DNA of 64,000 nt from Minisyncoccota bacterium (lineage in GTDB: Bacteria; Patescibacteriota; Minisyncoccia; Phycocordibacterales; SBAW01), in assembly GCA_035549255.1 (NCBI GenBank), contig DASZRD010000004.1, forward strand, positions 8,667 through 72,666, in the 5' to 3' direction. The position numbers were made by a program, and so were the translations under genes. Position 1 is the first letter of the stretch, and each line of letters opens with the position of its first letter. Of the stretch, positions 1 to 64,000 are shown piece by piece. Below the pieces are notes generated by a model. The model had not been told where the DNA came from. It saw only the letters and a program-made list of their open reading frames with translations, and searched no databases.

Positions 1-948
1 CAGCACGCCGAGTACGGCGGCGTGTACCCCAACCTCGCCAAGCGCGAGCACGAGAAGAATTTGCCCGTATTATTTGAGCAATTTAAGGACGAAGAGTATG
101 AGGCAATAGCCGTAACTCAAGGTCCTGGACTTGAACCCGCTCTCTGGACGGGCGTTGAGTTCGCAAAGAAATTAGCAAACGAGAAAAATCTCCCGCTTAT
201 CCCTGCCAATCATATGGAAGGGCATCTTATATCGAGCCTCGTACAAGGCGGCGAACTTAAAGACGTACAACTTCCCGTTTTAGCGTTGCTTATTTCAGGC
301 GGGCATACAGAATTCGTATTAATGAGCGAATGGTTCCGCTACGAGATCATCGGCCAGACGCTCGACGACGCCGTCGGCGAAGCATTCGACAAAGTCGCGC
401 GCATGCTGGGGCTCCCGTACCCCGGCGGGCCGCAGATATCCAAACTCGCGAGCGAGCATCGGAAAGAAATTCCGTCAGACAAATGGTCTGAGAAAAATCC
501 TTTCAAGCTTCCCCGCCCCATGATCAACGCCGACACGTGCGACGTTTCTTTCTCCGGCCTCAAGACTGCGGCACTCTACGCACTGCGCGATAGAGGCGGC
601 ATACAAAAACTTTCTCCCGACCAGATAGCCGAATTTGCCCGTGAGTTTGAAGACGCAGTCGGTGATGTACTCACTGCCAAGACATTACGTGCGCTTGATG
701 CTACCAGTGCTAAAACATTTGTGATCGGCGGCGGCGTTGCGGCCAATGCATACTTGCGAGAAAAGTTGAAGGCAGTCGTCGCGAAAGAATTCCCCGACGT
801 AGAGTTCCGTCTCCCCGAACATGCCATAACCGGCGACAACGCAATCATGATAGCCGAAGCCGCGCTCACGCGGCGGTTGGGCGGCCTCGAAGACGCCACC
901 AAAGAAGACTTCAGAGCTGTCGGAAATCTTTCTATAAAAACGAAGTGA
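1..948 (+). CDS. tsaD: tRNA N6-adenosine threonylcarbamoyltransferase TsaD (Kae1/Gcp family), 5'-partial; reading frame is open from nt 1
   Basis: Translation contains NHMEGHLISS, LLISGGHTEFVLM and DDAVGEAFDKVARMLGLPYPGGPQIS, typical of TsaD. The ORF continues in frame upstream of the listed start at 22. Confidence 0.85.
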   Translation, partial: QHAEYGGVYPNLAKREHEKNLPVLFEQFKDEEYEAIAVTQGPGLEPALWTGVEFAKKLANEKNLPLIPANHMEGHLISSLVQGGELKDVQLPVLALLISGGHTEFVLMSEWFRYEIIGQTLDDAVGEAFDKVARMLGLPYPGGPQISKLASEHRKEIPSDKWSEKNPFKLPRPMINADTCDVSFSGLKTAALYALRDRGGIQKLSPDQIAEFAREFEDAVGDVLTAKTLRALDATSAKTFVIGGGVAANAYLREKLKAVVAKEFPDVEFRLPEHAITGDNAIMIAEAALTRRLGGLEDATKEDFRAVGNLSIKTK

Positions 949-978
949 CCCCGACGATTTCTCGCCGGGGTCGAAACT
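947..978. terminator. Imperfect GC hairpin between convergent tsaD and the 987..1322 ORF (gaccccgacgatttctcgccggggtc)
   Basis: Inverted repeat seen directly after the tsaD stop codon. Confidence 0.35.
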
Positions 979-986
979 TGGAGGGC

Positions 987-1322
987 CTACTTAATGACCC
1001 AGGTACAGGGAGAGACATCCCAGCCGACGAAGTCGTTACCGAACGACCGCTTCAACTGGTCAGTCATCTTATGGAAGAACTTCTTATATTCGCGCTCAAC
1101 GAACCGCGGATCGCTACCTGCACCAGGAATAACGTACTTGAACCCGATGCCATGTTGATCTTTCGAGCATTGGCGAATGTGGATGTCGGTGTAATTCTCA
1201 CCGTTCACGCCCATGCTCCATGCGCGGGCGGTTGCCTGCAGCTGGTACAGGGGAACGGAGTCCGAAAACTTCCACATTCCCGAGATGATGGGCTGGGCGA
1301 CCCAGGTGTCTTGCTGTGTCAT
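987..1322 (-). CDS. Hypothetical protein (111 aa)
   Basis: Minus-strand ORF with protein-like composition (WKFSDSVPLYQL...FVEREYKKFFHKMTDQLKRSF). The overlapping plus ORF 945..1382 looks less protein-like. Confidence 0.4.
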   Translation of the reverse strand: MTQQDTWVAQPIISGMWKFSDSVPLYQLQATARAWSMGVNGENYTDIHIRQCSKDQHGIGFKYVIPGAGSDPRFVEREYKKFFHKMTDQLKRSFGNDFVGWDVSPCTWVIK

Positions 1323-1450
1323 TTGAGACCTCTATGGAAAGGAACAGTACGCGACATTGCGTACGCATTAACTATATCATAATTTATACAAAATAGCAAG
1401 TCTCTCCTTGACCCTTCTAAAAAAGCCTTATTTGGCGTAGTATTTGCTCT

Positions 1451-3571
<2,121 letters not shown>

Positions 3572-3587
3572 CCTATATACTAGAGGC

Positions 3588-4328
3588 ATGCTCTCTTCGG
3601 CGCTGTTCATCGCTTTCTTAGGCGGCATAGTGCCTGCACTCCTCTGGCTCATCTTCTGGCTCCTCGAAGACCGCCTCCATCCCGAACCCAAGCATTACAT
3701 CATCCTGTGCTTTATCGCCGGCATGATAACCGTCCCCTTCGCCGGCTATATCGAGCGCGCCGTATGCGGCTCGCTCTCGGGGGGCATGTGCCCGCTCCCG
3801 AACGTGTCCTTCTTTGTCCTCGTGTGCTGGGCGGCCACGGAGGAATTGCTCAAATTTGCGGCTGCCTACCTGGTAGCGCTGCGCACACGGGTGTTCGACG
3901 AGCCGCTTGATGCGGTCATTTACATGGTCACTGCGGCGCTGGGCTTTTCCGCTGCGGAAAACATGCTCTTCCTCTACAGCTGCCTGAACCTAAGCCCCGG
4001 CAGCGGATGCATTGCCCCCACCATCCTCTCTCAGGCAATCATTACGGGAGACCTGCGCTTTATGGGCGCCATGCTCCTCCATACGCTTTCTTCAGCCACG
4101 ATCGGGTTGTGTCTAGCACTCGCCTACTACCACGGCGCCCGGTCGCGGCGCCTGGCGGCCCTGGGCGGACTTATCCTTGCGACCGTGTTGCACACCTCAT
4201 TCAACTTTTTTATACTTGGGTCTGGGAGCAATGCGACATTCTGGATATTCCTCGTCATCTGGCTGGGGATTATCGCGGTTCTCCTGGGAATCGAGCGCGT
4301 CAAGCGCCCGATGCCGCACTATTCTTAA
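3588..4328 (+). CDS. PrsW-like intramembrane metalloprotease family protein
   Basis: Multi-TM protein with WAATEELLKFAA (EExxK-like) and GFSAAENMLFLY motifs. Start set at ATG 3588, downstream of the valS stop; the listed 3549 start would overlap valS. Confidence 0.55.
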   Translation: MLSSALFIAFLGGIVPALLWLIFWLLEDRLHPEPKHYIILCFIAGMITVPFAGYIERAVCGSLSGGMCPLPNVSFFVLVCWAATEELLKFAAAYLVALRTRVFDEPLDAVIYMVTAALGFSAAENMLFLYSCLNLSPGSGCIAPTILSQAIITGDLRFMGAMLLHTLSSATIGLCLALAYYHGARSRRLAALGGLILATVLHTSFNFFILGSGSNATFWIFLVIWLGIIAVLLGIERVKRPMPHYS

Positions 4329-4346
4329 CCTTTCATCTTCGTAGCT

Positions 4347-4865
4347 ATGGCGCGCGACAAAAAATCCTTATTCGACTGGCTGACCGGCGGCTCCGGCGCG
4401 GATAATGAATACTCTTTTGACGACCTCGACAGCGGCTCGAGCCTGGCGGTTACCCGCTCGCAAGCACCGAAGAAATCCCTTCCGATAACCCGCGTCGCCG
4501 AGGAGGAGCCGGCAGAGCTTCCGGAGGAGACGATGGAGGGCGAGCTTTCCATAGACATGCATCAGACACCGACCCATATAGTGATCAAGGCGATGATCGC
4601 CGGCGTGCGCCCCGAAGATCTCGATATCTCGATCACGCGCGACATGGTCACGATCCGCGGCAAGCGAGAGCGCGCGACCGAGGGCCACGCAGGCGATTAT
4701 TTTTTCCAAGAATTGTATTGGGGCACGTTCAGCCGCACTATCGTGCTCCCGCAGGAGGTAGAGATCGAGGAAGCGGAGGCAGTCGAGAAGCATGGCCTCC
4801 TCGTTATACGGCTCCCCAAGATGGACAAAGGGAGACAAGCCAAGCTCAAGGTCCGATCAAACTAA
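4347..4865 (+). CDS. Hsp20/alpha-crystallin family small heat-shock protein
   Basis: ACD-like region (DMHQTPTHIVIKAMIAGVRPEDLDISITRDMVTIRGKRE...GLLVIRLPK). Confidence 0.8.
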   Translation: MARDKKSLFDWLTGGSGADNEYSFDDLDSGSSLAVTRSQAPKKSLPITRVAEEEPAELPEETMEGELSIDMHQTPTHIVIKAMIAGVRPEDLDISITRDMVTIRGKRERATEGHAGDYFFQELYWGTFSRTIVLPQEVEIEEAEAVEKHGLLVIRLPKMDKGRQAKLKVRSN

Positions 4866-4891
4866 AAAATCCCCTTCCGGGGGATTTTTTA
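4865..4891 (+). terminator. Rho-independent terminator (aaaaatcccc-ttcc-gggggatttttt)
   Basis: Perfect GC stem followed by a T-run immediately after the hsp20 stop. Confidence 0.7.
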
Positions 4892-4927
4892 GTAAATAGC
4901 CCTGCACACATTTCACTTCGTTCAATG

Positions 4928-5000
4928 TGCTTGGGGCCAGGATCGAACTGGCGACCCCCTCCTCTTCAGGGAGATGCTCTACCAACTGAGCTACCCAAGC
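4928..5000 (-). tRNA. tRNA-Phe (anticodon GAA)
   Basis: Reverse complement gcttgggtagctcagttggtagagcatctccctgaagaggagggggtcgccagttcgatcctggccccaagca folds as a cloverleaf with a GAA anticodon loop. No CCA is encoded. Confidence 0.85.
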
Positions 5001-5045
5001 GTTACTAGAGGATTCTAGCAGAAATGCCCCTATTTAGAAACCCCG

Positions 5046-5366
5046 TTATCGCGAATTGGTTGTTGTGCCCGTGCCGCCGCCCTGGAATTGCTGTATGGCG
5101 TTTTGTGCTTGCTCCTGGAGATTTTGGATATTGCCATAGAGGCCAAGTATCTTTTGCAGATATGGTTGGAGATATAGATACGAATAGTACGAGGCGACGA
5201 TGATCGCTACGATCCAAAGCAGACGTACTGCGTACGAAAGCCATGTACCGCGGCGCACGGCATGGAGCATCTTATTGTTCTCCTGCGCAAGTGCGATATT
5301 CTGGCGCATCAATTCCTTAAGCTCCTCCACCGATGACGACTGAGGTATTTCTTGTTGCGGGTCCAT
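5046..5366 (-). CDS. Small hypothetical membrane protein (106 aa, one TM)
   Basis: ORF with a hydrophobic segment LLWIVAIIVASYYSYLYL. TATAAT lies 6 nt upstream of the ATG (tagcatataattggtgtATG), suggesting a leaderless transcript. Confidence 0.4.
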   Translation of the reverse strand: MDPQQEIPQSSSVEELKELMRQNIALAQENNKMLHAVRRGTWLSYAVRLLWIVAIIVASYYSYLYLQPYLQKILGLYGNIQNLQEQAQNAIQQFQGGGTGTTTNSR

Positions 5367-5400
5367 ACACCAATTATATGCTACATTTTGTCTTGTCCAT

Positions 5401-5472
5401 GCCGCTATAGCTCAATGGATAGAGCAATCCCGTCCTAAGGGAGAGATGTGGGTTCGATTCCTGCTAGCGGCA
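5401..5472 (+). tRNA. tRNA-Arg (anticodon CCT)
   Basis: gccgcta...tagcggc acceptor stem, D-arm gctcaatggatagagc, anticodon loop gtCCTaa, T-loop ttcgatt. Confidence 0.75.
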
Positions 5473-5479
5473 CAAAGAG

Positions 5480-5511
5480 AAAACCCGCCAAAAATATCTC
5501 AGGCGGGTTTT
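5480..5511. terminator. Bidirectional hairpin (aaaacccgcc-N12-ggcgggtttt) between tRNA-Arg and the glutaredoxin-like gene
   Basis: GC stem flanked by A-run and T-run. Confidence 0.6.
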
Positions 5512-5535
5512 CTTACAGTTATTAGTGAGATCAGA

Positions 5536-5778
5536 CTATGCCGCGATGCCGAGCTTCTGGGCCAGGCGGTCGCGCGAGAAGCCGATCATGATATCACCGT
5601 TGATGACAATGACAGGCACGCCGAGCTGCCCCGTGAGCTCTACCATCTCCGCGCGCTTCTGCGCATCGCTTGCGACATCGTAGGCGGTATACTTGACGCC
5701 CTTCTCAGCGAAGAATTCCTTCGCCATCTGGCAGAAGTGGCAGGTGGGCGTGCTGTAAATAGTTACGTTCTTGTCCAT
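5536..5778 (-). CDS. Glutaredoxin-like protein (NrdH/YruB-type, CxxC)
   Basis: 80-aa thioredoxin-fold ORF with a TCHFCQ active-site motif and GVPVIVING. Confidence 0.7.
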   Translation of the reverse strand: MDKNVTIYSTPTCHFCQMAKEFFAEKGVKYTAYDVASDAQKRAEMVELTGQLGVPVIVINGDIMIGFSRDRLAQKLGIAA

Positions 5779-5838
5779 AGCATTTATTGTTATTACTTAC
5801 TTTCTAGTATAGCATACGTGTCAAGCCCTCTCAGGGTT

Positions 5839-5909
5839 GCGGGATTAGTTTAGTGGTAGAACATGTGCTTCCCAAGCATAGGGCGCGAGTCCGATTCTCG
5901 CATCCCGCA
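5839..5909 (+). tRNA. tRNA-Gly (anticodon CCC)
   Basis: gcgggat/atcccgc acceptor stem, anticodon stem tgtgc/gcata with loop ttCCCaa, T-arm gcgag-tccgatt-ctcgc. Confidence 0.8.
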
Positions 5910-5922
5910 CAGAAACGCAGTC

Positions 5923-6321
5923 CTACAGCGAAAAAAGCGAGTGGAGAAGATTAGCCACCGGGTTGCTCGAGGAGGTGGCCTCTTGCGCTGTCGGGGCTAT
6001 GTCATTGCGCACGATATCGATCTCTCCTTCGCCGGGCAAAGCCACGCCGAAGCGCTCGCGCGCCTCGCGATCGAGCCCGTCGGGAGAGTTGAACGACTCG
6101 ACTGTCGCGCTCATATGCGCCTCATCCTGCTCGGCGCTCGCGAGCTGGGCCTCCGTCTCGTCGCGGCCGGCAGCGGCAACCCTGAAGGTGCCGTACATCC
6201 CCCACGCGGAAGAGACCGCGAAGCACGATATGCCGAAAAGGACGATCGTGGCAAGGAAGGTGGCGCCAAACCGTACGGCGTAGTGAACTCTTTTGCTGTG
6301 GGGCTTTCTAAATTCTTGCAT
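5923..6321 (-). CDS. FtsB/DivIC-like septum-formation initiator family protein (start ambiguous, alternative GTG at 6339)
   Basis: N-terminal TM, then a coiled-coil and the C-terminal motif PDGLDREARERFGVALPGEGEIDIV, similar to FtsB family ends. Confidence 0.45.
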   Translation of the reverse strand: MQEFRKPHSKRVHYAVRFGATFLATIVLFGISCFAVSSAWGMYGTFRVAAAGRDETEAQLASAEQDEAHMSATVESFNSPDGLDREARERFGVALPGEGEIDIVRNDIAPTAQEATSSSNPVANLLHSLFSL

Positions 6322-6340
6322 ATCTGCTAGGATGGGCACA

Positions 6341-6452
6341 TGTTCGGGCTATTCGGCAAACACCGCGACCGCTTTACCAAGATCTTTGCTTGGGTGGTCG
6401 GCACGCTCGTTATCGCGAGCATGATCGTAGCGTACTTCTCGCTACTCTTCTA
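6341..6452 (+). CDS. Possible small membrane peptide (37 aa, MFGLFGKHRDRFTKIFAWVVGTLVIASMIVAYFSLLF)
   Basis: Unlisted short ORF followed by a perfect GC hairpin at 6484..6511 (gggccgcagcgc-ttgc-gcgctgcggccc). Confidence 0.3.
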
Positions 6453-6638
6453 ACTCCTGAGCGTGCACCCTATCACGAGGAGGGGCCGCAGCGCTTGCGC
6501 GCTGCGGCCCTGTGCTCCACATACTACACCTATCCGACATCACTAGCAAACAAGCCATTGTGTGGATATCCCCCGCCCCCTATTTGCGCACCCGTACAGG
6601 AGGTATATAACTAGAGCCAGTTACCAGGGAGGAAGGTC

Positions 6639-6809
6639 ATGCCTATCAACTGGGTTCTATTGGCGGTAATCGTTCTTGCGGCAATCATCGTATTCATCAT
6701 CTTCTTCGTCTTCGGCGCAATGAAAGCAGCCAGCGACGCCGATGACGAGATAGAGCGGTGGGAGGAGGAGGCCGGCCTCCGCAAGAAATCCGATCGGTCA
6801 TCCATCTAG
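6639..6809 (+). CDS. Possible small membrane protein (56 aa)
   Basis: An agggaggaagg RBS lies 6 nt upstream. The TM segment is VLLAVIVLAAIIVFIIFFVFG. A terminator follows. Confidence 0.35.
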   Translation: MPINWVLLAVIVLAAIIVFIIFFVFGAMKAASDADDEIERWEEEAGLRKKSDRSSI

Positions 6810-6830
6810 TTTCAACAGCCGCCCCAGAGG
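6804..6830. terminator. Bidirectional rho-independent terminator (aacagccgcccc-agag-gggcggctgtt)
   Basis: Perfect 12-bp stem. It sits at the 3' end of both the 6639 ORF (+) and the LamG operon (-). Confidence 0.65.
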
Positions 6831-6878
6831 GGCGGCTGTTTACTACCTAAAAACCCTTGCAGTTACTGGCCAGTTCGC

Positions 6879-8969
6879 CTATCGACCCATTTGGTAAAGC
6901 TGAGCCACCTCGCTCGCCGAGAGCGCGCGGTTGTAGATGCGGACGTCGTCTATAGAGCCCGGGAAGTAATTGCCCGCCCCGCAGCCGCTGGACCCCGCCT
7001 CGGAGCCGATGCAGTCGCGTATGGCGCTGGTGTAGCGGATAGCACCGCTCGGGCTGGTGTTGTCCGAGACGTCGACGCCGTTGACATAGAGCCGGAGGGT
7101 CTCGCCGTCGTAGGTAGCCATGGCGTAGTACCAGGTATTCTGCGCGATATTGGTATCGGTTACATAATAGTAGGTGCCGCCGATGTTGACCGTGGCATCG
7201 AGCCCCGTGACGGTGTCATTGAAGGCGAGGCTGTAGCCGCCCGACTCGGTCTTGGAGAGAATGCGGGTGTTGGTGGTTGTGCTGGTAGCCCTAAACCACG
7301 CGCCAAAGGAGATGGTAGTGGGCTCGAGCGTGACGCTGCGCGGTATCGAGATATATGAGGCACTGCCGTCAAATTTGAGCGCCTGGCCGACCTTCCCTGC
7401 CACGGGCGCGGTGGTCGTGCCCAAGCTCACGAGCGTGCCGGTGTTGCCCGTGCCGCTCATATCGGCGATCGTATTTGAGCGCCAGTTGATGGTCGAGCCG
7501 TCCATAGTCCAATAGCCGACCAGGCCGGAGTTGATATTCCCTGCATTAGTCGTAGGCCCCGGCGAGTGTGCGATATTGGTCTGACCGAGACGATAGAGCT
7601 GGGACACCTCGCTAGCGGAGAGAGCGCGGTTGTAGACGCGGATATCATCGAGATAGCCCGAGAACCAGTCGCCCGAATTCCCGCCCACGAAGGCGACCGG
7701 ACACCCGTAGGTTTTTGAAATGGTTCCCACAGCCGCGCCGTTGGCATAGAGCGTCGCGGTACCGGTGTTGTTGACGAAGACGAGATACGTCCAGGCGTTC
7801 TGCGGCACGGTATAGGAGGGCGAAAAGGTGTCGTCCGAGACACCGTACGCCGTCTCGCCGGCTATGGTATTGCCCACCTGCTGCACGCGCAAACTGTATT
7901 GGCCGCTATCCATCATCGGGTAGCCGTGCGACTGGCTGGCGCTGTTGCGCAAGTTTACCCAGCCGGTAACCGTGCATGGTGCGGAGACATTTGAGCCCGA
8001 TGTGGGGATATACGCTCCCGATGCAAGCGAGAGCGCCTGACCTATCTTCCCTGCCACGGCAGTTATGGCACCGCTCACAGAGGTAAGCGTGCCGGTGATG
8101 CTGCCGACGATATCCTGCGTCGTCGGGCCCGCCCAATTAGTGGTGTTGCCGTCCATAGGCCAATAGTCAACCAGGCCCTTAGAGAGCGGTGCGGCGCTCG
8201 AGTGGCCGAGGGTGGCTCTCTGACTCTGTAGGGAGCTGATGTCGCTTTGGGTAAGCGCGCGATTATATCCCTTGAGGTCGTCTATCTGGCCGTTGAAATA
8301 GTTCGCAAGATCGCTGCAGTGGCCCGAAGCGCTGGTGAAGCTGCAGCCCTGCTGCGGGTAGCCCGCGAGAAAGTAAATGTCGTCGGGCGGCGCCCACGCG
8401 CCGCTTTGTGTGCCCTGGAGCACTCCGTCAACATAGAGCGACTGCGTCTGCGCTATGCCGTCGTAATAGAGGACGACGTTGTACCATTGCCCCGCGTTGA
8501 TAGGAGAAGAAGCGATGTCGCCGATGTTCCAGAAGCCGGCATAAAATGCGCCGTTGTAGATGCCGACGAGCGTATAGTGGTAGCCCGAGCTCGGCGCGCC
8601 ATCGCCTTCTTCGGTGAGGACACTCTGCTCGGTGGCCACGTCATTAGCCTTTACCCACATCGAGAGCGAGACGGAGGTCGGGAGCGAGCCGATGAGGCCC
8701 CAGGCGTATTGATTGGTACCATCAAGCGTGAGCGCCTGGCCATTGTGGCCGGCGGCGACGGATGCGCCATTGACGAGCGTGAGATTGTGCCCGTTGCCCG
8801 AGAGGTCGGAGACCGTGTTGCCGCTGACCGTACTGGAATCGAAGGACCAGTACGCGGTCACGCCCAGCTGATTAGCCGGCACCGAGATCGTGCTGATCCG
8901 CGCTGCGGCGTCAGCCGTAAGCGGCAGGAAAAACAGCGCGGCAAAGAGCATGTAGAAAGTCTTTTTCAT
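6879..8969 (-). CDS. Secreted LamG-domain (concanavalin A-like lectin/glucanase) repeat protein, 3 modules
   Basis: Signal peptide MKKTFYMLFAALFFLPLTADA. Three modules each end in the motif DD(I/V)R(V/I)YNRALSASEV(S/A)QLY, characteristic of Laminin_G_3 repeats. Confidence 0.75.
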   Translation of the reverse strand: MKKTFYMLFAALFFLPLTADAAARISTISVPANQLGVTAYWSFDSSTVSGNTVSDLSGNGHNLTLVNGASVAAGHNGQALTLDGTNQYAWGLIGSLPTSVSLSMWVKANDVATEQSVLTEEGDGAPSSGYHYTLVGIYNGAFYAGFWNIGDIASSPINAGQWYNVVLYYDGIAQTQSLYVDGVLQGTQSGAWAPPDDIYFLAGYPQQGCSFTSASGHCSDLANYFNGQIDDLKGYNRALTQSDISSLQSQRATLGHSSAAPLSKGLVDYWPMDGNTTNWAGPTTQDIVGSITGTLTSVSGAITAVAGKIGQALSLASGAYIPTSGSNVSAPCTVTGWVNLRNSASQSHGYPMMDSGQYSLRVQQVGNTIAGETAYGVSDDTFSPSYTVPQNAWTYLVFVNNTGTATLYANGAAVGTISKTYGCPVAFVGGNSGDWFSGYLDDIRVYNRALSASEVSQLYRLGQTNIAHSPGPTTNAGNINSGLVGYWTMDGSTINWRSNTIADMSGTGNTGTLVSLGTTTAPVAGKVGQALKFDGSASYISIPRSVTLEPTTISFGAWFRATSTTTNTRILSKTESGGYSLAFNDTVTGLDATVNIGGTYYYVTDTNIAQNTWYYAMATYDGETLRLYVNGVDVSDNTSPSGAIRYTSAIRDCIGSEAGSSGCGAGNYFPGSIDDVRIYNRALSASEVAQLYQMGR

Positions 8970-11092
8970 TTGCCGAGATTGTAGAGCTGCTTCGCTTCGT
9001 TTGCGGAGAGAGCGCGGTTGTAGACGCGTATCTCGTCGATATCACCTGCAAAGGGCGACGAGGGGGAGCTAATGAGCTCGTAGCCGTCGGTCCAGAGGTC
9101 CATGCTGCCAATACTCGAGAACCAGTTCGATGTCGATGAGCTCCCGCTCGTATAGCCCAGCCCCACGGCGGAGCCGTCGATATAGAGCGTATTGCCTAAA
9201 GAATTGACGGTGAAGGTCAGCTGATGCCACTTGGTGTCGTAGGCCAGGGTCGCCGTGGCCCGATAGAAGTCGCTTGAGCCCTTGAGCAAGAGAGAGATGG
9301 TGCCGCCAGCAGTGTAGAGCAGGCGGAAGATGTTGTTGTTGGTGCCCGACTGGCCGAGGTAAATGAGCGAGCCGTTAGTGTCGGCCGTGCGGCGGAACCA
9401 CACGCTCACACTCCCCTGAGTGTTGCCGGAAATCGCGGAGACGACCGAGGTATTGCGGATATAATCGCCCATGCCGTTGAAGTGAAGCGCCTGGCCGAGC
9501 TTGCCCGCGACCTTCATCGAGCTAGTCGCCACCGAGCCGTCGGCGTAGCCATTGTAGCCGCCGATCCTGTCATAAATTTTATCGGTCACATCGATGCCGT
9601 TGAGGCTCCAGTATGCCACGAGCCCGCTCGCGAGCGAAGAATTGTCGGAGAGGGTGATTGCGTTCGCGACTTTAGCCGCGCCTTCTTGATAGAGCTGTTT
9701 TACTTCGCCTGCCGAAAGCGCGCGGTTGTAGACCCGTACGTCGTCGATAGGACCCTTGAAAAAGTTGCCCGGCGAGTTTGACACATACTCGGAGCCGATG
9801 AGCACATTGGTCGTGGGGGTAGGCGTGCTGCAGGCATCGACCGTCGAAGTATCGAGCGTGCCGTTGATATAGAGATACTTCGTGGTCCCATCGAAGACGC
9901 CGACGACGTGATACCACGCACCGGGAGAGAGTACCGCATTGGACGTGAGAGTAAACGAGCCACAATCGCGCTGCAATTGAAGGTGGTTCGTCGATGAGAG
10001 GTTCAAGATCCACTGACCCGTAACGCCCGAATTAAACTTGGATACGATGGTTTGCGCTCCGGTAGCCGTGGTCTTTACCCACGCGCTTACGGCGAACGGC
10101 GCAGTGCCGGAAAAGCTCAGTATATTGCCGAGGTTGACATATGAGCTGCCGCTTAACGAAAGCGCCTGCCCCAGTTTTCCCTGCACGAGCATCGAACTAG
10201 TCGCAACCCCTCCACCGACGTAGCCGTTATTCCCCTGCCCGCTACTGTCCTGGATGGTGGTGCCTATGGTCGAACCGTCAAAGGTCCACCAGCCGACCAG
10301 GCCGTTTTTTAAGGTCGAGCCGCCCGCGAGCGTGCCCGCCGAGGTGTTGTACTTTACGCTCGTGGCGTTGTAGAAGTTGGCTACCTCGCCTGCCGAAAGC
10401 GCGCGATTGTAGATGCGGATGTCGTCGAGCGAGCCGTTATAGTAGGCACCCCACGTTTGTGCGTAGCCTATATAAAACGGTGCTGCACCGATGATGTTGG
10501 CGGTATCAGTACTGCTGCTATCGAGTACGCCGTTAACATACCAATAGATGGTCCCGCCGGTGCGCACAAACGTGGCCAGCGTCCACACTCCTGTCGGAAT
10601 CGTGGCAGTAGTAAGGAAATTGTGCTGTTGCGTAAGTCGCACATCAAGGTGTCCCGGATGACCAGAGTCTTGGTATATCTGCCACCCATTGTCCGAGTCA
10701 CTCGATTTTTGGCCTATGAGCCCGATTGTTGCGCCGGTGCCCCATGGCGAAGAAGGTTTGATCCAAAACGAGACGGAAAAATCTCCCGTACCAAAATTAT
10801 AGGCAGAAGTAAATCCGCGGCTCGCGACCTGAATGGAAGAGCTGTTAAACGATAGTGAGGAACCAATCTTGCCGGGAGTCCATGTTGGAGAGTTGTAGAG
10901 ATCAAGATTGTAGCCGTTTCCGCTGTAGTCGCGTGCCGTGGCACCGCTTCCTTCGTCAAACTTCCAATAACTCAAGAGACCGAAATTGTTGGCGGGCGTG
11001 ATGATCGCAGCCTGCGCAGCATTCGCCCATGCAAAGGCGACGTAGACGATAATACTCGCGAGGATAATCTTATGTTTTAGCGAAATTGCCAT
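8966..11092 (-). CDS. Secreted LamG-domain repeat protein, 4 modules
   Basis: Start placed at MAISLKHKIILASIIVYVAFAWANAAQA (signal peptide). Four modules end in IDD(I/V)R(I/V)YNRALSAGEV..LY. The stop overlaps the downstream LamG gene by 4 nt. Confidence 0.75.
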   Translation of the reverse strand: MAISLKHKIILASIIVYVAFAWANAAQAAIITPANNFGLLSYWKFDEGSGATARDYSGNGYNLDLYNSPTWTPGKIGSSLSFNSSSIQVASRGFTSAYNFGTGDFSVSFWIKPSSPWGTGATIGLIGQKSSDSDNGWQIYQDSGHPGHLDVRLTQQHNFLTTATIPTGVWTLATFVRTGGTIYWYVNGVLDSSSTDTANIIGAAPFYIGYAQTWGAYYNGSLDDIRIYNRALSAGEVANFYNATSVKYNTSAGTLAGGSTLKNGLVGWWTFDGSTIGTTIQDSSGQGNNGYVGGGVATSSMLVQGKLGQALSLSGSSYVNLGNILSFSGTAPFAVSAWVKTTATGAQTIVSKFNSGVTGQWILNLSSTNHLQLQRDCGSFTLTSNAVLSPGAWYHVVGVFDGTTKYLYINGTLDTSTVDACSTPTPTTNVLIGSEYVSNSPGNFFKGPIDDVRVYNRALSAGEVKQLYQEGAAKVANAITLSDNSSLASGLVAYWSLNGIDVTDKIYDRIGGYNGYADGSVATSSMKVAGKLGQALHFNGMGDYIRNTSVVSAISGNTQGSVSVWFRRTADTNGSLIYLGQSGTNNNIFRLLYTAGGTISLLLKGSSDFYRATATLAYDTKWHQLTFTVNSLGNTLYIDGSAVGLGYTSGSSSTSNWFSSIGSMDLWTDGYELISSPSSPFAGDIDEIRVYNRALSANEAKQLYNLGK

Positions 11093-11652
11093 GTTTGGAA
11101 TATCTGCCGCAGGAGGTCGTCCAGTCGCGCATAGGTCGAGATCTGGTAGAGGTTGCCGCGGAAGACAAACCATACTTCGCGCGAGTCGCCGCCGAAGGCA
11201 TCGTTGTTGCTCTTGAAAGCGAGCCCCGTGTAATGTTCGCCGACCTCGACCGGCTGCGGGTCGAGGATCTCGAGGTCGGGCACGTCTTGGTGGATGCGGT
11301 CGGCCGTGAGCGTGTAGCTCCCTGTTGTATCCTCATCGAAGGGCGATACCGCTATCTGGATGCCGTTATCGTTCTGGTCTTGGAGCACGATAGTCTCAGG
11401 CGTGCCATCCGGGTCGCCGGGGATATCCTGCGCGGTGAAGTCGGCAGGCATTTTGAGCGAGAAGTTGTAGATAGAGTTGTCGTACTCTTTGGTGAGCGCG
11501 GGCACGACGTAGGGCGGCTGCGATGGTTGATCGCTAGAAGGAGCCCAGGATGCGGGGACCAATTTTGTCGCACCATATGCGGCAAAGCCCAAGAGTATGA
11601 GCGCTATTGCGACTAGAAAGATGGTCCGCTTTTTTCTAAATGGGTACATCAT
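11077..11652 (-). CDS. Membrane-anchored hypothetical protein (191 aa, N-terminal TM, extracytoplasmic domain)
   Basis: ORF tightly packed between the giant fibre gene and the LamG gene, with TM segment IFLVAIALILLGFAAYGA. Confidence 0.5.
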   Translation of the reverse strand: MMYPFRKKRTIFLVAIALILLGFAAYGATKLVPASWAPSSDQPSQPPYVVPALTKEYDNSIYNFSLKMPADFTAQDIPGDPDGTPETIVLQDQNDNGIQIAVSPFDEDTTGSYTLTADRIHQDVPDLEILDPQPVEVGEHYTGLAFKSNNDAFGGDSREVWFVFRGNLYQISTYARLDDLLRQIFQTWQFR

Positions 11653-11671
11653 TGTCTGTAAACGATAGCGA

Positions 11672-14600
11672 TTAATTTTGCGGAGTTGAGGAAGCGTCCG
11701 ACGAGTCGCTCGGTGCAGGGTCGCTTACGGGCGGCGTTGACGATGCGTCGGTGTCGGGCGCGGGCGGTGTCTCTACGGTGAGTGGCGTAGAGCTTGCGGT
11801 GTCGTCGCTTGAAGTAGGTGGAGTCGAGGTCGCATCATCGCTGGACGCCGTAGGCGTTGATGTCGCGTCGTCGGAAGGCGTAGGCGCAGGAGACGGGGTA
11901 CCCGCGCTCCCCTGCCCGCTTGCATTGACCATCGCAAGGAACTGCGCCTGCGTCACGCACACGCTACCAACGCACAGCTTGTCGGTGTCGACCTCCTTGG
12001 CGTGGAAGATCGTCGCGTAGAGGTCGTGGATGCCATTCTGCGCATCGCCGAGCCATGCGATGAGCGTCGCTTTGAAGTTGTCACCGAGGTTGGCTATCTG
12101 CTGTATGGCCGCGGCAAGATACGGCGTGAAGCCCGCGTAATTGAGCGTAAGGTAGCCGCTGGCGGTGTCGGTCGCTACAAGGTCGGGGAAGACTTTCTGA
12201 ACATCCTGCGCGATGAAGCCGCTATGCTCCGGCGTGCCGGTGGCCTCGGTGAGCCAGTTGTAGAAGACCGGATCGAGTGCCATTACCAAGGCGAGCGATG
12301 AAGAGGCATTGATCGACGTGATGTTGGTCTTGAGGCGCTCGTCGGAGGAGCAGCCAACCGAGCCGGATGTTGGGTTGATGGTGCACGAGCCGGTGCCGTT
12401 GGTGAAGCGCGCGACGATAGCGCCGGTCGTCGAGGTGGCGACATCGAGGAGGTACGCGGGCGCCTGGGTCCCGATACCGACGCCGAGATTATTGATATTA
12501 CCCGTGCCATCGGCCGTGCCGTAGATCGTGAGCACCGGCGATCCACCCACGTTTGCCGTGTAGCTTTCGACCGTGCCGGCCGATGCGGAAGAATCGACGG
12601 GGAGATCGGCCCAGCTTACGATGCCCGCGTCGGTGTCGAAGTTGAGCGAGCCGATCGCGAGGTTGTTGATTGATGTAATGCCGCTGTTGAGGTTGTAGAC
12701 CAGATTGCCATTGCCGACATTCAATCCCCCGGAGATAGTCGAGGTTGCGGTAGTAGAAGTGGCGTTAATGGTAGCGCCGACAATATCGCCAGCTACTGAA
12801 AGTCTTGCATAGGGAGAGGTAGTGCCAATGCCTAGGTTGCCGGTTGCTAAAAGATTAACAAGCTGATCGTTGGAATAGAAGCCCCACGTGAGCGCGTTAC
12901 TTGATGAGCCGCTTGAGGAATATTTGAAGCCCATATAGCCGCTGTTGTTAAGTGCCGCATTCACTCCGGTAAGCTGCGTCAACAGGATATGGCCGGTCGT
13001 GAGATTCGGTGCAAGCACTACTCCGCCCCATACATACGTCGTGTCATTGGTAAGAGTCATGTTGAGGAGTCCGGGTCCGACGCTTGCATTGCCCGAACTT
13101 CCGCTTATCGAGAGCGACGCGATGGGACTCGTCGTGCCGATGCCAACATTGCTGCCAAAGTACGCAGTACCTGTCGTTGTGGCACCGCCTGAAATAGTGA
13201 GGCCGCCCTGCTGCGTGCCATCGCCTATCGTCGTTGAGGCATAGAGGTTAAGCGATCCGCCGCCGGCCGCGAGACAGGTGCCATTTATCGCATAACAGCC
13301 GCTCGTGATGTTGATGCCGTTGGCGACGGTGGCTGAACCAGTTTGATCTATCGAGAAGAGCGACGAGCCGCTCGTCGAGGCGATGGTGAACGGATTATAG
13401 CCCGCGGTGCCGAGTATGCTAAGCGATGCTGCAGGCGACGTCGTGCCGATGCCGACGCGGAGGTTCTGCACTCCGCCAGTGCCATTGCTCTCGCCGTAGA
13501 CGGTGAGCACCGACGTGTCGCCGATATTGATCGATTGCGATTGTATGACGCCTGCCGCGGCGCCGCTGTCGACCGGAATGTTAGAGAGTGCCACCACGCC
13601 CGCGTCGGTGTCGAAGGAGAGATTGCCTATCGAGAGGTTGCTGATGGTCGTCGTGCCGCTTGAGGAGTCAACGGTGAAGGCGTTGGAGCCGTTGGCGCCG
13701 ACGGAGAAGACGCCGCTGTTTGAGACCGTGAGAATGGAAGTCGAGGCAGAGTTGGCAACCTCGAGCGCGTTGCCCGCAGTCGATGAGCCGCCCCATACCG
13801 TGAGCTTGGCATAGGGCGAAGAGGTACCAACACCTACATTGCCGGACGACTTGATAACGAATTGCGGATTGATCGAATTATCTTCAACCGAGAGATAATC
13901 CCCCGAGCCGGTGCCATTCTTGCGCACGATCAATCCCGTCGAGTTATTGAAATTATTGAATACGTTCACTCCTGCCTGTCCGCTAGCCGCCGTAAGAACC
14001 GAGTTAGAGTTGCTGAGATATAATGCCGATGTCCCCGACAATTGAAGGGTCCCGTTCGCGGAGAAAAAGCTGCTAATGCTCGCCGAAGGCAGCCTACCGA
14101 TCCCCACGTTGCCCAGGGTATCGATCGTAAAGAGCGTCTTAGTGGAAGAGCCGATCACGAATGCAGGGCCCGAGATGCCGTTGGGGTTTACCGAGAGCTG
14201 CGCCCACGGCGAGGTGGTGCCGATGCCGAAGCTGCCGTCGGCGGTGAGGCGAGCCTTCTCCGTATTATTGGTGAAGAATCCTATCGGATGATTTGAGAAG
14301 TTGCCGATATAGAAGCCTGGCGTGCCCAAGGGGCCGGTGCCGAGGCCGTCGGCATAGAATTGCGAGGCGACTGCTTGGTTATCCGCATAGAGGATCGCCC
14401 CCGCGTAGGACTGGCCGCTCGTGTTGGTATTCGAGAGCGTATAGCGCACGCCGCGCGAATTGTTAACGCTCTTCTGAGCGAAAAGGGTTTCAAGAGGATC
14501 ATATCCGCCGATATCTATGTTGCCGCCGAAGTATGCGTTCCCGGTCGTTGTGGCGCCGCCGCTTATCGTGAGGCCGCCCGCCGGCGCGCCGTCGCCAATA

Positions 14601-16480
14601 GTGGTCGAGGCGTAAAGATTGACTGAGCCTCCGCCGCCAATGATCCCAAGGCTCGATGTGGAAACGTTGACCCACTTGCTGCCGTCGTATTGGAGCAGGT
14701 CGCCCCATGCGGGCGAAGAGGCATCGACATCGGTGAGCGCGGAGAGTGCCGAAGCGCCGCCAGTGCTTGAGCCGTTGAAGGTGGAGTTGGTGATAGTCGC
14801 ATTAGTGATCGTGACGCCGCTCAAATTGCTCACAATCTGGCTGAGCGCCACGTTGTTGGTGTAGCCGCCGGTCGAGTATTGCCCGTAATCTATCGTGCTC
14901 CCCTGCGGCTGCACCGAGCCCGCATTCTGGTAGATCAGGCTGCGGAGGTTGTTGTTCAATTGGCTCAGCTGGTCGGCAAGCGAAGATTGCGTAACGTAGT
15001 TGGAAGCGAGGAATTGTGTGGAGGGCGCCGGCACAATAGCTGCCGGAGCGGATTGCACGGGCTGCGCATTCTTTATTGCCGGAGAATGAGCATCTTCGCC
15101 TTGCGACAGGGCAGCCATGTCTGCGCCCGGAGCGCTTTGGACAGGCACAACAACGGTCGTAGTGGGGTTGCCTTGAGGCGCTATGGCAAGATCCGGCTGA
15201 GCGGGAGCAAAGATGCTGTTCCACCAATCGCCCACTGCGTTCCAAACCGATGCCGTGTTGCCCTGTGCAATCGCGATACGTGGCAGGGACATATGCGAAG
15301 GAACGTCGCTTACATATGCGAGCGACGCTGCGGCAGCATCGGATGCGTTTTGCGCGACCGAGAGGCTTCCCTCAAGCCAGAAGCCGAGCGCCGCTGCGCC
15401 GGCGTTTACTTGCGTCGTAACGCCGTCGGCAAGCGTTTGATACATATGCGCTTGCGCATCGCCCATCGCATCGGCCCACGCAACGAACGCATTGCCGATG
15501 TTGTAATACAGGGCCGCTTGGGTGTCGGCCATCGCGTTGCCTGCCGATTGCAAGGCGTAGTACGTACCGGCAGTCTCCTGCACCATGGCGCTCGTCATAT
15601 CGCGCATGAACGCAAGCGGGACCGAGGCGATACTGCGTGCGAGCGGCCGCGCGCCGTCATTCCAAAAGGCTACCGCGCGCGCAGAGCTTTGCAGGTCGGT
15701 CGTCACCGCGTCGCCGAGCGCCGCGTAGATGCCTGCCTGCGCGTCGCTCATGTCGTCGGCCCAATCGACGAAGTTCCGAGTGAATGAAAATTCAATCTCA
15801 GTCTGCGCGGCAAGCGCGACATTCACAGCGTTAGTGATCAAGCCATAGCCAACAGATGCCGCTTGCGTATCGAGGGCGACGCGATCCTGAATATTCCTAG
15901 ACAGGGCGAGCGGGACTGCGGCAACTAAGTTCGCCCCGCTTGCAAAATTCTCAAGGGTCAGGGTTTGAGACATGTCGGCACGCGCCGCGGCAAGCACCGC
16001 AGCGGCATTATCGCGCGGCAGCGGGGCAGCAGCCATCAGAGGCACGACTTCGATGCTCTTATACGACGCCGGCTGTCGATACGCATCGGCCAGCACTGAG
16101 AGCGGAAGTGATTGCGCAAACGAGAGCGCCCAGGCGCCTACGAAGATGATGAGCACCGCGAGCGGAGCGAGCGCGTTGTAGCGGAAGAACGGCGAGAAGT
16201 TGTTCGCCTGCTTTTTCTTTTTTGGCTTGCGCTCCGGCGCCACCGACTGATATTCACGCTTAAGGTCCTCGGAGAGCTGGGTCTTCCGGGCCTCCTTAAT
16301 ATTTTTCATCTCCCGAAGGTACTTCTCCAGAGACCACGCGCTCACGTACCACGTGCGGCCTCTGAGCTCCCCTTCCACTTTGCCGCGACGGCATAGCAGG
16401 GTTACGTAATCGCCGGTTACGCCGAAGAGCTTGGCCGCTTCGGCCGAGGGGATTTTATTCTTCTCAAAATCTTGTTCCAT
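11672..16480 (-). CDS. Giant (1602 aa) chimeric cell-surface fibre protein: N-terminal HTH (excisionase/HTH_17-like), one TM, tail-fibre-like repeat shaft, Peptidase S74 intramolecular chaperone domain, C-terminal Ser/Thr/Pro tandem repeats
   Basis: HTH region AEAAKLFGVTGDYVTLLCRRGKVEGELRGRTWYVSAWSLEKYL. TM segment FFRYNALAPLAVLIIFVGAWALSFA. At least 5 copies of G(N)(V/L)GIGTTSP.A.LS(V/I). S74-like SSDERLKTNITSI...GFIAQDVQKVFPDLV...AAIQQI. Confidence 0.8.
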   Translation of the reverse strand: MEQDFEKNKIPSAEAAKLFGVTGDYVTLLCRRGKVEGELRGRTWYVSAWSLEKYLREMKNIKEARKTQLSEDLKREYQSVAPERKPKKKKQANNFSPFFRYNALAPLAVLIIFVGAWALSFAQSLPLSVLADAYRQPASYKSIEVVPLMAAAPLPRDNAAAVLAAARADMSQTLTLENFASGANLVAAVPLALSRNIQDRVALDTQAASVGYGLITNAVNVALAAQTEIEFSFTRNFVDWADDMSDAQAGIYAALGDAVTTDLQSSARAVAFWNDGARPLARSIASVPLAFMRDMTSAMVQETAGTYYALQSAGNAMADTQAALYYNIGNAFVAWADAMGDAQAHMYQTLADGVTTQVNAGAAALGFWLEGSLSVAQNASDAAAASLAYVSDVPSHMSLPRIAIAQGNTASVWNAVGDWWNSIFAPAQPDLAIAPQGNPTTTVVVPVQSAPGADMAALSQGEDAHSPAIKNAQPVQSAPAAIVPAPSTQFLASNYVTQSSLADQLSQLNNNLRSLIYQNAGSVQPQGSTIDYGQYSTGGYTNNVALSQIVSNLSGVTITNATITNSTFNGSSTGGASALSALTDVDASSPAWGDLLQYDGSKWVNVSTSSLGIIGGGGSVNLYASTTIGDGAPAGGLTISGGATTTGNAYFGGNIDIGGYDPLETLFAQKSVNNSRGVRYTLSNTNTSGQSYAGAILYADNQAVASQFYADGLGTGPLGTPGFYIGNFSNHPIGFFTNNTEKARLTADGSFGIGTTSPWAQLSVNPNGISGPAFVIGSSTKTLFTIDTLGNVGIGRLPSASISSFFSANGTLQLSGTSALYLSNSNSVLTAASGQAGVNVFNNFNNSTGLIVRKNGTGSGDYLSVEDNSINPQFVIKSSGNVGVGTSSPYAKLTVWGGSSTAGNALEVANSASTSILTVSNSGVFSVGANGSNAFTVDSSSGTTTISNLSIGNLSFDTDAGVVALSNIPVDSGAAAGVIQSQSINIGDTSVLTVYGESNGTGGVQNLRVGIGTTSPAASLSILGTAGYNPFTIASTSGSSLFSIDQTGSATVANGINITSGCYAINGTCLAAGGGSLNLYASTTIGDGTQQGGLTISGGATTTGTAYFGSNVGIGTTSPIASLSISGSSGNASVGPGLLNMTLTNDTTYVWGGVVLAPNLTTGHILLTQLTGVNAALNNSGYMGFKYSSSGSSSNALTWGFYSNDQLVNLLATGNLGIGTTSPYARLSVAGDIVGATINATSTTATSTISGGLNVGNGNLVYNLNSGITSINNLAIGSLNFDTDAGIVSWADLPVDSSASAGTVESYTANVGGSPVLTIYGTADGTGNINNLGVGIGTQAPAYLLDVATSTTGAIVARFTNGTGSCTINPTSGSVGCSSDERLKTNITSINASSSLALVMALDPVFYNWLTEATGTPEHSGFIAQDVQKVFPDLVATDTASGYLTLNYAGFTPYLAAAIQQIANLGDNFKATLIAWLGDAQNGIHDLYATIFHAKEVDTDKLCVGSVCVTQAQFLAMVNASGQGSAGTPSPAPTPSDDATSTPTASSDDATSTPPTSSDDTASSTPLTVETPPAPDTDASSTPPVSDPAPSDSSDASSTPQN
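11675..11905 (-). repeat. In-frame tandem repeats (~33-nt units) encoding an SDDATSTP(T/P)(A/T)S low-complexity tail
   Basis: Protein tail PSDDATSTPTASSDDATSTPPTSSDDTASSTP... Direct DNA repeats are visible at about 11780..11890. Confidence 0.5.
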
Positions 16481-16510
16481 GGCGCTTGGCGAAATAGCGA
16501 GACGCAGAAA

Positions 16511-16537
16511 GGGCAGATCGCCGATTGCGATCTGCCC
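16511..16537. promoter_or_regulatory. Perfect 11-bp-arm inverted repeat (GGGCAGATCGC-cgatt-GCGATCTGCCC) in the 5' leader of the giant gene
   Basis: Seen directly, 31-57 nt upstream of the ATG at 16480. Candidate operator or RNA hairpin. Confidence 0.35.
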
Positions 16538-16689
16538 TGTTGCTTATCAGCATACTGCCGAACGCGCAGGAGGCACAACAATAAAAATGTCGGCTCTGTG
16601 GATAGCTGGCGAAATAACCTTTCTATATATAGAGGCGACAGGAAAGAAGTTTGAAGGAGGCTCCGCAGCGCGACGGCGCGAGGACCGAG

Positions 16690-16711
16690 CAAATTTTCAG
16701 CAGAAAATTTG
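16690..16711. promoter_or_regulatory. AT-rich perfect inverted repeat CAAATTTTC-agca-GAAAATTTG upstream of the giant gene
   Basis: Seen directly in the 16481..16789 intergenic region. Confidence 0.3.
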
Positions 16712-16789
16712 TGTACTCCTGAGAACTTGCTTTCCTGTTGCCTCTAAAAGAGGCTCTAAAATATAGTGATATCGGCTATGCGAGGTAGC

Positions 16790-18625
16790 CTACTCGGACT
16801 TTACCATCTTGAGGAAGACCTCCTCCGGGATGTTCACGTGGCCGGCGGCCTTCATGCGCGCCTTGCCCTCCTTCTGCTTCTTCCAGAGCTTCATCTTGCG
16901 GGTGCGGTCGCCGCCGTACATATGCTGGGTGACATTCTTGCTCATGGCCGGGAGGGTCTTCGACGAGAGGATACGGCCGAGTGCCACGGCCTGGATCTTG
17001 GTCGCGAACATCTGCCGCGGCAAGATAGTGTACAGCTTCTCGACCGCTGACTTGCCTTCGTCGTAGGCCTTGCCCGCTGCGACGATGCGGGTGAAGGCAG
17101 GCACCAAATCTTCGGCGACAAGAAGGTCGAGGCGCGCGACGTCGGCCTCGCGGAGTTCGCGCATTTCGTACGACACCGAGGCGTAGCCGCTGGATAAGCT
17201 TTTTACCTTATCGAAGAAGTTGCGCATGAGCTCGCGCAGCGGCATCACGACGCGCACGATCATCCTTCCTTCCGAAAATATTTCAGTCGACTCGACGACG
17301 CCCTCGTGCTCGTAGAGGAGCGGCATCAAAGAGCCTACCTGCTCCGCGGGCAAGAGGATTTCCGCGCACACGTATGGCTCCCAAACTTTCGTGATGATGC
17401 CATACTCGGGGAATGCCGATGGCGAGTAGATAGTATGTCGCTTACCATCCTCGGTCTCCACCTCATACGTGATGGTCGGCGTCGTGACGATAAGCGCGAG
17501 GCGGCCCTCGCGGCGCAAGCGCTCGGTGACGATCTCGAGGTGGAGCATGCCGAGGAGCCCGCAGCGGTAGCCGCGGCCAAGCACGCCGGATGATTCTTCC
17601 TCAAACGAGAGCGCCGAGTCGCTGAGGCGCAGACGCTCAAGCGCCGCGCGCAGCTGCGGGAAATCGTCCTGCGACTCGGGATAGATACTCGCCCACACGA
17701 CGGGTTTTGGCTCAGCATAGCCGGAAAGAGGAAGCGTCTTGCTCCCCCGCGTGCGGATCGTGTCGCCGACGCGCGCAAAGCCCGCCTCCTTGATGCCGGT
17801 CACGACATAACCGATCGATCCTTCGCTAAGATGCGCGGCGGCCTTGGGCTTCGGAGAAAATGTGCCAGCCTCGAGCGCGACGAACTTCTTGCCGCTTGCG
17901 GCAAACTCGAGCTCCATCCCCTTCTCAATCTTCCCCTCGAACATGCGCAGATACACGATCACGCCCTGATGATCGGAATATTGAAAGTCGAACACGAGCG
18001 ACCGAACATCAGAATCTTGCCTCACAAAAGTCCTCGGGGAGCTTCCCAGACTATTTGCTCGGTCAAGGTTCTGATGTTCGGGAGGCGGCACGCGCTCAAT
18101 AACCGTATCGAGAAGTTTGTCGACGCCCTCGCCCGTACGGCCCGAGCATAAGATTATGGAATCTTCTGAGATATCGAGTAGCTTTGCCATCTGAGTCTTT
18201 ACCCGCTCCACTTCCGCAAGCGGCGAGTCGATCTTGGAGATCGCCGGCACGATGACAAGGCCCTGCTCGCGGGCGCTGCGCAGCGTGGTAAGCGTCTGCG
18301 CCTGCACGCCCTGCGTCGCGTCAACGAGCAATATCGCGCCCTCGACCGCCGAGAGAGCGCGCGACACCTCGTAAGAGAAATCGATGTGCCCTGGCGTGTC
18401 GATCAGGTTAAGCTCGTAGCGCGTACCGCCTTTTTCATACTGCATGCGGACGGGCTGCATCTTGATCGTGATGCCGCGCTCGCGCTCAAGCTCCATCGAG
18501 TCGAGCACCTGCTCGCGCATGAGGCGCTTCTCGATCGTCCCCGTACGCTCAAGAAAACGATCGGCAAGCGTAGACTTGCCGTGATCAATATGCGCAATGA
18601 TGGAAAAATTCCGTATGTGATGCAT
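16790..18625 (-). CDS. lepA: Elongation factor 4 (LepA)
   Basis: N-terminus MHHIRNFSIIAHIDHGKSTLADR and the LepA-specific C-terminal domain. Confidence 0.9.
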   Translation of the reverse strand: MHHIRNFSIIAHIDHGKSTLADRFLERTGTIEKRLMREQVLDSMELERERGITIKMQPVRMQYEKGGTRYELNLIDTPGHIDFSYEVSRALSAVEGAILLVDATQGVQAQTLTTLRSAREQGLVIVPAISKIDSPLAEVERVKTQMAKLLDISEDSIILCSGRTGEGVDKLLDTVIERVPPPEHQNLDRANSLGSSPRTFVRQDSDVRSLVFDFQYSDHQGVIVYLRMFEGKIEKGMELEFAASGKKFVALEAGTFSPKPKAAAHLSEGSIGYVVTGIKEAGFARVGDTIRTRGSKTLPLSGYAEPKPVVWASIYPESQDDFPQLRAALERLRLSDSALSFEEESSGVLGRGYRCGLLGMLHLEIVTERLRREGRLALIVTTPTITYEVETEDGKRHTIYSPSAFPEYGIITKVWEPYVCAEILLPAEQVGSLMPLLYEHEGVVESTEIFSEGRMIVRVVMPLRELMRNFFDKVKSLSSGYASVSYEMRELREADVARLDLLVAEDLVPAFTRIVAAGKAYDEGKSAVEKLYTILPRQMFATKIQAVALGRILSSKTLPAMSKNVTQHMYGGDRTRKMKLWKKQKEGKARMKAAGHVNIPEEVFLKMVKSE

Positions 18626-18630
18626 GAGGA

Positions 18631-20316
18631 TTACGAGACATCGGACGGCTCGACCGCGATATGCTGCGCGGTCCTTCCAAGACGCCTGCCTAGAGCGCTT
18701 ACGATTTCAGCGAGCTCGCGGCTCTGCAAGAGCGCCAGCACGAGCGCGGTGGCGAAAAGCCCCACCACCCCGGCGGCAGCGCCTTGCGAGACGATGCCGA
18801 CGACGGTGGTCGTGTCCACCAGAGGACCGAAGAACGTAAGCGTCGCGTATGCGCAGGCCCCCCCGACAATAGACGAACTGAAGCTCTGGAAGAACAGCCT
18901 CCCCAAGCCCCAGGTCGGCATCGAAAAGTCTCGCGCCAGCAGTATAACCCCTACGAGGCATTGCACAATAGCGCCCAGCGAGTCGCCAAGCGCAAGCATC
19001 AAGACCGAGGTCCCCGGTACGCCGTCAACGCGCAGCAAGGACTCAATGAAGGAGCTAAAATTCTGACTCTGTATAAAGAGTAAAAGTAGTCCAAGCGAAG
19101 AAGCCAGCGAGATGACGATGTCGAGCAAGGCGAGCATGAGCGGTGTCTTCGTGTTGCCCGCCGCATAGTACGCACGCGCAATAAGCAGCACGAGCGATTG
19201 CGCCAGAAAGCCGACCATGAAGAGCGCCAGCGCCGCGGCAGTGAGGCGCGTCGCGGACCAGTCGAACGCTCCCGCACCCAGTATTGCGCGCACGATGTAG
19301 GCACGCAGAACGATCACCAGCACCGTCGCGGGCAGGGACCAGAAGATAATATGCCGCAGCGCGGTCTCAATATGGCTCACGAACTCGTGCTTTTGCCCTC
19401 CGGCGAAGAACCGCGAGAGCGTCGGGAACGCGGCAACGGAATACGAGACGCCGATGATCGCGATCGGCACGGCCTGAAGATTGGAGGCGAAGGTGAAGAC
19501 CGATATCGATCCTACCGAAAGAAACGAAGCTAGGGCGATGATGCCGAGCAGCACCAGTTGGTTGGCAGAGAGCGAGAGCGTGCGCGGGATCGAGAGCGCG
19601 AGCACCTCGCGCACTATCGGCAGGACCCGGCGCAGCGGGAGACGGCCCTCGGCCTTCTCGCTGAAGAAGAACGGCGCTTGCACAAGTGCGTGCATTGCCG
19701 CACCCAAGACGACGCCCCATCCCAGCCCCGCGATGCCGAAGCGCGGGTAGAAGAAGAGCACTCCGCAGATGATGCCCACATTGTAGAGCAGCGGGCTTAT
19801 GGAGTAGAGCAGGAACCGATGCCGCAGCTGGGTGAGATTCGCAAAGAGGTTGGACAACCCCAGAAGGATCGGCTGGAGCAGGAGGATGCGCGTGAGCATG
19901 ACCAGCGTGTCAGCGTCGCCATGGACGAAGCCGGGCGCGATGAAGGCGATGATTTGCGGCGCCAGGAGCCATGCCGCGCCGCACACTGCCCCCATCCCCA
20001 GGAAGAAGATGAGGAGCGAGTCGCGCAGGAATGCGACGCCCTGCCCCGCGCGCTCCGCCTCGAGCCGCGAGAGGACCGGCAGGAGCGCGTAGAGCGACAG
20101 GAGCGATGCAACGGTCGCGAAGAGGAAATCGGGTATGCGGAAGGCCGCGTAGTAGAGGTCGAGCGTGTGCCCCGCGCCAAACGCGGAGGCCAGCAGGCGG
20201 TCGCGGATGAGCGCGAGCGCCTGCGAGCCGAGCGCGAAACCCGCCAGAAGGTAGGCTGCCTGATGCATCCCCTTCACTTCTTTTGTCATTAGGGCTGCGA
20301 GGAAGGAGCGCACCAT
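18631..20316 (-). CDS. murJ: Lipid II flippase MurJ (MviN)
   Basis: 14-TM protein with conserved MurJ N-terminal region (DAYYAAFRIPDFLFATVASLLSLYALLPVLS-like). Alternative start at MTKEV. Confidence 0.8.
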   Translation of the reverse strand: MVRSFLAALMTKEVKGMHQAAYLLAGFALGSQALALIRDRLLASAFGAGHTLDLYYAAFRIPDFLFATVASLLSLYALLPVLSRLEAERAGQGVAFLRDSLLIFFLGMGAVCGAAWLLAPQIIAFIAPGFVHGDADTLVMLTRILLLQPILLGLSNLFANLTQLRHRFLLYSISPLLYNVGIICGVLFFYPRFGIAGLGWGVVLGAAMHALVQAPFFFSEKAEGRLPLRRVLPIVREVLALSIPRTLSLSANQLVLLGIIALASFLSVGSISVFTFASNLQAVPIAIIGVSYSVAAFPTLSRFFAGGQKHEFVSHIETALRHIIFWSLPATVLVIVLRAYIVRAILGAGAFDWSATRLTAAALALFMVGFLAQSLVLLIARAYYAAGNTKTPLMLALLDIVISLASSLGLLLLFIQSQNFSSFIESLLRVDGVPGTSVLMLALGDSLGAIVQCLVGVILLARDFSMPTWGLGRLFFQSFSSSIVGGACAYATLTFFGPLVDTTTVVGIVSQGAAAGVVGLFATALVLALLQSRELAEIVSALGRRLGRTAQHIAVEPSDVS

Positions 20317-20325
20317 AGGCGTTGG

Positions 20326-22686
20326 TTACTCGTTGATCGGGGCGGTCGTGCGGTCTTGAGGAGGCGTCGTTGCGGGCGGCGTCGCGGCGTCAAACGGCGC
20401 CTTGCCCGCCTGCAAGTTGCTCAGGATAAGCCGCGCTTCGGAGGAATCAGGGTTGGTCTTTACGATCGCCTGGAACTCGGCGATCGCGTCGTCCGTCCTC
20501 TTCTGCGCATAGTACGAGAGGCCGAGGAAGTATTGCGCGTTGGCGTAGTCCGGCTGGAGCGCTACCGCCTGCTCGAGCGCGGTTATCGCGTCCTTGCTGT
20601 CGTTGGCGGAGTAGTAGAGAAGCCCGAGCTCGAACCAGATCGGCGCTACGCCGGGCGCCGACTGCACGGCGGCCTGCGCGGCCTGGATCGCGTTCTGAAG
20701 GTCGTTGTTAGCGACGTTGAGCTGCACGAGGAAGAGGATCGCATCGGTGTAATTGGGCTTGAGGGTGAGCGACTGCGAGAGATATTTCTGCACCTCAGTC
20801 ACGTTATTCTGCCCCGCATCGAGCCGCGCGATGAAGAGCGGGATCTGCGGGTTGCTCGGCGCGAGCGCCGCGGCCTGCACGTACGCCTCTTTTGCCTTGT
20901 CGTACGCGCCCTGCACCTTGAGGCTCGCGAAGAGGTCATACACCTGCCCCAAGAGGAAGTACGAGCGGTAATCATGCGGGTCTTTGGCGACGAGCTGCTG
21001 GCCCACGCCGACGATCTGCTGCGCAAGCGTCGTGAACTGGGTCTGCGCGTCGGCCGTGGGAGAAGATTGCGCTATCTGCTGGAGCTTATTGCTGCCTGCC
21101 AGCACCATGAGGCGCAAAGAGTCGGGGTTTGAATTCTCGACCGAGGCGGCATGCGTGGCCTTGGTCATAGCGGCGTCGAAGTCGCCGCTCTGAAGCGCAT
21201 CGCTGCCCTGGCCGACCGCCGCTTCGGCAATATAATGCCGGTTCGACGCGAAGCCGACCCAGAGCGCGACCAGGAGTATGACCGGCATGCCGCCGATCAT
21301 CATCACGCGCGCAAGCAACGGCCGCGTGTCGTCCTCGCCCTGGGTGGAGCGGCCCTGCCTCCAGAGGAAGCCGAACGTAGCTCCCGCGAGCACAATACCA
21401 AGCAGGAGCATATTCTGGCTCGGCACGTAGAAGATAAGCGAAGCGAAGAAGTAGAGGCTCGACAAGCCTAGCGTCGCCGCAATAACGCGCTCTTCGCGGG
21501 AGAGAACGCCCAAGCGCACCGCGCGCACAAGGCTCATGATGACCAGCACCATCGGCACAAGCCAGGCGATGATACCCAAGAGGCCGACGGTCCCGAGCGC
21601 CGTCATGATCGAGGAGAAGCCGACCGAAAAGTCGAGGCTCCAGAACGCCGATTGGTTGACCGCGGCAGGCTTATGTGCGAGCCAGGAATCTACGAACGTG
21701 TTGGGGCCAGTGCCGACAACCATGCGCTCAACCGAGCCGCCGCGCGCCGCGTTGATGACGTCGACCGTCGAGGAATACGAAGGACGGACCTCAAGCGAGG
21801 TAACCGGGATGCTGCTGGTGATGGAGGCGTTGAAGTTCGAGCCGAAGAGGAGGAACACGATCGCGACAAGGACCGTGCCGACCGCCCACCACGGCGTGCG
21901 TTCGAGCAACGTGCGTGAAGCGGGAGCCATGCCCGCCATCTCGGATTCGGGGATGCGTTGGGTCAGGAATTTTATGATCGCAACGGCGATCGCAGCCGCG
22001 AGTATGAAGCCCCAGACGAGCGAGAAGTTGATGATCGCCAGAAGCGCGATAATGACAATGCCGAGCGCTACCGTAAGCCCGCGCCAGATGATGGTCTGCG
22101 CGGCGCCAAGCTCGAGGCGCGCCAAGATCATTACGCCCAGCAGCCCCGCCAGGAGGCCGAGGTCATTCCACTTGCCGATAAGGTTGACCGAGCGATCGGA
22201 GAATATCGAGAAGGGCACCAACGTCGTGCCGAAGAGGACGACAATCCACTGAAACAGGACTGCAACCATGAGGGTTATCGAGATCACGCGCAAGAGGATC
22301 CCCGCCGTGCGCAAGGTGCGGAAGAGCGCGAAGGACGCGAGGAAGGTGAGAAATACGAGGACGCTTACCAGCACCGTGTCGGATTCGAGGCCCGCGCCGA
22401 TATACCCGAGCACGGGATCGACCGAGAAGAACGCGGATATAAGGTATGCGACCGGAAGCGCAAGCATGAGGAGCGCAAGGTTGAGGCCGTGCGCGCGCAC
22501 GAGGTCGCGGCCTCCCCCGCCCAAGGCATAGAGAAAGAGCGCCACGAAGAGGAGCGCGGCGAAAACCGCCACCTTCCCCACCTGGAGCGGGAACCAGACG
22601 GTCGGAATAATGAGCAAGAGAGCGAGCACAAGAGCGGCCAGGAATACATACCGTGACCAGCTCACGAGTTTTGAGTGCATATACAA
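20326..22686 (-). CDS. O-antigen ligase (Wzy_C)-like polytopic membrane protein fused to C-terminal TPR repeats
   Basis: ~12 N-terminal TM helices, then repeated TPR-like 34-aa units (AIAEFQAIVKTNPDSSEARLILSNL etc.). Confidence 0.5.
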   Translation of the reverse strand: MYMHSKLVSWSRYVFLAALVLALLLIIPTVWFPLQVGKVAVFAALLFVALFLYALGGGGRDLVRAHGLNLALLMLALPVAYLISAFFSVDPVLGYIGAGLESDTVLVSVLVFLTFLASFALFRTLRTAGILLRVISITLMVAVLFQWIVVLFGTTLVPFSIFSDRSVNLIGKWNDLGLLAGLLGVMILARLELGAAQTIIWRGLTVALGIVIIALLAIINFSLVWGFILAAAIAVAIIKFLTQRIPESEMAGMAPASRTLLERTPWWAVGTVLVAIVFLLFGSNFNASITSSIPVTSLEVRPSYSSTVDVINAARGGSVERMVVGTGPNTFVDSWLAHKPAAVNQSAFWSLDFSVGFSSIMTALGTVGLLGIIAWLVPMVLVIMSLVRAVRLGVLSREERVIAATLGLSSLYFFASLIFYVPSQNMLLLGIVLAGATFGFLWRQGRSTQGEDDTRPLLARVMMIGGMPVILLVALWVGFASNRHYIAEAAVGQGSDALQSGDFDAAMTKATHAASVENSNPDSLRLMVLAGSNKLQQIAQSSPTADAQTQFTTLAQQIVGVGQQLVAKDPHDYRSYFLLGQVYDLFASLKVQGAYDKAKEAYVQAAALAPSNPQIPLFIARLDAGQNNVTEVQKYLSQSLTLKPNYTDAILFLVQLNVANNDLQNAIQAAQAAVQSAPGVAPIWFELGLLYYSANDSKDAITALEQAVALQPDYANAQYFLGLSYYAQKRTDDAIAEFQAIVKTNPDSSEARLILSNLQAGKAPFDAATPPATTPPQDRTTAPINE

Positions 22687-22801
22687 TAATGCTTACGGGA
22701 GGAACAATACCTCCCTACTATTAATACGGCCTTTTTCAGTATACCCCTCTCCGAGGCTTACAAGGCGAGATACTCACAGGCATCGAAATGTGGTATACTA
22801 T

Positions 22802-23095
22802 GAGAAGCGCATCAGAAAGCAGCCTCGGCTTCATCGGCCGGGGAGGAAAGTCCGAACACTCGCCAGAAGAGCGATCTTTTGGAACGGTAGCAGGTAACGC
22901 CTGCCATCTGCTCCAAGCGGGCAGGAGGGGTGCGAACAGTGACGAACCGGTTAAGTCCGGGTGAAACGGCTAAATCCCTATCGGAGTGCAAGGCCGTGTC
23001 CTGAGAGAAATCGAAGGAAGTGCCGCTTGATCCTGAGGGCGACCGAAGGACCAGATAAATTGCTTTCCGCGACAGAATTCGGCTTATCGATGCGC
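22802..23095 (+). ncRNA. rnpB: RNase P RNA (bacterial type A)
   Basis: Conserved blocks GGAAAGTCCGaaCaC, GGTAACGCCTGCC, GGGTGAAACGGC and ACAGAAtTCGGCTTAtCG. P1 pairs gaagcgcatc with gatgcgc. An extended -10 (TGgTATACT, 22791..22799) lies upstream. Confidence 0.8.
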
Positions 23096-23108
23096 GCGCT
23101 CGGTGTAG

Positions 23109-23130
23109 ATCCCGCCTTACAAGGCGGGAT
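23109..23130 (+). terminator. Hairpin atcccgcc-ttacaa-ggcgggat immediately 3' of rnpB
   Basis: Perfect 8-bp stem followed by tt. Confidence 0.5.
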
Positions 23131-23161
23131 TTGCGCGTCTGTCTAGGCGCCGAGACGAGTC

Positions 23162-23635
23162 CTATATAATGTGCACCTCTGCCATGCTTCCCTCCTCGAT
23201 GGTGTGCGCGGCGGCAAATCCCGCGGGGACTTCGAGCGCGTAGCGAATGGGTCCGCTTGGATAGAATGCTTGCGGGTACGTATCGGGCGCGAGATCGCGA
23301 TCGATCGTAATCACTTTGCCACTACTCGTTATAAAAATAATATCAAGCGAGAAGTTCATTCCTTTCATCCAGAAGCCCGGTTGCGAGCCGTCGGGAAATA
23401 CGAAGAGCATCCCGCTTCCCTCCGCCAGGCTTGTGCGGCCGGAGAGGCCCTGTTCCTGCTCGGCTGACGTCGAGGCGATTTCTACGCTTACGGTCGTGGT
23501 GCCAAAGGCGACGTATGATTCTGCACGCCCGGTTGATTGCATAGGGTGACTATAGTAAATGTACGCGCCGAGCGCGAGCGCCAAGCATACAAGCGCGGCC
23601 AGGACATACGGGATGTAAGAACGGCTACTGAGCAT
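23162..23635 (-). CDS. DUF192 (COG1430) family protein, membrane-anchored
   Basis: Motifs GLSGR...GMLFVFPD...FWMKGMNFSLDIIFI...YALEVPAGF. Start taken at MLSSRS to avoid overlap with the upstream gene. Confidence 0.6.
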   Translation of the reverse strand: MLSSRSYIPYVLAALVCLALALGAYIYYSHPMQSTGRAESYVAFGTTTVSVEIASTSAEQEQGLSGRTSLAEGSGMLFVFPDGSQPGFWMKGMNFSLDIIFITSSGKVITIDRDLAPDTYPQAFYPSGPIRYALEVPAGFAAAHTIEEGSMAEVHII

Positions 23636-24890
23636 TGAGTGCGGCCCGGGTCGCGGGTCCCACATATCCTACCGCATCTATGCCATGCGCGGACTGGAAC
23701 GCCTCGACCGCAGCCTGCGTCGCCGATCCGAAGTACCCGGTCGCCACGGCGCTGAAGTAGCCGAGCGCGGCGAGCTTCTCCTGCAGCGCAGTCACCTCGT
23801 CGCCTGTTGAGCCTACATCAAGGAAGCTTACGAATGTCGCGTTCGCTGAAGATGAGGGAGAAGACTCCGCGCTGTTGAGTGCTGCGCGTGTCGAGGGGCC
23901 GACGACCCCAAGCTGCTCGATGCCATGCGCCGCCTGGAAGGCCTCGACCGCCGCAGTGGTCGCCGGGCCGTAGTAGCCGTTGGGAGTCGCCGTGAGATAG
24001 CCCTCTTTTGCAAGCAGATTCTGCAGCGCCAGCACCTCGTCGCTGCTGTCGCCGGGCGAGAGATAGGAGGTAAATGTATAGGAGTTCGCCACAGTCGCAT
24101 CAGTCGGCGCAGCGGTCGAGGTCTGCAAGCCGCCGAGCTCGGCCGCGACTTGGTTGACCACCGACTGGTCGGCGCCGAAGGACTGCAGGAGCGAGACGAT
24201 CGACTGAATCTTGTTCTGCGCGAGGCCGCTGCCCGTGGTCGTTGTCACGGCAGCTGCCGCCCCAGGAGTGACCGCTACCACAATATTGGTATTGGCGCTG
24301 TGGCCATACGAATCGGTCGCGTAAAAGGTGATGGTGTGATTGCCGACCTGCGTCGAATCAGGAATCCACGAGAACGTGCCGGAGGAATTGATGTCGGCGT
24401 TGGATATCGTGCTGCCGCTGAAGGAGTCGCTGATCGTATAGACCGGGCTGGAAAACCCGCTCGCTACCGCACTGAAGGTGAGTGTTTGCCCGGTGCCGAG
24501 GGATGAACTCGGCGAGAGCGATTGTATGGAGAGCGAGACGGGCTGGCTTACCGTGATCTGCTCGACCGTAGTCGCGGTATTGCCGGAAGAGTCGCTGACC
24601 GTGACCGTGATGTTATGCGTGCCGATCTCGGCGGTGGTCGGCGTCCAGGAAAAGTTGCCGGAAGAGTTGATATTTGCGCTTGAGTCCGTAGCGCCGCTGA
24701 AAGAGTCGGTAAGGCTGTACGTGGGGCCGGAGAAGCCGGACGCGTTAACGGTAAAGGAGACATTCGTGCCGGCCGAGATATTGGTGCTCGGCGAGAGCGA
24801 GCCGACCGAGAGCGATACGCTCGCGTACGCGGGCGGCGCAAAGAGGAGAACCGCACCTAGCGCTACTGCTGCTCGTATCTTGGCGGACAT
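23625..24890 (-). CDS. Secreted protein with Ig-like repeats and two peptidoglycan-binding (PG_binding_1) domains
   Basis: Signal peptide MSAKIRAAVALGAVLLFAPPAYA. Two Ig-like repeats. Two copies of the D(E)V.ALQ..LA..GY....ATGY(Y)G.AT..AVEAFQ.AHGI motif. Confidence 0.6.
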   Translation of the reverse strand: MSAKIRAAVALGAVLLFAPPAYASVSLSVGSLSPSTNISAGTNVSFTVNASGFSGPTYSLTDSFSGATDSSANINSSGNFSWTPTTAEIGTHNITVTVSDSSGNTATTVEQITVSQPVSLSIQSLSPSSSLGTGQTLTFSAVASGFSSPVYTISDSFSGSTISNADINSSGTFSWIPDSTQVGNHTITFYATDSYGHSANTNIVVAVTPGAAAAVTTTTGSGLAQNKIQSIVSLLQSFGADQSVVNQVAAELGGLQTSTAAPTDATVANSYTFTSYLSPGDSSDEVLALQNLLAKEGYLTATPNGYYGPATTAAVEAFQAAHGIEQLGVVGPSTRAALNSAESSPSSSANATFVSFLDVGSTGDEVTALQEKLAALGYFSAVATGYFGSATQAAVEAFQSAHGIDAVGYVGPATRAALNAQ

Positions 24891-25004
24891 AGCGTATATA
24901 AATAGAAAGGAATAATGCGCGAGGCCTCGGGAAGCCTTCTGCCTATATATACGCACGCGCCGCAGAAACGGTGCAGCCCGCAAAACGCTTGCTGCCGAAC
25001 GGAC

Positions 25005-25343
25005 CTACGCCCGCTCGGCTATAACTGCCGTACCGTAGGCCAGGACTTCGGTGACGCCGCCGGCGATCTCCGTCGCGTCGTAGCGGAAGCCAACGATCGC
25101 GTTGGCACCCATTTGCTCGGCATGCTCGACCATGAGGTCGTAGGCGTGGGTACGGGCCTGCTCGCACAGCGCCGTATAGAGCGTGATGTTGCCGCCGAAG
25201 AGCGTCTGAATCCCCGCGCCGATGTTGCCCACCAAAGAGCGCGAGCGCACGATAATGCCCCGAGTAATGCCCAAATCCCTGCTTATCTTATAACCATCAA
25301 GAACGAAAGCGGTCGTAACCATCGATGTATCAATAGTCGCCAT
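25005..25343 (-). CDS. YbjQ/UPF0145 family protein
   Basis: 112-aa ORF with [32 protein letters not shown]...[28 protein letters not shown]. Confidence 0.7.
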
Positions 25344-25375
25344 AGCGCTAGTATAGCATTTTGGCTTAACAGAAC

Positions 25376-25873
25376 TTAGATCCGATACCTATACGACCGC
25401 TCGTTGTACTCGTCCGTCGGATACGCGCCGATGCCGTCTTCATGCCACAAGAGAAATTCCGCGATGCCCGCGTCGAGCGCGAGCCTGCTGCATACCGTAC
25501 AATACGGCTCTCCTGATTTTTTTATATTCCCGTCCGTATCGATCCGGACAAAGTAGAGCTGCGATCCTTGCAGTTTCTCCGGATTTCCCTTCATCGCGTC
25601 AAGAATGGCTCGCCACTCGGCGTGCATGCAACAGGTATGATCGTACTTCGGCTTGCCAGAAAAGTCGTACTCTTCAAGGCACCTTCTGCTAGCGATATCG
25701 TCGAGCGGCGGCGCGTTATAGCCGACGCCGATAATCAGCCCATCCTTCACGATCACCGTGCCGCACTTCGCCCTGAGACACAAGGCCTTCTGTGCTGCCG
25801 CAGCCGCCTCGTTCATCCACGCAATCGCCACCCGTTCCTCTGCACCGCGGAGATAGTTCATACCTACAAGCAT
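25376..25873 (-). CDS. dCMP/cytidine deaminase family protein (ComEB-like)
   Basis: Zinc-binding CMHAEWRAI (HAE) and PCTVCS (PCxxC) motifs. Start at MLVGMNYL, so it does not overlap tRNA-Ser. Confidence 0.7.
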
Positions 25874-25888
25874 AGTCCGACCGACGAG

Positions 25889-25973
25889 CGGAGGGTGAGA
25901 GATTCGAACTCTCGGTGCCTTGCGGCACACACGCTTTCCAAGCGTGCGCACTAGACCACTATGCGAACCCTCC
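25889..25973 (-). tRNA. tRNA-Ser (anticodon GGA), type II with long variable arm
   Basis: Reverse complement ggagggttcgcatagtggtctagtgcgcacgcttGGAaagcgtgtgtgccgcaaggcaccgagagttcgaatctctcaccctccg. Confidence 0.8.
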
Positions 25974-26004
25974 AGTGCAATTACCTTATCAAATTAAGAC
26001 AGTT

Positions 26005-26904
26005 TTATCTATCATCTCCAACAAGCGCCCTGATACGGTCCTCGATCGGCGGATGGGTTTGGAAGAGCTTCGCGATGGCGCTCGTCGCCGCATGCGCACC
26101 GAAGGGGTTGGTGATGTAGAGGTGCGCGGTCGCGGTACTCGCGGTCCTCATCGGTGCCTCGTAGGCACCGAGCTTGCGCAAAGCATTCGCGAGGCCTTCG
26201 GGGTAGCGTGTGAGTAAGGCGCCCGACGCATCGGCCAAATACTCGCGCTTGCGCGAGATTGCAAGCTGCAAGAGCGTGGCAAGCAGAGGCGCAAGTATAA
26301 TCAGCGCGATCGCGAAGACCATAAGGATCGGATTGTTCCTATTGTCGCGGTCGCGGCCTCCCCCGCCGAAGATGCTCATGCGCAGGAAGAAGTTCGACGC
26401 GAGCGTCGCGAAGCCGACCAAGACCACGGCGACGGTCGAGACCAGCATGTCGCGGTTGCCGATGTGGCTTAGCTCATGAGCGATGACGCCCTCCAATTCA
26501 GTGTGGTTCATCATGGTGAGGAGTCCTGTCGTCGCTGCCACTGCCGCATGCTTGGCATTGCGCCCAGTCGAGAAGGCATTGGGCGCCGGGTCGTCGATCA
26601 CATACACTTTTGGCTTCGGGAGCCCCGCGGTAATCGAGAGATTCTCGACGATACGGTTGAGGTCGGGATATTCTTCCTCGCTTGCGGGCTTTGCCTTTTC
26701 CATTGCTATAACGACTTTGTCGGAGAACCAGTAGCTCCAGATGTTGGTGAGTATCGCGAAGACGACGGCGGCAACCACGATCGCGGAATTGTTGAAATAG
26801 ACTGAGAGCGCCCAGCCAATCGCCATCACGATGCACAAAAAGACGAGCATGAGCACCCATGTCTTGGCGATGTTTTCCTCGCGGTGGGTATAGAGCGTTG
26901 CCAT
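26005..26904 (-). CDS. htpX: Zinc metalloprotease HtpX (M48)
   Basis: HELSHIGNRD zinc motif and N-terminal TM helices. Confidence 0.85.
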   Translation of the reverse strand: MATLYTHREENIAKTWVLMLVFLCIVMAIGWALSVYFNNSAIVVAAVVFAILTNIWSYWFSDKVVIAMEKAKPASEEEYPDLNRIVENLSITAGLPKPKVYVIDDPAPNAFSTGRNAKHAAVAATTGLLTMMNHTELEGVIAHELSHIGNRDMLVSTVAVVLVGFATLASNFFLRMSIFGGGGRDRDNRNNPILMVFAIALIILAPLLATLLQLAISRKREYLADASGALLTRYPEGLANALRKLGAYEAPMRTASTATAHLYITNPFGAHAATSAIAKLFQTHPPIEDRIRALVGDDR

Positions 26905-26959
26905 AAGATAACACTATAGCAAAAGCGGATTATAGAAAAGCGAAGGGGTAGCCTCGCGG

Positions 26960-27304
26960 CTACCCCACTGTCTCGAGAAAGATGCACTTGTCGAAGGCTC
27001 CGGCGAGCGAGTTCTTCGCGGCACGCGCCCCCATGAGCTCGGTATCGCCTATCCCCTCCGCCCGGCGGAGGGCGTCGAGGACCTCCGCAAGATCTGCCAT
27101 TTCGGTAAGGATGTCCTCACGGGTCGTGGCGCTTACGAGCTCGTTGTATTCTTCAAGAAGTTTGCGCCGAAGCTCCGCTTTGAACTCCTTCGGCGAAAGG
27201 ACGCGCACGCGCGGCTTTACTCCCCGCACCGCTTCAAGAGGCGTCCTGTTCCTCAGAATCTTATCGGGGATCTTGTCCCGCACTAATTTGTTGTAGACCT
27301 GCAC
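26960..27304 (-). CDS. Small all-alpha nucleotide pyrophosphohydrolase-like (MazG superfamily) protein, tentative
   Basis: 114-aa ORF starting MQVYNKLVRDKIPDKI, resembling the house-cleaning NTP-PPase family. Confidence 0.4.
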   Translation of the reverse strand: MQVYNKLVRDKIPDKILRNRTPLEAVRGVKPRVRVLSPKEFKAELRRKLLEEYNELVSATTREDILTEMADLAEVLDALRRAEGIGDTELMGARAAKNSLAGAFDKCIFLETVG

Positions 27305-27369
27305 GGCTTCCTCCTCTGATTACAGGCTGCACTCTACCCTACCATAACTCGCTCTGCGAGCAAGAAGTT

Positions 27370-27945
27370 TTAAAATTGCACCTTGACCGGCTCGCGGACT
27401 GCCGCATCTGCGTCGTCAAGCGCGAAGTACTCCATAGGAGAGAAGTGGAACATGCCGGCGATGATGTTGCCCGGGAAGCGCTGCATGGCGGTCGTGAGGT
27501 CGCGGACGTTGCCGTTGTAGAAGCGGCGCGCGGCTTGGATCTTGTCCTCGGTGTCGGTGAGCTGCGACTGGAGCGCCAAGAAATTCTGGTTGGCTTTGAG
27601 GTCGGGGTACGCCTCGGCAACGGCGAAAAGGGATTTCAGCGCGCCACTGAGCATATTTTCTGCCTGACCCTTCTCTTCCGGGCCTTGCGCGCTTATCGCC
27701 GCCGCGCGCGCTTTGGTAACATTTTCAAAAGCCTGGCTCTCGTGCGTCGCGTAGCCCTTAACTGTTTCAACAAGATTGGGGATGAGGTCATAGCGGCGCT
27801 TGAGTTGTACATCAATATCTGCCCACGCTTCCTTGGAGCGCTGCATAAGGGTAACAAAGCGGTTGTAGGCGAAGACGACCCACAGCACGAGCACCACAAC
27901 GACTGCTAAAATAATATACAGGATTGTCATATAGCGATTATACAA
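27370..27945 (-). CDS. lemA: LemA family protein
   Basis: N-terminal TM and conserved FYNGNVRDLTTAMQRFPGNIIAGMFHF region. Confidence 0.8.
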   Translation of the reverse strand: MYNRYMTILYIILAVVVVLVLWVVFAYNRFVTLMQRSKEAWADIDVQLKRRYDLIPNLVETVKGYATHESQAFENVTKARAAAISAQGPEEKGQAENMLSGALKSLFAVAEAYPDLKANQNFLALQSQLTDTEDKIQAARRFYNGNVRDLTTAMQRFPGNIIAGMFHFSPMEYFALDDADAAVREPVKVQF

Positions 27946-28018
27946 CTTTTATACAGATTGCAAGGGGTTTCGAGGCAGTGTAAGGTAAGTTTAGACACCG
28001 TCCACAAGGAGCTACGTC

Positions 28019-28342
28019 ATGTCTACGATCGAGAAAGAAGCCCGCGACAATGCGCTTGGGCCAGGCACGCTGAGATTTATCGACATGCTCACGAGCGATG
28101 TCGGCAAGCAGTTCCCATCGGTCTATTCAGACTCGGGAGATGCAGAGGGCAAAGGAAGGTTTATGCTCGGCAACTCGAGCACCACGCCGCCTATTACTCC
28201 GCTTGATAGCCTGCGCACGCTGCTCAAGGCCCTCACGAATGCGCCTGCCGCCGACCGTGCCGAGCTCGACCGAAAATTCGGAGCGCTGGCAGACAGCTTT
28301 GAGAGGAATATCCCCTTCTTCAAATCTCTCTCAGCCGCGTAA
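28019..28342 (+). CDS. Hypothetical protein (107 aa)
   Basis: AAGGAG RBS 7 nt upstream. Native-like GC. Followed by terminator repeat copy 1. Confidence 0.5.
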   Translation: MSTIEKEARDNALGPGTLRFIDMLTSDVGKQFPSVYSDSGDAEGKGRFMLGNSSTTPPITPLDSLRTLLKALTNAPAADRAELDRKFGALADSFERNIPFFKSLSAA

Positions 28343-28360
28343 AAGAATGGTTGTGCAATA

Positions 28361-28398
28361 AAAACCGCCCCGGAGATTTTCTCCGGGGCGATTGTTTT
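28361..28398. repeat. 38-bp repeat copy 1 containing a perfect terminator hairpin (aaaaccgccccggagattttctccggggcgattgtttt)
   Basis: Identical to 28921..28958. Confidence 0.75.
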
Positions 28399-28492
28399 AC
28401 TTTATAAAAATAAAAAGTTGTGGTATTTTCGCATTGGCTGTTCCCTAGCGAACAGCGTCACTAGGGGCTCCTAGAGCCTAAAGGAGGACGTT

Positions 28493-28912
28493 GTGAAAAT
28501 CAGTATCGACACTTGCTACTCGGAAGGGCAGTATCGTGACACGGGTGTTGAAGTGCCGGCACACGCTCTGTTGGGAGCGAGTACGTTAGCTGTCGCTATC
28601 GTCTCGGAGTTACGGGAAAATGACGTTGCAAAGTATGTCGAGGTCATCCGATTTCGATCAACCCACCGCACGCCGGATTGCGTCGTCTGCAAAGTTCATG
28701 GCGAACTAAATATTCTGGGGGTAAAGAAAACTTTGAGCCATGTCCTGACGATTGATCTTCCTGATCCGCCCAAGAAGTACAACACCACGATACTGCAGGA
28801 TGACGTGGCACGATTCATGGTTGGCATTCGATATGATCTTAGCTATACAGCCAGGGTCAATCGACAGGTCCTGGCCAACTTGGATAAGTTCTTAACGCCA
28901 TCTTCTGGTTAA
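28493..28912 (+). CDS. Hypothetical protein (139 aa), GTG start, within a low-GC islet
   Basis: Strong RBS aaggagga 5 nt upstream of the GTG. Noticeably lower GC than surrounding genes. No recognisable motifs. Confidence 0.5.
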   Translation: MKISIDTCYSEGQYRDTGVEVPAHALLGASTLAVAIVSELRENDVAKYVEVIRFRSTHRTPDCVVCKVHGELNILGVKKTLSHVLTIDLPDPPKKYNTTILQDDVARFMVGIRYDLSYTARVNRQVLANLDKFLTPSSG

Positions 28913-28920
28913 CCACTACG

Positions 28921-28958
28921 AAAACCGCCCCGGAGATTTTCTCCGGGGCGATTGTTTT
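28921..28958. repeat. 38-bp repeat copy 2 (identical terminator hairpin)
   Basis: Perfect direct repeat of 28361..28398. It serves as a convergent terminator for 28493..28912 (+) and 28958..29323 (-). Confidence 0.75.
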
Positions 28959-29323
28959 CATTTTTTTGTAGATCCAGGCTTATCCTTTCCGTCTTGTTTA
29001 GATTCCCCGTCACTCTTTGGTCCTTGCAAATCATTCTGGAAAGGACTGGGGATTCTTAGATCGAGCATAGCCGGTATCTCACCATTCTGTCTCTCATATT
29101 CGGAGATTTGGAAAGAGAGTAATTGAGACAATCTTTTGGTGTGATGAGGTGTCAACACATAACTTTCCGACATTTCTCCCTTATAAACGGTAAGTACGAA
29201 ATGACCTTCTCCAAATAATACTCTTACATTTTCGGAGAAAGATTTAGGTGTCTTTGCAATTCGTTGGATTTCTTGCTCATTCTGAATCTCTTGTTCCGTC
29301 TTTGCTTGTTCTTCTGGTGTCAT
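28958..29323 (-). CDS. Hypothetical protein (~122 aa from ATG; listed start 29341 is TTG), low-GC
   Basis: AT-rich ORF MTPEEQAKTEQEIQNEQEIQRIAK... with no recognisable motifs. Confidence 0.4.
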   Translation of the reverse strand: MTPEEQAKTEQEIQNEQEIQRIAKTPKSFSENVRVLFGEGHFVLTVYKGEMSESYVLTPHHTKRLSQLLSFQISEYERQNGEIPAMLDLRIPSPFQNDLQGPKSDGESKQDGKDKPGSTKK

Positions 29324-29342
29324 AAATTTTATGATATGCAAA

Positions 29343-29365
29343 ACCCCGCTCGCGCGGGGTTCTTT
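29343..29365 (-). terminator. groEL terminator hairpin (aaccccgc-gcga-gcggggtt)
   Basis: Perfect stem directly 3' of the groEL stop on the minus strand. Confidence 0.6.
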
Positions 29366-31436
<2,071 letters not shown>

Positions 31437-31533
31437 CGCCAAAAAATGTACTATACATATTTACTCCTTGTCAAAACCGACGGCGCTCGGAGCAGATTGC
31501 GCGGGATCGCAAAGCGTGGTACGCTCATGAGCA

Positions 31534-31764
31534 ATGACCGCAGCGGGGATTATCCCTTATATACAGATCGTAGTCTCGGTAGCGCTTATTATCTGCGTGC
31601 TTCTGCAGCAGACCGGCGCATCCATGGGCGGCGCATTCGGCGGCGACAATTTCAGCGCCTCCTACCACACGCGCCGCGGCCTCGAGAAAACGCTCTTCTA
31701 CGCCACGATTATCCTTGGCACCGTTCTCGCTTTGTCGTCATTCGCAACGCTCGTGGTACACTAA
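31534..31764 (+). CDS. secG: Preprotein translocase subunit SecG
   Basis: 76 aa, two TM helices, LLQQTGASMGGAFGG motif. Confidence 0.7.
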   Translation: MTAAGIIPYIQIVVSVALIICVLLQQTGASMGGAFGGDNFSASYHTRRGLEKTLFYATIILGTVLALSSFATLVVH

Positions 31765-31787
31765 ATCCACGCTTCTCTAAATTCTTT

Positions 31788-33563
31788 ATGGGTTCACTTT
31801 GGCGCACGCTTACGCGGCCCGTGTATATCCCGCTCGCCGACAAGGCAGAGGACGCATACCATGCCTTCTCGCGCACCGGCAGGGGCGTTTTCATATTTCT
31901 TGCATCGGTGATGGTAGTGAGCAGCGTGGCGCTCCTCTATATGCTCAACAGCTCGATGCTCTCGGCCACGCCTGGCTACGGCGGCAGCCTCACCGAGGGG
32001 ATTATCGGGAGCCCGCGGTTCATCAACCCCGTGCTTGCGGTCTCCGACGCCGACCACGACCTCTCGATACTGGTCTACTCCGGCCTCCTGCGCGCGACAC
32101 CCGAGGGCGACTACGTGCCCGATTTGGCCTCAAGCTATGACATCTCGAGCGATGGCACGACATACACCTTCCACCTGCGGCCGAATGCCACGTTCCATGA
32201 CGGCAGCAAGGTCACCGCCGACGACGTGGTCTTTACGATAAACAAGATCCAGGACGCGGCGCTCAAGAGCCCCGCCCGCGCCGACTGGGTGGGAGTCACG
32301 GTAACCGAAGTCGACCCGGAGACCGTGCAATTTACGCTCAAGTCGCGCTACGCGCCGTTCATCCAGAACTTGACACTCGGTATCCTCCCCAAGCATCTCT
32401 GGGCTAACGTGAGCGATGAGGAGTTTCCTTTCAGCGACCTCAACACTTCGCCCGTAGGCTCCGGCCCCTTCAAGATCGGCAAAATTTCGCGCTCGGCATC
32501 GGGCCTGCCGTCCTCCTACGAACTTGACGCGAATCAAGAGTACGCGCTCGGCGCGCCCTACCTCTCGGAAATATACCTGCGGTTCTATCAGAATGAGAGC
32601 GACCTTTCGGACGCGCTCGCGCGCGGCGACGTCGAGGCGGCAAGCGGCCTCTCGCCCGCCTCGCTCACCGATATCAAGGACGCGAACATAGAGACGGCGC
32701 CGCTCAACCGCGTCTTCGGCGTCTTCTTCAACCAGAACCAGTCGGAAGTATTGCGCGACCCGGACGTGCGCGAGGCGCTGCGCGACGCCATAAACCAGCA
32801 AGATCTTGTGAATCAGGTGCTTGGCGGCTACGGCACCCCACTTACGGGGCCCGTGCCGCCGGAGCTCCTCGGCGCGACTACGACGATCGCTGCATCTTCG
32901 ACACCGGCGGCTATAGGCACGACTACCGACATCGCTCTTCTCTCACAGCAAGAGCTCATAAAGAAAGGCTGGGTGTTAGGGGATGACGGCGTCTTAACCA
33001 AGACGACCGGCAAAGGCAAGGACGCGAAGACTGAAATACTTTCCTTCTCCCTCTCGACAGCCAACGTGCCCGAGCTGCGCGCGGCGGCGGAGTACCTGCG
33101 CCGGCAGTGGAGCGAGATGGGTGCCGCGGTCGACGTAAAGATATTCGAGCAAGGCGACCTCTCGCAGAACGTGATCCGCCCGCGCAAGTATGACGCGCTC
33201 CTCTTCGGCGAGGTGATCGGCCGCGAGCTCGACCTCTACGCCTTCTGGGACAGCAGCCAGCGCAACGACCCCGGCCTTAACGTCGCTTTGTATGCCAATT
33301 CCACCGTCGACAAAATCGTCGAGCAGCTCCGCCAAACGACCGACGACGCCACGCGCGCAAGCCTCTACAGCCAGTTCCTTGCCCAGTTCAACCAGGACAT
33401 CCCCGCGGTATTTCTCTACGCGCCCGATTTCGTGTATAGTATACCCAACGACATCCAAGGGCTCGACCTGGGTTTTATAGAAACGCCAAGCGACCGTTTT
33501 CTCTCAGCCCCTCAATGGCATCGGGAGACAGACTACGTGTGGCCCATATTTAACAGCAAGTAA
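31788..33563 (+). CDS. ABC transporter substrate-binding protein, family 5 (oligopeptide/nickel type)
   Basis: Signal anchor, then SBP_bac_5-like region (GSLTEGIIGSPRFINP...DGSKVTADDVVFTINK). The listed 886-aa ORF 30903..33563 has a spurious N-terminus antisense to groEL/groES/secG. Confidence 0.75.
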   Translation: MGSLWRTLTRPVYIPLADKAEDAYHAFSRTGRGVFIFLASVMVVSSVALLYMLNSSMLSATPGYGGSLTEGIIGSPRFINPVLAVSDADHDLSILVYSGLLRATPEGDYVPDLASSYDISSDGTTYTFHLRPNATFHDGSKVTADDVVFTINKIQDAALKSPARADWVGVTVTEVDPETVQFTLKSRYAPFIQNLTLGILPKHLWANVSDEEFPFSDLNTSPVGSGPFKIGKISRSASGLPSSYELDANQEYALGAPYLSEIYLRFYQNESDLSDALARGDVEAASGLSPASLTDIKDANIETAPLNRVFGVFFNQNQSEVLRDPDVREALRDAINQQDLVNQVLGGYGTPLTGPVPPELLGATTTIAASSTPAAIGTTTDIALLSQQELIKKGWVLGDDGVLTKTTGKGKDAKTEILSFSLSTANVPELRAAAEYLRRQWSEMGAAVDVKIFEQGDLSQNVIRPRKYDALLFGEVIGRELDLYAFWDSSQRNDPGLNVALYANSTVDKIVEQLRQTTDDATRASLYSQFLAQFNQDIPAVFLYAPDFVYSIPNDIQGLDLGFIETPSDRFLSAPQWHRETDYVWPIFNSK

Positions 33564-33568
33564 TTACA

Positions 33569-35425
33569 ATGGAAGAAAAGAAGAAAGGTTTTAAGACCCG
33601 CCGCCCTAGCGGCGGGCGCGGGCGCGGCAGCTTCGGCGGCCGCAAGCTTCGTCGCGAGGGTCCTCGCCCTCATCAGACGCCTCCGCCGCGCGAGATCCGC
33701 GAGCAAAGCGGCACCAATGGCGCCGGCGACGAGAAGCCGATCCCGCCTTTAGAGGCCGGCAACATCCGCATCATCCCGCTTGGCGGCGTCGAAGAGATCG
33801 GCCGCAACATGACGGCGGTCGAATTCGGCAACGACATCATTATCGTCGACTGCGGGTTCCAGTTCCGAGAACAGGACACCCCGGGTATCGATTACATTCT
33901 GCCCAATACCAAATACCTCGAAGACCGCCAGGACAAGATTAGAGGTATGTTTATTACGCACGGCCACCTCGACCACATCGGCGGCATCCCCTACGTCATC
34001 GACCGCATCGGCTACCCGCCGATCTTCACGCGCAAGCTGACCGCGATCATGATCCGCAAGCGCCAGGAGGAATTCCCGCACTTGAAGCCTTTGGATATTC
34101 ATGAGGTCGAAAAGGAAGACACGATCAAGGTCGGCGACCTGCGCGTGCGCTTCTTCTCGGTGACCCACACTATCCCCGACGCGATGGGCATCATCATCGA
34201 GACGCCGTACGGATTGGTCGTCTTCACCGGCGACCTCAAGCTCGACCACGTCGACGGCGTCCCGACCGAGGCCGAGGAGAAGGAGTTCGCATTCTTCAAG
34301 GATAAGAAGGTGCTCTTCCTCGCCGCGGACTCGACCAATGTCGAGCGCTCCGGCTTCTCTATCCCCGAGCGCGTGGTCAAGAAGAACATGGACGAGATCA
34401 TCGCCACGACGCCCGGCAGACTCATTATCGGCACCTTCTCCTCGCAGCTCGAGCGCCTCATGCGCATCGTCGAACAAGCCGAGCGCGTCGGCCGCAAAGT
34501 CCTCGTCGAGGGCCGCTCAATGAAGGTCAACCTCGAGATCGTAAAACATTTAGGATTGCTCAAAGTAAACGAGAAGACATTTATTTCTCCCGAGCAGCTC
34601 GAATCCATCCCTGACAGCAAAGTGCTCATACTCGCGACGGGCGCCCAGGGCGACGAGTTCGCGGCACTCATGCGCGTTGCCATGAAGTCGCACAAATACG
34701 TGAAGATCAAGCCCGGCGACACCATCGTGCTCTCTTCTTCGATCGTGCCGGGCAATGAGCGCTCGGTTCAGAAGCTTAAGGACAACCTCTCCCGCCAGGG
34801 CGCGCGCATCATCCACCGCGACACCATGGACGTGCACGCCTCCGGCCACGCCAACCGCGATGAGACCTTCTGGATCCACCAGAAGATCAACCCTCGGTTC
34901 TTCATGCCGCTCCATGGCTACCACTACATGCTGCGCGTCCACGCCGACATCGCCAAGGCCTGCGGCCGCGCCGAGGACGAGATCATCGTCCCTGACAACA
35001 GCGCCGTGATCGAAATCCGCGACGAGGGCTCGCGTATCGTGCGCCTTAAGGAAATGGCGCCGGCAGGTCTGCGCCTGGTAGACGGCTTCGCGATCGGCGA
35101 CATCCAGGAGGTCGTTATCCGCGACCGTACCGTGCTCGCGGCAGAAGGCATGTTCGTCATCATCGCGACAGTCAACCCCAAGAACGGCCGCCTACGCAAG
35201 TCGCCCGACATCATCTCGCGCGGGTTCGTGTACTTGCGCGAATCGCAGGAGCTCCTCCAGCAAGCGCGCATCATCGTAAAGAAGACGATCGAAGACACGA
35301 CCAAGAATCAGCAGCCAGTCAACTTCGACTTCGTCAAGAACAACGTCACCGACGCGGTAGCAAGATTCCTCTTCGAGAAGACCAACAAACGCCCGATCGT
35401 GATCCCCGTAATTTTGGGTGTGTAA
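33569..35425 (+). CDS. rnj: Ribonuclease J (beta-CASP metallo-beta-lactamase) with Arg/Gly-rich N-terminal extension
   Basis: HGHLDHIG motif and beta-CASP region, preceded by KKGFKTRRPSGGRGRGSFGGRKLRREGPRPHQTPPP. Confidence 0.85.
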   Translation: MEEKKKGFKTRRPSGGRGRGSFGGRKLRREGPRPHQTPPPREIREQSGTNGAGDEKPIPPLEAGNIRIIPLGGVEEIGRNMTAVEFGNDIIIVDCGFQFREQDTPGIDYILPNTKYLEDRQDKIRGMFITHGHLDHIGGIPYVIDRIGYPPIFTRKLTAIMIRKRQEEFPHLKPLDIHEVEKEDTIKVGDLRVRFFSVTHTIPDAMGIIIETPYGLVVFTGDLKLDHVDGVPTEAEEKEFAFFKDKKVLFLAADSTNVERSGFSIPERVVKKNMDEIIATTPGRLIIGTFSSQLERLMRIVEQAERVGRKVLVEGRSMKVNLEIVKHLGLLKVNEKTFISPEQLESIPDSKVLILATGAQGDEFAALMRVAMKSHKYVKIKPGDTIVLSSSIVPGNERSVQKLKDNLSRQGARIIHRDTMDVHASGHANRDETFWIHQKINPRFFMPLHGYHYMLRVHADIAKACGRAEDEIIVPDNSAVIEIRDEGSRIVRLKEMAPAGLRLVDGFAIGDIQEVVIRDRTVLAAEGMFVIIATVNPKNGRLRKSPDIISRGFVYLRESQELLQQARIIVKKTIEDTTKNQQPVNFDFVKNNVTDAVARFLFEKTNKRPIVIPVILGV

Positions 35426-35518
35426 TCTGCTACACTCCATCTCAAGTCCGAAGGAGGTGGTTCTCATGGACGATCAGACCTAATACTAGGTCGAGGCGCG
35501 GAGAAATCCGCGCCTTTT

Positions 35519-36310
35519 CTATTTCGCTACTGAAATCTTTTTGTTTTTTATTTCTATTATTCCCTCGCCTGCGAGGTTGGCCACCACTCTTGCCACGTCG
35601 CCGTGCGCACGGTTGGTTATGTCGATCAACTCATCCATTGTCTTGGGTTTCTCCAAGACTGCGCGCAGCACCGCTCCACGCAGTTGGCGGTAAGAGCCCT
35701 CGAACTTGCTCTGTTTGGCATAATGCTTGCTCCTACTGTTGATGCGCAAGCCTTGAGCCTTCAAGAATGACCCGTAATCCATGAGTGCCGCGTAGAAGTC
35801 TCGTGGGTCCATGCGCGACTGCTTGAGTGCTTTCTCTACGAGCGGCAAAATCTGTGCGTCGGACACAAGCACCTCTTTGCTGCCGCCCCTGAAGCAATAT
35901 TTGAGAAATACGGTGCGAATATTCGTCTCGATAAACACCGTTGGCTTATTGTGCGCAAAGGCCTCTACCGCTGCGGCTGTATACGGGCCAACACCGGGGA
36001 GTTTCTGACCGGTCCAACCCTCACGAGCAAGGATCTTCCCCGCTTCCCACAGATATTTGCCTCTGCGATTGTAGCCGAGGCCTTGCCACAGCGTGAGCAC
36101 TTCGCTCAGTTGCGCTTTGGCTAATTTTTGCGGCGTCGGGAACTTTTTTATAAACCGCTCGTAGAACGGGATCACGCGGTCGACTTGCGTTTGCTGGAGC
36201 ATCACTTCGGAGACCATAATCTTGTACGGGTCGTGCGTCTGCCGCCAAGGCAAGTGGCTGCGCGCCTGCGTCTTGTAAAAGCTTTTCAAATCTCGGAGAA
36301 GTCGCGGCAT
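35519..36310 (-). CDS. HhH-GPD base-excision DNA glycosylase, MutY/EndoIII family (A/G-specific adenine glycosylase-like)
   Basis: LPWRQTHDPYKIMVSEVMLQQTQVDRV and the HhH region LPGVGPYTAAAVEAFA. Start at MPRLLRDL (ATG 36310). No C-terminal NUDIX-like domain is evident. Confidence 0.65.
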   Translation of the reverse strand: MPRLLRDLKSFYKTQARSHLPWRQTHDPYKIMVSEVMLQQTQVDRVIPFYERFIKKFPTPQKLAKAQLSEVLTLWQGLGYNRRGKYLWEAGKILAREGWTGQKLPGVGPYTAAAVEAFAHNKPTVFIETNIRTVFLKYCFRGGSKEVLVSDAQILPLVEKALKQSRMDPRDFYAALMDYGSFLKAQGLRINSRSKHYAKQSKFEGSYRQLRGAVLRAVLEKPKTMDELIDITNRAHGDVARVVANLAGEGIIEIKNKKISVAK

Positions 36311-36345
36311 ATATTCAGCAAAACAGTATTGCTTGCCTATGATAA

Positions 36346-36375
36346 CAAAAAGCCCCGCCGAAGCGGGGCTTTTTG
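36346..36375. terminator. Bidirectional terminator aaaaagccccgc-cgaa-gcggggcttttt
   Basis: Perfect stem flanked by an A-run and a T-run, between the mutY-like start and the RRM gene end. Confidence 0.6.
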
Positions 36376-36392
36376 ATTGCAGGCCAGAGGGC

Positions 36393-36644
36393 TTATGCCT
36401 TCGGGCGGGCATCGGAGACCGTGAGCGTGCGGCCGTCGAACTCCTTGCCATTCCACATGGCAATAGCAGCTTCGCCGCCGGCATCGTCGGCCATCTCCAC
36501 GAAGCCGAAGCCACGGGAGCGACCAGTCTCACGATCAGTAACAATGGACGCGGTGGCTACCTCGCCCGCCTTGGCAAACGCGTCTCTCAACTCGTCGCCC
36601 GTAGTGCGGTACGGAAGGCCTCCCACGAACAGTTTGCGTACCAT
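36393..36644 (-). CDS. RRM-type RNA-binding protein (83 aa)
   Basis: RNP motifs KLFVGGLPY (RNP2) and RGFGFVEM (RNP1). Start at MVRKLF. Confidence 0.75.
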   Translation of the reverse strand: MVRKLFVGGLPYRTTGDELRDAFAKAGEVATASIVTDRETGRSRGFGFVEMADDAGGEAAIAMWNGKEFDGRTLTVSDARPKA

Positions 36645-36749
36645 ATTCGCGAAATACAATGAATTAACTAAGTTCCGTTGTAAGTCGACCCTCCGATAAC
36701 CGCGCCAGGGGCGCACCAGGAGCACTTGACTCGGAACGCCCTCACCTTA

Positions 36750-37454
36750 TCATAGCGACGAGAGGCGCGCAACCACGACGAGGCGCTTGTCGAAGGCGTG
36801 CGCGTGCGGGTCCCAGTCTCCGGCGCAGGTTATAAGGACTATTTGGGAAGGGCCGGCTGTGGAGAAGATCTCGTTAAGGGGCGCCGCGTTGGTGTCGTAA
36901 TCCTCAATTGAGGAGACGGTATACGTAAGGCTCCGGCCCGAGGCGTCGGACACGACGACCGAGTCGCCAACCGCGATTTGGCCGAGGTGCTCGAAGACGC
37001 CCGCGGTCGTAAGCGCATTGTTGACATGCCCGTCGATGACGGCGTTGCCAGCCTCTCCGGGCTTAGGGCCGAGGTTATACCAGGCGACGTCCTGCCAGGT
37101 GGAGGGTGTGGCCATCGAGCCGTCTGACTTTTGCCCGACGCTCTCGACCTTGGCCGAGACCCCGATCGAGGGTATGGCGAGGTGCACGGGCACGAGCGGC
37201 GTAGTGGTGGCAGGACCAGCAGCCGGCGCGTTGAGAAGCGAAGGGTCGGTAATCGCCGCAGCCGGCGCGAAGGCGACGAAAGCGGCATTCGCGCCGAACG
37301 CGTTTTTCGAGAGGGTCGAGAGCGCGCCCGCCGCGCCGATCACTATCGCAAGCACGCCGAAGGCGACAAAGACATTCCTCGTCCAGTGCGGCCTGCGGTG
37401 GTGTATGATAACGCCCGACTTAGCGGATGAGAGTAGCAACTGCCTTTCTGACAT
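36750..37454 (-). CDS. Sortase family transpeptidase
   Basis: N-terminal TM, active-site His context VIDGHVN, catalytic Cys in LITCAG (TLxTC motif), and a trailing Arg. Confidence 0.7.
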   Translation of the reverse strand: MSERQLLLSSAKSGVIIHHRRPHWTRNVFVAFGVLAIVIGAAGALSTLSKNAFGANAAFVAFAPAAAITDPSLLNAPAAGPATTTPLVPVHLAIPSIGVSAKVESVGQKSDGSMATPSTWQDVAWYNLGPKPGEAGNAVIDGHVNNALTTAGVFEHLGQIAVGDSVVVSDASGRSLTYTVSSIEDYDTNAAPLNEIFSTAGPSQIVLITCAGDWDPHAHAFDKRLVVVARLSSL

Positions 37455-38157
37455 ACGGTTGCAATACTACGCCCGCAACCACAAGGAGCACAAGCGCCAA
37501 GGCCAGGGGTAAAGCGTACGCTGAAATCGGCTCGAAGCCGGTGTTCGGAAGCGACGGTACATATTTGGAGACGACCGTCACGGCCGCGACGGATGTCTGC
37601 ACAGGCTGGGCCGGCTGCGTATAGGAGTAGCTCGGATATTGATAGCCGTAGGGGTAATTGTAGTAGCCGCTGCCATACGCGTATGTCGGCGTGAGCGTGA
37701 TGTAGCATGCGGCGTTGGAGCCATTGGCTACAGTGCCGGAACAGCTGCCTGAATAGGAGGGCGTGTACCCTGTCTGATTATAGACCGAAACCGAGTACGA
37801 CCCATTCACCCACACGGTCGTGCCGTTTGAGGAGCCCTGGAAGTACTGCTGGTTGCTGTTGGCGCCCGCGACATAGAACGTAAAGTCGCTCGGCGACTTG
37901 TACTGACCGTATTGATACTGGTTATTAACCGTTACATAGACAGTCACGCTTCCCTGCGTGGAATTATTGCAATTCCAATAGCCGTAGGAATATCCGTAAT
38001 TGTTATTCCAGCCGCAATTATTGTTGTAGCCATATTGGTATTGATAATAGCCGGGCGCATAGAGCGTGTCGGCAGAGGCCGCAACAGGAACGAGGATGCC
38101 CAGCAGAAGCGCGAACGAGGACACGAACACTGCAAGAGAGCGCTTGAATGATTTCAT
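37420..38157 (-). CDS. LPXTG-anchored cell-wall surface protein, Tyr/Asn/Gly-rich low complexity
   Basis: Signal peptide MKSFKRSLAVFVSSFALLLGILVPVAASA. C-terminal sorting signal LPNTG + hydrophobic stretch + RK tail. Composition such as YQYQYGYNNNCGWNNNYGYSYGYWNCNN. Confidence 0.6.
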   Translation of the reverse strand: MKSFKRSLAVFVSSFALLLGILVPVAASADTLYAPGYYQYQYGYNNNCGWNNNYGYSYGYWNCNNSTQGSVTVYVTVNNQYQYGQYKSPSDFTFYVAGANSNQQYFQGSSNGTTVWVNGSYSVSVYNQTGYTPSYSGSCSGTVANGSNAACYITLTPTYAYGSGYYNYPYGYQYPSYSYTQPAQPVQTSVAAVTVVSKYVPSLPNTGFEPISAYALPLALALVLLVVAGVVLQPYVRKAVATLIR

Positions 38158-38232
38158 AGCGGTAGGACAATTTAAATTATAAAAACGAGCAGGCCCAGGA
38201 CTATCCCCATTGTAGCACACCGAGGCATCCGA

Positions 38233-38439
38233 TTAGTAGCCCGCCGGGAGCGTAACGCTCGAGAGGAAGGCCGGTATGACCGCCGGGAGTATAAGGAGTG
38301 GGATCACGATCGCCCCTACCGTGATCCAGAAGCCCCAGAGCATATACTTGCGCATCTTTTCGCTCGACTGGAAGGTGGCGTCGATCTTCCCCTCCAGCTC
38401 GGCAAGCTTGATCTCCATGCGGTCGAGCTGTTCGTTCAT
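38233..38439 (-). CDS. Small membrane protein (68 aa)
   Basis: Coiled N-terminus followed by a TM helix (WGFWITVGAIVIPLLILPAVIPAFL). Confidence 0.35.
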   Translation of the reverse strand: MNEQLDRMEIKLAELEGKIDATFQSSEKMRKYMLWGFWITVGAIVIPLLILPAVIPAFLSSVTLPAGY

Positions 38440-38493
38440 TACCCGGTAGTATACACCCCCTTCAGGAGCTGTCCCCAGCCCGATGCCGGCCTT

Positions 38494-38545
38494 CTTGACA
38501 CTTTCATCCTGCGGATATATATTTAGACAACCTAACTATTAGGTT
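38494..38545 (+). promoter_or_regulatory. Putative marR promoter (TTGACA-17-TATATT) followed by dyad AACCTAA-cta-TTAGGTT
   Basis: Seen directly upstream of the marR ATG. The palindrome sits between the -10 and the start codon, a typical MarR autoregulatory arrangement. Confidence 0.4.
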
Positions 38546-38553
38546 TAAGTACT

Positions 38554-38961
38554 ATGCAGGAGCATGCAACGACGCTGAACCTGTTTCTCGACGTGGGCCG
38601 CGCCATCAAGCGCGACATGGGTTCGGCGCTGCCGCTCCCCTTCGCCCAGTGCGAGGCGCTCAAGCTCGTCGAGGAGCTTCCCCGCGCCAGTATGCGCGAA
38701 GTGGCGCGCACGCTGCGTATAACGGCGCCTTCGGCGACCTCGCTCATCGACGAGCTGGCCCGCCAAGGGTACCTCAAGCGCGGCGCAGCGCGCGAAGACC
38801 GCCGCAGGATAGCGCTCACCCTTACCCCCAAGGGCAAGCGCATCGCGAGCGAGATCATGCGCAAGCGCAAAGCAGTCTTTGCCCGCTTGCTCCAGCCCCT
38901 CGACCATGAGGATCGGGAGAATCTTAACCGCGTGCTGCGCAAAATTATCAATAGTCAATAA
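38554..38961 (+). CDS. MarR family transcriptional regulator
   Basis: Winged-HTH region (LPFAQCEALKLVEELPRASMREVARTLRITAPSATSLIDELARQGYLKR). Confidence 0.8.
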   Translation: MQEHATTLNLFLDVGRAIKRDMGSALPLPFAQCEALKLVEELPRASMREVARTLRITAPSATSLIDELARQGYLKRGAAREDRRRIALTLTPKGKRIASEIMRKRKAVFARLLQPLDHEDRENLNRVLRKIINSQ

Positions 38962-38963
38962 GC

Positions 38964-40328
38964 ATGAAAACATCTTTTAATAATCCGGTTATTTTGGGCG
39001 CCATAGGCATCGCAGCCGTCATCGCGGTCGGCAGCGCCGGCTATTACCTGCTCGAGAGCAGGACGCCTTCCCTGGCGCAGCTTCCGCCGGCATCGAGTGC
39101 TACGAGTACCGTTACCGGCACCGGAACCGTTGAGCCCGCCGAGAACCCCGACCTCGCCTTCGAGGCCAGCGGCAAGGTCGCAAGCGTGCGCGTAAGCGTG
39201 GGCGATACTGTTGCCCGCGGCCAGACCCTTGCGAGCCTCGACAACAGCGCCCTCCTCGCCCAGCGCGCGCAAGCGGTCGCAAGCCTCGACGCGCAGGAGG
39301 CGAACCTCTCGCAGATGCAGGCGGGCCCGCGGGACGTCGACGTCGCCGCCAAGCAGACTGCGGTCTCGCAAGCGCAGCTCGCTCTCGCCAACCTCTACTC
39401 GACTGTATATGACACGCTCAACGACGCATACGGCAAGGCCTATAGCGCGGTGCATATCGACACCGATGCTCTCTTCTCGAACCCCGACTCGGTCAACGCA
39501 ACCCTCGCGGTAACCGTCAGCAATAGCCAGCTGGCGTCGAATGCGATCAGCACGCGCACCGCCGTCACGAGCGACCTTGCGCAATGGAAGGGCGAACTCG
39601 ACGCGCTCTCCGGCTCGGCTGATCCCTCGACGCTTGAGGCCGCCCTCACGACGGCTCAGGCCCACTTGAACGTCGCGCGCCAGTACACGGACACGATGGC
39701 ACAGGTCCTCAGCGCAGCGATTCCGTCAACCTCTTTCCCGCAGGCTTCGATAAATACATCGATCGCCGCAGTCAGCTCGCTGCACGACACGGTCGCCGGC
39801 CGCATAAGCGCGCTCTCGACCCTCAGCCAGCAGATCGCTACCGCCAAGCTCGCCGTGCAATCAGCGCAGGACGCGCTCAATTCGACGCTTGCGGGCTCGA
39901 CACAGCAGCAGATCCAAGCGCAACAGGCGCAGGTCGAGGCGGCGCAAGCCAATGTCGCCGCGATCGACGCGCAAATCGCCAAGGCGGTTATTACGGCGCC
40001 CTTCAGCGGCACGGTATCGAGCGTCCATGTGAAGGTCGGCGACATCGTTGCCGCCGACAACTCCGCAATCTCGCTCACGCCGCAAAGCGCCCTCCAGGTG
40101 AACGCGTATTTCTCGGAGTCCGATGTTGCATCGATTTCCGCGGGCCAGAGCGCTGATGTCACGCTCGACGCGTACGGGAGCGGGCGGGTCTTCCCCGCGA
40201 CTGTGGTATCAGTCGACCGTTCGCCGACGACCCAGAACGGCGTGCCCGCCTACAAGGTGACGCTGCAGTTCGAGGCAAGCGATCCATCGATCACCTCGGG
40301 CATGACCGCCAACGTAACTATCAAATAA
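38964..40328 (+). CDS. Efflux pump periplasmic adaptor (HlyD/membrane-fusion family), long coiled-coil
   Basis: N-terminal TM, biotin-lipoyl-like segments (VSVGDTVARGQTLASLD; VKVGDIVAADNSAISL), and an extended Ala/Gln coiled-coil. Confidence 0.65.
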   Translation: MKTSFNNPVILGAIGIAAVIAVGSAGYYLLESRTPSLAQLPPASSATSTVTGTGTVEPAENPDLAFEASGKVASVRVSVGDTVARGQTLASLDNSALLAQRAQAVASLDAQEANLSQMQAGPRDVDVAAKQTAVSQAQLALANLYSTVYDTLNDAYGKAYSAVHIDTDALFSNPDSVNATLAVTVSNSQLASNAISTRTAVTSDLAQWKGELDALSGSADPSTLEAALTTAQAHLNVARQYTDTMAQVLSAAIPSTSFPQASINTSIAAVSSLHDTVAGRISALSTLSQQIATAKLAVQSAQDALNSTLAGSTQQQIQAQQAQVEAAQANVAAIDAQIAKAVITAPFSGTVSSVHVKVGDIVAADNSAISLTPQSALQVNAYFSESDVASISAGQSADVTLDAYGSGRVFPATVVSVDRSPTTQNGVPAYKVTLQFEASDPSITSGMTANVTIK

Positions 40329-40332
40329 TCAT

Positions 40333-40965
40333 ATGAGTGAAAAGAAAAAGTCCATGGACCGCCGCGCCCTTGCCATCGCCGCGTTTATCGTAGTCGTGAT
40401 CGGCGGCGGGATCGCCGTGCTCGCCTACCTCGGCGTGGCCGCAAAAACCGTCTATATCGACAAGGCCACCATCTCCGCGCCCGAGACGACGCTCGCGCCT
40501 ACGACCGCCGGCATATTGCAGCATACTTACGTCTCGGTCGGCGACATCATCGCGCCCAACACGGTCGTGGCGCAGGTTGGCGTCGAGCTGATCAAATCAA
40601 CGAATGGCGGGCTTGTGATCGACGCGCGCACCGACCTCGGCACCTCGATAGCTCCGGGCACCGCAGTCGTGACAACGATCGATCCTACGGCGCTGCGCGC
40701 GGTCGGCGAAGTGCAGGAAGATAAGGGCCTCACGGATATCAAAGTCGGCGATACCGCCACCTTTACCGTCGACGCGTTCGGCGGGCAGAAGTTCCAGGGC
40801 GTCGTCGACGAAATCAGCCCGACTTCTAATGCGGGCGACGTGGTCTTCTCGGTCTCCGACAAGCGCGAGGAGCAGGACTTCGACGTCAAGGTGCGCTTTG
40901 ATACCGCGCAATATCCGCAGCTGCGCAACGGCATGTCGGCTAAGATCTGGGTTTATAAGAACTAA
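40333..40965 (+). CDS. Second HlyD-family adaptor subunit (short)
   Basis: TM followed by lipoyl-like hairpin motifs (VSVGDIIAPNTVVAQV; IKVGDTATFTVDAFG). Confidence 0.55.
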   Translation: MSEKKKSMDRRALAIAAFIVVVIGGGIAVLAYLGVAAKTVYIDKATISAPETTLAPTTAGILQHTYVSVGDIIAPNTVVAQVGVELIKSTNGGLVIDARTDLGTSIAPGTAVVTTIDPTALRAVGEVQEDKGLTDIKVGDTATFTVDAFGGQKFQGVVDEISPTSNAGDVVFSVSDKREEQDFDVKVRFDTAQYPQLRNGMSAKIWVYKN

Positions 40966-42455
40966 TGCAAGCAGCACAAGAGAACGGCAACCTCAAGTGG
41001 CTCATCCTCGCGACCGTGATGGTCGGGACATTCTTGGGGCGCCTCGACCAGACGATCGTAGGGTTAGCGCTTCCCAAGATCATCAGCGACTTCTCGATCA
41101 CCGTATCCGCCGCGGGCTGGATCGCGACCGCCTATATCCTCGCGAACGCCGTCTTCGTGCCGGTGTGGGGCAAGCTTGGCGACACGATCGGGCGCAAGCG
41201 CGTGTACATCCTCGGCTTCGGCATATTCATCTTCGGTTCCGCGCTTGCCGGGTTCTCGTGGGACCTGGACTCGATGATCGTCTTCCGCGTCATCCAGGCG
41301 ATCGCGTCCTCGGCCGACTATCCCACCGCGATGGCCATCATCGCATTCACCTTTAGCGAAGGCCGCGAGCGCGCCCAGGCGCTCGGCATCTGGTCGAGCG
41401 TTTTCGCCGCATCGGCGGTCGTGGGTCCCTTGCTCGGCGGCCCCTTGATCGACCACCTCGGCTGGCGGTGGGTCTTTTTCATCAATATCCCGGTTGGGCT
41501 CGTGGGCCTTATGCTTGCGCTCGCCTTCATACCCGAGTCGACCGGTCGCAAGACAGAAAGCTTCGACTGGTGGGGCGCCATGTTCCTTGGCGGCGCGCTC
41601 TCCGCGCTGGTGCTCATCCTCGACAAGGGGCCCGACTGGGGCTGGCTCTCGGGAAGCGCGCTCATCTGCTACGCGGCGACCGTCATTTTCGGCATCATAT
41701 TCTATTTCATAGAGATCGGGCACAAGGAGCCAATCGTCGATCTTAAATTCTTCAAAAATAGCGTTTTCGTCAATACGCTCCTTAACAATTTCATTGTATT
41801 CATGGGGCTCATGGGCGCGATATTCCTCATCCCCATCTTCGCGCAAACATTCCTCGGCTACGACGCGACCCAGACCGGCTACCTCTTCATCCCGATGGCA
41901 GCAGCGCTCATGCTCGCCTCGCCTCTGGGCGGCGCGCTCACGGGGCGGGTTGAGGCGCGTGTTGTCATCATCGCCTCGACGCTGGTCGCGGCGCTGGGCC
42001 TCTTCCTCTTCGCCGTGCTCATCGACGTCCGCGCGACTGCGATCGACATTATGATCCCGCTCATGGTGATGGCGTTCGGGCTCGGCTTCGGGATGGCGCA
42101 GCGCACCAATGCGGTGGCATCGGTCGTCGACACACACGAGATGGGCAGCGCTTCGTCGGTCCTGGCGCTCGTGCGCAACATCTCGGGCGCCTTCGGCGTG
42201 GCCGTCTTCTCGACCATCCTCAACAGCGCCACCGAGAACAATGTCCTCTCAATCGCGCAAAATAGCACGCTCTACGTGCATTCGGCCGCCGCAATGCAGC
42301 AATTTATCGCGCTTATAGAATTAAAGGCGCAAGTGGATGCTTATCACACGATCTTCCTCGTCGGCATGTGGACGCTGATCGCAGGTGCCATCGCCTCGTT
42401 GTGGCTCAAAATCCCGGAGAAGAAGCTTTTGCAGCCGCTCCACGTCGACGCGTAA
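40965..42455 (+). CDS. MFS transporter, DHA2 (EmrB/QacA-like, 14 TM) family
   Basis: MFS signatures (LDQTIVGLALPKI; GKLGDTIGRKRV) and 14 predicted TM segments. Confidence 0.8.
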   Translation: MQAAQENGNLKWLILATVMVGTFLGRLDQTIVGLALPKIISDFSITVSAAGWIATAYILANAVFVPVWGKLGDTIGRKRVYILGFGIFIFGSALAGFSWDLDSMIVFRVIQAIASSADYPTAMAIIAFTFSEGRERAQALGIWSSVFAASAVVGPLLGGPLIDHLGWRWVFFINIPVGLVGLMLALAFIPESTGRKTESFDWWGAMFLGGALSALVLILDKGPDWGWLSGSALICYAATVIFGIIFYFIEIGHKEPIVDLKFFKNSVFVNTLLNNFIVFMGLMGAIFLIPIFAQTFLGYDATQTGYLFIPMAAALMLASPLGGALTGRVEARVVIIASTLVAALGLFLFAVLIDVRATAIDIMIPLMVMAFGLGFGMAQRTNAVASVVDTHEMGSASSVLALVRNISGAFGVAVFSTILNSATENNVLSIAQNSTLYVHSAAAMQQFIALIELKAQVDAYHTIFLVGMWTLIAGAIASLWLKIPEKKLLQPLHVDA

Positions 42456-42458
42456 TCG

Positions 42459-43187
42459 CTATCCCGCGATCTTGATCGCGGCAAAGAGCACAAGCGCGCC
42501 GAGCACGGTCACGAGCGTCGTCCATGCGGTCGGATGGCGGTGATGGCTCTCGGGTATGAGGTCGCTTGCGCCGATATACAGAAAGAAGCCGGCGAAGAGC
42601 GCGAGCAGAAGCCCGAGGTGCTCGTCGGATATGCTGAAGAGCATCGTTGCGGCAACGCCTACGACGGGTGCGAGCGCATCGACTATGAGCCAGCGCAATG
42701 CTCGTGCCCGCTCGCCCGCGTTTTTAATAATCATATTGACGGTATTGATGCCGTCGGAGAAATCGTGCGTTAAGACCGCTGCGGCAACGACCACGCCCAC
42801 CGCGGTCGAGACCTGGAACGCGAGCCCGATGCCGATGCCGTCCAGCAGGCTGTGGAACGAAAGCGCCGATGCGCCAGCAATCCCGCGCCGCGCGGTGTGC
42901 TCGTGGTGATGCGGCTCTTCGTCATGCTCATGGGTGTGGAGCAGCAGGAACCGATCGATGAGGAGATAGGTGAAGAAGCCTGCTGCAGTAACTGCAAGCA
43001 CGGTCGCGTCAGCATACTGCGCGCTCGCAAGATCGAGCGCCTCGGGCAGGAGGTCGAAGAAGGCTACGGCTACCACTGCTCCGGCGCTGAAGCCGAGTAT
43101 GAGATGGAGCTTATCGCGCAGCGAAAGCGCGAAGAGCCCGCCGAGCAAGGTGGCGATGCATGTGGCTGCGGCTATCGCGATCAGCAT
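42459..43187 (-). CDS. ZIP family metal (zinc) transporter
   Basis: His-rich loop HTHEHDEEPHHHEHTARR and the conserved ZIP TM motif HSLLDGIGIGL. Confidence 0.8.
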   Translation of the reverse strand: MLIAIAAATCIATLLGGLFALSLRDKLHLILGFSAGAVVAVAFFDLLPEALDLASAQYADATVLAVTAAGFFTYLLIDRFLLLHTHEHDEEPHHHEHTARRGIAGASALSFHSLLDGIGIGLAFQVSTAVGVVVAAAVLTHDFSDGINTVNMIIKNAGERARALRWLIVDALAPVVGVAATMLFSISDEHLGLLLALFAGFFLYIGASDLIPESHHRHPTAWTTLVTVLGALVLFAAIKIAG

Positions 43188-43193
43188 ACGAGA

Positions 43194-44048
43194 TTATTGT
43201 CCGACTGAGGTCGTGCTCGAGGCGGTCGCCGAGACTTTGGCCGAAGCGAGCGCCTTCATGATCGTGTCCACATCTTTGCGCGCGGCCACGAGGTCCTTCT
43301 GGCCATTCGTGATCTCGTCGCGGCCGGTCTTGAGCGCCGCCGTGTTGGACGCCATGGCCGTTTTGTCACCGTTGTCAGGGGTAAGCGTCGCGGTGCCATT
43401 GATCGCAGCCTGGGCGTGGCCCTGCGCGCTCGTAAGGTGGGTGCTCATATCGTTGAGGGTCGAGATCATCGCAGTCACATCGACACCTGCCCCCTGGTCG
43501 GCCTGCACGCGCGCCTGGAGTTTGGAGCCGATGCCTGCCAGCATATTGATGATCGTCGCCTCACGATCAGCAGCAGCGGCTATCCTGGCTTGCGGCATGA
43601 CGAGCGCGAAGATGCGGTATGACTGCGTGATCGACTGAACGTCGGCCTTGAGCGTCGCGCCGTCGGTTTCCGCATCGATCTTCGATTTGAGCTGGACTAA
43701 GCCCGTGAGCTGGTTCTGAATGTTGGTAACGATATTTGTCTTGAGCTGCGCAGAGACCTTGGTCATCTGCTCTACGCGCGCATTGAGATCGGTAAGCGCC
43801 TTGGTGCGGCGGTCTATCTCGGTGTCAGCTTTGGTCTTGGCGCGAGCCACGACCGTGGCGCTGATCGTAGTCGATGCGGTCGCTTTGACGCCTGTAGTGT
43901 CGACGCTCGCATTGGCGCTGGCGCTCACTGCCGCGGTCTGCTGGAGAGCAGTGTCGATGTCGCTGTCAGCCATGGCGAAAACAGGGACGAGGAAGGCCGC
44001 CCCGAGCACGATTGCGCTGATACTGCGAAGAAGATTGGCGAGGTTCAT
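43194..44048 (-). CDS. Secreted coiled-coil hypothetical protein
   Basis: Signal peptide MNLANLLRSISAIVLGAAFLVPVFAMA, then Ala/Thr/Gln-rich coiled-coil. Confidence 0.45.
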   Translation of the reverse strand: MNLANLLRSISAIVLGAAFLVPVFAMADSDIDTALQQTAAVSASANASVDTTGVKATASTTISATVVARAKTKADTEIDRRTKALTDLNARVEQMTKVSAQLKTNIVTNIQNQLTGLVQLKSKIDAETDGATLKADVQSITQSYRIFALVMPQARIAAAADREATIINMLAGIGSKLQARVQADQGAGVDVTAMISTLNDMSTHLTSAQGHAQAAINGTATLTPDNGDKTAMASNTAALKTGRDEITNGQKDLVAARKDVDTIMKALASAKVSATASSTTSVGQ

Positions 44049-44049
44049 A

Positions 44050-44358
44050 TTAGAATTCCTGCTGGGTTGGCTGGTCATTGAGGCTGCTGTCGACGTTGGT
44101 TTGGTCGGAACCGAGGCTCTTCATTTGGGTATCGACAGCCGCGGAGTCTTGCATGATCGCCGCGTCGGAATCATCGTCCGAGGCCGTCGGCAAGTCGCTG
44201 ACTGGCTGCTGAGCCTGCTGCTGTTGAACCTGAGGCGTCGTAGTAGCCTGCTGAAGGAGCGCTGTGGCGCCGGGCAGATACGGCTTGAGGAGCCCGCTGA
44301 ACCAGAGCCCTGCGCCCGCAATAATGACTAACGCGAGACCGACAATCCATTTCATCAT
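44050..44358 (-). CDS. Membrane-anchored Gln-rich hypothetical protein (102 aa)
   Basis: TM helix at N-terminus, then a PQVQQQQAQQP low-complexity stretch. Confidence 0.4.
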   Translation of the reverse strand: MMKWIVGLALVIIAGAGLWFSGLLKPYLPGATALLQQATTTPQVQQQQAQQPVSDLPTASDDDSDAAIMQDSAAVDTQMKSLGSDQTNVDSSLNDQPTQQEF

Positions 44359-44416
44359 GATGAGAAATACACGAGAGATTACCTTAGTAAGCTGGCGCTC
44401 TCAAGTATACTCCTTT

Positions 44417-44845
44417 TCAAGAATCTTTGAGGAGCTTCTTTTCCTCTTCGGTGGGCTCGAGGTCGAGGCACACCGAGTTAAGGCAATAGCGCTTGCCGGT
44501 AGCCGTGGGCCCGTCGTCGAAGACATGCCCCAAGTGGCTGCCGCATTGCGCGCACAAGACCTCGGTACGATGCATGCCATAGGCGTTGTCGGCCTTGAAC
44601 TCGACCGCGCCCGGGAGCGCCTGGTCGAAGGACGGCCAGCCGGTGCCCGAGTCGAACTTAGCATCGGAGGAGAAGAGCGGGTTGCCGCATGCCGCGCAGC
44701 GGTAGACACCGTCACGATCCTCATGCAGGAGCTTGCCGCTGAAGGGGGCTTCGGTCCCCTTTTCGCGCAGGATCGCATATTGTTCGGCTGAGAGCTTATT
44801 TTTCCAACCGGCCTCGTCTTGAGGCATATTTTCACGCGGATTCAT
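44417..44845 (-). CDS. msrB: Peptide methionine sulfoxide reductase MsrB
   Basis: Two CxxC pairs (CAACGNPLF; CAQCGSHLGHVF) and the catalytic region RYCLNSVCL (presumed catalytic Cys). Confidence 0.85.
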   Translation of the reverse strand: MNPRENMPQDEAGWKNKLSAEQYAILREKGTEAPFSGKLLHEDRDGVYRCAACGNPLFSSDAKFDSGTGWPSFDQALPGAVEFKADNAYGMHRTEVLCAQCGSHLGHVFDDGPTATGKRYCLNSVCLDLEPTEEEKKLLKDS

Positions 44846-44894
44846 AGGATTAGTGCGCTTACTGGTAAATTGATATCTGTAAGTATACTCAAAT

Positions 44895-45566
44895 CTAGTC
44901 ATACACTACTTCAGTGATCTCGGCATGAGGATTGGGGATGACGCACAGCACCTTGCCGGCGATCTTGAAGTCCTCGCGCAGGACAATGGGCTTATACTTG
45001 GGATTCTTGGACTCTGGGTAAAGGACGGTAACGCCTTCGCGCCTCTCATAGCGCTTAACCGTCACCATGTCGCCAACGATTGCCGCCACGCGGTCGCCGT
45101 CCTGGGCCTCGCTGGTGAAGCGGATAAGCACGTAATCGCCCGGATGGATGCCCGCGTCCTCCATGCTGTCACCTACCGCGCGCACCGCCACGATGCTGCC
45201 TTCGTCGCCGCGAGGGCTTTCTGCCAGCGCCTTGTCTACTTCGAGAAATTCGTCCTGCTCCTCCTGCGCAAAGAGGGAAAGGTCGTCGCAGCCCACGTTG
45301 GCCACGACCGGCACGGAGACTGTTTCCTGAGTAGGCATGCCGTCGGCATCTGCGCCGCGCAACTCGATATTGCGGCGCGCGTGCTTGCGGCGCACGATGT
45401 AGCCCTTTTCCTCGAGCGCCTCAAGGTACTGCGTCACCGTGCGTAGGGAGCTTACCTTGAGAAGCTTCCGGAGCTCGTCGATGGTCGGCGGCTCGCGATG
45501 CTTGAGCATGTAGGCCTCGAGTGTATCGAGCACGCGCTGCTGTTTGATCGTGAGAGCCTGCTGCAT
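44895..45566 (-). CDS. lexA: LexA repressor (S24 peptidase)
   Basis: N-terminal wHTH (LTIKQQRVLDTLEAY...), cleavage site A-G (VANVGCDD region), and catalytic GDSM plus K (VKRY). Confidence 0.85.
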   Translation of the reverse strand: MQQALTIKQQRVLDTLEAYMLKHREPPTIDELRKLLKVSSLRTVTQYLEALEEKGYIVRRKHARRNIELRGADADGMPTQETVSVPVVANVGCDDLSLFAQEEQDEFLEVDKALAESPRGDEGSIVAVRAVGDSMEDAGIHPGDYVLIRFTSEAQDGDRVAAIVGDMVTVKRYERREGVTVLYPESKNPKYKPIVLREDFKIAGKVLCVIPNPHAEITEVVYD

Positions 45567-45572
45567 AGCATC

Positions 45573-45600
45573 ATTATATTCTGCACAAAACTAGTGTCAA
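45573..45600 (-). promoter_or_regulatory. Putative lexA promoter (TTGACA-16-TATAAT on the minus strand; -10 ends 6 nt before the ATG, so leaderless)
   Basis: Minus-strand reading ttgacactagttttgtgcagaatataatgatgctATG. The near-palindrome CACAAaTTGTG lies at 45614..45624. Confidence 0.45.
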
Positions 45601-45631
45601 ATACACAACATACACAAATTGTGGATAAATA

Positions 45632-45991
45632 CTAGCGTATGCGATTGAGCTGCGCGCGGTGGTGCTTGTAGTCGGGCATCGCTTGCCCGACCAGAGTCCA
45701 AAACCTGGGCGAATGGTTGAACTCGCCGAGGTGGCACAGCTCGTGGAGGATCACGTAATCGGCAAGCTTTACCGGCAAAAAAATGATTTTGTAATTGAAG
45801 TTGAGGTTGCGGAATTCCGAGCAGCTCCCCCAGCGGGAGCGAAGATTCTTGATGAAGACTCTGCGGTACGGGAAGCCGTAAAACCGGTTGAAATGGGCGA
45901 GCCGCGCGTGCGCCAGCGCACGCGCGGCTTCCTTGTGCTTAAGATAATGATGCCTGGTGCCGCGGCGCATCGAGACAGTATACCCCTTCAT
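45632..45991 (-). CDS. DUF45/YgjP-like zinc metallopeptidase (HExxH)
   Basis: HELCHL motif near the C-terminus and conserved WGSCS region. Confidence 0.6.
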   Translation of the reverse strand: MKGYTVSMRRGTRHHYLKHKEAARALAHARLAHFNRFYGFPYRRVFIKNLRSRWGSCSEFRNLNFNYKIIFLPVKLADYVILHELCHLGEFNHSPRFWTLVGQAMPDYKHHRAQLNRIR

Positions 45992-46065
45992 GCTTGCCTC
46001 AGGATGAATGCGTCATACTGCACTCATGCGTCGATTTATGTTATGAGCCTAATCTTTACAACTCT

Positions 46066-46260
46066 ATGAAAGTCTTGCTTACGTGCATGCAGTGTAGCTA
46101 CGCCGCGTGGGGTTCGACCGACGGCGACTTGATGAATAAGATCATCATGTGGAACCACGTCCGCAAGGCCCATGCACATACGGCCGAGCGCATCCTTGAG
46201 CGCTATCAAGTCGTGCCGAACGACTTCTATGACGTGCGCGCCGCGCCAACGGCGGCTTAG
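46066..46260 (+). CDS. Small hypothetical protein (64 aa, possible DUF1059-like)
   Basis: MKVLLTCMQCSYAAWGSTDGDLMNKIIMWNHVRKAH... Confidence 0.3.
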   Translation: MKVLLTCMQCSYAAWGSTDGDLMNKIIMWNHVRKAHAHTAERILERYQVVPNDFYDVRAAPTAA

Positions 46261-46988
46261 TTGGACAGATCGACTGAATTGATCACGATCGGCGTCGTGG
46301 GGCGGTCGCTGCTATCGGTAGCCGCGTTATTGATCGCTTCCACGACATCCATGCCCGCCGTCACCTTGGCGAAAACGGCGTACTTGCCGTCGAGGAAGGA
46401 GTTGTCGACCGCATTGATAAAGAATTGCGACCCGCCCGAGTTAGGTTGCCCCGTATTGGCCATGGAGACAACACCTGCGGCGTTGTGGCCGCTCATATTT
46501 TCATCCGGAATCGTATACCCCGGGCCGCCGGTGCCCCAGCGCGCCTGCTGGGAGTCGTCTTTCGTAAGCGGATCGCCGGCCTGGTCCATAAAGCCTTTGA
46601 TCACGCGGTGGAACTTCACGCCGTTGTAGTAGCCGCTCTGCGCCAGCTTCACGAAGTTGGCAACGGTCTGGGGCGCGGCATTGTCGAACTCGATCGTAAT
46701 GTCGCCCAGGCTAGTGTGAAGCGTTGCGTGCATGATGGTTTGTTGATTAGTAGTACTAACGGGTGACGAGGAATTCGCGCCGGCCGGCTGCGAGCCGCTG
46801 CTTCCTTGCTGCGGTTGGCTAGTATCGGTCGGCGCGCCAAAGTTCTGATTTGCGTCGGCGCCCTGCTCTGGCGTCGTGGTCGCATACCCCAGGCTCGGCG
46901 CGCCGTTTGGCGTATGGCCGAGGTACCACCAGGCGCCGAGCGCAAGCGCGAGGAGGATCGGAAAAATGATGAGTACTGAGCGGTCCAT
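46257..46988 (-). CDS. ppiB: Secreted cyclophilin-type peptidyl-prolyl cis-trans isomerase
   Basis: Signal anchor, then the cyclophilin core (FHRVIKGFMDQAGDP; GVVSMANTGQPNSGGSQFFI). Confidence 0.85.
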   Translation of the reverse strand: MDRSVLIIFPILLALALGAWWYLGHTPNGAPSLGYATTTPEQGADANQNFGAPTDTSQPQQGSSGSQPAGANSSSPVSTTNQQTIMHATLHTSLGDITIEFDNAAPQTVANFVKLAQSGYYNGVKFHRVIKGFMDQAGDPLTKDDSQQARWGTGGPGYTIPDENMSGHNAAGVVSMANTGQPNSGGSQFFINAVDNSFLDGKYAVFAKVTAGMDVVEAINNAATDSSDRPTTPIVINSVDLSN

Positions 46989-46990
46989 GG

Positions 46991-47278
46991 CTATATCCCC
47001 TTCACTTGCTTAGCGATCTCCGACTCGATGCGGCCCTCAAACATGCGCCAGAGCAAAGGCAGCTTGGCGTCGAGGATATACTCGCTGTCGGTGACCTCAA
47101 GCGTGCCGCTGATCGACTTGCCCTGGAGGTCAACATCGAAATTAAGTGTATCGCCCAGCCACTCCTCCTTCTTGACCGTGGCGTGCTCTATGAGCTGCGC
47201 GCGGTGCTCGGTCAAGGCAGACTTGATCTTCTCTACCGCCGCTTGGCGGGAGGTTTTGTGCGGAATGACGAGATGCAT
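46991..47278 (-). CDS. Small conserved hypothetical protein (95 aa)
   Basis: Clean ORF abutting ppiB. Weak resemblance to the polyhydroxyalkanoic-acid system protein family; unverified. Confidence 0.35.
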   Translation of the reverse strand: MHLVIPHKTSRQAAVEKIKSALTEHRAQLIEHATVKKEEWLGDTLNFDVDLQGKSISGTLEVTDSEYILDAKLPLLWRMFEGRIESEIAKQVKGI

Positions 47279-47295
47279 AGATGTCTACTATACGA

Positions 47296-47772
47296 TTACT
47301 GCGCAGACCCCGAGAACACGCGCAAGGTCACGTCGCACGGGCACTGCACCGGCTCGTTCGGCTGCGTGCCCTTGAAATCGGTCGAGACCTGGGTCGCGAT
47401 AAAATCACCCCCCTTGCTATAGACCGTTATGTCGCTCCCTGGCCCGCCCGCCGCGCGCGCGATATCGACGCTCCAGCCGGCGGCAAGGAGCTTCTGTCTG
47501 TAATAATCCTCAAAAGGCTGCGAGGTCGAGGCGATGTTGGTGATATCGGTCGCCGCCTGCGAGGTAACCTCGACCCCTATCAAGTCTTCAAGCGTTGCCG
47601 AAGCGACGCTTCCCCACGCCACACCCGTATAGAGCGGATAGGCGTCTGCCGCAAGCAGCGGCGCCGAATTGTTGGTCGTGGGCGCCTGCGCCTGCTCGCC
47701 CCAGAGCCAATATATAGCCGCGGCGGCGATGACGAGCACTACGATTATGCCGATAATGGTCGATGATTTCAT
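47296..47772 (-). CDS. Secreted hypothetical protein (158 aa)
   Basis: Signal anchor MKSSTIIGIIVVLVIAAAAIYWLW. Confidence 0.45.
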   Translation of the reverse strand: MKSSTIIGIIVVLVIAAAAIYWLWGEQAQAPTTNNSAPLLAADAYPLYTGVAWGSVASATLEDLIGVEVTSQAATDITNIASTSQPFEDYYRQKLLAAGWSVDIARAAGGPGSDITVYSKGGDFIATQVSTDFKGTQPNEPVQCPCDVTLRVFSGSAQ

Positions 47773-48086
47773 AGGCTTTCGTTATATACTAAAGACGGTC
47801 AATTACCCATAGTATTTCATTATATATGAACGGCAGCAATGTTAATACGATCCTGATCGTCGTAATATTAGTCCTCCTGGTGGGCGCAGGCGTCTGGTGG
47901 TACGAGACCTACGGCCCCGGCCACGCGCAGCCGGCCCAGCAGCAAAACGGCCTCAATATCAACGTGGGCTCCTCCAACGACAGCAGCCAATAACCAAAAG
48001 ACCCTGCAAGGGGTCTTTTGCTTTGTCAGCCCTTGAGGGTTCTGCTAGATTGGGTTTAGGAGAACCACTTACGAGAGGTTAGCGAC

Positions 48087-48380
48087 ATGCCTGCCAAACA
48101 AGGGTTTGAGACTGCGGACGATATGCGGGCTTGGCCGCGCGAGCACCAGGAAAGCTGGTACATCAGGTCATTTACTCGTTTTGTTATCGCCGACGACGAC
48201 AAGGGCTACATACGGGAAGGCCGCAACCTGCGCGCGCTTGAGCGGCTGTGGGGCTTTACCAAGACGGAAGCTCACGAGCTCCAGCTCAGAGCTTTAGAAG
48301 CTCTAGTCGATATGAGCCGCGAGATGGACGATGGCCTCGGCCCGGTCCCCGCAGCCGCTCCGCTCCCCACCCAACATTAG
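48087..48380 (+). CDS. Hypothetical protein (97 aa)
   Basis: ORF followed by a perfect 14-bp-stem terminator. Confidence 0.45.
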   Translation: MPAKQGFETADDMRAWPREHQESWYIRSFTRFVIADDDKGYIREGRNLRALERLWGFTKTEAHELQLRALEALVDMSREMDDGLGPVPAAAPLPTQH

Positions 48381-48389
48381 GCGACAGCG

Positions 48390-48420
48390 GGCTCCGCGAT
48401 CACGCGTGATCGCGGAGCTC
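48390..48420 (+). terminator. Palindromic terminator gctccgcgatcacg/cgtgatcgcggagc
   Basis: Perfect 28-bp palindrome followed by tctttcg. Confidence 0.6.
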
Positions 48421-48475
48421 TTTCGTATAGAAAACCCTTATTTCAGGCCTTATACTATCAGATGCCGCGGGATAC

Positions 48476-48504
48476 TTGACATATATTTAATATTGGTGTA
48501 GTAT
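48476..48504 (+). promoter_or_regulatory. Orphan sigma70-like promoter (TTGACA-17-TAGTAT, AT-rich, TATAAA overlapping)
   Basis: cttgacatatatttaatattggtgtagtataaat, in a low-GC intergenic stretch with no adjacent credible ORF. Confidence 0.4.
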
Positions 48505-48510
48505 AAATAT

Positions 48511-48830
48511 CAGAAGATCTTTGGCTAAGCGGACACCGCGCTGAAGAAGCGCCCGCAATCTCAAAGGTAGGCCGTGCTTTGCAGGCTACCGAGACTAAGT
48601 CCAGTGCATGACGAGGCAGCCCCGCGGATGTTTTTGTCCGAGCGGTACGATCTCCATGCGGCTTAGCGCCACGACATCTTCAAAGGTTCTCAGCTTGTGG
48701 CAGGTTTTGCGCGCGAGCGCCCGCCGAAGCTGCATGTCCGCCTTTTTGCGGACGAACGACGAACCAGAGGCTCGATGCGCGAGCCTCAATCCCAGAGCCC
48801 TTCGTAATTTTGCGAGGGCTCTTTTCATTC
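48511..48830 (+). ncRNA. Candidate ~320-nt sRNA or structured leader between the orphan promoter and an intrinsic terminator
   Basis: Promoter at 48476..48504 and terminator at 48794..48829. It contains the hairpin gtccgc-cttttt-gcggac. The overlapping ORFs (48608..48928 +, 48595..48906 -) start with TTG, lack RBSs and are not convincing. Confidence 0.3.
48794..48829 (+). terminator. Intrinsic terminator (agagcccttcg-taattttg-cgagggctct + ttt)
   Basis: ~10-bp stem with one bulge, followed by cttttcatt. Confidence 0.5.
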
Positions 48831-48871
48831 CATCGACGCTTGATGCTTTATTTTGCGTGGAGATTTTGCTA

Positions 48872-48893
48872 AAGTACAAAAGAATTTGTACTT
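48872..48893. promoter_or_regulatory. Perfect 9-bp-arm inverted repeat AAGTACAAA-agaa-TTTGTACTT upstream of the 48928 gene
   Basis: Seen directly, 35-55 nt upstream of the GTG start and adjacent to a TTGACA at 48900. Confidence 0.35.
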
Positions 48894-48927
48894 GTGTCCT
48901 TGACAATCAATCCGAGGAGGAATTGTA

Positions 48928-49266
48928 GTGAACTTTCAGACAATGAAGTCCGATGTGCTGGCGGCGATCATGCCGGACCGGTGGAGGGATGTGACGATCA
49001 TACTCGATGCGGTAAATGACGCGTGGAAAAAGCGCGGCGAGAGGACTCTCTTCCTGCGAAGGCTGCGCACACTCAGCACAGCCACCCTGTGCGACATCCT
49101 TACCGACCTAGAGGATGAGGGCATGATAATCGTAAACGAAGGGCATGTTCCGTCTGGACTGCACGAGCATGACAACCGGTACGAGCACGCGCACATGCGG
49201 CGTATAGAGGCCGCTGCTCCCGCGGCGCGCCCGGCTAAGGGCAGGCGCACGCAGATGTACCGATAA
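48928..49266 (+). CDS. Hypothetical protein (112 aa), possible winged-helix regulator; GTG start
   Basis: RBS gaggagga 6 nt upstream of the GTG. The LSTATLCDILTDLEDEGMIIVNEG segment is HTH-like. Confidence 0.45.
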   Translation: MNFQTMKSDVLAAIMPDRWRDVTIILDAVNDAWKKRGERTLFLRRLRTLSTATLCDILTDLEDEGMIIVNEGHVPSGLHEHDNRYEHAHMRRIEAAAPAARPAKGRRTQMYR

Positions 49267-49317
49267 TCACAAGCCCCAGCGCCGCGCGGACTAGTCCGCG
49301 CGGCGCTTTCTTTTTAT

Positions 49318-49635
49318 TTACTTAAATTCCCACAGCACGTCGCGGAAGTTTACTATCTTGTCGTTCTTGTCGAGCTCGATCCCCTCTTTTTTATACAGCG
49401 CGCGGCGCTTCTTCTCGTACTCGGGGCTCATCCACACCCTGCCGTCAGCATAGACGATGCGGTGCCATGGGATTGTATGCTCGCCCTTGTCCCACGCCTT
49501 GCCGAGTATCGCGGTGATGCTTTGCGAGGCCATGGGCCCCGCGCCCGCGGCGATCGCGATGCGGCCGTAGGTGGTGACGCGCCCCGGCGGCACCGAGAGC
49601 GCAAGCTCGAGTACCTTCTCGCTGAATGTTTTCAT
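49318..49635 (-). CDS. atl: Alkyltransferase-like protein (Atl; MGMT DNA-binding domain with Trp replacing the active-site Cys)
   Basis: IPWHRIV replaces the PCHRV motif of Ogt/Ada. Start at MKTFSEKV. Confidence 0.65.
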   Translation of the reverse strand: MKTFSEKVLELALSVPPGRVTTYGRIAIAAGAGPMASQSITAILGKAWDKGEHTIPWHRIVYADGRVWMSPEYEKKRRALYKKEGIELDKNDKIVNFRDVLWEFK

Positions 49636-49637
49636 GG

Positions 49638-50201
49638 CTAGAAGATAAAGGGGACCAGCATCTTGGTGCGCTTTTTGTACGCGGGGTACGCATCGAGGAA
49701 TTCCTTGCTTAGAAGCTTCTCCTCCTGCGTCGCGCTGTAGATAAAGTAGGCGCCCGAGGCTGCGAACCATACGAGCCACACCCAGCCTGTTGCGAGCGCC
49801 GAGCCGAGCACGGCAAGCAGCACGCCGGTATAGATTGGGTGCCGTACATACGTATAGGGGCCGCTGGTCACGAGCTCGGGCGAATCTTTAACCGACATCG
49901 GCATGCCCCAGTTCTTACCAAGATAGAAGCGCGCCCAGACTGCAAAACCGATCCCCGCGACGCACAAGAGCGCGCCGACTGGCGCCCATGCGGACGCCGC
50001 GGAGACCGGGAGCGCCAGCGAGATATAGCGCGTCGCGCGCGACATGCCGAGTGCTATCACCACCACGAAGAACGCGACGATGCGGAAGATAAAGAAGCCG
50101 CGGTGGCTGCGCAGGTTGCGCTTGGCCCCCAGCGCGGCGATGATCCACACCGCAAGAAATACTGCCCAGCACGCGACGATGATCCAGCTGTAGATGGTCA
50201 T
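49638..50201 (-). CDS. Isoprenylcysteine carboxyl methyltransferase / phospholipid methyltransferase family membrane protein
   Basis: C-terminal YTYVRHPIYTGVLLAVLGSALATG motif typical of the ICMT/PEMT family. Confidence 0.7.
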   Translation of the reverse strand: MTIYSWIIVACWAVFLAVWIIAALGAKRNLRSHRGFFIFRIVAFFVVVIALGMSRATRYISLALPVSAASAWAPVGALLCVAGIGFAVWARFYLGKNWGMPMSVKDSPELVTSGPYTYVRHPIYTGVLLAVLGSALATGWVWLVWFAASGAYFIYSATQEEKLLSKEFLDAYPAYKKRTKMLVPFIF

Positions 50202-50304
50202 GAGGCTATTGTAGCAAATTGACTCGGCGCAGGTCAGTGGTATGGTGGCAGTGACTCGATCTTTGCGCGGGCCCGCGTGGCAAACAAACTCCAGGGAGGA
50301 TGCA

Positions 50305-50496
50305 ATGGATTACCTGTACGCTCAGGAGGCGCAATGGGAGCAAACGCTCAACTCCCTTTTCCCAACCCATTGGTGGGAATTCCTCGGACGCGTGGAGTTC
50401 TGGATAATCGCGTTCCCGCTGTGCGTGGCGTGGATCTACTTCAGCGCCAAGCTTGCCGGCGCGATGAGAGAATTTTTCCTTCCCCAGGACAAGTAG
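50305..50496 (+). CDS. Small membrane protein (63 aa)
   Basis: RBS agggagga upstream of the ATG. TM helix FWIIAFPLCVAWIYF. Terminator hairpin gcgccgcgacc-tctaa-ggtcgcggcgc at about 50499..50535. Confidence 0.35.
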   Translation: MDYLYAQEAQWEQTLNSLFPTHWWEFLGRVEFWIIAFPLCVAWIYFSAKLAGAMREFFLPQDK

Positions 50497-50555
50497 CACG
50501 GCGCGCCGCGACCTCTAAGGTCGCGGCGCTTTCTTTACCTTTGTGCATCCTTATT

Positions 50556-51305
50556 TTATGCAAGCGCTTCGGGATGCTTGCTGCTCCACTGGAAGAGCGC
50601 CACCGCAGCGGCGGCTGCAACATTGAGCGACTCAGCGCGCGAGTGCATGGGGACCTTAAGGACCGCGTCGCACAAGACGCGCAGGCTGCGCGGAATGCCC
50701 TCGCCCTCATTGCCCATCACGATAACCGTGGGCGAACTGAACGATTCCTCAACGATACTTTTCTTCCCCTCGCCTGCGAGCGCGTAGACTTTAAACCCGC
50801 GCTTCTTGAGGTCGTAGACCGCCTTCTCCGCATCGTCGATCGAGACGAGCGGGATGCGGAAGGCCATCCCTGCTGAGACTTTGATAACCGCGCTCGTGAT
50901 GGGCGACTGATTCTTTTGCGGCATGAGGACCCCGCTCGCGCCAAAGCCCGCGGCCGAGCGGATGATGGCGCCGGTGTTGTGCGGGTCTTGGATGCCCGCG
51001 AGCACGACAAGACAGCTCGCCGGAGTGATCTCGAGCCCGCGCACGAAGTCTTCGTACTTTTTCGTGAGGGTAAAGACCGAGAGCTGCGCGATGACGTTCT
51101 GATGCGCGCTCCCTGCCTTGAGGTCCGCCCGAGCGACGCCCGCCGCAAGCGGCTCAAGCGCGACGCCCGAGCCGCTTACCAAGGAGCGCATACCGGGGTC
51201 AAGCTCCCGCGTGTCGGCATACACTTTAAGCACCGACTCGCGCGCGTGGAGGAGCGCTTCGGCGACCGCATGCCTACCGTAGATATAAACCTTGGGTTGC
51301 TTCAC
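50556..51305 (-). CDS. TrmH/SpoU-family RNA 2'-O-methyltransferase (RlmB-like)
   Basis: SPOUT motifs LVVLAGIQDPHNTGAIIRSAAGFG and VIVMGNEGEGI, with an N-terminal substrate-binding domain. Confidence 0.75.
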   Translation of the reverse strand: MKQPKVYIYGRHAVAEALLHARESVLKVYADTRELDPGMRSLVSGSGVALEPLAAGVARADLKAGSAHQNVIAQLSVFTLTKKYEDFVRGLEITPASCLVVLAGIQDPHNTGAIIRSAAGFGASGVLMPQKNQSPITSAVIKVSAGMAFRIPLVSIDDAEKAVYDLKKRGFKVYALAGEGKKSIVEESFSSPTVIVMGNEGEGIPRSLRVLCDAVLKVPMHSRAESLNVAAAAAVALFQWSSKHPEALA

Positions 51306-51387
51306 CCCTTAAGCGTACACTAGCTTTGTGGTACAGTGCAAAAAGACTTTGGTACTTCATCTCAGAAGCCGTTAGAGGAGGAATGCC

Positions 51388-51903
51388 TTGACTGCTCATA
51401 CGCTTGCCCATGGCATCTACCACGCCAAATCGCTCAAACATCGCTGGCCCGCCCACAACACTGATTGGGAGGGTAAACCGTTCTTGATCTGCGACACTAT
51501 GCCGCTCGCCATGCCGGTCGCCGACATCGTCTTGTTCATCAAGACAAACGCCGACATGATTGGCGCAAGCCGGGAGCGGGCCAAAGGCGGGGTGCGCGAG
51601 CACATGGTCAAATTCGCCACGCTCAAGTACGAACCGGAGTTCTACAGCGAGAAGGGTCTCGAATACCGCGTACGCCAGATGCTCCTCAAGCAATGCGAGG
51701 GTCAGCGCGTACGCCTGAATGTCCTGCGCAGCAAGAAATCTTCCTGGGAAGCGGTCGGCATCATGCAAGGGTTCGAATCGCCGACTAAGATATCGCTTGC
51801 CAAGTGCACGCTTGCCAAGCCGGCCACCGACCGCGTGCTTCTCAAGGACAAGAATATCGTCCTCAAGATCAACAAGGTCATCGGCATCGCGCTCGCCGCA
51901 TAA
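51388..51903 (+). CDS. Hypothetical protein (171 aa), TTG start
   Basis: RBS gaggagga 8 nt upstream of the TTG. Terminator hairpin aaagggccgctc-acaa-gagcggcccttttt at about 51920..51952. Confidence 0.45.
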   Translation: MTAHTLAHGIYHAKSLKHRWPAHNTDWEGKPFLICDTMPLAMPVADIVLFIKTNADMIGASRERAKGGVREHMVKFATLKYEPEFYSEKGLEYRVRQMLLKQCEGQRVRLNVLRSKKSSWEAVGIMQGFESPTKISLAKCTLAKPATDRVLLKDKNIVLKINKVIGIALAA

Positions 51904-51973
51904 TCGCGGCGGAATAATGCAAAGGGCCGCTCACAAGAGCGGCCCTTTTTCTATATCTTTATCTTTAATTTTA

Positions 51974-52897
51974 TTATCTCCCCAAGACCAGCGTGCGGCG
52001 GATCGCATCGAAGGTATTGACGAGCGACGTGCGATCGAACTCAGTCACCGCACCGGCCGGATAATTCTCTATGACGCCATAGTGGATCATGTAGCGTATC
52101 GCCGTGCAAGGGTTGGTGCCGGGGATCGCGAAGACCGCCTCGTCATACCGGTTGCCGGCGGCGGCGTCGGTGGTCGTGGCGACTGAATAGTCGACGCCAT
52201 TATCGCTGAACGTGGTTACCTTGCCCCCGTTGCCCATGTCGAGGAAGAGGTCTGCAGTGCACGAGGCGGTCGCCTTGGGGAGCCATTCGACGCTGGCATA
52301 CGTATCGCTTGCGAGGTTGGTCCCGGTCGCGACCGAAGCCGGGATCGTGATCTTAACGCCCGGGATGCTCTTGCCGGGGCCGAGCGCCTGATAGCTGTAA
52401 TTGGGGTCAAGCGTGTAGCCTTGCGGGAAGCGGATCGAGAAGCCCGCGGTCGAGGTAGCATAAATCTGGCTGAGGACGCCGGTAGGATCGGGCGCTACGA
52501 TTATGCAGCCCGTATAGGTCTGCGTCTGATCCGCGCCTTCCTGTACGAAAGCGGTATTGCCCTTGCCCCAGAAGATGAACGACTCGTCGGCATTGGCATA
52601 GCGCACGCCGGAGGCAGAGATCGTCTGCGGTATGGTCATGCTGCGGCCATCGCTGAGCGTAAGCGCCACGCTGCCGCCAGGCGTAGGCGGCTGGTTGGGG
52701 TCATTCGAAGGCGTCGAGGAACCTTCGTAGAAGGAGGCGCTGATTGACTTGCCCGCATCGCATGCGAAGGAAGCGGTAGCGATGGGCTGCTGGTTCTGCT
52801 GCCCCGCCGGCGCGGCGTTCTGGCCGATATACCACCAGCCCAGGCCCAGGAGCGCAAGCAGTACGACAATGACAATAATAGCGGTTGATGTTTTCAT
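51974..52897 (-). CDS. Secreted hypothetical protein (307 aa)
   Basis: Signal anchor MKTSTAIIVIVVLLALLGLGWWYI. Confidence 0.45.
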   Translation of the reverse strand: MKTSTAIIVIVVLLALLGLGWWYIGQNAAPAGQQNQQPIATASFACDAGKSISASFYEGSSTPSNDPNQPPTPGGSVALTLSDGRSMTIPQTISASGVRYANADESFIFWGKGNTAFVQEGADQTQTYTGCIIVAPDPTGVLSQIYATSTAGFSIRFPQGYTLDPNYSYQALGPGKSIPGVKITIPASVATGTNLASDTYASVEWLPKATASCTADLFLDMGNGGKVTTFSDNGVDYSVATTTDAAAGNRYDEAVFAIPGTNPCTAIRYMIHYGVIENYPAGAVTEFDRTSLVNTFDAIRRTLVLGR

Positions 52898-52981
52898 GTG
52901 ACTAAGAAATTATATTGGTATCTGACGCCCGGTAAGCATGAACCTTACATCCTGAAGCATACATGAGCGCCGCGAAGCAGG

Positions 52982-54142
52982 CTAGTCGAGCACGCCCCAG
53001 ATGCGCTGATCTTCCCCACCGTCGAGCTTGAAGATGGCAACGCCGCGCAGGCCCAATTGCTTCGCGAGCGCGATCTTCTGCGCCACGGAGACGGCGTCGT
53101 CCCACCAGAGGAGATTGAAAGTCTGCGCCGAGGCCGCGGCGGGGCCGAGCGCCGTCGCCGCTGTAGGCACGCCGGCCACTGCAGGCGTGGAGCTTGGGAT
53201 ATAGCTGAACGAGAGCTCGCCGGCGGTATTGCGCATCGGCGTGATGCCGTAGGATGCGGCGAGCTCTAGCGCATAGTTGGGGTCGAAGGACCAGAGCGTG
53301 TCGTAGCTGAAGCCCTGCTGGGAGAGCGGCGTCACCTGATACTCGTAGCCGTAGGTCGGGATGCCGAGGATGATCTTCTTCTTGGAGATCGACTGCTCGG
53401 CAACCTGGACCACCTTGGTGACCCACGCCGGGTCGGCGACTGGCGCATAGGGCGCGTTATTGGCGGCGGCGTTGAGCTTCACGTCTATGGTGCCTTGGTC
53501 GTACGCCATGATCTGCACGCGGTCGCAGTAGTTGTTGATCTGGGCGAAGTCGTTGGCATAGATCGTCGCATCGGCGGGCGGCGTACCGGTATAGCGCGAG
53601 GAGAGCGGCGTACGGGACTCGATCGTACAATAGACCCACTTTTGCCCCATGCGCTGGTAGAGGCCCTTGAGGAAGGTCGAGAAGTAATCCTTGGTTGCAG
53701 CGGTCTTGTTTTCGAAGTCGATGTCGATGCCGTCAAAGCCCTCGCGCATGACGAGCGCGGCGATCTGGTCTTCGAGCGCGATGCGCGTCGTGGAATTTGA
53801 AAGCGTATTGTAGATCTGAGCCCCGTCGCTCCACATGATGGTGGGTATGACCCGCACGTGGTCGGCTTTCGCCTGCGCGATGAGGCCTTTCCACGGATCG
53901 TCGGCGATGCCCATGGCATCGTAGAGCACGCCGTCGCTCGACACCGTATAGCCGAAGGGGTAGATCGCGGTGAAATCGTCGATGTGCGGCAGCACGTCGG
54001 CCACGCCCTGATCCTCGCGCCAGTACGGGATCCATCCGCCCACCTCGAGCGAAGATTTCAGCTGCGCCGCGTGCGCGAAGGAAGGCGTGAGCGAGACAAG
54101 CCCCAATGCGAACAGTATTCCAAAGAAAAATCGCCGCTGCAT
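52982..54142 (-). CDS. Secreted glycoside hydrolase family 18 protein
   Basis: Signal peptide, and the GH18 catalytic motif FDGIDIDFE (DxxDxDxE). Confidence 0.7.
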   Translation of the reverse strand: MQRRFFFGILFALGLVSLTPSFAHAAQLKSSLEVGGWIPYWREDQGVADVLPHIDDFTAIYPFGYTVSSDGVLYDAMGIADDPWKGLIAQAKADHVRVIPTIMWSDGAQIYNTLSNSTTRIALEDQIAALVMREGFDGIDIDFENKTAATKDYFSTFLKGLYQRMGQKWVYCTIESRTPLSSRYTGTPPADATIYANDFAQINNYCDRVQIMAYDQGTIDVKLNAAANNAPYAPVADPAWVTKVVQVAEQSISKKKIILGIPTYGYEYQVTPLSQQGFSYDTLWSFDPNYALELAASYGITPMRNTAGELSFSYIPSSTPAVAGVPTAATALGPAAASAQTFNLLWWDDAVSVAQKIALAKQLGLRGVAIFKLDGGEDQRIWGVLD

Positions 54143-54181
54143 AATTTCAGTATACCCGATGACGAACGCATGTGCGCGCTC

Positions 54182-54655
54182 TTACGGCTGGGTCGTGGTC
54201 GATTGCACGACCGGCGTGAAGTCCTGCCCGCGACCGCCGGCCGTCGTGATCGCGCCCTTCTTGAGGACGAGCTTGTCGTCAGCGTCGCGGAAGACCGCTA
54301 TCTCGGTGCCGCCCGCGTCGGTGCGGCAGATGACGCCCGAGAGCTCGCCGGACATGAGCGTCGCATTTGCGCCGTCGATGATGCTGCACGTGCCCGCGTA
54401 CGTGCCGGTCGGAAGGTCAGCACCCGCGATCTCAAGCGTTATCGCGGTCTGCGGTCCTGGCGTATCCGGAAGCGGCGCGGCTGGCACCAAGTGCCAGACA
54501 AACTGCTCGCGCAAAGTGTCATCGACCAGGGAGCCCTCGTGGAAGGTGTAGTACACGAACCAGCCCCCGAGCCCTACGATGATAAGAAGGGCTACGATGA
54601 CCGAAAGCCCGTATGTTTTGCGCACATCTGACGAAGAGTCGTTTTGGGACGGCAT
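54182..54655 (-). CDS. Membrane-anchored hypothetical protein (157 aa)
   Basis: TM segment LSVIVALLIIVGLGGWFVYY. Confidence 0.4.
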   Translation of the reverse strand: MPSQNDSSSDVRKTYGLSVIVALLIIVGLGGWFVYYTFHEGSLVDDTLREQFVWHLVPAAPLPDTPGPQTAITLEIAGADLPTGTYAGTCSIIDGANATLMSGELSGVICRTDAGGTEIAVFRDADDKLVLKKGAITTAGGRGQDFTPVVQSTTTQP

Positions 54656-54702
54656 GATGAAAGGAGAATAGCGTAAGTAATCTGTACCGAAGATGAAGCG
54701 GC

Positions 54703-56478
54703 TTACGAGTGACCCTGGCGCTTGCCACTCGGCTTCTTGCGCAGGCGCACGCTTGCGGGCGTAACCTCAAGATACTCATCCTCGGCCATGACTTCAAGCC
54801 CGCGCTCGATCGTGAGCGTGTAGGGTGGCACGAGCATGATCGCCTCGTCGGAGCCGGAGGCGCGCATGTTGGTGAGCTGCTTGCCCTTGGTGGGGTTGAC
54901 CTCCATCTCCTCGCCCTTGGAGGTGTTGCCGATAACCTGGCCCTCGTAGACCTCGGTCGCGGGGGTGATATAGAGCACGCCGCGGTCCTGGAGGTTCCAG
55001 AGGCTGAAGCCCAGCGCCTTGCCCGCGGCCATGGATATCATCGATCCTTGAGCGCGCTTGACGATCTCGCCCGCATACGCCCTGAACTCGGCGAAGCGGC
55101 TCGAGAGGATCCCCTCGCCCTTGGTGTCGAGGACGAATTGCGAGCGGTAGCCGAGGAGTCCGCGCGTCGGGCCCTCGAAGGTCATGCGCACGGTCTCGCT
55201 GTGCTGACGCATATCTTTAAGGATGCATTTGCGCAGGCCCAGCTTCTCGATGATTGCACCCTGGAATTGCGACGGCGTATCGATGACGATCTCCTCGAAC
55301 GGCTCGAATACTTTGCCGTCCCGCTCTTCGAGGATCACGTGCGGCTGCGAGACTTGGACCTCATAGCCCTCGCGGCGCATGTTCTCAAGCAATATGGAGA
55401 TGTGGAGCTCGCCGCGGCCGGATACATGGAAGGTCTCGCTCGAGTCGAAGTCGACCCTGAGGCCGACATTGACCTCGAGCTCGCGCTCGAGGCGCTCGCG
55501 AATCTGGCGCGAGGTGACGAACTTCCCTTCGCGGCCGGCGAAGGGCGAGGAGTTCACGAGAAAGTCGAGCGTGATCGTGGGCTCATCGATCGCGATTGCA
55601 GGAAGTGGAGCGGCATCCTTGTCGCTCGTTACGGTCTCGCCGATAAAGATATCGGGCAACCCGGCCACAAGCACGATATCGCCCGCCTCGGCGCTCGCAG
55701 TCTCTACTTTCTGGAGGCCCTTAAAGGTATAGAGCTTGGTGATCTTTCCCGCACGCGTTTCGCCGTCGGGCTTTTTTATGAACACGCCATCGTTGACTGA
55801 AGCCTTGCCCTGATAGATGCGCGCGAAGGCGAGGCGGCCGAGGAAATTATCGTAGCCCAAGTTAAACGGCTGCATCATAAGAGCGCCCTCCTCCATGCCG
55901 GGCGCGTTGGCTGCCGGAACTTTTTCAAGAATCGTATCGAGGAGCGGCGTCAAATCCTTCGACTCGTCCGTAAGCTTTATCTTGGCAACACCTTCGCGGC
56001 CGATCGCATAGACGACTGGGAAATTGCTCTGCTCATCGCTGGCGCCGAGTTCGAGAAAGAGCTCGAGCACCGATTCTTCCGCCTGGGCGGGGTTGGCGGC
56101 GGGCTTGTCGATCTTGTTGATGACAACGATGGGCTTGAGGCCGAGCTCGAGGGACTTCTTGAGCACGAAGCGCGTCTGCGGCATCGGGCCCTCCTGCGCG
56201 TCGACGACGAGGAGCACCGAGTCGATCGAGCGCAGCACGCGCTCGACCTCGCTGCCGAAGTCGGCATGGCCCGGCGTATCGACGATGTTGATCTTGGTCC
56301 CCTTGTACGGGATCGACGCGTTCTTGGCATAGATGGTAATGCCGCGCTCGCGTTCGAGCGTGTTGCTATCCATAGACACCCCTTCCTCCCCCACGCCGCA
56401 TTGCTTGAGCATGGCGTCGGTGAGCGTCGTCTTGCCGTGGTCGACGTGCGCGATAATTGCGATATTGCGTATCTCCAT
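54703..56478 (-). CDS. typA: Translational GTPase TypA/BipA
   Basis: [24 protein letters not shown] start, G-domain motifs, and EF-G-like domains. The listed upstream extension (start 56586) is unlikely. Confidence 0.9.
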
Positions 56479-56545
56479 TGAATTAAAAAGGCCGGGCGGC
56501 TCCCGGACACACATACAGAATACCCCAAAAACCTTTAGAGCACAA

Positions 56546-56568
56546 CGGCCACCCTTGTGGGGTGGCCG
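56546..56568 (-). terminator. Hairpin cggccaccc-ttgtg-gggtggccg between the small ORF 56593..56703 and typA
   Basis: Perfect 9-bp stem. On the minus strand it is followed by ttgtgctctaaaggttttt. Confidence 0.5.
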
Positions 56569-56592
56569 CTCATGCCCGAGCGTCAAGCTCTG

Positions 56593-56703
56593 CTAAGAAT
56601 TGGAAGAATTGTCAGAACCAGGCATGTCGGAGGTAGTGTTGCGGTTGTCGCCTTTGTTCTGCTGATGATTCTGCTGGTCGTTGCGCTTTTCGTCGTTGTT
56701 CAT
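56593..56703 (-). CDS. Possible small hydrophilic Asn/Gln-rich protein (36 aa: MNNDEKRNDQQNHQQNKGDNRNTTSDMPGSDNSSNS)
   Basis: Unlisted ORF with its own downstream terminator hairpin. Low GC relative to neighbours. Confidence 0.3.
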   Translation of the reverse strand: MNNDEKRNDQQNHQQNKGDNRNTTSDMPGSDNSSNS

Positions 56704-56829
56704 AATTTTTACTGCTTATGCAAGCACCGATAATATTGCCCATCGACCTCGGCCTAGCATACGAAACCCTCGCTGAAGCGCGGGTTAAGGAGCCGCGCCT
56801 TGCCGCCACAAGGCCGAAATCAGGCGCGC

Positions 56830-56955
56830 CTAGCGGGCGCCGACGCGGCGCATCTCTTCCTCGTCGATATATTCGGCTTCGCTGATGCGCGTGCCCACGC
56901 CGACGATAAAGACGGCTAGGAGTATGAGTGATAACAGGATAATGACGATGCTCAT
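56830..56955 (-). CDS. Possible small membrane protein (41 aa: MSIVIILLSLILLAVFIVGVGTRISEAEYIDEEEMRRVGAR)
   Basis: Unlisted ORF with one TM helix. Confidence 0.25.
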   Translation of the reverse strand: MSIVIILLSLILLAVFIVGVGTRISEAEYIDEEEMRRVGAR

Positions 56956-57002
56956 GCATCAATTCTATGCCTGCAGCGCTAAAGTCTCGATGAAGCGGCA
57001 GA

Positions 57003-58751
57003 TCAGCCGAAGGTGAAGGTGTACGCGTCGAGCGTGCCCGAGACGACCTCGATTTCGATCGTATGAATGCCGGGCGAGACGTCGTGCGCGAGCTTGTAGA
57101 GCCGGTCGCTGTCGATAGTTGCCGTGCCGCTCGCAGGGTCGACGTCGCTCCCCGCAAGGGCGCCCACGGGCTTGCCATCGAGCAGCACCCTGACAACCGC
57201 CGGCGCGCCGCCCGCGGGCGCCGCTACCATATATATGTCATGCGCGCTGTACTGGTAGAGTATGTCCGCCCCCGCGCCCCCTTCCGCATACTCCGGAGCA
57301 ACCGTCCACGCACCGCCGAGGTAAAGCGTGTTGGGCGCGGGGGCGGATTGCGGCAAGGTAAAGGCCTGCGCGCCCGCAACGCCTTGCTGGCCGTTGCCGA
57401 GATACTCATTGCGATTGGAGCCGAAGTACGTCTCCGGGCTCTGTATCGCGGAGAAATCCGTCGGCGCGATAGTGACAGTCGACGTGGCAACCGCACTGCC
57501 GCCCAGGCGCGCCGCGCGCTCGGCAAGCGCGGCCTGTATCGCCGCCTCGGTCTCTGCGTACTCCCCTTCGCCCGCGTGCTCATGCACGACATAGCCGTCG
57601 ATGTCGATCAAATATTCATTCGGCCAGTACTCGTTCTGATACGCGTTCCATGTCTTGTATTCGTTGTCGAGCACGACCGGGTACTTGATGCCCGCCGCAT
57701 TCACCGCCGCCTGCACATTGGCAAGTTCGTGCTCGAAGGAGAACTCCGGCGTGTGCACGCCGATGATGACAAGTCCCTGGCCCTTGTATTTCTCATACCA
57801 CGCATTGAGATACGGCGTCGTGCGCTCGCAATTGATGCAGCTATAGTCCCAGAAGTCGATCAGCACCACGTCCTTGCCGATGTATTGTGCGAGATCGATC
57901 GGCTGGCCGTCGGTGTTGATATAGCCGTCGATGCCAGCGAGCTCCGGGGCCTTCTGGTACGCGAGCGCCTTCGCCATAGGCGAGAGAAATGCGCCCGCGG
58001 GCGTCGAGGTCGCCGCGGAGTTATCATTGCCGCCGCCGAGCAGCATCTGCTCGATCTGCGTTTCGCCGAAGGCCGCCGCCGGAAGCGCCGCCTCGAGCTT
58101 CTTGTCGAGGCCCAGGATAACCGCAAGCCCGATGAGCACAAAAAGCATGCCGATCAATTTCTTAAACCATCCGTTCGCATCCGACGCGAGGCCGAGCCAG
58201 GTGGCCGCGCGCTGGCCGAGATACGCGATTATGAATAGCGAGAGCCCGAGGCCGATGACATACGCCGCGAGGTACAGCACCCCGGCTGTGAAGTTGGCGG
58301 GCAAAACTGCCGCAAGTATGACGAAATACGTCGGGCTGCACGAGGAGAATACAGGCCCGAGCGCGGCGCCCATGATGATGTCGCCCCAAAGGCTGTGCTT
58401 GCGATAGCCGCTGCCAAGCAGCTTGTTGGAGCTTTGATAGAGCGCCTGGGTGCCGGGGATCATGTCCCAGAGCGACGGAAATAAAGTGACAAGGCCGAAG
58501 AGGATGAGCAGGATGCCCGAGAGAAGCTGCCAGAAGATCGCAGGGATTGAGACAAACACCGTGCTGACTTTGAGGATCAACGTAAAGGCGAAGACGGACG
58601 CCGCAAGCGCCGTAACGATGACGACGGCACGGCGCGCGTTCGCCTCTCCTGCAACCGAGCCGCCGATAATGACCGGCAATAAGGGCAGGATGCAGGGCGC
58701 CAGCACCGTGAGCGCGCCCGCGAGGAGGGACACCAGCAAGAGCTCCGACAT
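57003..58751 (-). CDS. CcdA/DsbD-like thiol-disulfide transporter fused to a TlpA-like thioredoxin domain plus a C-terminal beta-rich domain
   Basis: N-terminal TM Cys motif (LAPCILPLLPV). Redoxin region DFWDYSCINCERTTPYLNAWYEKYKGQGLVIIGVHTPEF (CxxC). Confidence 0.65.
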   Translation of the reverse strand: MSELLLVSLLAGALTVLAPCILPLLPVIIGGSVAGEANARRAVVIVTALAASVFAFTLILKVSTVFVSIPAIFWQLLSGILLILFGLVTLFPSLWDMIPGTQALYQSSNKLLGSGYRKHSLWGDIIMGAALGPVFSSCSPTYFVILAAVLPANFTAGVLYLAAYVIGLGLSLFIIAYLGQRAATWLGLASDANGWFKKLIGMLFVLIGLAVILGLDKKLEAALPAAAFGETQIEQMLLGGGNDNSAATSTPAGAFLSPMAKALAYQKAPELAGIDGYINTDGQPIDLAQYIGKDVVLIDFWDYSCINCERTTPYLNAWYEKYKGQGLVIIGVHTPEFSFEHELANVQAAVNAAGIKYPVVLDNEYKTWNAYQNEYWPNEYLIDIDGYVVHEHAGEGEYAETEAAIQAALAERAARLGGSAVATSTVTIAPTDFSAIQSPETYFGSNRNEYLGNGQQGVAGAQAFTLPQSAPAPNTLYLGGAWTVAPEYAEGGAGADILYQYSAHDIYMVAAPAGGAPAVVRVLLDGKPVGALAGSDVDPASGTATIDSDRLYKLAHDVSPGIHTIEIEVVSGTLDAYTFTFG

Positions 58752-58835
58752 GGCTCTATAGTACCAGGAGTACCAGACGGACCGGGCACGCTACCCTCTT
58801 CTACTCCGTCTGCCGAAGATGTAGTATGGAAACAT

Positions 58836-59177
58836 ATGATCAAGATCAAGCGCGCCTACGATAAGGCGGAGGCATCGGATGGGCGTCGGGTGCTGGTGGA
58901 CCGCCTGTGGCCCCGCGGCGTCTCGAAAGCGGAAGCACAGCTCGATGCATGGGAGAAAGACATCGCCCCCACGACCGCCCTGCGGAAATGGTTCGGCCAC
59001 GACCCAAAGCACTGGGTCGAATTTAAGAAGCGCTACAAGGCCGAGCTGCGCGGCCACAAGCAGAAGCTCGTTGCCCTCAAAAAGAGTGCGAGACGCCTGA
59101 CTCTCGTGTATGGCGCCAAAGACCCGCTCCACAATCATGCGCTGGTGCTTAAAGAAGCGCTTGAGCGGATCGCGTAG
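58836..59177 (+). CDS. DUF488 (YeaO-like) family protein
   Basis: Motif DRLWPRGVSK...WEKDIAPTTALRKWFGHDPKHWVEFKKRY. Confidence 0.7.
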   Translation: MIKIKRAYDKAEASDGRRVLVDRLWPRGVSKAEAQLDAWEKDIAPTTALRKWFGHDPKHWVEFKKRYKAELRGHKQKLVALKKSARRLTLVYGAKDPLHNHALVLKEALERIA

Positions 59178-59645
59178 CTAGCGCTCCGGCTCGTGTGGGC
59201 AATTCTCCCCGCCCCAGCACAGCATGCCCGCGCACTGACGGCACTCCATCGGGTAGAGCGCGAAGCGGCCCGACGCCATAAGCGCGATCGCGAAGGAATT
59301 GAGCGCGAGGACCGCCTCGAGTTCATGCGGGCTCCAGCCGCGGCCGAAGCCGGTCAAGAATATCGCGAAGACCATTTCGATGCCGAGCGCGACCGCAATG
59401 GGGCGCGTAAAGATGCCGAGTATGAGCATGAGGCCGCCAATGACCTCAAGCCAGGAGATGAACGGCCCGAAGAACCATGGCCAGAAGACGCCGAGATGGA
59501 GCATCATGCCGCTTACCATCGCGGTATTGTGGATCTTCATCCAGCCATGCGCGACGAAGACTATGCCGGTCGCTACCCGCACGAGGAGCACGCCCAATGA
59601 GCGGCGATACCAAAACCGGCTCATGCGATTGATGATGTTTTTCAT
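59178..59645 (-). CDS. DoxX family membrane protein with Cys-rich C-terminal tail
   Basis: Four TM helices (start MKNIINRMSRFWY...). Tail CRQCAGMLCWGGENCPHE. Confidence 0.55.
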   Translation of the reverse strand: MKNIINRMSRFWYRRSLGVLLVRVATGIVFVAHGWMKIHNTAMVSGMMLHLGVFWPWFFGPFISWLEVIGGLMLILGIFTRPIAVALGIEMVFAIFLTGFGRGWSPHELEAVLALNSFAIALMASGRFALYPMECRQCAGMLCWGGENCPHEPER

Positions 59646-59667
59646 GAACCCTATCGTACCACGAGCA

Positions 59668-60111
59668 TCAGGCGTGGTGATATTTGCCGCCCTCGAGTAT
59701 CGAAGCGGCACGGTAGAGCTGCTCCATTAGTATGAGCCGCACGAGCATATGCGGGAAGACGAGCGAGGAGAGCTTCAGGGTCATATCGGCGCGCTCGCGC
59801 ACGCTGTCGGCAACGCCGAACGCGCCGCCGATCACGAATACGAGCCGCTTGGTCCCCTCCTGCATGTGGCGGCCGATCATCGCGGAGAAAGCCGGTGTTG
59901 TACTATCTTTGCCACGCTCGTCGAGGAGCACGACCTTGTCGCTGTCTTTAATTAATTTCACTATCGCCTCGCCCTCTTTGTCTTTTGTGCCTGCGGGCGG
60001 CATCGCCCACGCGATGGAGAATTTTTTACCGAGCCGCTTTTCGTATTCGGCAATACCGTCGGCAACCGTGTCATCGTGCGCCTTACCGGGAGAAATAATG
60101 AGGATCTGCAT
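59668..60111 (-). CDS. rlmH: 23S rRNA (pseudouridine1915-N3)-methyltransferase RlmH (SPOUT)
   Basis: MQILIISPGK start, and the C-terminal HMLVRLILMEQLYRAASILEGGKYHH. Confidence 0.8.
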   Translation of the reverse strand: MQILIISPGKAHDDTVADGIAEYEKRLGKKFSIAWAMPPAGTKDKEGEAIVKLIKDSDKVVLLDERGKDSTTPAFSAMIGRHMQEGTKRLVFVIGGAFGVADSVRERADMTLKLSSLVFPHMLVRLILMEQLYRAASILEGGKYHHA

Positions 60112-60116
60112 ACGGG

Positions 60117-60419
60117 TTATACGCGCTTCTTCCGCGCGGCGAGCACTCCCCGAACCGACGGGCTTATCTTTTTGTCGGTGCGATGGATGCAGCCGATCCA
60201 GCAGCACGGCCGGCGCATCCCTTCCGTAAGTTCAGAGACGACTCTGCGCACATGGTCATCCCTGGTCTCCGCCTTCTTGACCGAGATAGTCCAGCAAATC
60301 CACTCGTTGCGCGCAAGCGGCGAGATATCTTCCCAGGCCGCAAGCGCTTTGCGATCCGCCACGAGGGCTTTCTTGAGGTCCGGCGGCAGCGTGTGTACTG
60401 TTCCTGAAGATACTTTCAT
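60117..60419 (-). CDS. YdeI/OmpD-associated (bacteriocin-protection) family protein
   Basis: LKKALVADRKALAAWEDISPLARNEWICWTISVKKAETR. The listed long N-terminal extension (to 60713) is Arg-rich antisense artefact. Confidence 0.55.
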   Translation of the reverse strand: MKVSSGTVHTLPPDLKKALVADRKALAAWEDISPLARNEWICWTISVKKAETRDDHVRRVVSELTEGMRRPCCWIGCIHRTDKKISPSVRGVLAARKKRV

Positions 60420-60450
60420 GGCGCGATTATATGGAGCGCTGCAGGATTGG

Positions 60451-60963
60451 TTATGCAGTCTCGTCAAACGGAAGGCCATTGATATAGTCCGCCTTGCCGA
60501 TTGCGACATCGTTCTTGCGCACGAGGCCGTACGCGATCGTAACGTGGAAGAAGAAGTTCGGCAGCGCATAGTAGCGCGCGTAATCGAGGCCCGGCATGCT
60601 CTTTTCCTTCCAATACGGCAGCGTGACGCGGCGCTCAGGGGCGCCCTCAAAGGATTCCTTGGATACTGACTCGACAAACGCGATCGTCTTGTCGATGCGT
60701 GCGAGGAGCTCATCCACTGTAGACTCGGTATCTTCCATCTTCGGCGGCTCGATGCCTGCCAAACGTGCGGTCGCGCCCTTAGCGTGGTCGCAGGCGGTCT
60801 GCACCTGCTTCACGAATGGGAACATATCGGGCGCAAGACGGTCGGCAAGCAGCGCCGCTTCGTCGAGGCCGTGGGACTTCGCCTTGGCGAGGACGGTCTT
60901 GAGGCCGCCGAGGGATTTGATAAATACAGGCACGATGAAATCGTATAGTGATTGCATGAGCAT
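60451..60963 (-). CDS. DUF1993 family protein
   Basis: C-terminal PNFFFHVTIAYGLVRKNDVAIGKADY motif. Start at MLMQSLYDF or MQSLYDF. Confidence 0.55.
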   Translation of the reverse strand: MLMQSLYDFIVPVFIKSLGGLKTVLAKAKSHGLDEAALLADRLAPDMFPFVKQVQTACDHAKGATARLAGIEPPKMEDTESTVDELLARIDKTIAFVESVSKESFEGAPERRVTLPYWKEKSMPGLDYARYYALPNFFFHVTIAYGLVRKNDVAIGKADYINGLPFDETA

Positions 60964-61084
60964 GATTGTACACGAACGTTGTGGGAAAAAGAACATGGCA
61001 TAATAAACGCATTATTGTATGCGCAGGCTCCGCGAAGTAAAGCATCGCCTCCCCCGCGCCGGCTCGCGGTGGCGGCTCGGAGTC

Positions 61085-62260
61085 ATGTCGGGCATGGTGT
61101 TCTTCTTCGTCATTTTCGACGGGATCATCATGTACCTCGCACCCATCGTGATGCAGAACGCGGGCGTGTCGCTCGGCACCATCGGCCTCCTGCTCGGCCT
61201 CTCGTCGGTCGCGGGGATGTGCTTCGATGTGATCCTGCTCAGAGCCCTCGAGAACACCGGCTATCGCGCGATATTTTCTTACATGTTCCTCGTGGCGCTC
61301 ACCGTGCCGTACTTCCTCTTCGCGCAGAATACCGTCACGTTTTATCTCCTCGCGATGGCGGCATGGGGCCTCTATTACAATCTCTACTTTATCGGCTCGC
61401 TCGACTTCGTGCGGCAGAGCGCGGGCGTACATGAGCACACGTCCTCCTTCGGCGTGCTCAAGGTCTTCGAGGGGCTGGGATATCTGCTGGCGCCCTTCTT
61501 TGGCTCGCTGGTCCTGCTGACAATCTCTGCGGCATATCCGATGCCGGCGTGGATCTTTCTGCCGCTCATGATCGCCTTTATGCTCTTCATGCTGCTGGCT
61601 CTGCGCCGTGCGAGACCGCGCGTCGTCGAACACAAGAAGAGAGATGCGCTCAGCACGCTGGTGCAGATCGGCATTTGGCGCTCGATCGGCCGCGTGATAT
61701 TCCCCCTTCTCCTCCTCACGCTCATCATCAATCTCGTCGACGCTGCCGTGTGGACGATTGGCCCCCTCTTCTCCGAGTCGCTCTCGATCCCCGGCGGGCT
61801 CACCGGCGGCGCGTTCATGCTCGCCTATACGATCCCGCCGCTTATTGTCGGATGGTTCGTGGGGTCGCTCGTCGCGCGCAGGGGCGCCAAGCGCGTAGGC
61901 ATGGGTTCGCTTCTTATCGGATCGCTCCTCCTCATACCGATCGGCGTCATGAGCTCGGCCGCGGCGCTGGTGGGCGCGATATTCTTGGTGTCGATATTCT
62001 TCTCGCTCATCTGGCCTACGATCAACGGCGCGTTCGAGGACACAATCGCCGCCTCGCCCCAATATCACGAAGAGATCGAGACCATCGGCGACTGGTTCAC
62101 CAATATCGGTGACACCTTAGGCCCCATGCTCGGCGGCTATGCGGCGCAGATTTTCGGCGTGCAGCACTCCTTCGCTATCATGGGCATCTGCGGCGTACTG
62201 GTAGCAATCATCCTCCTGCGCGCCACGCCGCCGGCGCTTGTGCAAAAGATCGTTTCCTAA
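61085..62260 (+). CDS. MFS transporter (12 TM)
   Basis: 12 predicted TM helices and an MFS-like fold. Start chosen at MSGMVFFF; the listed start is 61019. Confidence 0.6.
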   Translation: MSGMVFFFVIFDGIIMYLAPIVMQNAGVSLGTIGLLLGLSSVAGMCFDVILLRALENTGYRAIFSYMFLVALTVPYFLFAQNTVTFYLLAMAAWGLYYNLYFIGSLDFVRQSAGVHEHTSSFGVLKVFEGLGYLLAPFFGSLVLLTISAAYPMPAWIFLPLMIAFMLFMLLALRRARPRVVEHKKRDALSTLVQIGIWRSIGRVIFPLLLLTLIINLVDAAVWTIGPLFSESLSIPGGLTGGAFMLAYTIPPLIVGWFVGSLVARRGAKRVGMGSLLIGSLLLIPIGVMSSAAALVGAIFLVSIFFSLIWPTINGAFEDTIAASPQYHEEIETIGDWFTNIGDTLGPMLGGYAAQIFGVQHSFAIMGICGVLVAIILLRATPPALVQKIVS

Positions 62261-62281
62261 ATCTAGCGAATCAGATCAATA

Positions 62282-63223
62282 TTATGGCGACGGCACCCGG
62301 GAAATAGCGCCGGTCGCGCGGTCGTAGGAATACTGGCCGCAGTCTGGGCATGCCTGCTCTCCCTCGCCATCTCCCTTTTGATATTTAAAGAATAATATTT
62401 TCAAGCCATCTTTGGAGATCGATACTCCCTGCTGCGTGCCGTAGGGAAACACTTGTACGGTGTCGGCGTTCTTGTCGATGATACAGATTGCGTTGTCATT
62501 GGGGTAGCCGATCACGCTGCCGTCTTGCGAAAACGCTGGCGGATATACCTGCGGGTAAATGATATCGGTGCTCGATGTGTTGCACGCCGCGGGCAGCGCC
62601 TTGGCGTACTGAGTATTATCGGTCATGAGGCTCACCGGGCCGATCACGTCGGAGTTTTGATAAATAAAATTCTTGTCGTGAGGAACAGGTACGAGAGTAA
62701 AGGTCGCCGCGTCGGCGCCCTGAAGCGGCCGGTAGAGGTTGTAGACATGAGTCGCATCTTTGCCGTAGCCGGTCTGCATGTTGTCCGACCCCGGCACCGG
62801 CACGATGCTGAATGTCTTGGGGTCAGCGCCCGGCAGAAGATAATACCCTTCCCAATATACATGAGATGCATCCTCGGCGTATTCTCCGTTGATGACCGTG
62901 AAGGTCGCAGGGTCTGCGTCGTTGACGATCTGATTGCACCAATACACGTAGTGCCTGTCCTTGCCGTAATTGCCGAGCGAAGAGACCTGGAACGTTGCGT
63001 AATCTGCCTCAGGCATAGCGTTGCCCATGCAATATACGGTAGTGTCCTGCCGCGAAAACCAGGTAAAGCCTTGGCCGTTGACCCAATTCATCGGCAGCGC
63101 GCTTACAGGAAGCCAGGTGATCTGCACGGGGGTTGCTGACGGTGCCTTGAACAGAAGAATATACAGCCCACCTACGGTAAGCATAAGGGCTGCGGCGGCT
63201 CCGAAAATAATCTTTTTTCGCAT
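62282..63223 (-). CDS. Secreted DKNYY-repeat protein with C-terminal beta-propeller-like region
   Basis: Signal anchor. Repeats KDRHYVYW / DASHVYWEGYY / DATHVYNLY / DKNFIYQ resemble the DKNYY family. Confidence 0.5.
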   Translation of the reverse strand: MRKKIIFGAAAALMLTVGGLYILLFKAPSATPVQITWLPVSALPMNWVNGQGFTWFSRQDTTVYCMGNAMPEADYATFQVSSLGNYGKDRHYVYWCNQIVNDADPATFTVINGEYAEDASHVYWEGYYLLPGADPKTFSIVPVPGSDNMQTGYGKDATHVYNLYRPLQGADAATFTLVPVPHDKNFIYQNSDVIGPVSLMTDNTQYAKALPAACNTSSTDIIYPQVYPPAFSQDGSVIGYPNDNAICIIDKNADTVQVFPYGTQQGVSISKDGLKILFFKYQKGDGEGEQACPDCGQYSYDRATGAISRVPSP

Positions 63224-63262
63224 GGCTTTGGCGTTCAGGACATACTGCAGACAATCATTTTA

Positions 63263-63724
63263 TTATGAAGGGGCAACGATGAAGCGAACGAAGTAATCCG
63301 GCGCTCCCTGAACAACGCTCTTTACGCGCAGGTCGACTTCACCATTCCCATCAAGCTCCACCTGTGTCGACCAGCATTCCGGCGTAGCCTCGTACGCTTC
63401 GCCGGGAAGACCGCCGTTCGATATATATCCTCCCGTGGCGTTGCCTGAGACAGTGGTCCAGGAATGGAGGATGTCCTCGGGATACAAACTTTTTGGCGTA
63501 TTGATGAAGAGGCGCGTCGTGTCCTTCACATATTGGACGGAATTATTCGATATCGGCGTATTCACGGTGCCGCTCGGGTTTTCGGAATGACACGCAAGAA
63601 TGGCGGCCGCATACGAGCCGGGGCCGTGTCGGTCGTAGGTGTACCACACAGCGCATGCTCCCGCCGCGACGAGCGCCAGAAGGATGCCTGCTCTTATGCC
63701 TATATACATGCTTTTTCGTTTCAT
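63263..63724 (-). CDS. Secreted hypothetical protein (153 aa)
   Basis: Signal anchor MKRKSMYIGIRAGILLALVAAGACAVW. Confidence 0.4.
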   Translation of the reverse strand: MKRKSMYIGIRAGILLALVAAGACAVWYTYDRHGPGSYAAAILACHSENPSGTVNTPISNNSVQYVKDTTRLFINTPKSLYPEDILHSWTTVSGNATGGYISNGGLPGEAYEATPECWSTQVELDGNGEVDLRVKSVVQGAPDYFVRFIVAPS

Positions 63725-63807
63725 GCGATTACGTATGCGCGGCTTCGAACGAGGCACTATCGGGCGTTGGATATGGGCAAGTATAGCAAACTGCCCTGCC
63801 GCCACTT

Positions 63808-64000
63808 AGCCTCGTATCCCGTGGCGATAGCTGATGGCGCCGATTGCCTGCACAATAAACAGCGTCACGGCCGTGCCAAAGTTGCCCGTAATCAACGATA
63901 CGAGCCAGAATACGAGCAGCGTGAAGTTGAGCACCATATAGGCGCGTCGCGTCGCGCGCATCGTGAGGAGCTGTTCGCGCTCGTCTTCTTCCTGAAAATC
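63808..64000 (-). CDS. 3'-partial-window ORF (C-terminal fragment of a membrane protein; continues beyond the window)
   Basis: Open minus-strand frame from the window edge to the stop at 63808, with a TM-like segment VLNFTLLVFWLVSLITGNFGTAVTLFIV. Confidence 0.3.

Follow-up and report, generated by a model that had tools for sequence, protein, structure and literature searches.

A candidate structured small RNA between a promoter and an intrinsic terminator in a variable islet of a soil Paceibacterota genome

The locus belongs to a soil Candidatus Paceibacterota (CPR) bacterium that is represented by a metagenome-assembled genome (MAG), and its sequence is 100% identical in a Logan assembly made independently. 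We use "the window" for the whole stretch of DNA that was analysed, which is 64 kb long. Here, a 547-nt gap separates a 97-aa gene (48087..48380) from a 112-aa gene (GTG 48928..49266) and constitutes the largest truly ORF-free gap within the 64-kb window. The gap and its borders carry the following features.

48389..48420, + strand: terminator of the 97-aa ORFan gene (48087..48380), a perfect 14-bp hairpin of -25.5 kcal/mol with the tail UUUCGUAU
48476..48504, + strand: sigma-70-type promoter, with -35 TTGACA at 48476..48481, a 17-nt spacer and -10 TAGTAT at 48499..48504
48511..48830, + strand: predicted non-coding transcript of about 315 nt, 58% GC, with 67% of its bases paired in the minimum free energy (MFE) structure
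48513..48681, + strand: 5' domain, predicted to form a four-way junction that has GAAGAUCUUUGGC/GCCACGACAUCUUC as its closing helix and arms at 48529..48556, 48559..48594 and 48595..48666
48685..48765, + strand: first part of the 3' domain, a predicted three-way junction closed by GGUUC/GAACC
48767..48787, + strand: perfect 8-bp hairpin, GAGGCUCG-AUGCG-CGAGCCUC
48794..48830, + strand: intrinsic terminator of the RNA unit, with a stem of 48794..48806 and 48811..48822 (8+4 bp; -17.6 kcal/mol), then the U-rich tail UUUCAUUC
48868..48876, + strand: possible extended -10 element, TGcTAAAGT, read from the sequence
48872..48893, + strand: perfect palindrome AAGTACAAA-AGAA-TTTGTACTT, a possible operator, overlapping TGcTAAAGT
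48928..49266, + strand: 112-aa ORFan gene with a GTG start and the Shine-Dalgarno (SD) sequence GAGGAGG at 48915..48921
48595..48828, - strand: ORF for a 77-aa hypothetical protein (NCBI and Logan annotation)

The terminator at 48389..48420 forms the left edge of the RNA unit.

An earlier note on this DNA had drawn attention to a near-consensus promoter (TTGACA-17-TAGTAT) followed some 320 nt later by a good intrinsic terminator, and both signals were recovered. The promoter matches 10 of 12 consensus positions, with a perfect -35 hexamer and a spacing of 17 nt, figures that describe the consensus match alone. Six sites of this quality occur in the 64-kb window (both strands, 128 kb of strand), against 3.3 +/- 1.8 in dinucleotide shuffles. 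Of the other five, two stand immediately in front of real genes: a perfect match (12/12), which ends 6 nt ahead of the lexA start codon, and an 11/12 site upstream of a marR-type gene. Because sites of at least this quality precede these two genes, we consider the sigma-70 consensus to be meaningful and used in this organism; the -10 hexamer TAGTAT is itself also found upstream of other genes in the window. The terminator hairpin (48794..48822) is similar in style and strength to the terminators of three neighbouring genes (-15.9 to -28.3 kcal/mol). The observation of a paired promoter and terminator is real and better than chance. As judged from the promoter sequence, an RNA would start at about 48511..48513, within ...TAGTATaaatatCAG..., and reading of the sequence revealed no ATG, GTG or TTG at this predicted start. 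The earlier description of the segment as low in GC holds for the promoter spacer and the post-terminator spacer (about 0.46), but not for the transcribed body, which at 0.58 is typical of the genome.

Folding of the predicted + strand transcript yielded an MFE of -134.8 kcal/mol (z -4.65), and the minus strand folds almost equally well (z -4.26). As a background, 45 windows of equal length were folded with 60 shuffles each, giving a mean z of -0.51 (sd 1.25, minimum -4.45); in that run the RNA had a z of -4.0, the second most negative of 46 windows, and values between -3 and -4.5 were seen in other windows of the 64-kb stretch as well. The MFE structure of the transcript is multi-branched, with no rod. 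Its 5' domain is marginally structured (z only -2.29), and in these models the folding signal stems mainly from the 3' half (48684..48830), which has a z of -5.07 and an MFE structure that accounts for 10% of the ensemble. The three-way junction at 48685..48765 contains a hairpin with a GCGA (GNRA-type) tetraloop and the hairpin gtccgc-cuuuuu-gcggac (48736..48753); the latter is one of the internal hairpins to which the earlier note had pointed, and the 8-bp hairpin at 48767..48787 can be added to it. The predicted fold lies above background, although single-sequence folding is no proof of functional structure.

Coding potential was assessed with a codon log-odds score for which 16 long genes from the window served as the training set. 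Scores were negative (-0.30 to -0.54) in each of the six frames of 48510..48830, as compared with 0.45 +/- 0.26 for the true frames of real genes and -0.02 +/- 0.19 for their best wrong frame, which bears out the earlier statement that no convincing ORF lies between the two signals. The accompanying statement that both listed ORFs have no ribosome-binding site makes a weak argument here, as most genes of this organism have no Shine-Dalgarno sequence (median anti-SD duplex, -1.4 kcal/mol) and many look leaderless. A TAnnnT element was present 4-9 nt upstream of the longest-ORF start in 17 of 64 likely genes, against 4.4% for arbitrary ATG or GTG codons; 27-52% of genes look leaderless, which indicates that leaderless mRNAs are widespread in the organism. 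With leaderless genes so common, the missing start codon at the predicted transcription start argues that the promoter at 48476 drives no leaderless gene.

We compared the locus with (i) its closest relative and (ii) metagenome, viral and plasmid collections. When 185,579 species genomes were scanned with the nearby SpoU methylase, a Paceibacterota MAG of about 80% nucleotide identity (hereafter L002) emerged as the one close relative. Its flanks are colinear with the window, with genes for SpoU, ICMT and an MGMT-like protein on one side and for h158, PHA95 and PPIase on the other. Between them, the segment corresponding to 47657..49295 is replaced by an unrelated 2-kb block (L002 4236..6293), which holds two homologues of the 112-aa gene plus other ORFans. 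The N-terminal 62 aa of the 112-aa product are 63% identical to the product of a gene in L002. Neither blastn nor tblastx over the L002 contig detected a sequence similar to the RNA. When the products of five ORFs of the L002 block were compared by tblastn with 47650..49300, nothing resembling the RNA region was found, and a pseudogene of the L002 islet proteins was rejected on this result.

In the window, the variable segment is an islet of 1.6 kb composed of four mini-cassettes (a 55-aa gene, the 97-aa gene, the RNA and the 112-aa gene), each with its own terminator; for two of them, the 97-aa gene and the RNA, it was possible to assign a promoter. The genes of the neighbouring cassettes are ORFans, and their codon scores are close to zero (0.05 and 0.07). 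The 97-aa protein gave an AF2 model with a pLDDT of 73 and no Foldseek match in the PDB, the AF2 model of the 112-aa protein is of low confidence (pLDDT 46), and the neighbouring proteins, including the 112-aa protein, had no match in Pfam, PHROG, PADLOC or NCBIfam. The absence of the RNA from the syntenic locus of L002 points to a fast-turnover islet of ORFan mini-genes and away from an essential housekeeping RNA. Judged by its sequence distribution, the RNA would be at best a species-specific accessory element.

A scan of metagenome contigs with the MGMT-like gene yielded 42 loci (31-84% amino acid identity), in all of which synteny was lost. The RNA had no blastn or nhmmer match in these loci and L002; a lone 38-nt blastn match, in locus L063, was discarded because it lies inside ksgA. 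When 330 kb of loci (the 42 loci, L002 and L046) were searched with a covariance model built from the 3' domain as a single sequence, no credible match emerged; the one match, of 26 bits in L053, falls within the coding region of a DUF45 gene and is a false positive. Searches of viral contigs, GenBank phages and plasmids, made with the RNA and with both flanking proteins, returned nothing; two pattern matches from the phage search both fell within one phage coding region. Conservation or covariation of the RNA structure was thus not found in relatives, with no homologue in any collection searched. A mobile element, DGR or repeat was also considered and rejected: terminal repeats are missing, the unit occurs just once in the window, and neither an integrase nor a reverse transcriptase or transposase lies nearby.

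Known RNA families gave no match either. At the gathering threshold, Rfam 15 reported only tRNAs elsewhere in the window. With the threshold relaxed to E<=10, nothing was reported on the 611-nt gap or the 191-nt 5' domain, and on the 156-nt 3' domain there were only chance matches of 9-13 bits to generic hairpins. No tRNA was matched at the locus; ARAGORN found no tmRNA, and tmRNA was rejected with both programs negative. Neither 6S RNA nor SRP RNA was matched in Rfam, and the multi-branched MFE structure is not the rod of a 6S-like RNA. The impression in the earlier note, gained by eye, that the segment resembles none of rnpB, tmRNA, SRP RNA or 6S RNA is supported by these searches.

The reading that we favour, tentatively and at somewhat short of an even chance, is that the locus encodes a small non-coding RNA, about 315 nt in length, that is lineage-specific, structured and transcribed from its own promoter. 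From these features we infer transcription, termination at 48794..48830 and any function of the RNA. RNA polymerase would start at about 48511..48513 from the near-consensus sigma-70 promoter; the transcribed GC-rich body would fold into a weakly supported multi-branch domain at its 5' end and a well-defined 3' domain (the three-way junction and the 8-bp hairpin); and transcription would end at the intrinsic terminator. The role of the product would most likely be that of a trans- or cis-acting riboregulator linked to the islet, and probably to the adjacent 112-aa gene. The proposal of an sRNA of about 320 nt had been made in the earlier note, and the signals, the non-coding frames and the strong predicted fold all fit it, with nothing that was tested contradicting it; counting against it are the want of a homologue or a target, the absence from L002, the nearly equal fold of the minus strand, the low z values seen elsewhere in the window and the marginal 5' domain.

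No target, partner or ligand for the RNA was identified by complementarity or neighbour analysis. The best complementarity to a neighbour, 14 of 16 nt, falls at codons 7-12 of the 97-aa gene, and we rejected the 97-aa mRNA as a target: chance alone would give about 0.5-1 such matches over the 2 kb that were searched, and the scan segment that contains the site ranked 3111th of 8472 in a duplex scan. The criterion of an orphan promoter with a terminator was the basis of the classic intergenic sRNA screens in E. coli. Like intergenic sRNAs with Rho-independent termination, the unit lies between genes, has a sigma-70-type promoter and a U-tailed terminator, contains no ORF and carries several stable hairpins ahead of the terminator; unlike them, it is at the long end at about 315 nt, is not kept in the nearest relative and has no identified seed or target. 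A non-exhaustive look at the literature turned up no experimentally characterised sRNA in CPR bacteria. The candidate matches no described family and would fit, as an unverified assignment, the generic class of bacterial small RNAs or leaders that are defined by a promoter and a terminator.

A more specific version, which we regard as possible though on balance unlikely, is that the unit is a functional, young, lineage-restricted RNA gene that forms an accessory module with the 112-aa ORFan protein, which may be DNA-binding, and the palindromic operator. Such an RNA would be, for example, a regulator, a decoy or an immunity-type RNA that is gained and lost in the variable islet. CPR bacteria are uncultured, their genomes are tiny, and to our knowledge almost nothing is known of their regulation. 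If it exists, the RNA unit would be a concrete target for metatranscriptomics and would offer a first handle on riboregulation in Paceibacterota; were the module real, it might count as one of the first riboregulator candidates to be pinned down in the phylum. Lying in an islet where genes turn over, the unit would also illustrate the birth or decay of young RNA genes. As a single-genome orphan, the RNA has its present value as a candidate, not a discovery.

The alternative that survives best, although we deem it unlikely, is that the unit serves the 112-aa gene as an attenuator or a long, structured 5' leader. In that case the promoter at 48476 would be the real one of the gene; most transcripts would stop at the terminator, and read-through, perhaps conditional, would produce the mRNA. 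The arrangement is compatible with this, the gene starting on the same strand 100 nt past the terminator. Its anti-SD duplex (-11.8 kcal/mol) is the strongest among 23 genes tested, in an organism whose genes are mostly SD-less or leaderless, which implies that the 112-aa mRNA is leadered or polycistronic. The ortholog in L002 is the second cistron of an operon and is translationally coupled to an ORF for a 52-aa membrane protein. No promoter reaching at least 9/12 was found between 48830 and 48927, and translation of a 10-codon ORF with an SD (48775..48807), which ends inside the terminator loop, could mask the terminator.

Several observations speak against a leader. No riboswitch, T-box or leader family in Rfam matched at E<=10 beyond the 9-13-bit chance hairpins, and inspection of the pairing options by hand revealed no simple antiterminator alternative. 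The hairpins at 48767..48787 and 48794..48822 do share GAGCC/GGCUC cores, and an exchange of partners between them would, on manual inspection only, form a pseudoknot. The upstream element is not common to the three homologues of the 112-aa family (those of L002 and the window), the two in L002 being preceded by different sequences. Furthermore, TGcTAAAGT and the perfect palindrome that overlaps it, which is unique in the window and has an expectation by chance of 0.01, are a possible promoter and operator of the 112-aa gene's own; placed after the RNA terminator, they suggest that the gene can be expressed independently. The locus is similar to terminator-containing 5' leaders (riboswitches, T-boxes and attenuators) in having a promoter, a long structured RNA, a terminator and an SD-led gene within 100 nt, but dissimilar in having no cis-regulatory match in Rfam, no antiterminator alternative seen on manual inspection and nothing upstream that is common to the homologues of the downstream gene.

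We considered it distinctly unlikely that the unit is a non-functional relic, that is, a decayed or replaced gene cassette of which the promoter and terminator were left behind and from which any transcript would be noise. The setting favours a relic in that the block 47657..49295 has been replaced in L002, the neighbouring cassettes are low-scoring ORFans, and the RNA body has a coding-like GC content and the size of a cassette. In addition, the most gene-like + strand frame, which extends over 77 codons from GTG 48574 to TAA 48807 and is open except for one in-frame TAG, shows a weak GC phase (0.63/0.47/0.63). The codon score of this frame, however, is -0.30, under the usual best wrong-frame score, and in random sequence of the same composition a stretch of 77 codons would have at most one stop about 25% of the time (Poisson estimate). 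Its frame-restored product, with X at the stop, had no homologue among 1.84 billion representatives, the single match being a spurious eukaryote-like tandem-repeat protein, and no similarity to any of the L002 islet proteins was found. Finally, a product in the form of RNA is favoured over a relic by the intact, strong signals together with the above-background fold.

That the region encodes a small protein, either from the 77-aa minus-strand ORF or from a + strand ORF of 10-30 codons, appears improbable. The minus-strand ORF was annotated by gene callers, and SD-like sequences (-5.8 to -7.8 kcal/mol) precede three short + strand ORFs. Against this, the codon score of the minus-strand ORF is negative, the ORF has no promoter on its own strand and, as read from the sequence, it is preceded by neither an SD nor a leaderless -10 element; its helical N-terminus is the translated palindrome of the terminator, and searches with the annotated 77-aa form and a 103-aa form of the ORF returned it as its own sole match among 5.8 billion proteins. 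The public annotation of the 77-aa protein is probably spurious. The 106-aa + strand ORF, one of two that the earlier note listed as starting with TTG, starts with ATG (48608) and reads through the terminator, as that note had said of one of the two. The conserved small ORF that was named there as grounds for abandoning an RNA was looked for in these protein searches and not found.

It is highly improbable that the unit is a housekeeping RNA (RNase P RNA, 6S RNA, SRP RNA or tmRNA) too diverged for Rfam to recognise: CPR RNase P RNAs are diverged, can fall below Rfam thresholds and need relaxed ones, but they are reported to be recoverable with the bacterial type A model (PMC8172020), and an essential RNA would be expected in close relatives, whereas the 9-kb syntenic contig of L002 (about 80% nucleotide identity) does not contain this one. 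RNase P RNA was rejected on further grounds. On the 191-nt 5' domain, every RNase P family stayed below about 10 bits; the 57 nt between the P4-like strands form one irregular hairpin, leaving no specificity domain and no P15; and about 150 nt of extra 3' structure lie beyond the P1-like closure. Compared with bacterial RNase P RNA (RF00010/RF00011, and the CPR forms in PMC8172020), the unit shares a short AAGUCC/GGCUUA helix, a possible bulged U, a terminal helix and a length of about 300 nt, and it differs in the want of a covariance-model score, of a specificity domain, of a CR-IV/V ACAGAA and of P15, in its extra 3' structure and in not being kept in the close relative. The resemblance resides in the 5' domain, where GAGACUAAGUCC (48591..48602) can pair with GGCUUAG (48660..48666) inside a P1/P2-like terminal helix. 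We judged the likeness to P4 (the bulged U; CR-I GGAAAGUCC and CR-V ACAGAA..GGCUUA) by eye, against the E. coli M1 RNA sequence. In the same by-eye comparison, UCUCCA stands before the 3' P4-like strand, at the place where the ACAGAA of CR-V is expected.

The segment 47657..49295 is a gene-turnover islet, which corresponds to positions 4236..6293 of L002 (the closest relative found, a Paceibacterota MAG) and is bounded by the conserved h158 and MGMT-like genes. The contents of the two intervals are as follows.

Window, 47657..49295, islet cassettes: 55-aa gene, 97-aa gene, candidate RNA, 112-aa gene
L002, 4236..6293, islet ORFs: 77 aa, 171 aa, 148 aa, 52 aa, 111 aa

The 112-aa product and the 111-aa product of L002 are orthologs, sharing 63% identity in the first 62 residues and diverging completely beyond them. 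Codon scores of the two genes flanking the candidate RNA, 48087..48380 (97 aa) and 48928..49266 (112 aa), were near zero (0.07 and 0.05, respectively; typical genes, 0.45), and both genes have a clear Shine-Dalgarno sequence, in contrast to most genes in the window. This combination is consistent with either recent acquisition or fast evolution. Opposite the candidate RNA, the NCBI and Logan public annotations place a 77-aa hypothetical protein (P0002; 48595..48828, minus strand); this gene call is probably spurious, because its codon score is negative, and neither start signals nor a homologue were found for it.

Just 5' of the Shine-Dalgarno-led 112-aa gene, within 48868..48893, lies a 9-bp perfect palindrome, AAGTACAAA-AGAA-TTTGTACTT, which occurs only once in the window and overlaps an extended -10-like motif, TGcTAAAGT. 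Judged from sequence, the motif and palindrome may be a promoter and operator belonging to this gene itself. If the transcript is leadered or arises by read-through, a predicted pairing between UCCUUG (48899..48904) and CGAGGA (48915..48920) would partially sequester the gene's Shine-Dalgarno sequence.

Across the window, most genes lack a Shine-Dalgarno sequence (median anti-SD duplex, -1.4 kcal/mol), and leaderless-type starts appear common, a TAnnnT -10 element being present 4-9 nt 5' of the start codon in 17 of 64 likely genes against a background of 4.4%. Examples of such starts are listed below.

45566, minus strand: lexA
50201, minus strand
58751, minus strand
54142, minus strand
1451, plus strand

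Upstream of lexA, a perfect TTGACA-16-TATAAT ends 6 nt short of the ATG. Very small membrane-protein mini-genes, of 37, 56 and 55 aa, are located at 6340..6809 and 47826..47993; of these, at least two (37 and 55 aa) each have their own terminator hairpin on the 3' side. The 37-aa gene, whose ATG is preceded by TAGGAT and 6 nt, looks leaderless. The lowest (most negative) folding z in the background set (45 same-length windows) belonged to the region around 6301.

Elsewhere, identical 25-nt terminator hairpins, CGCCCCGGAGATTTTCTCCGGGGCG, are present at 28366..28390 and 28926..28950, each followed by ATTGTTTT. Between them lies a 139-aa ORF with a low codon score, an arrangement that suggests a duplicated cassette end.
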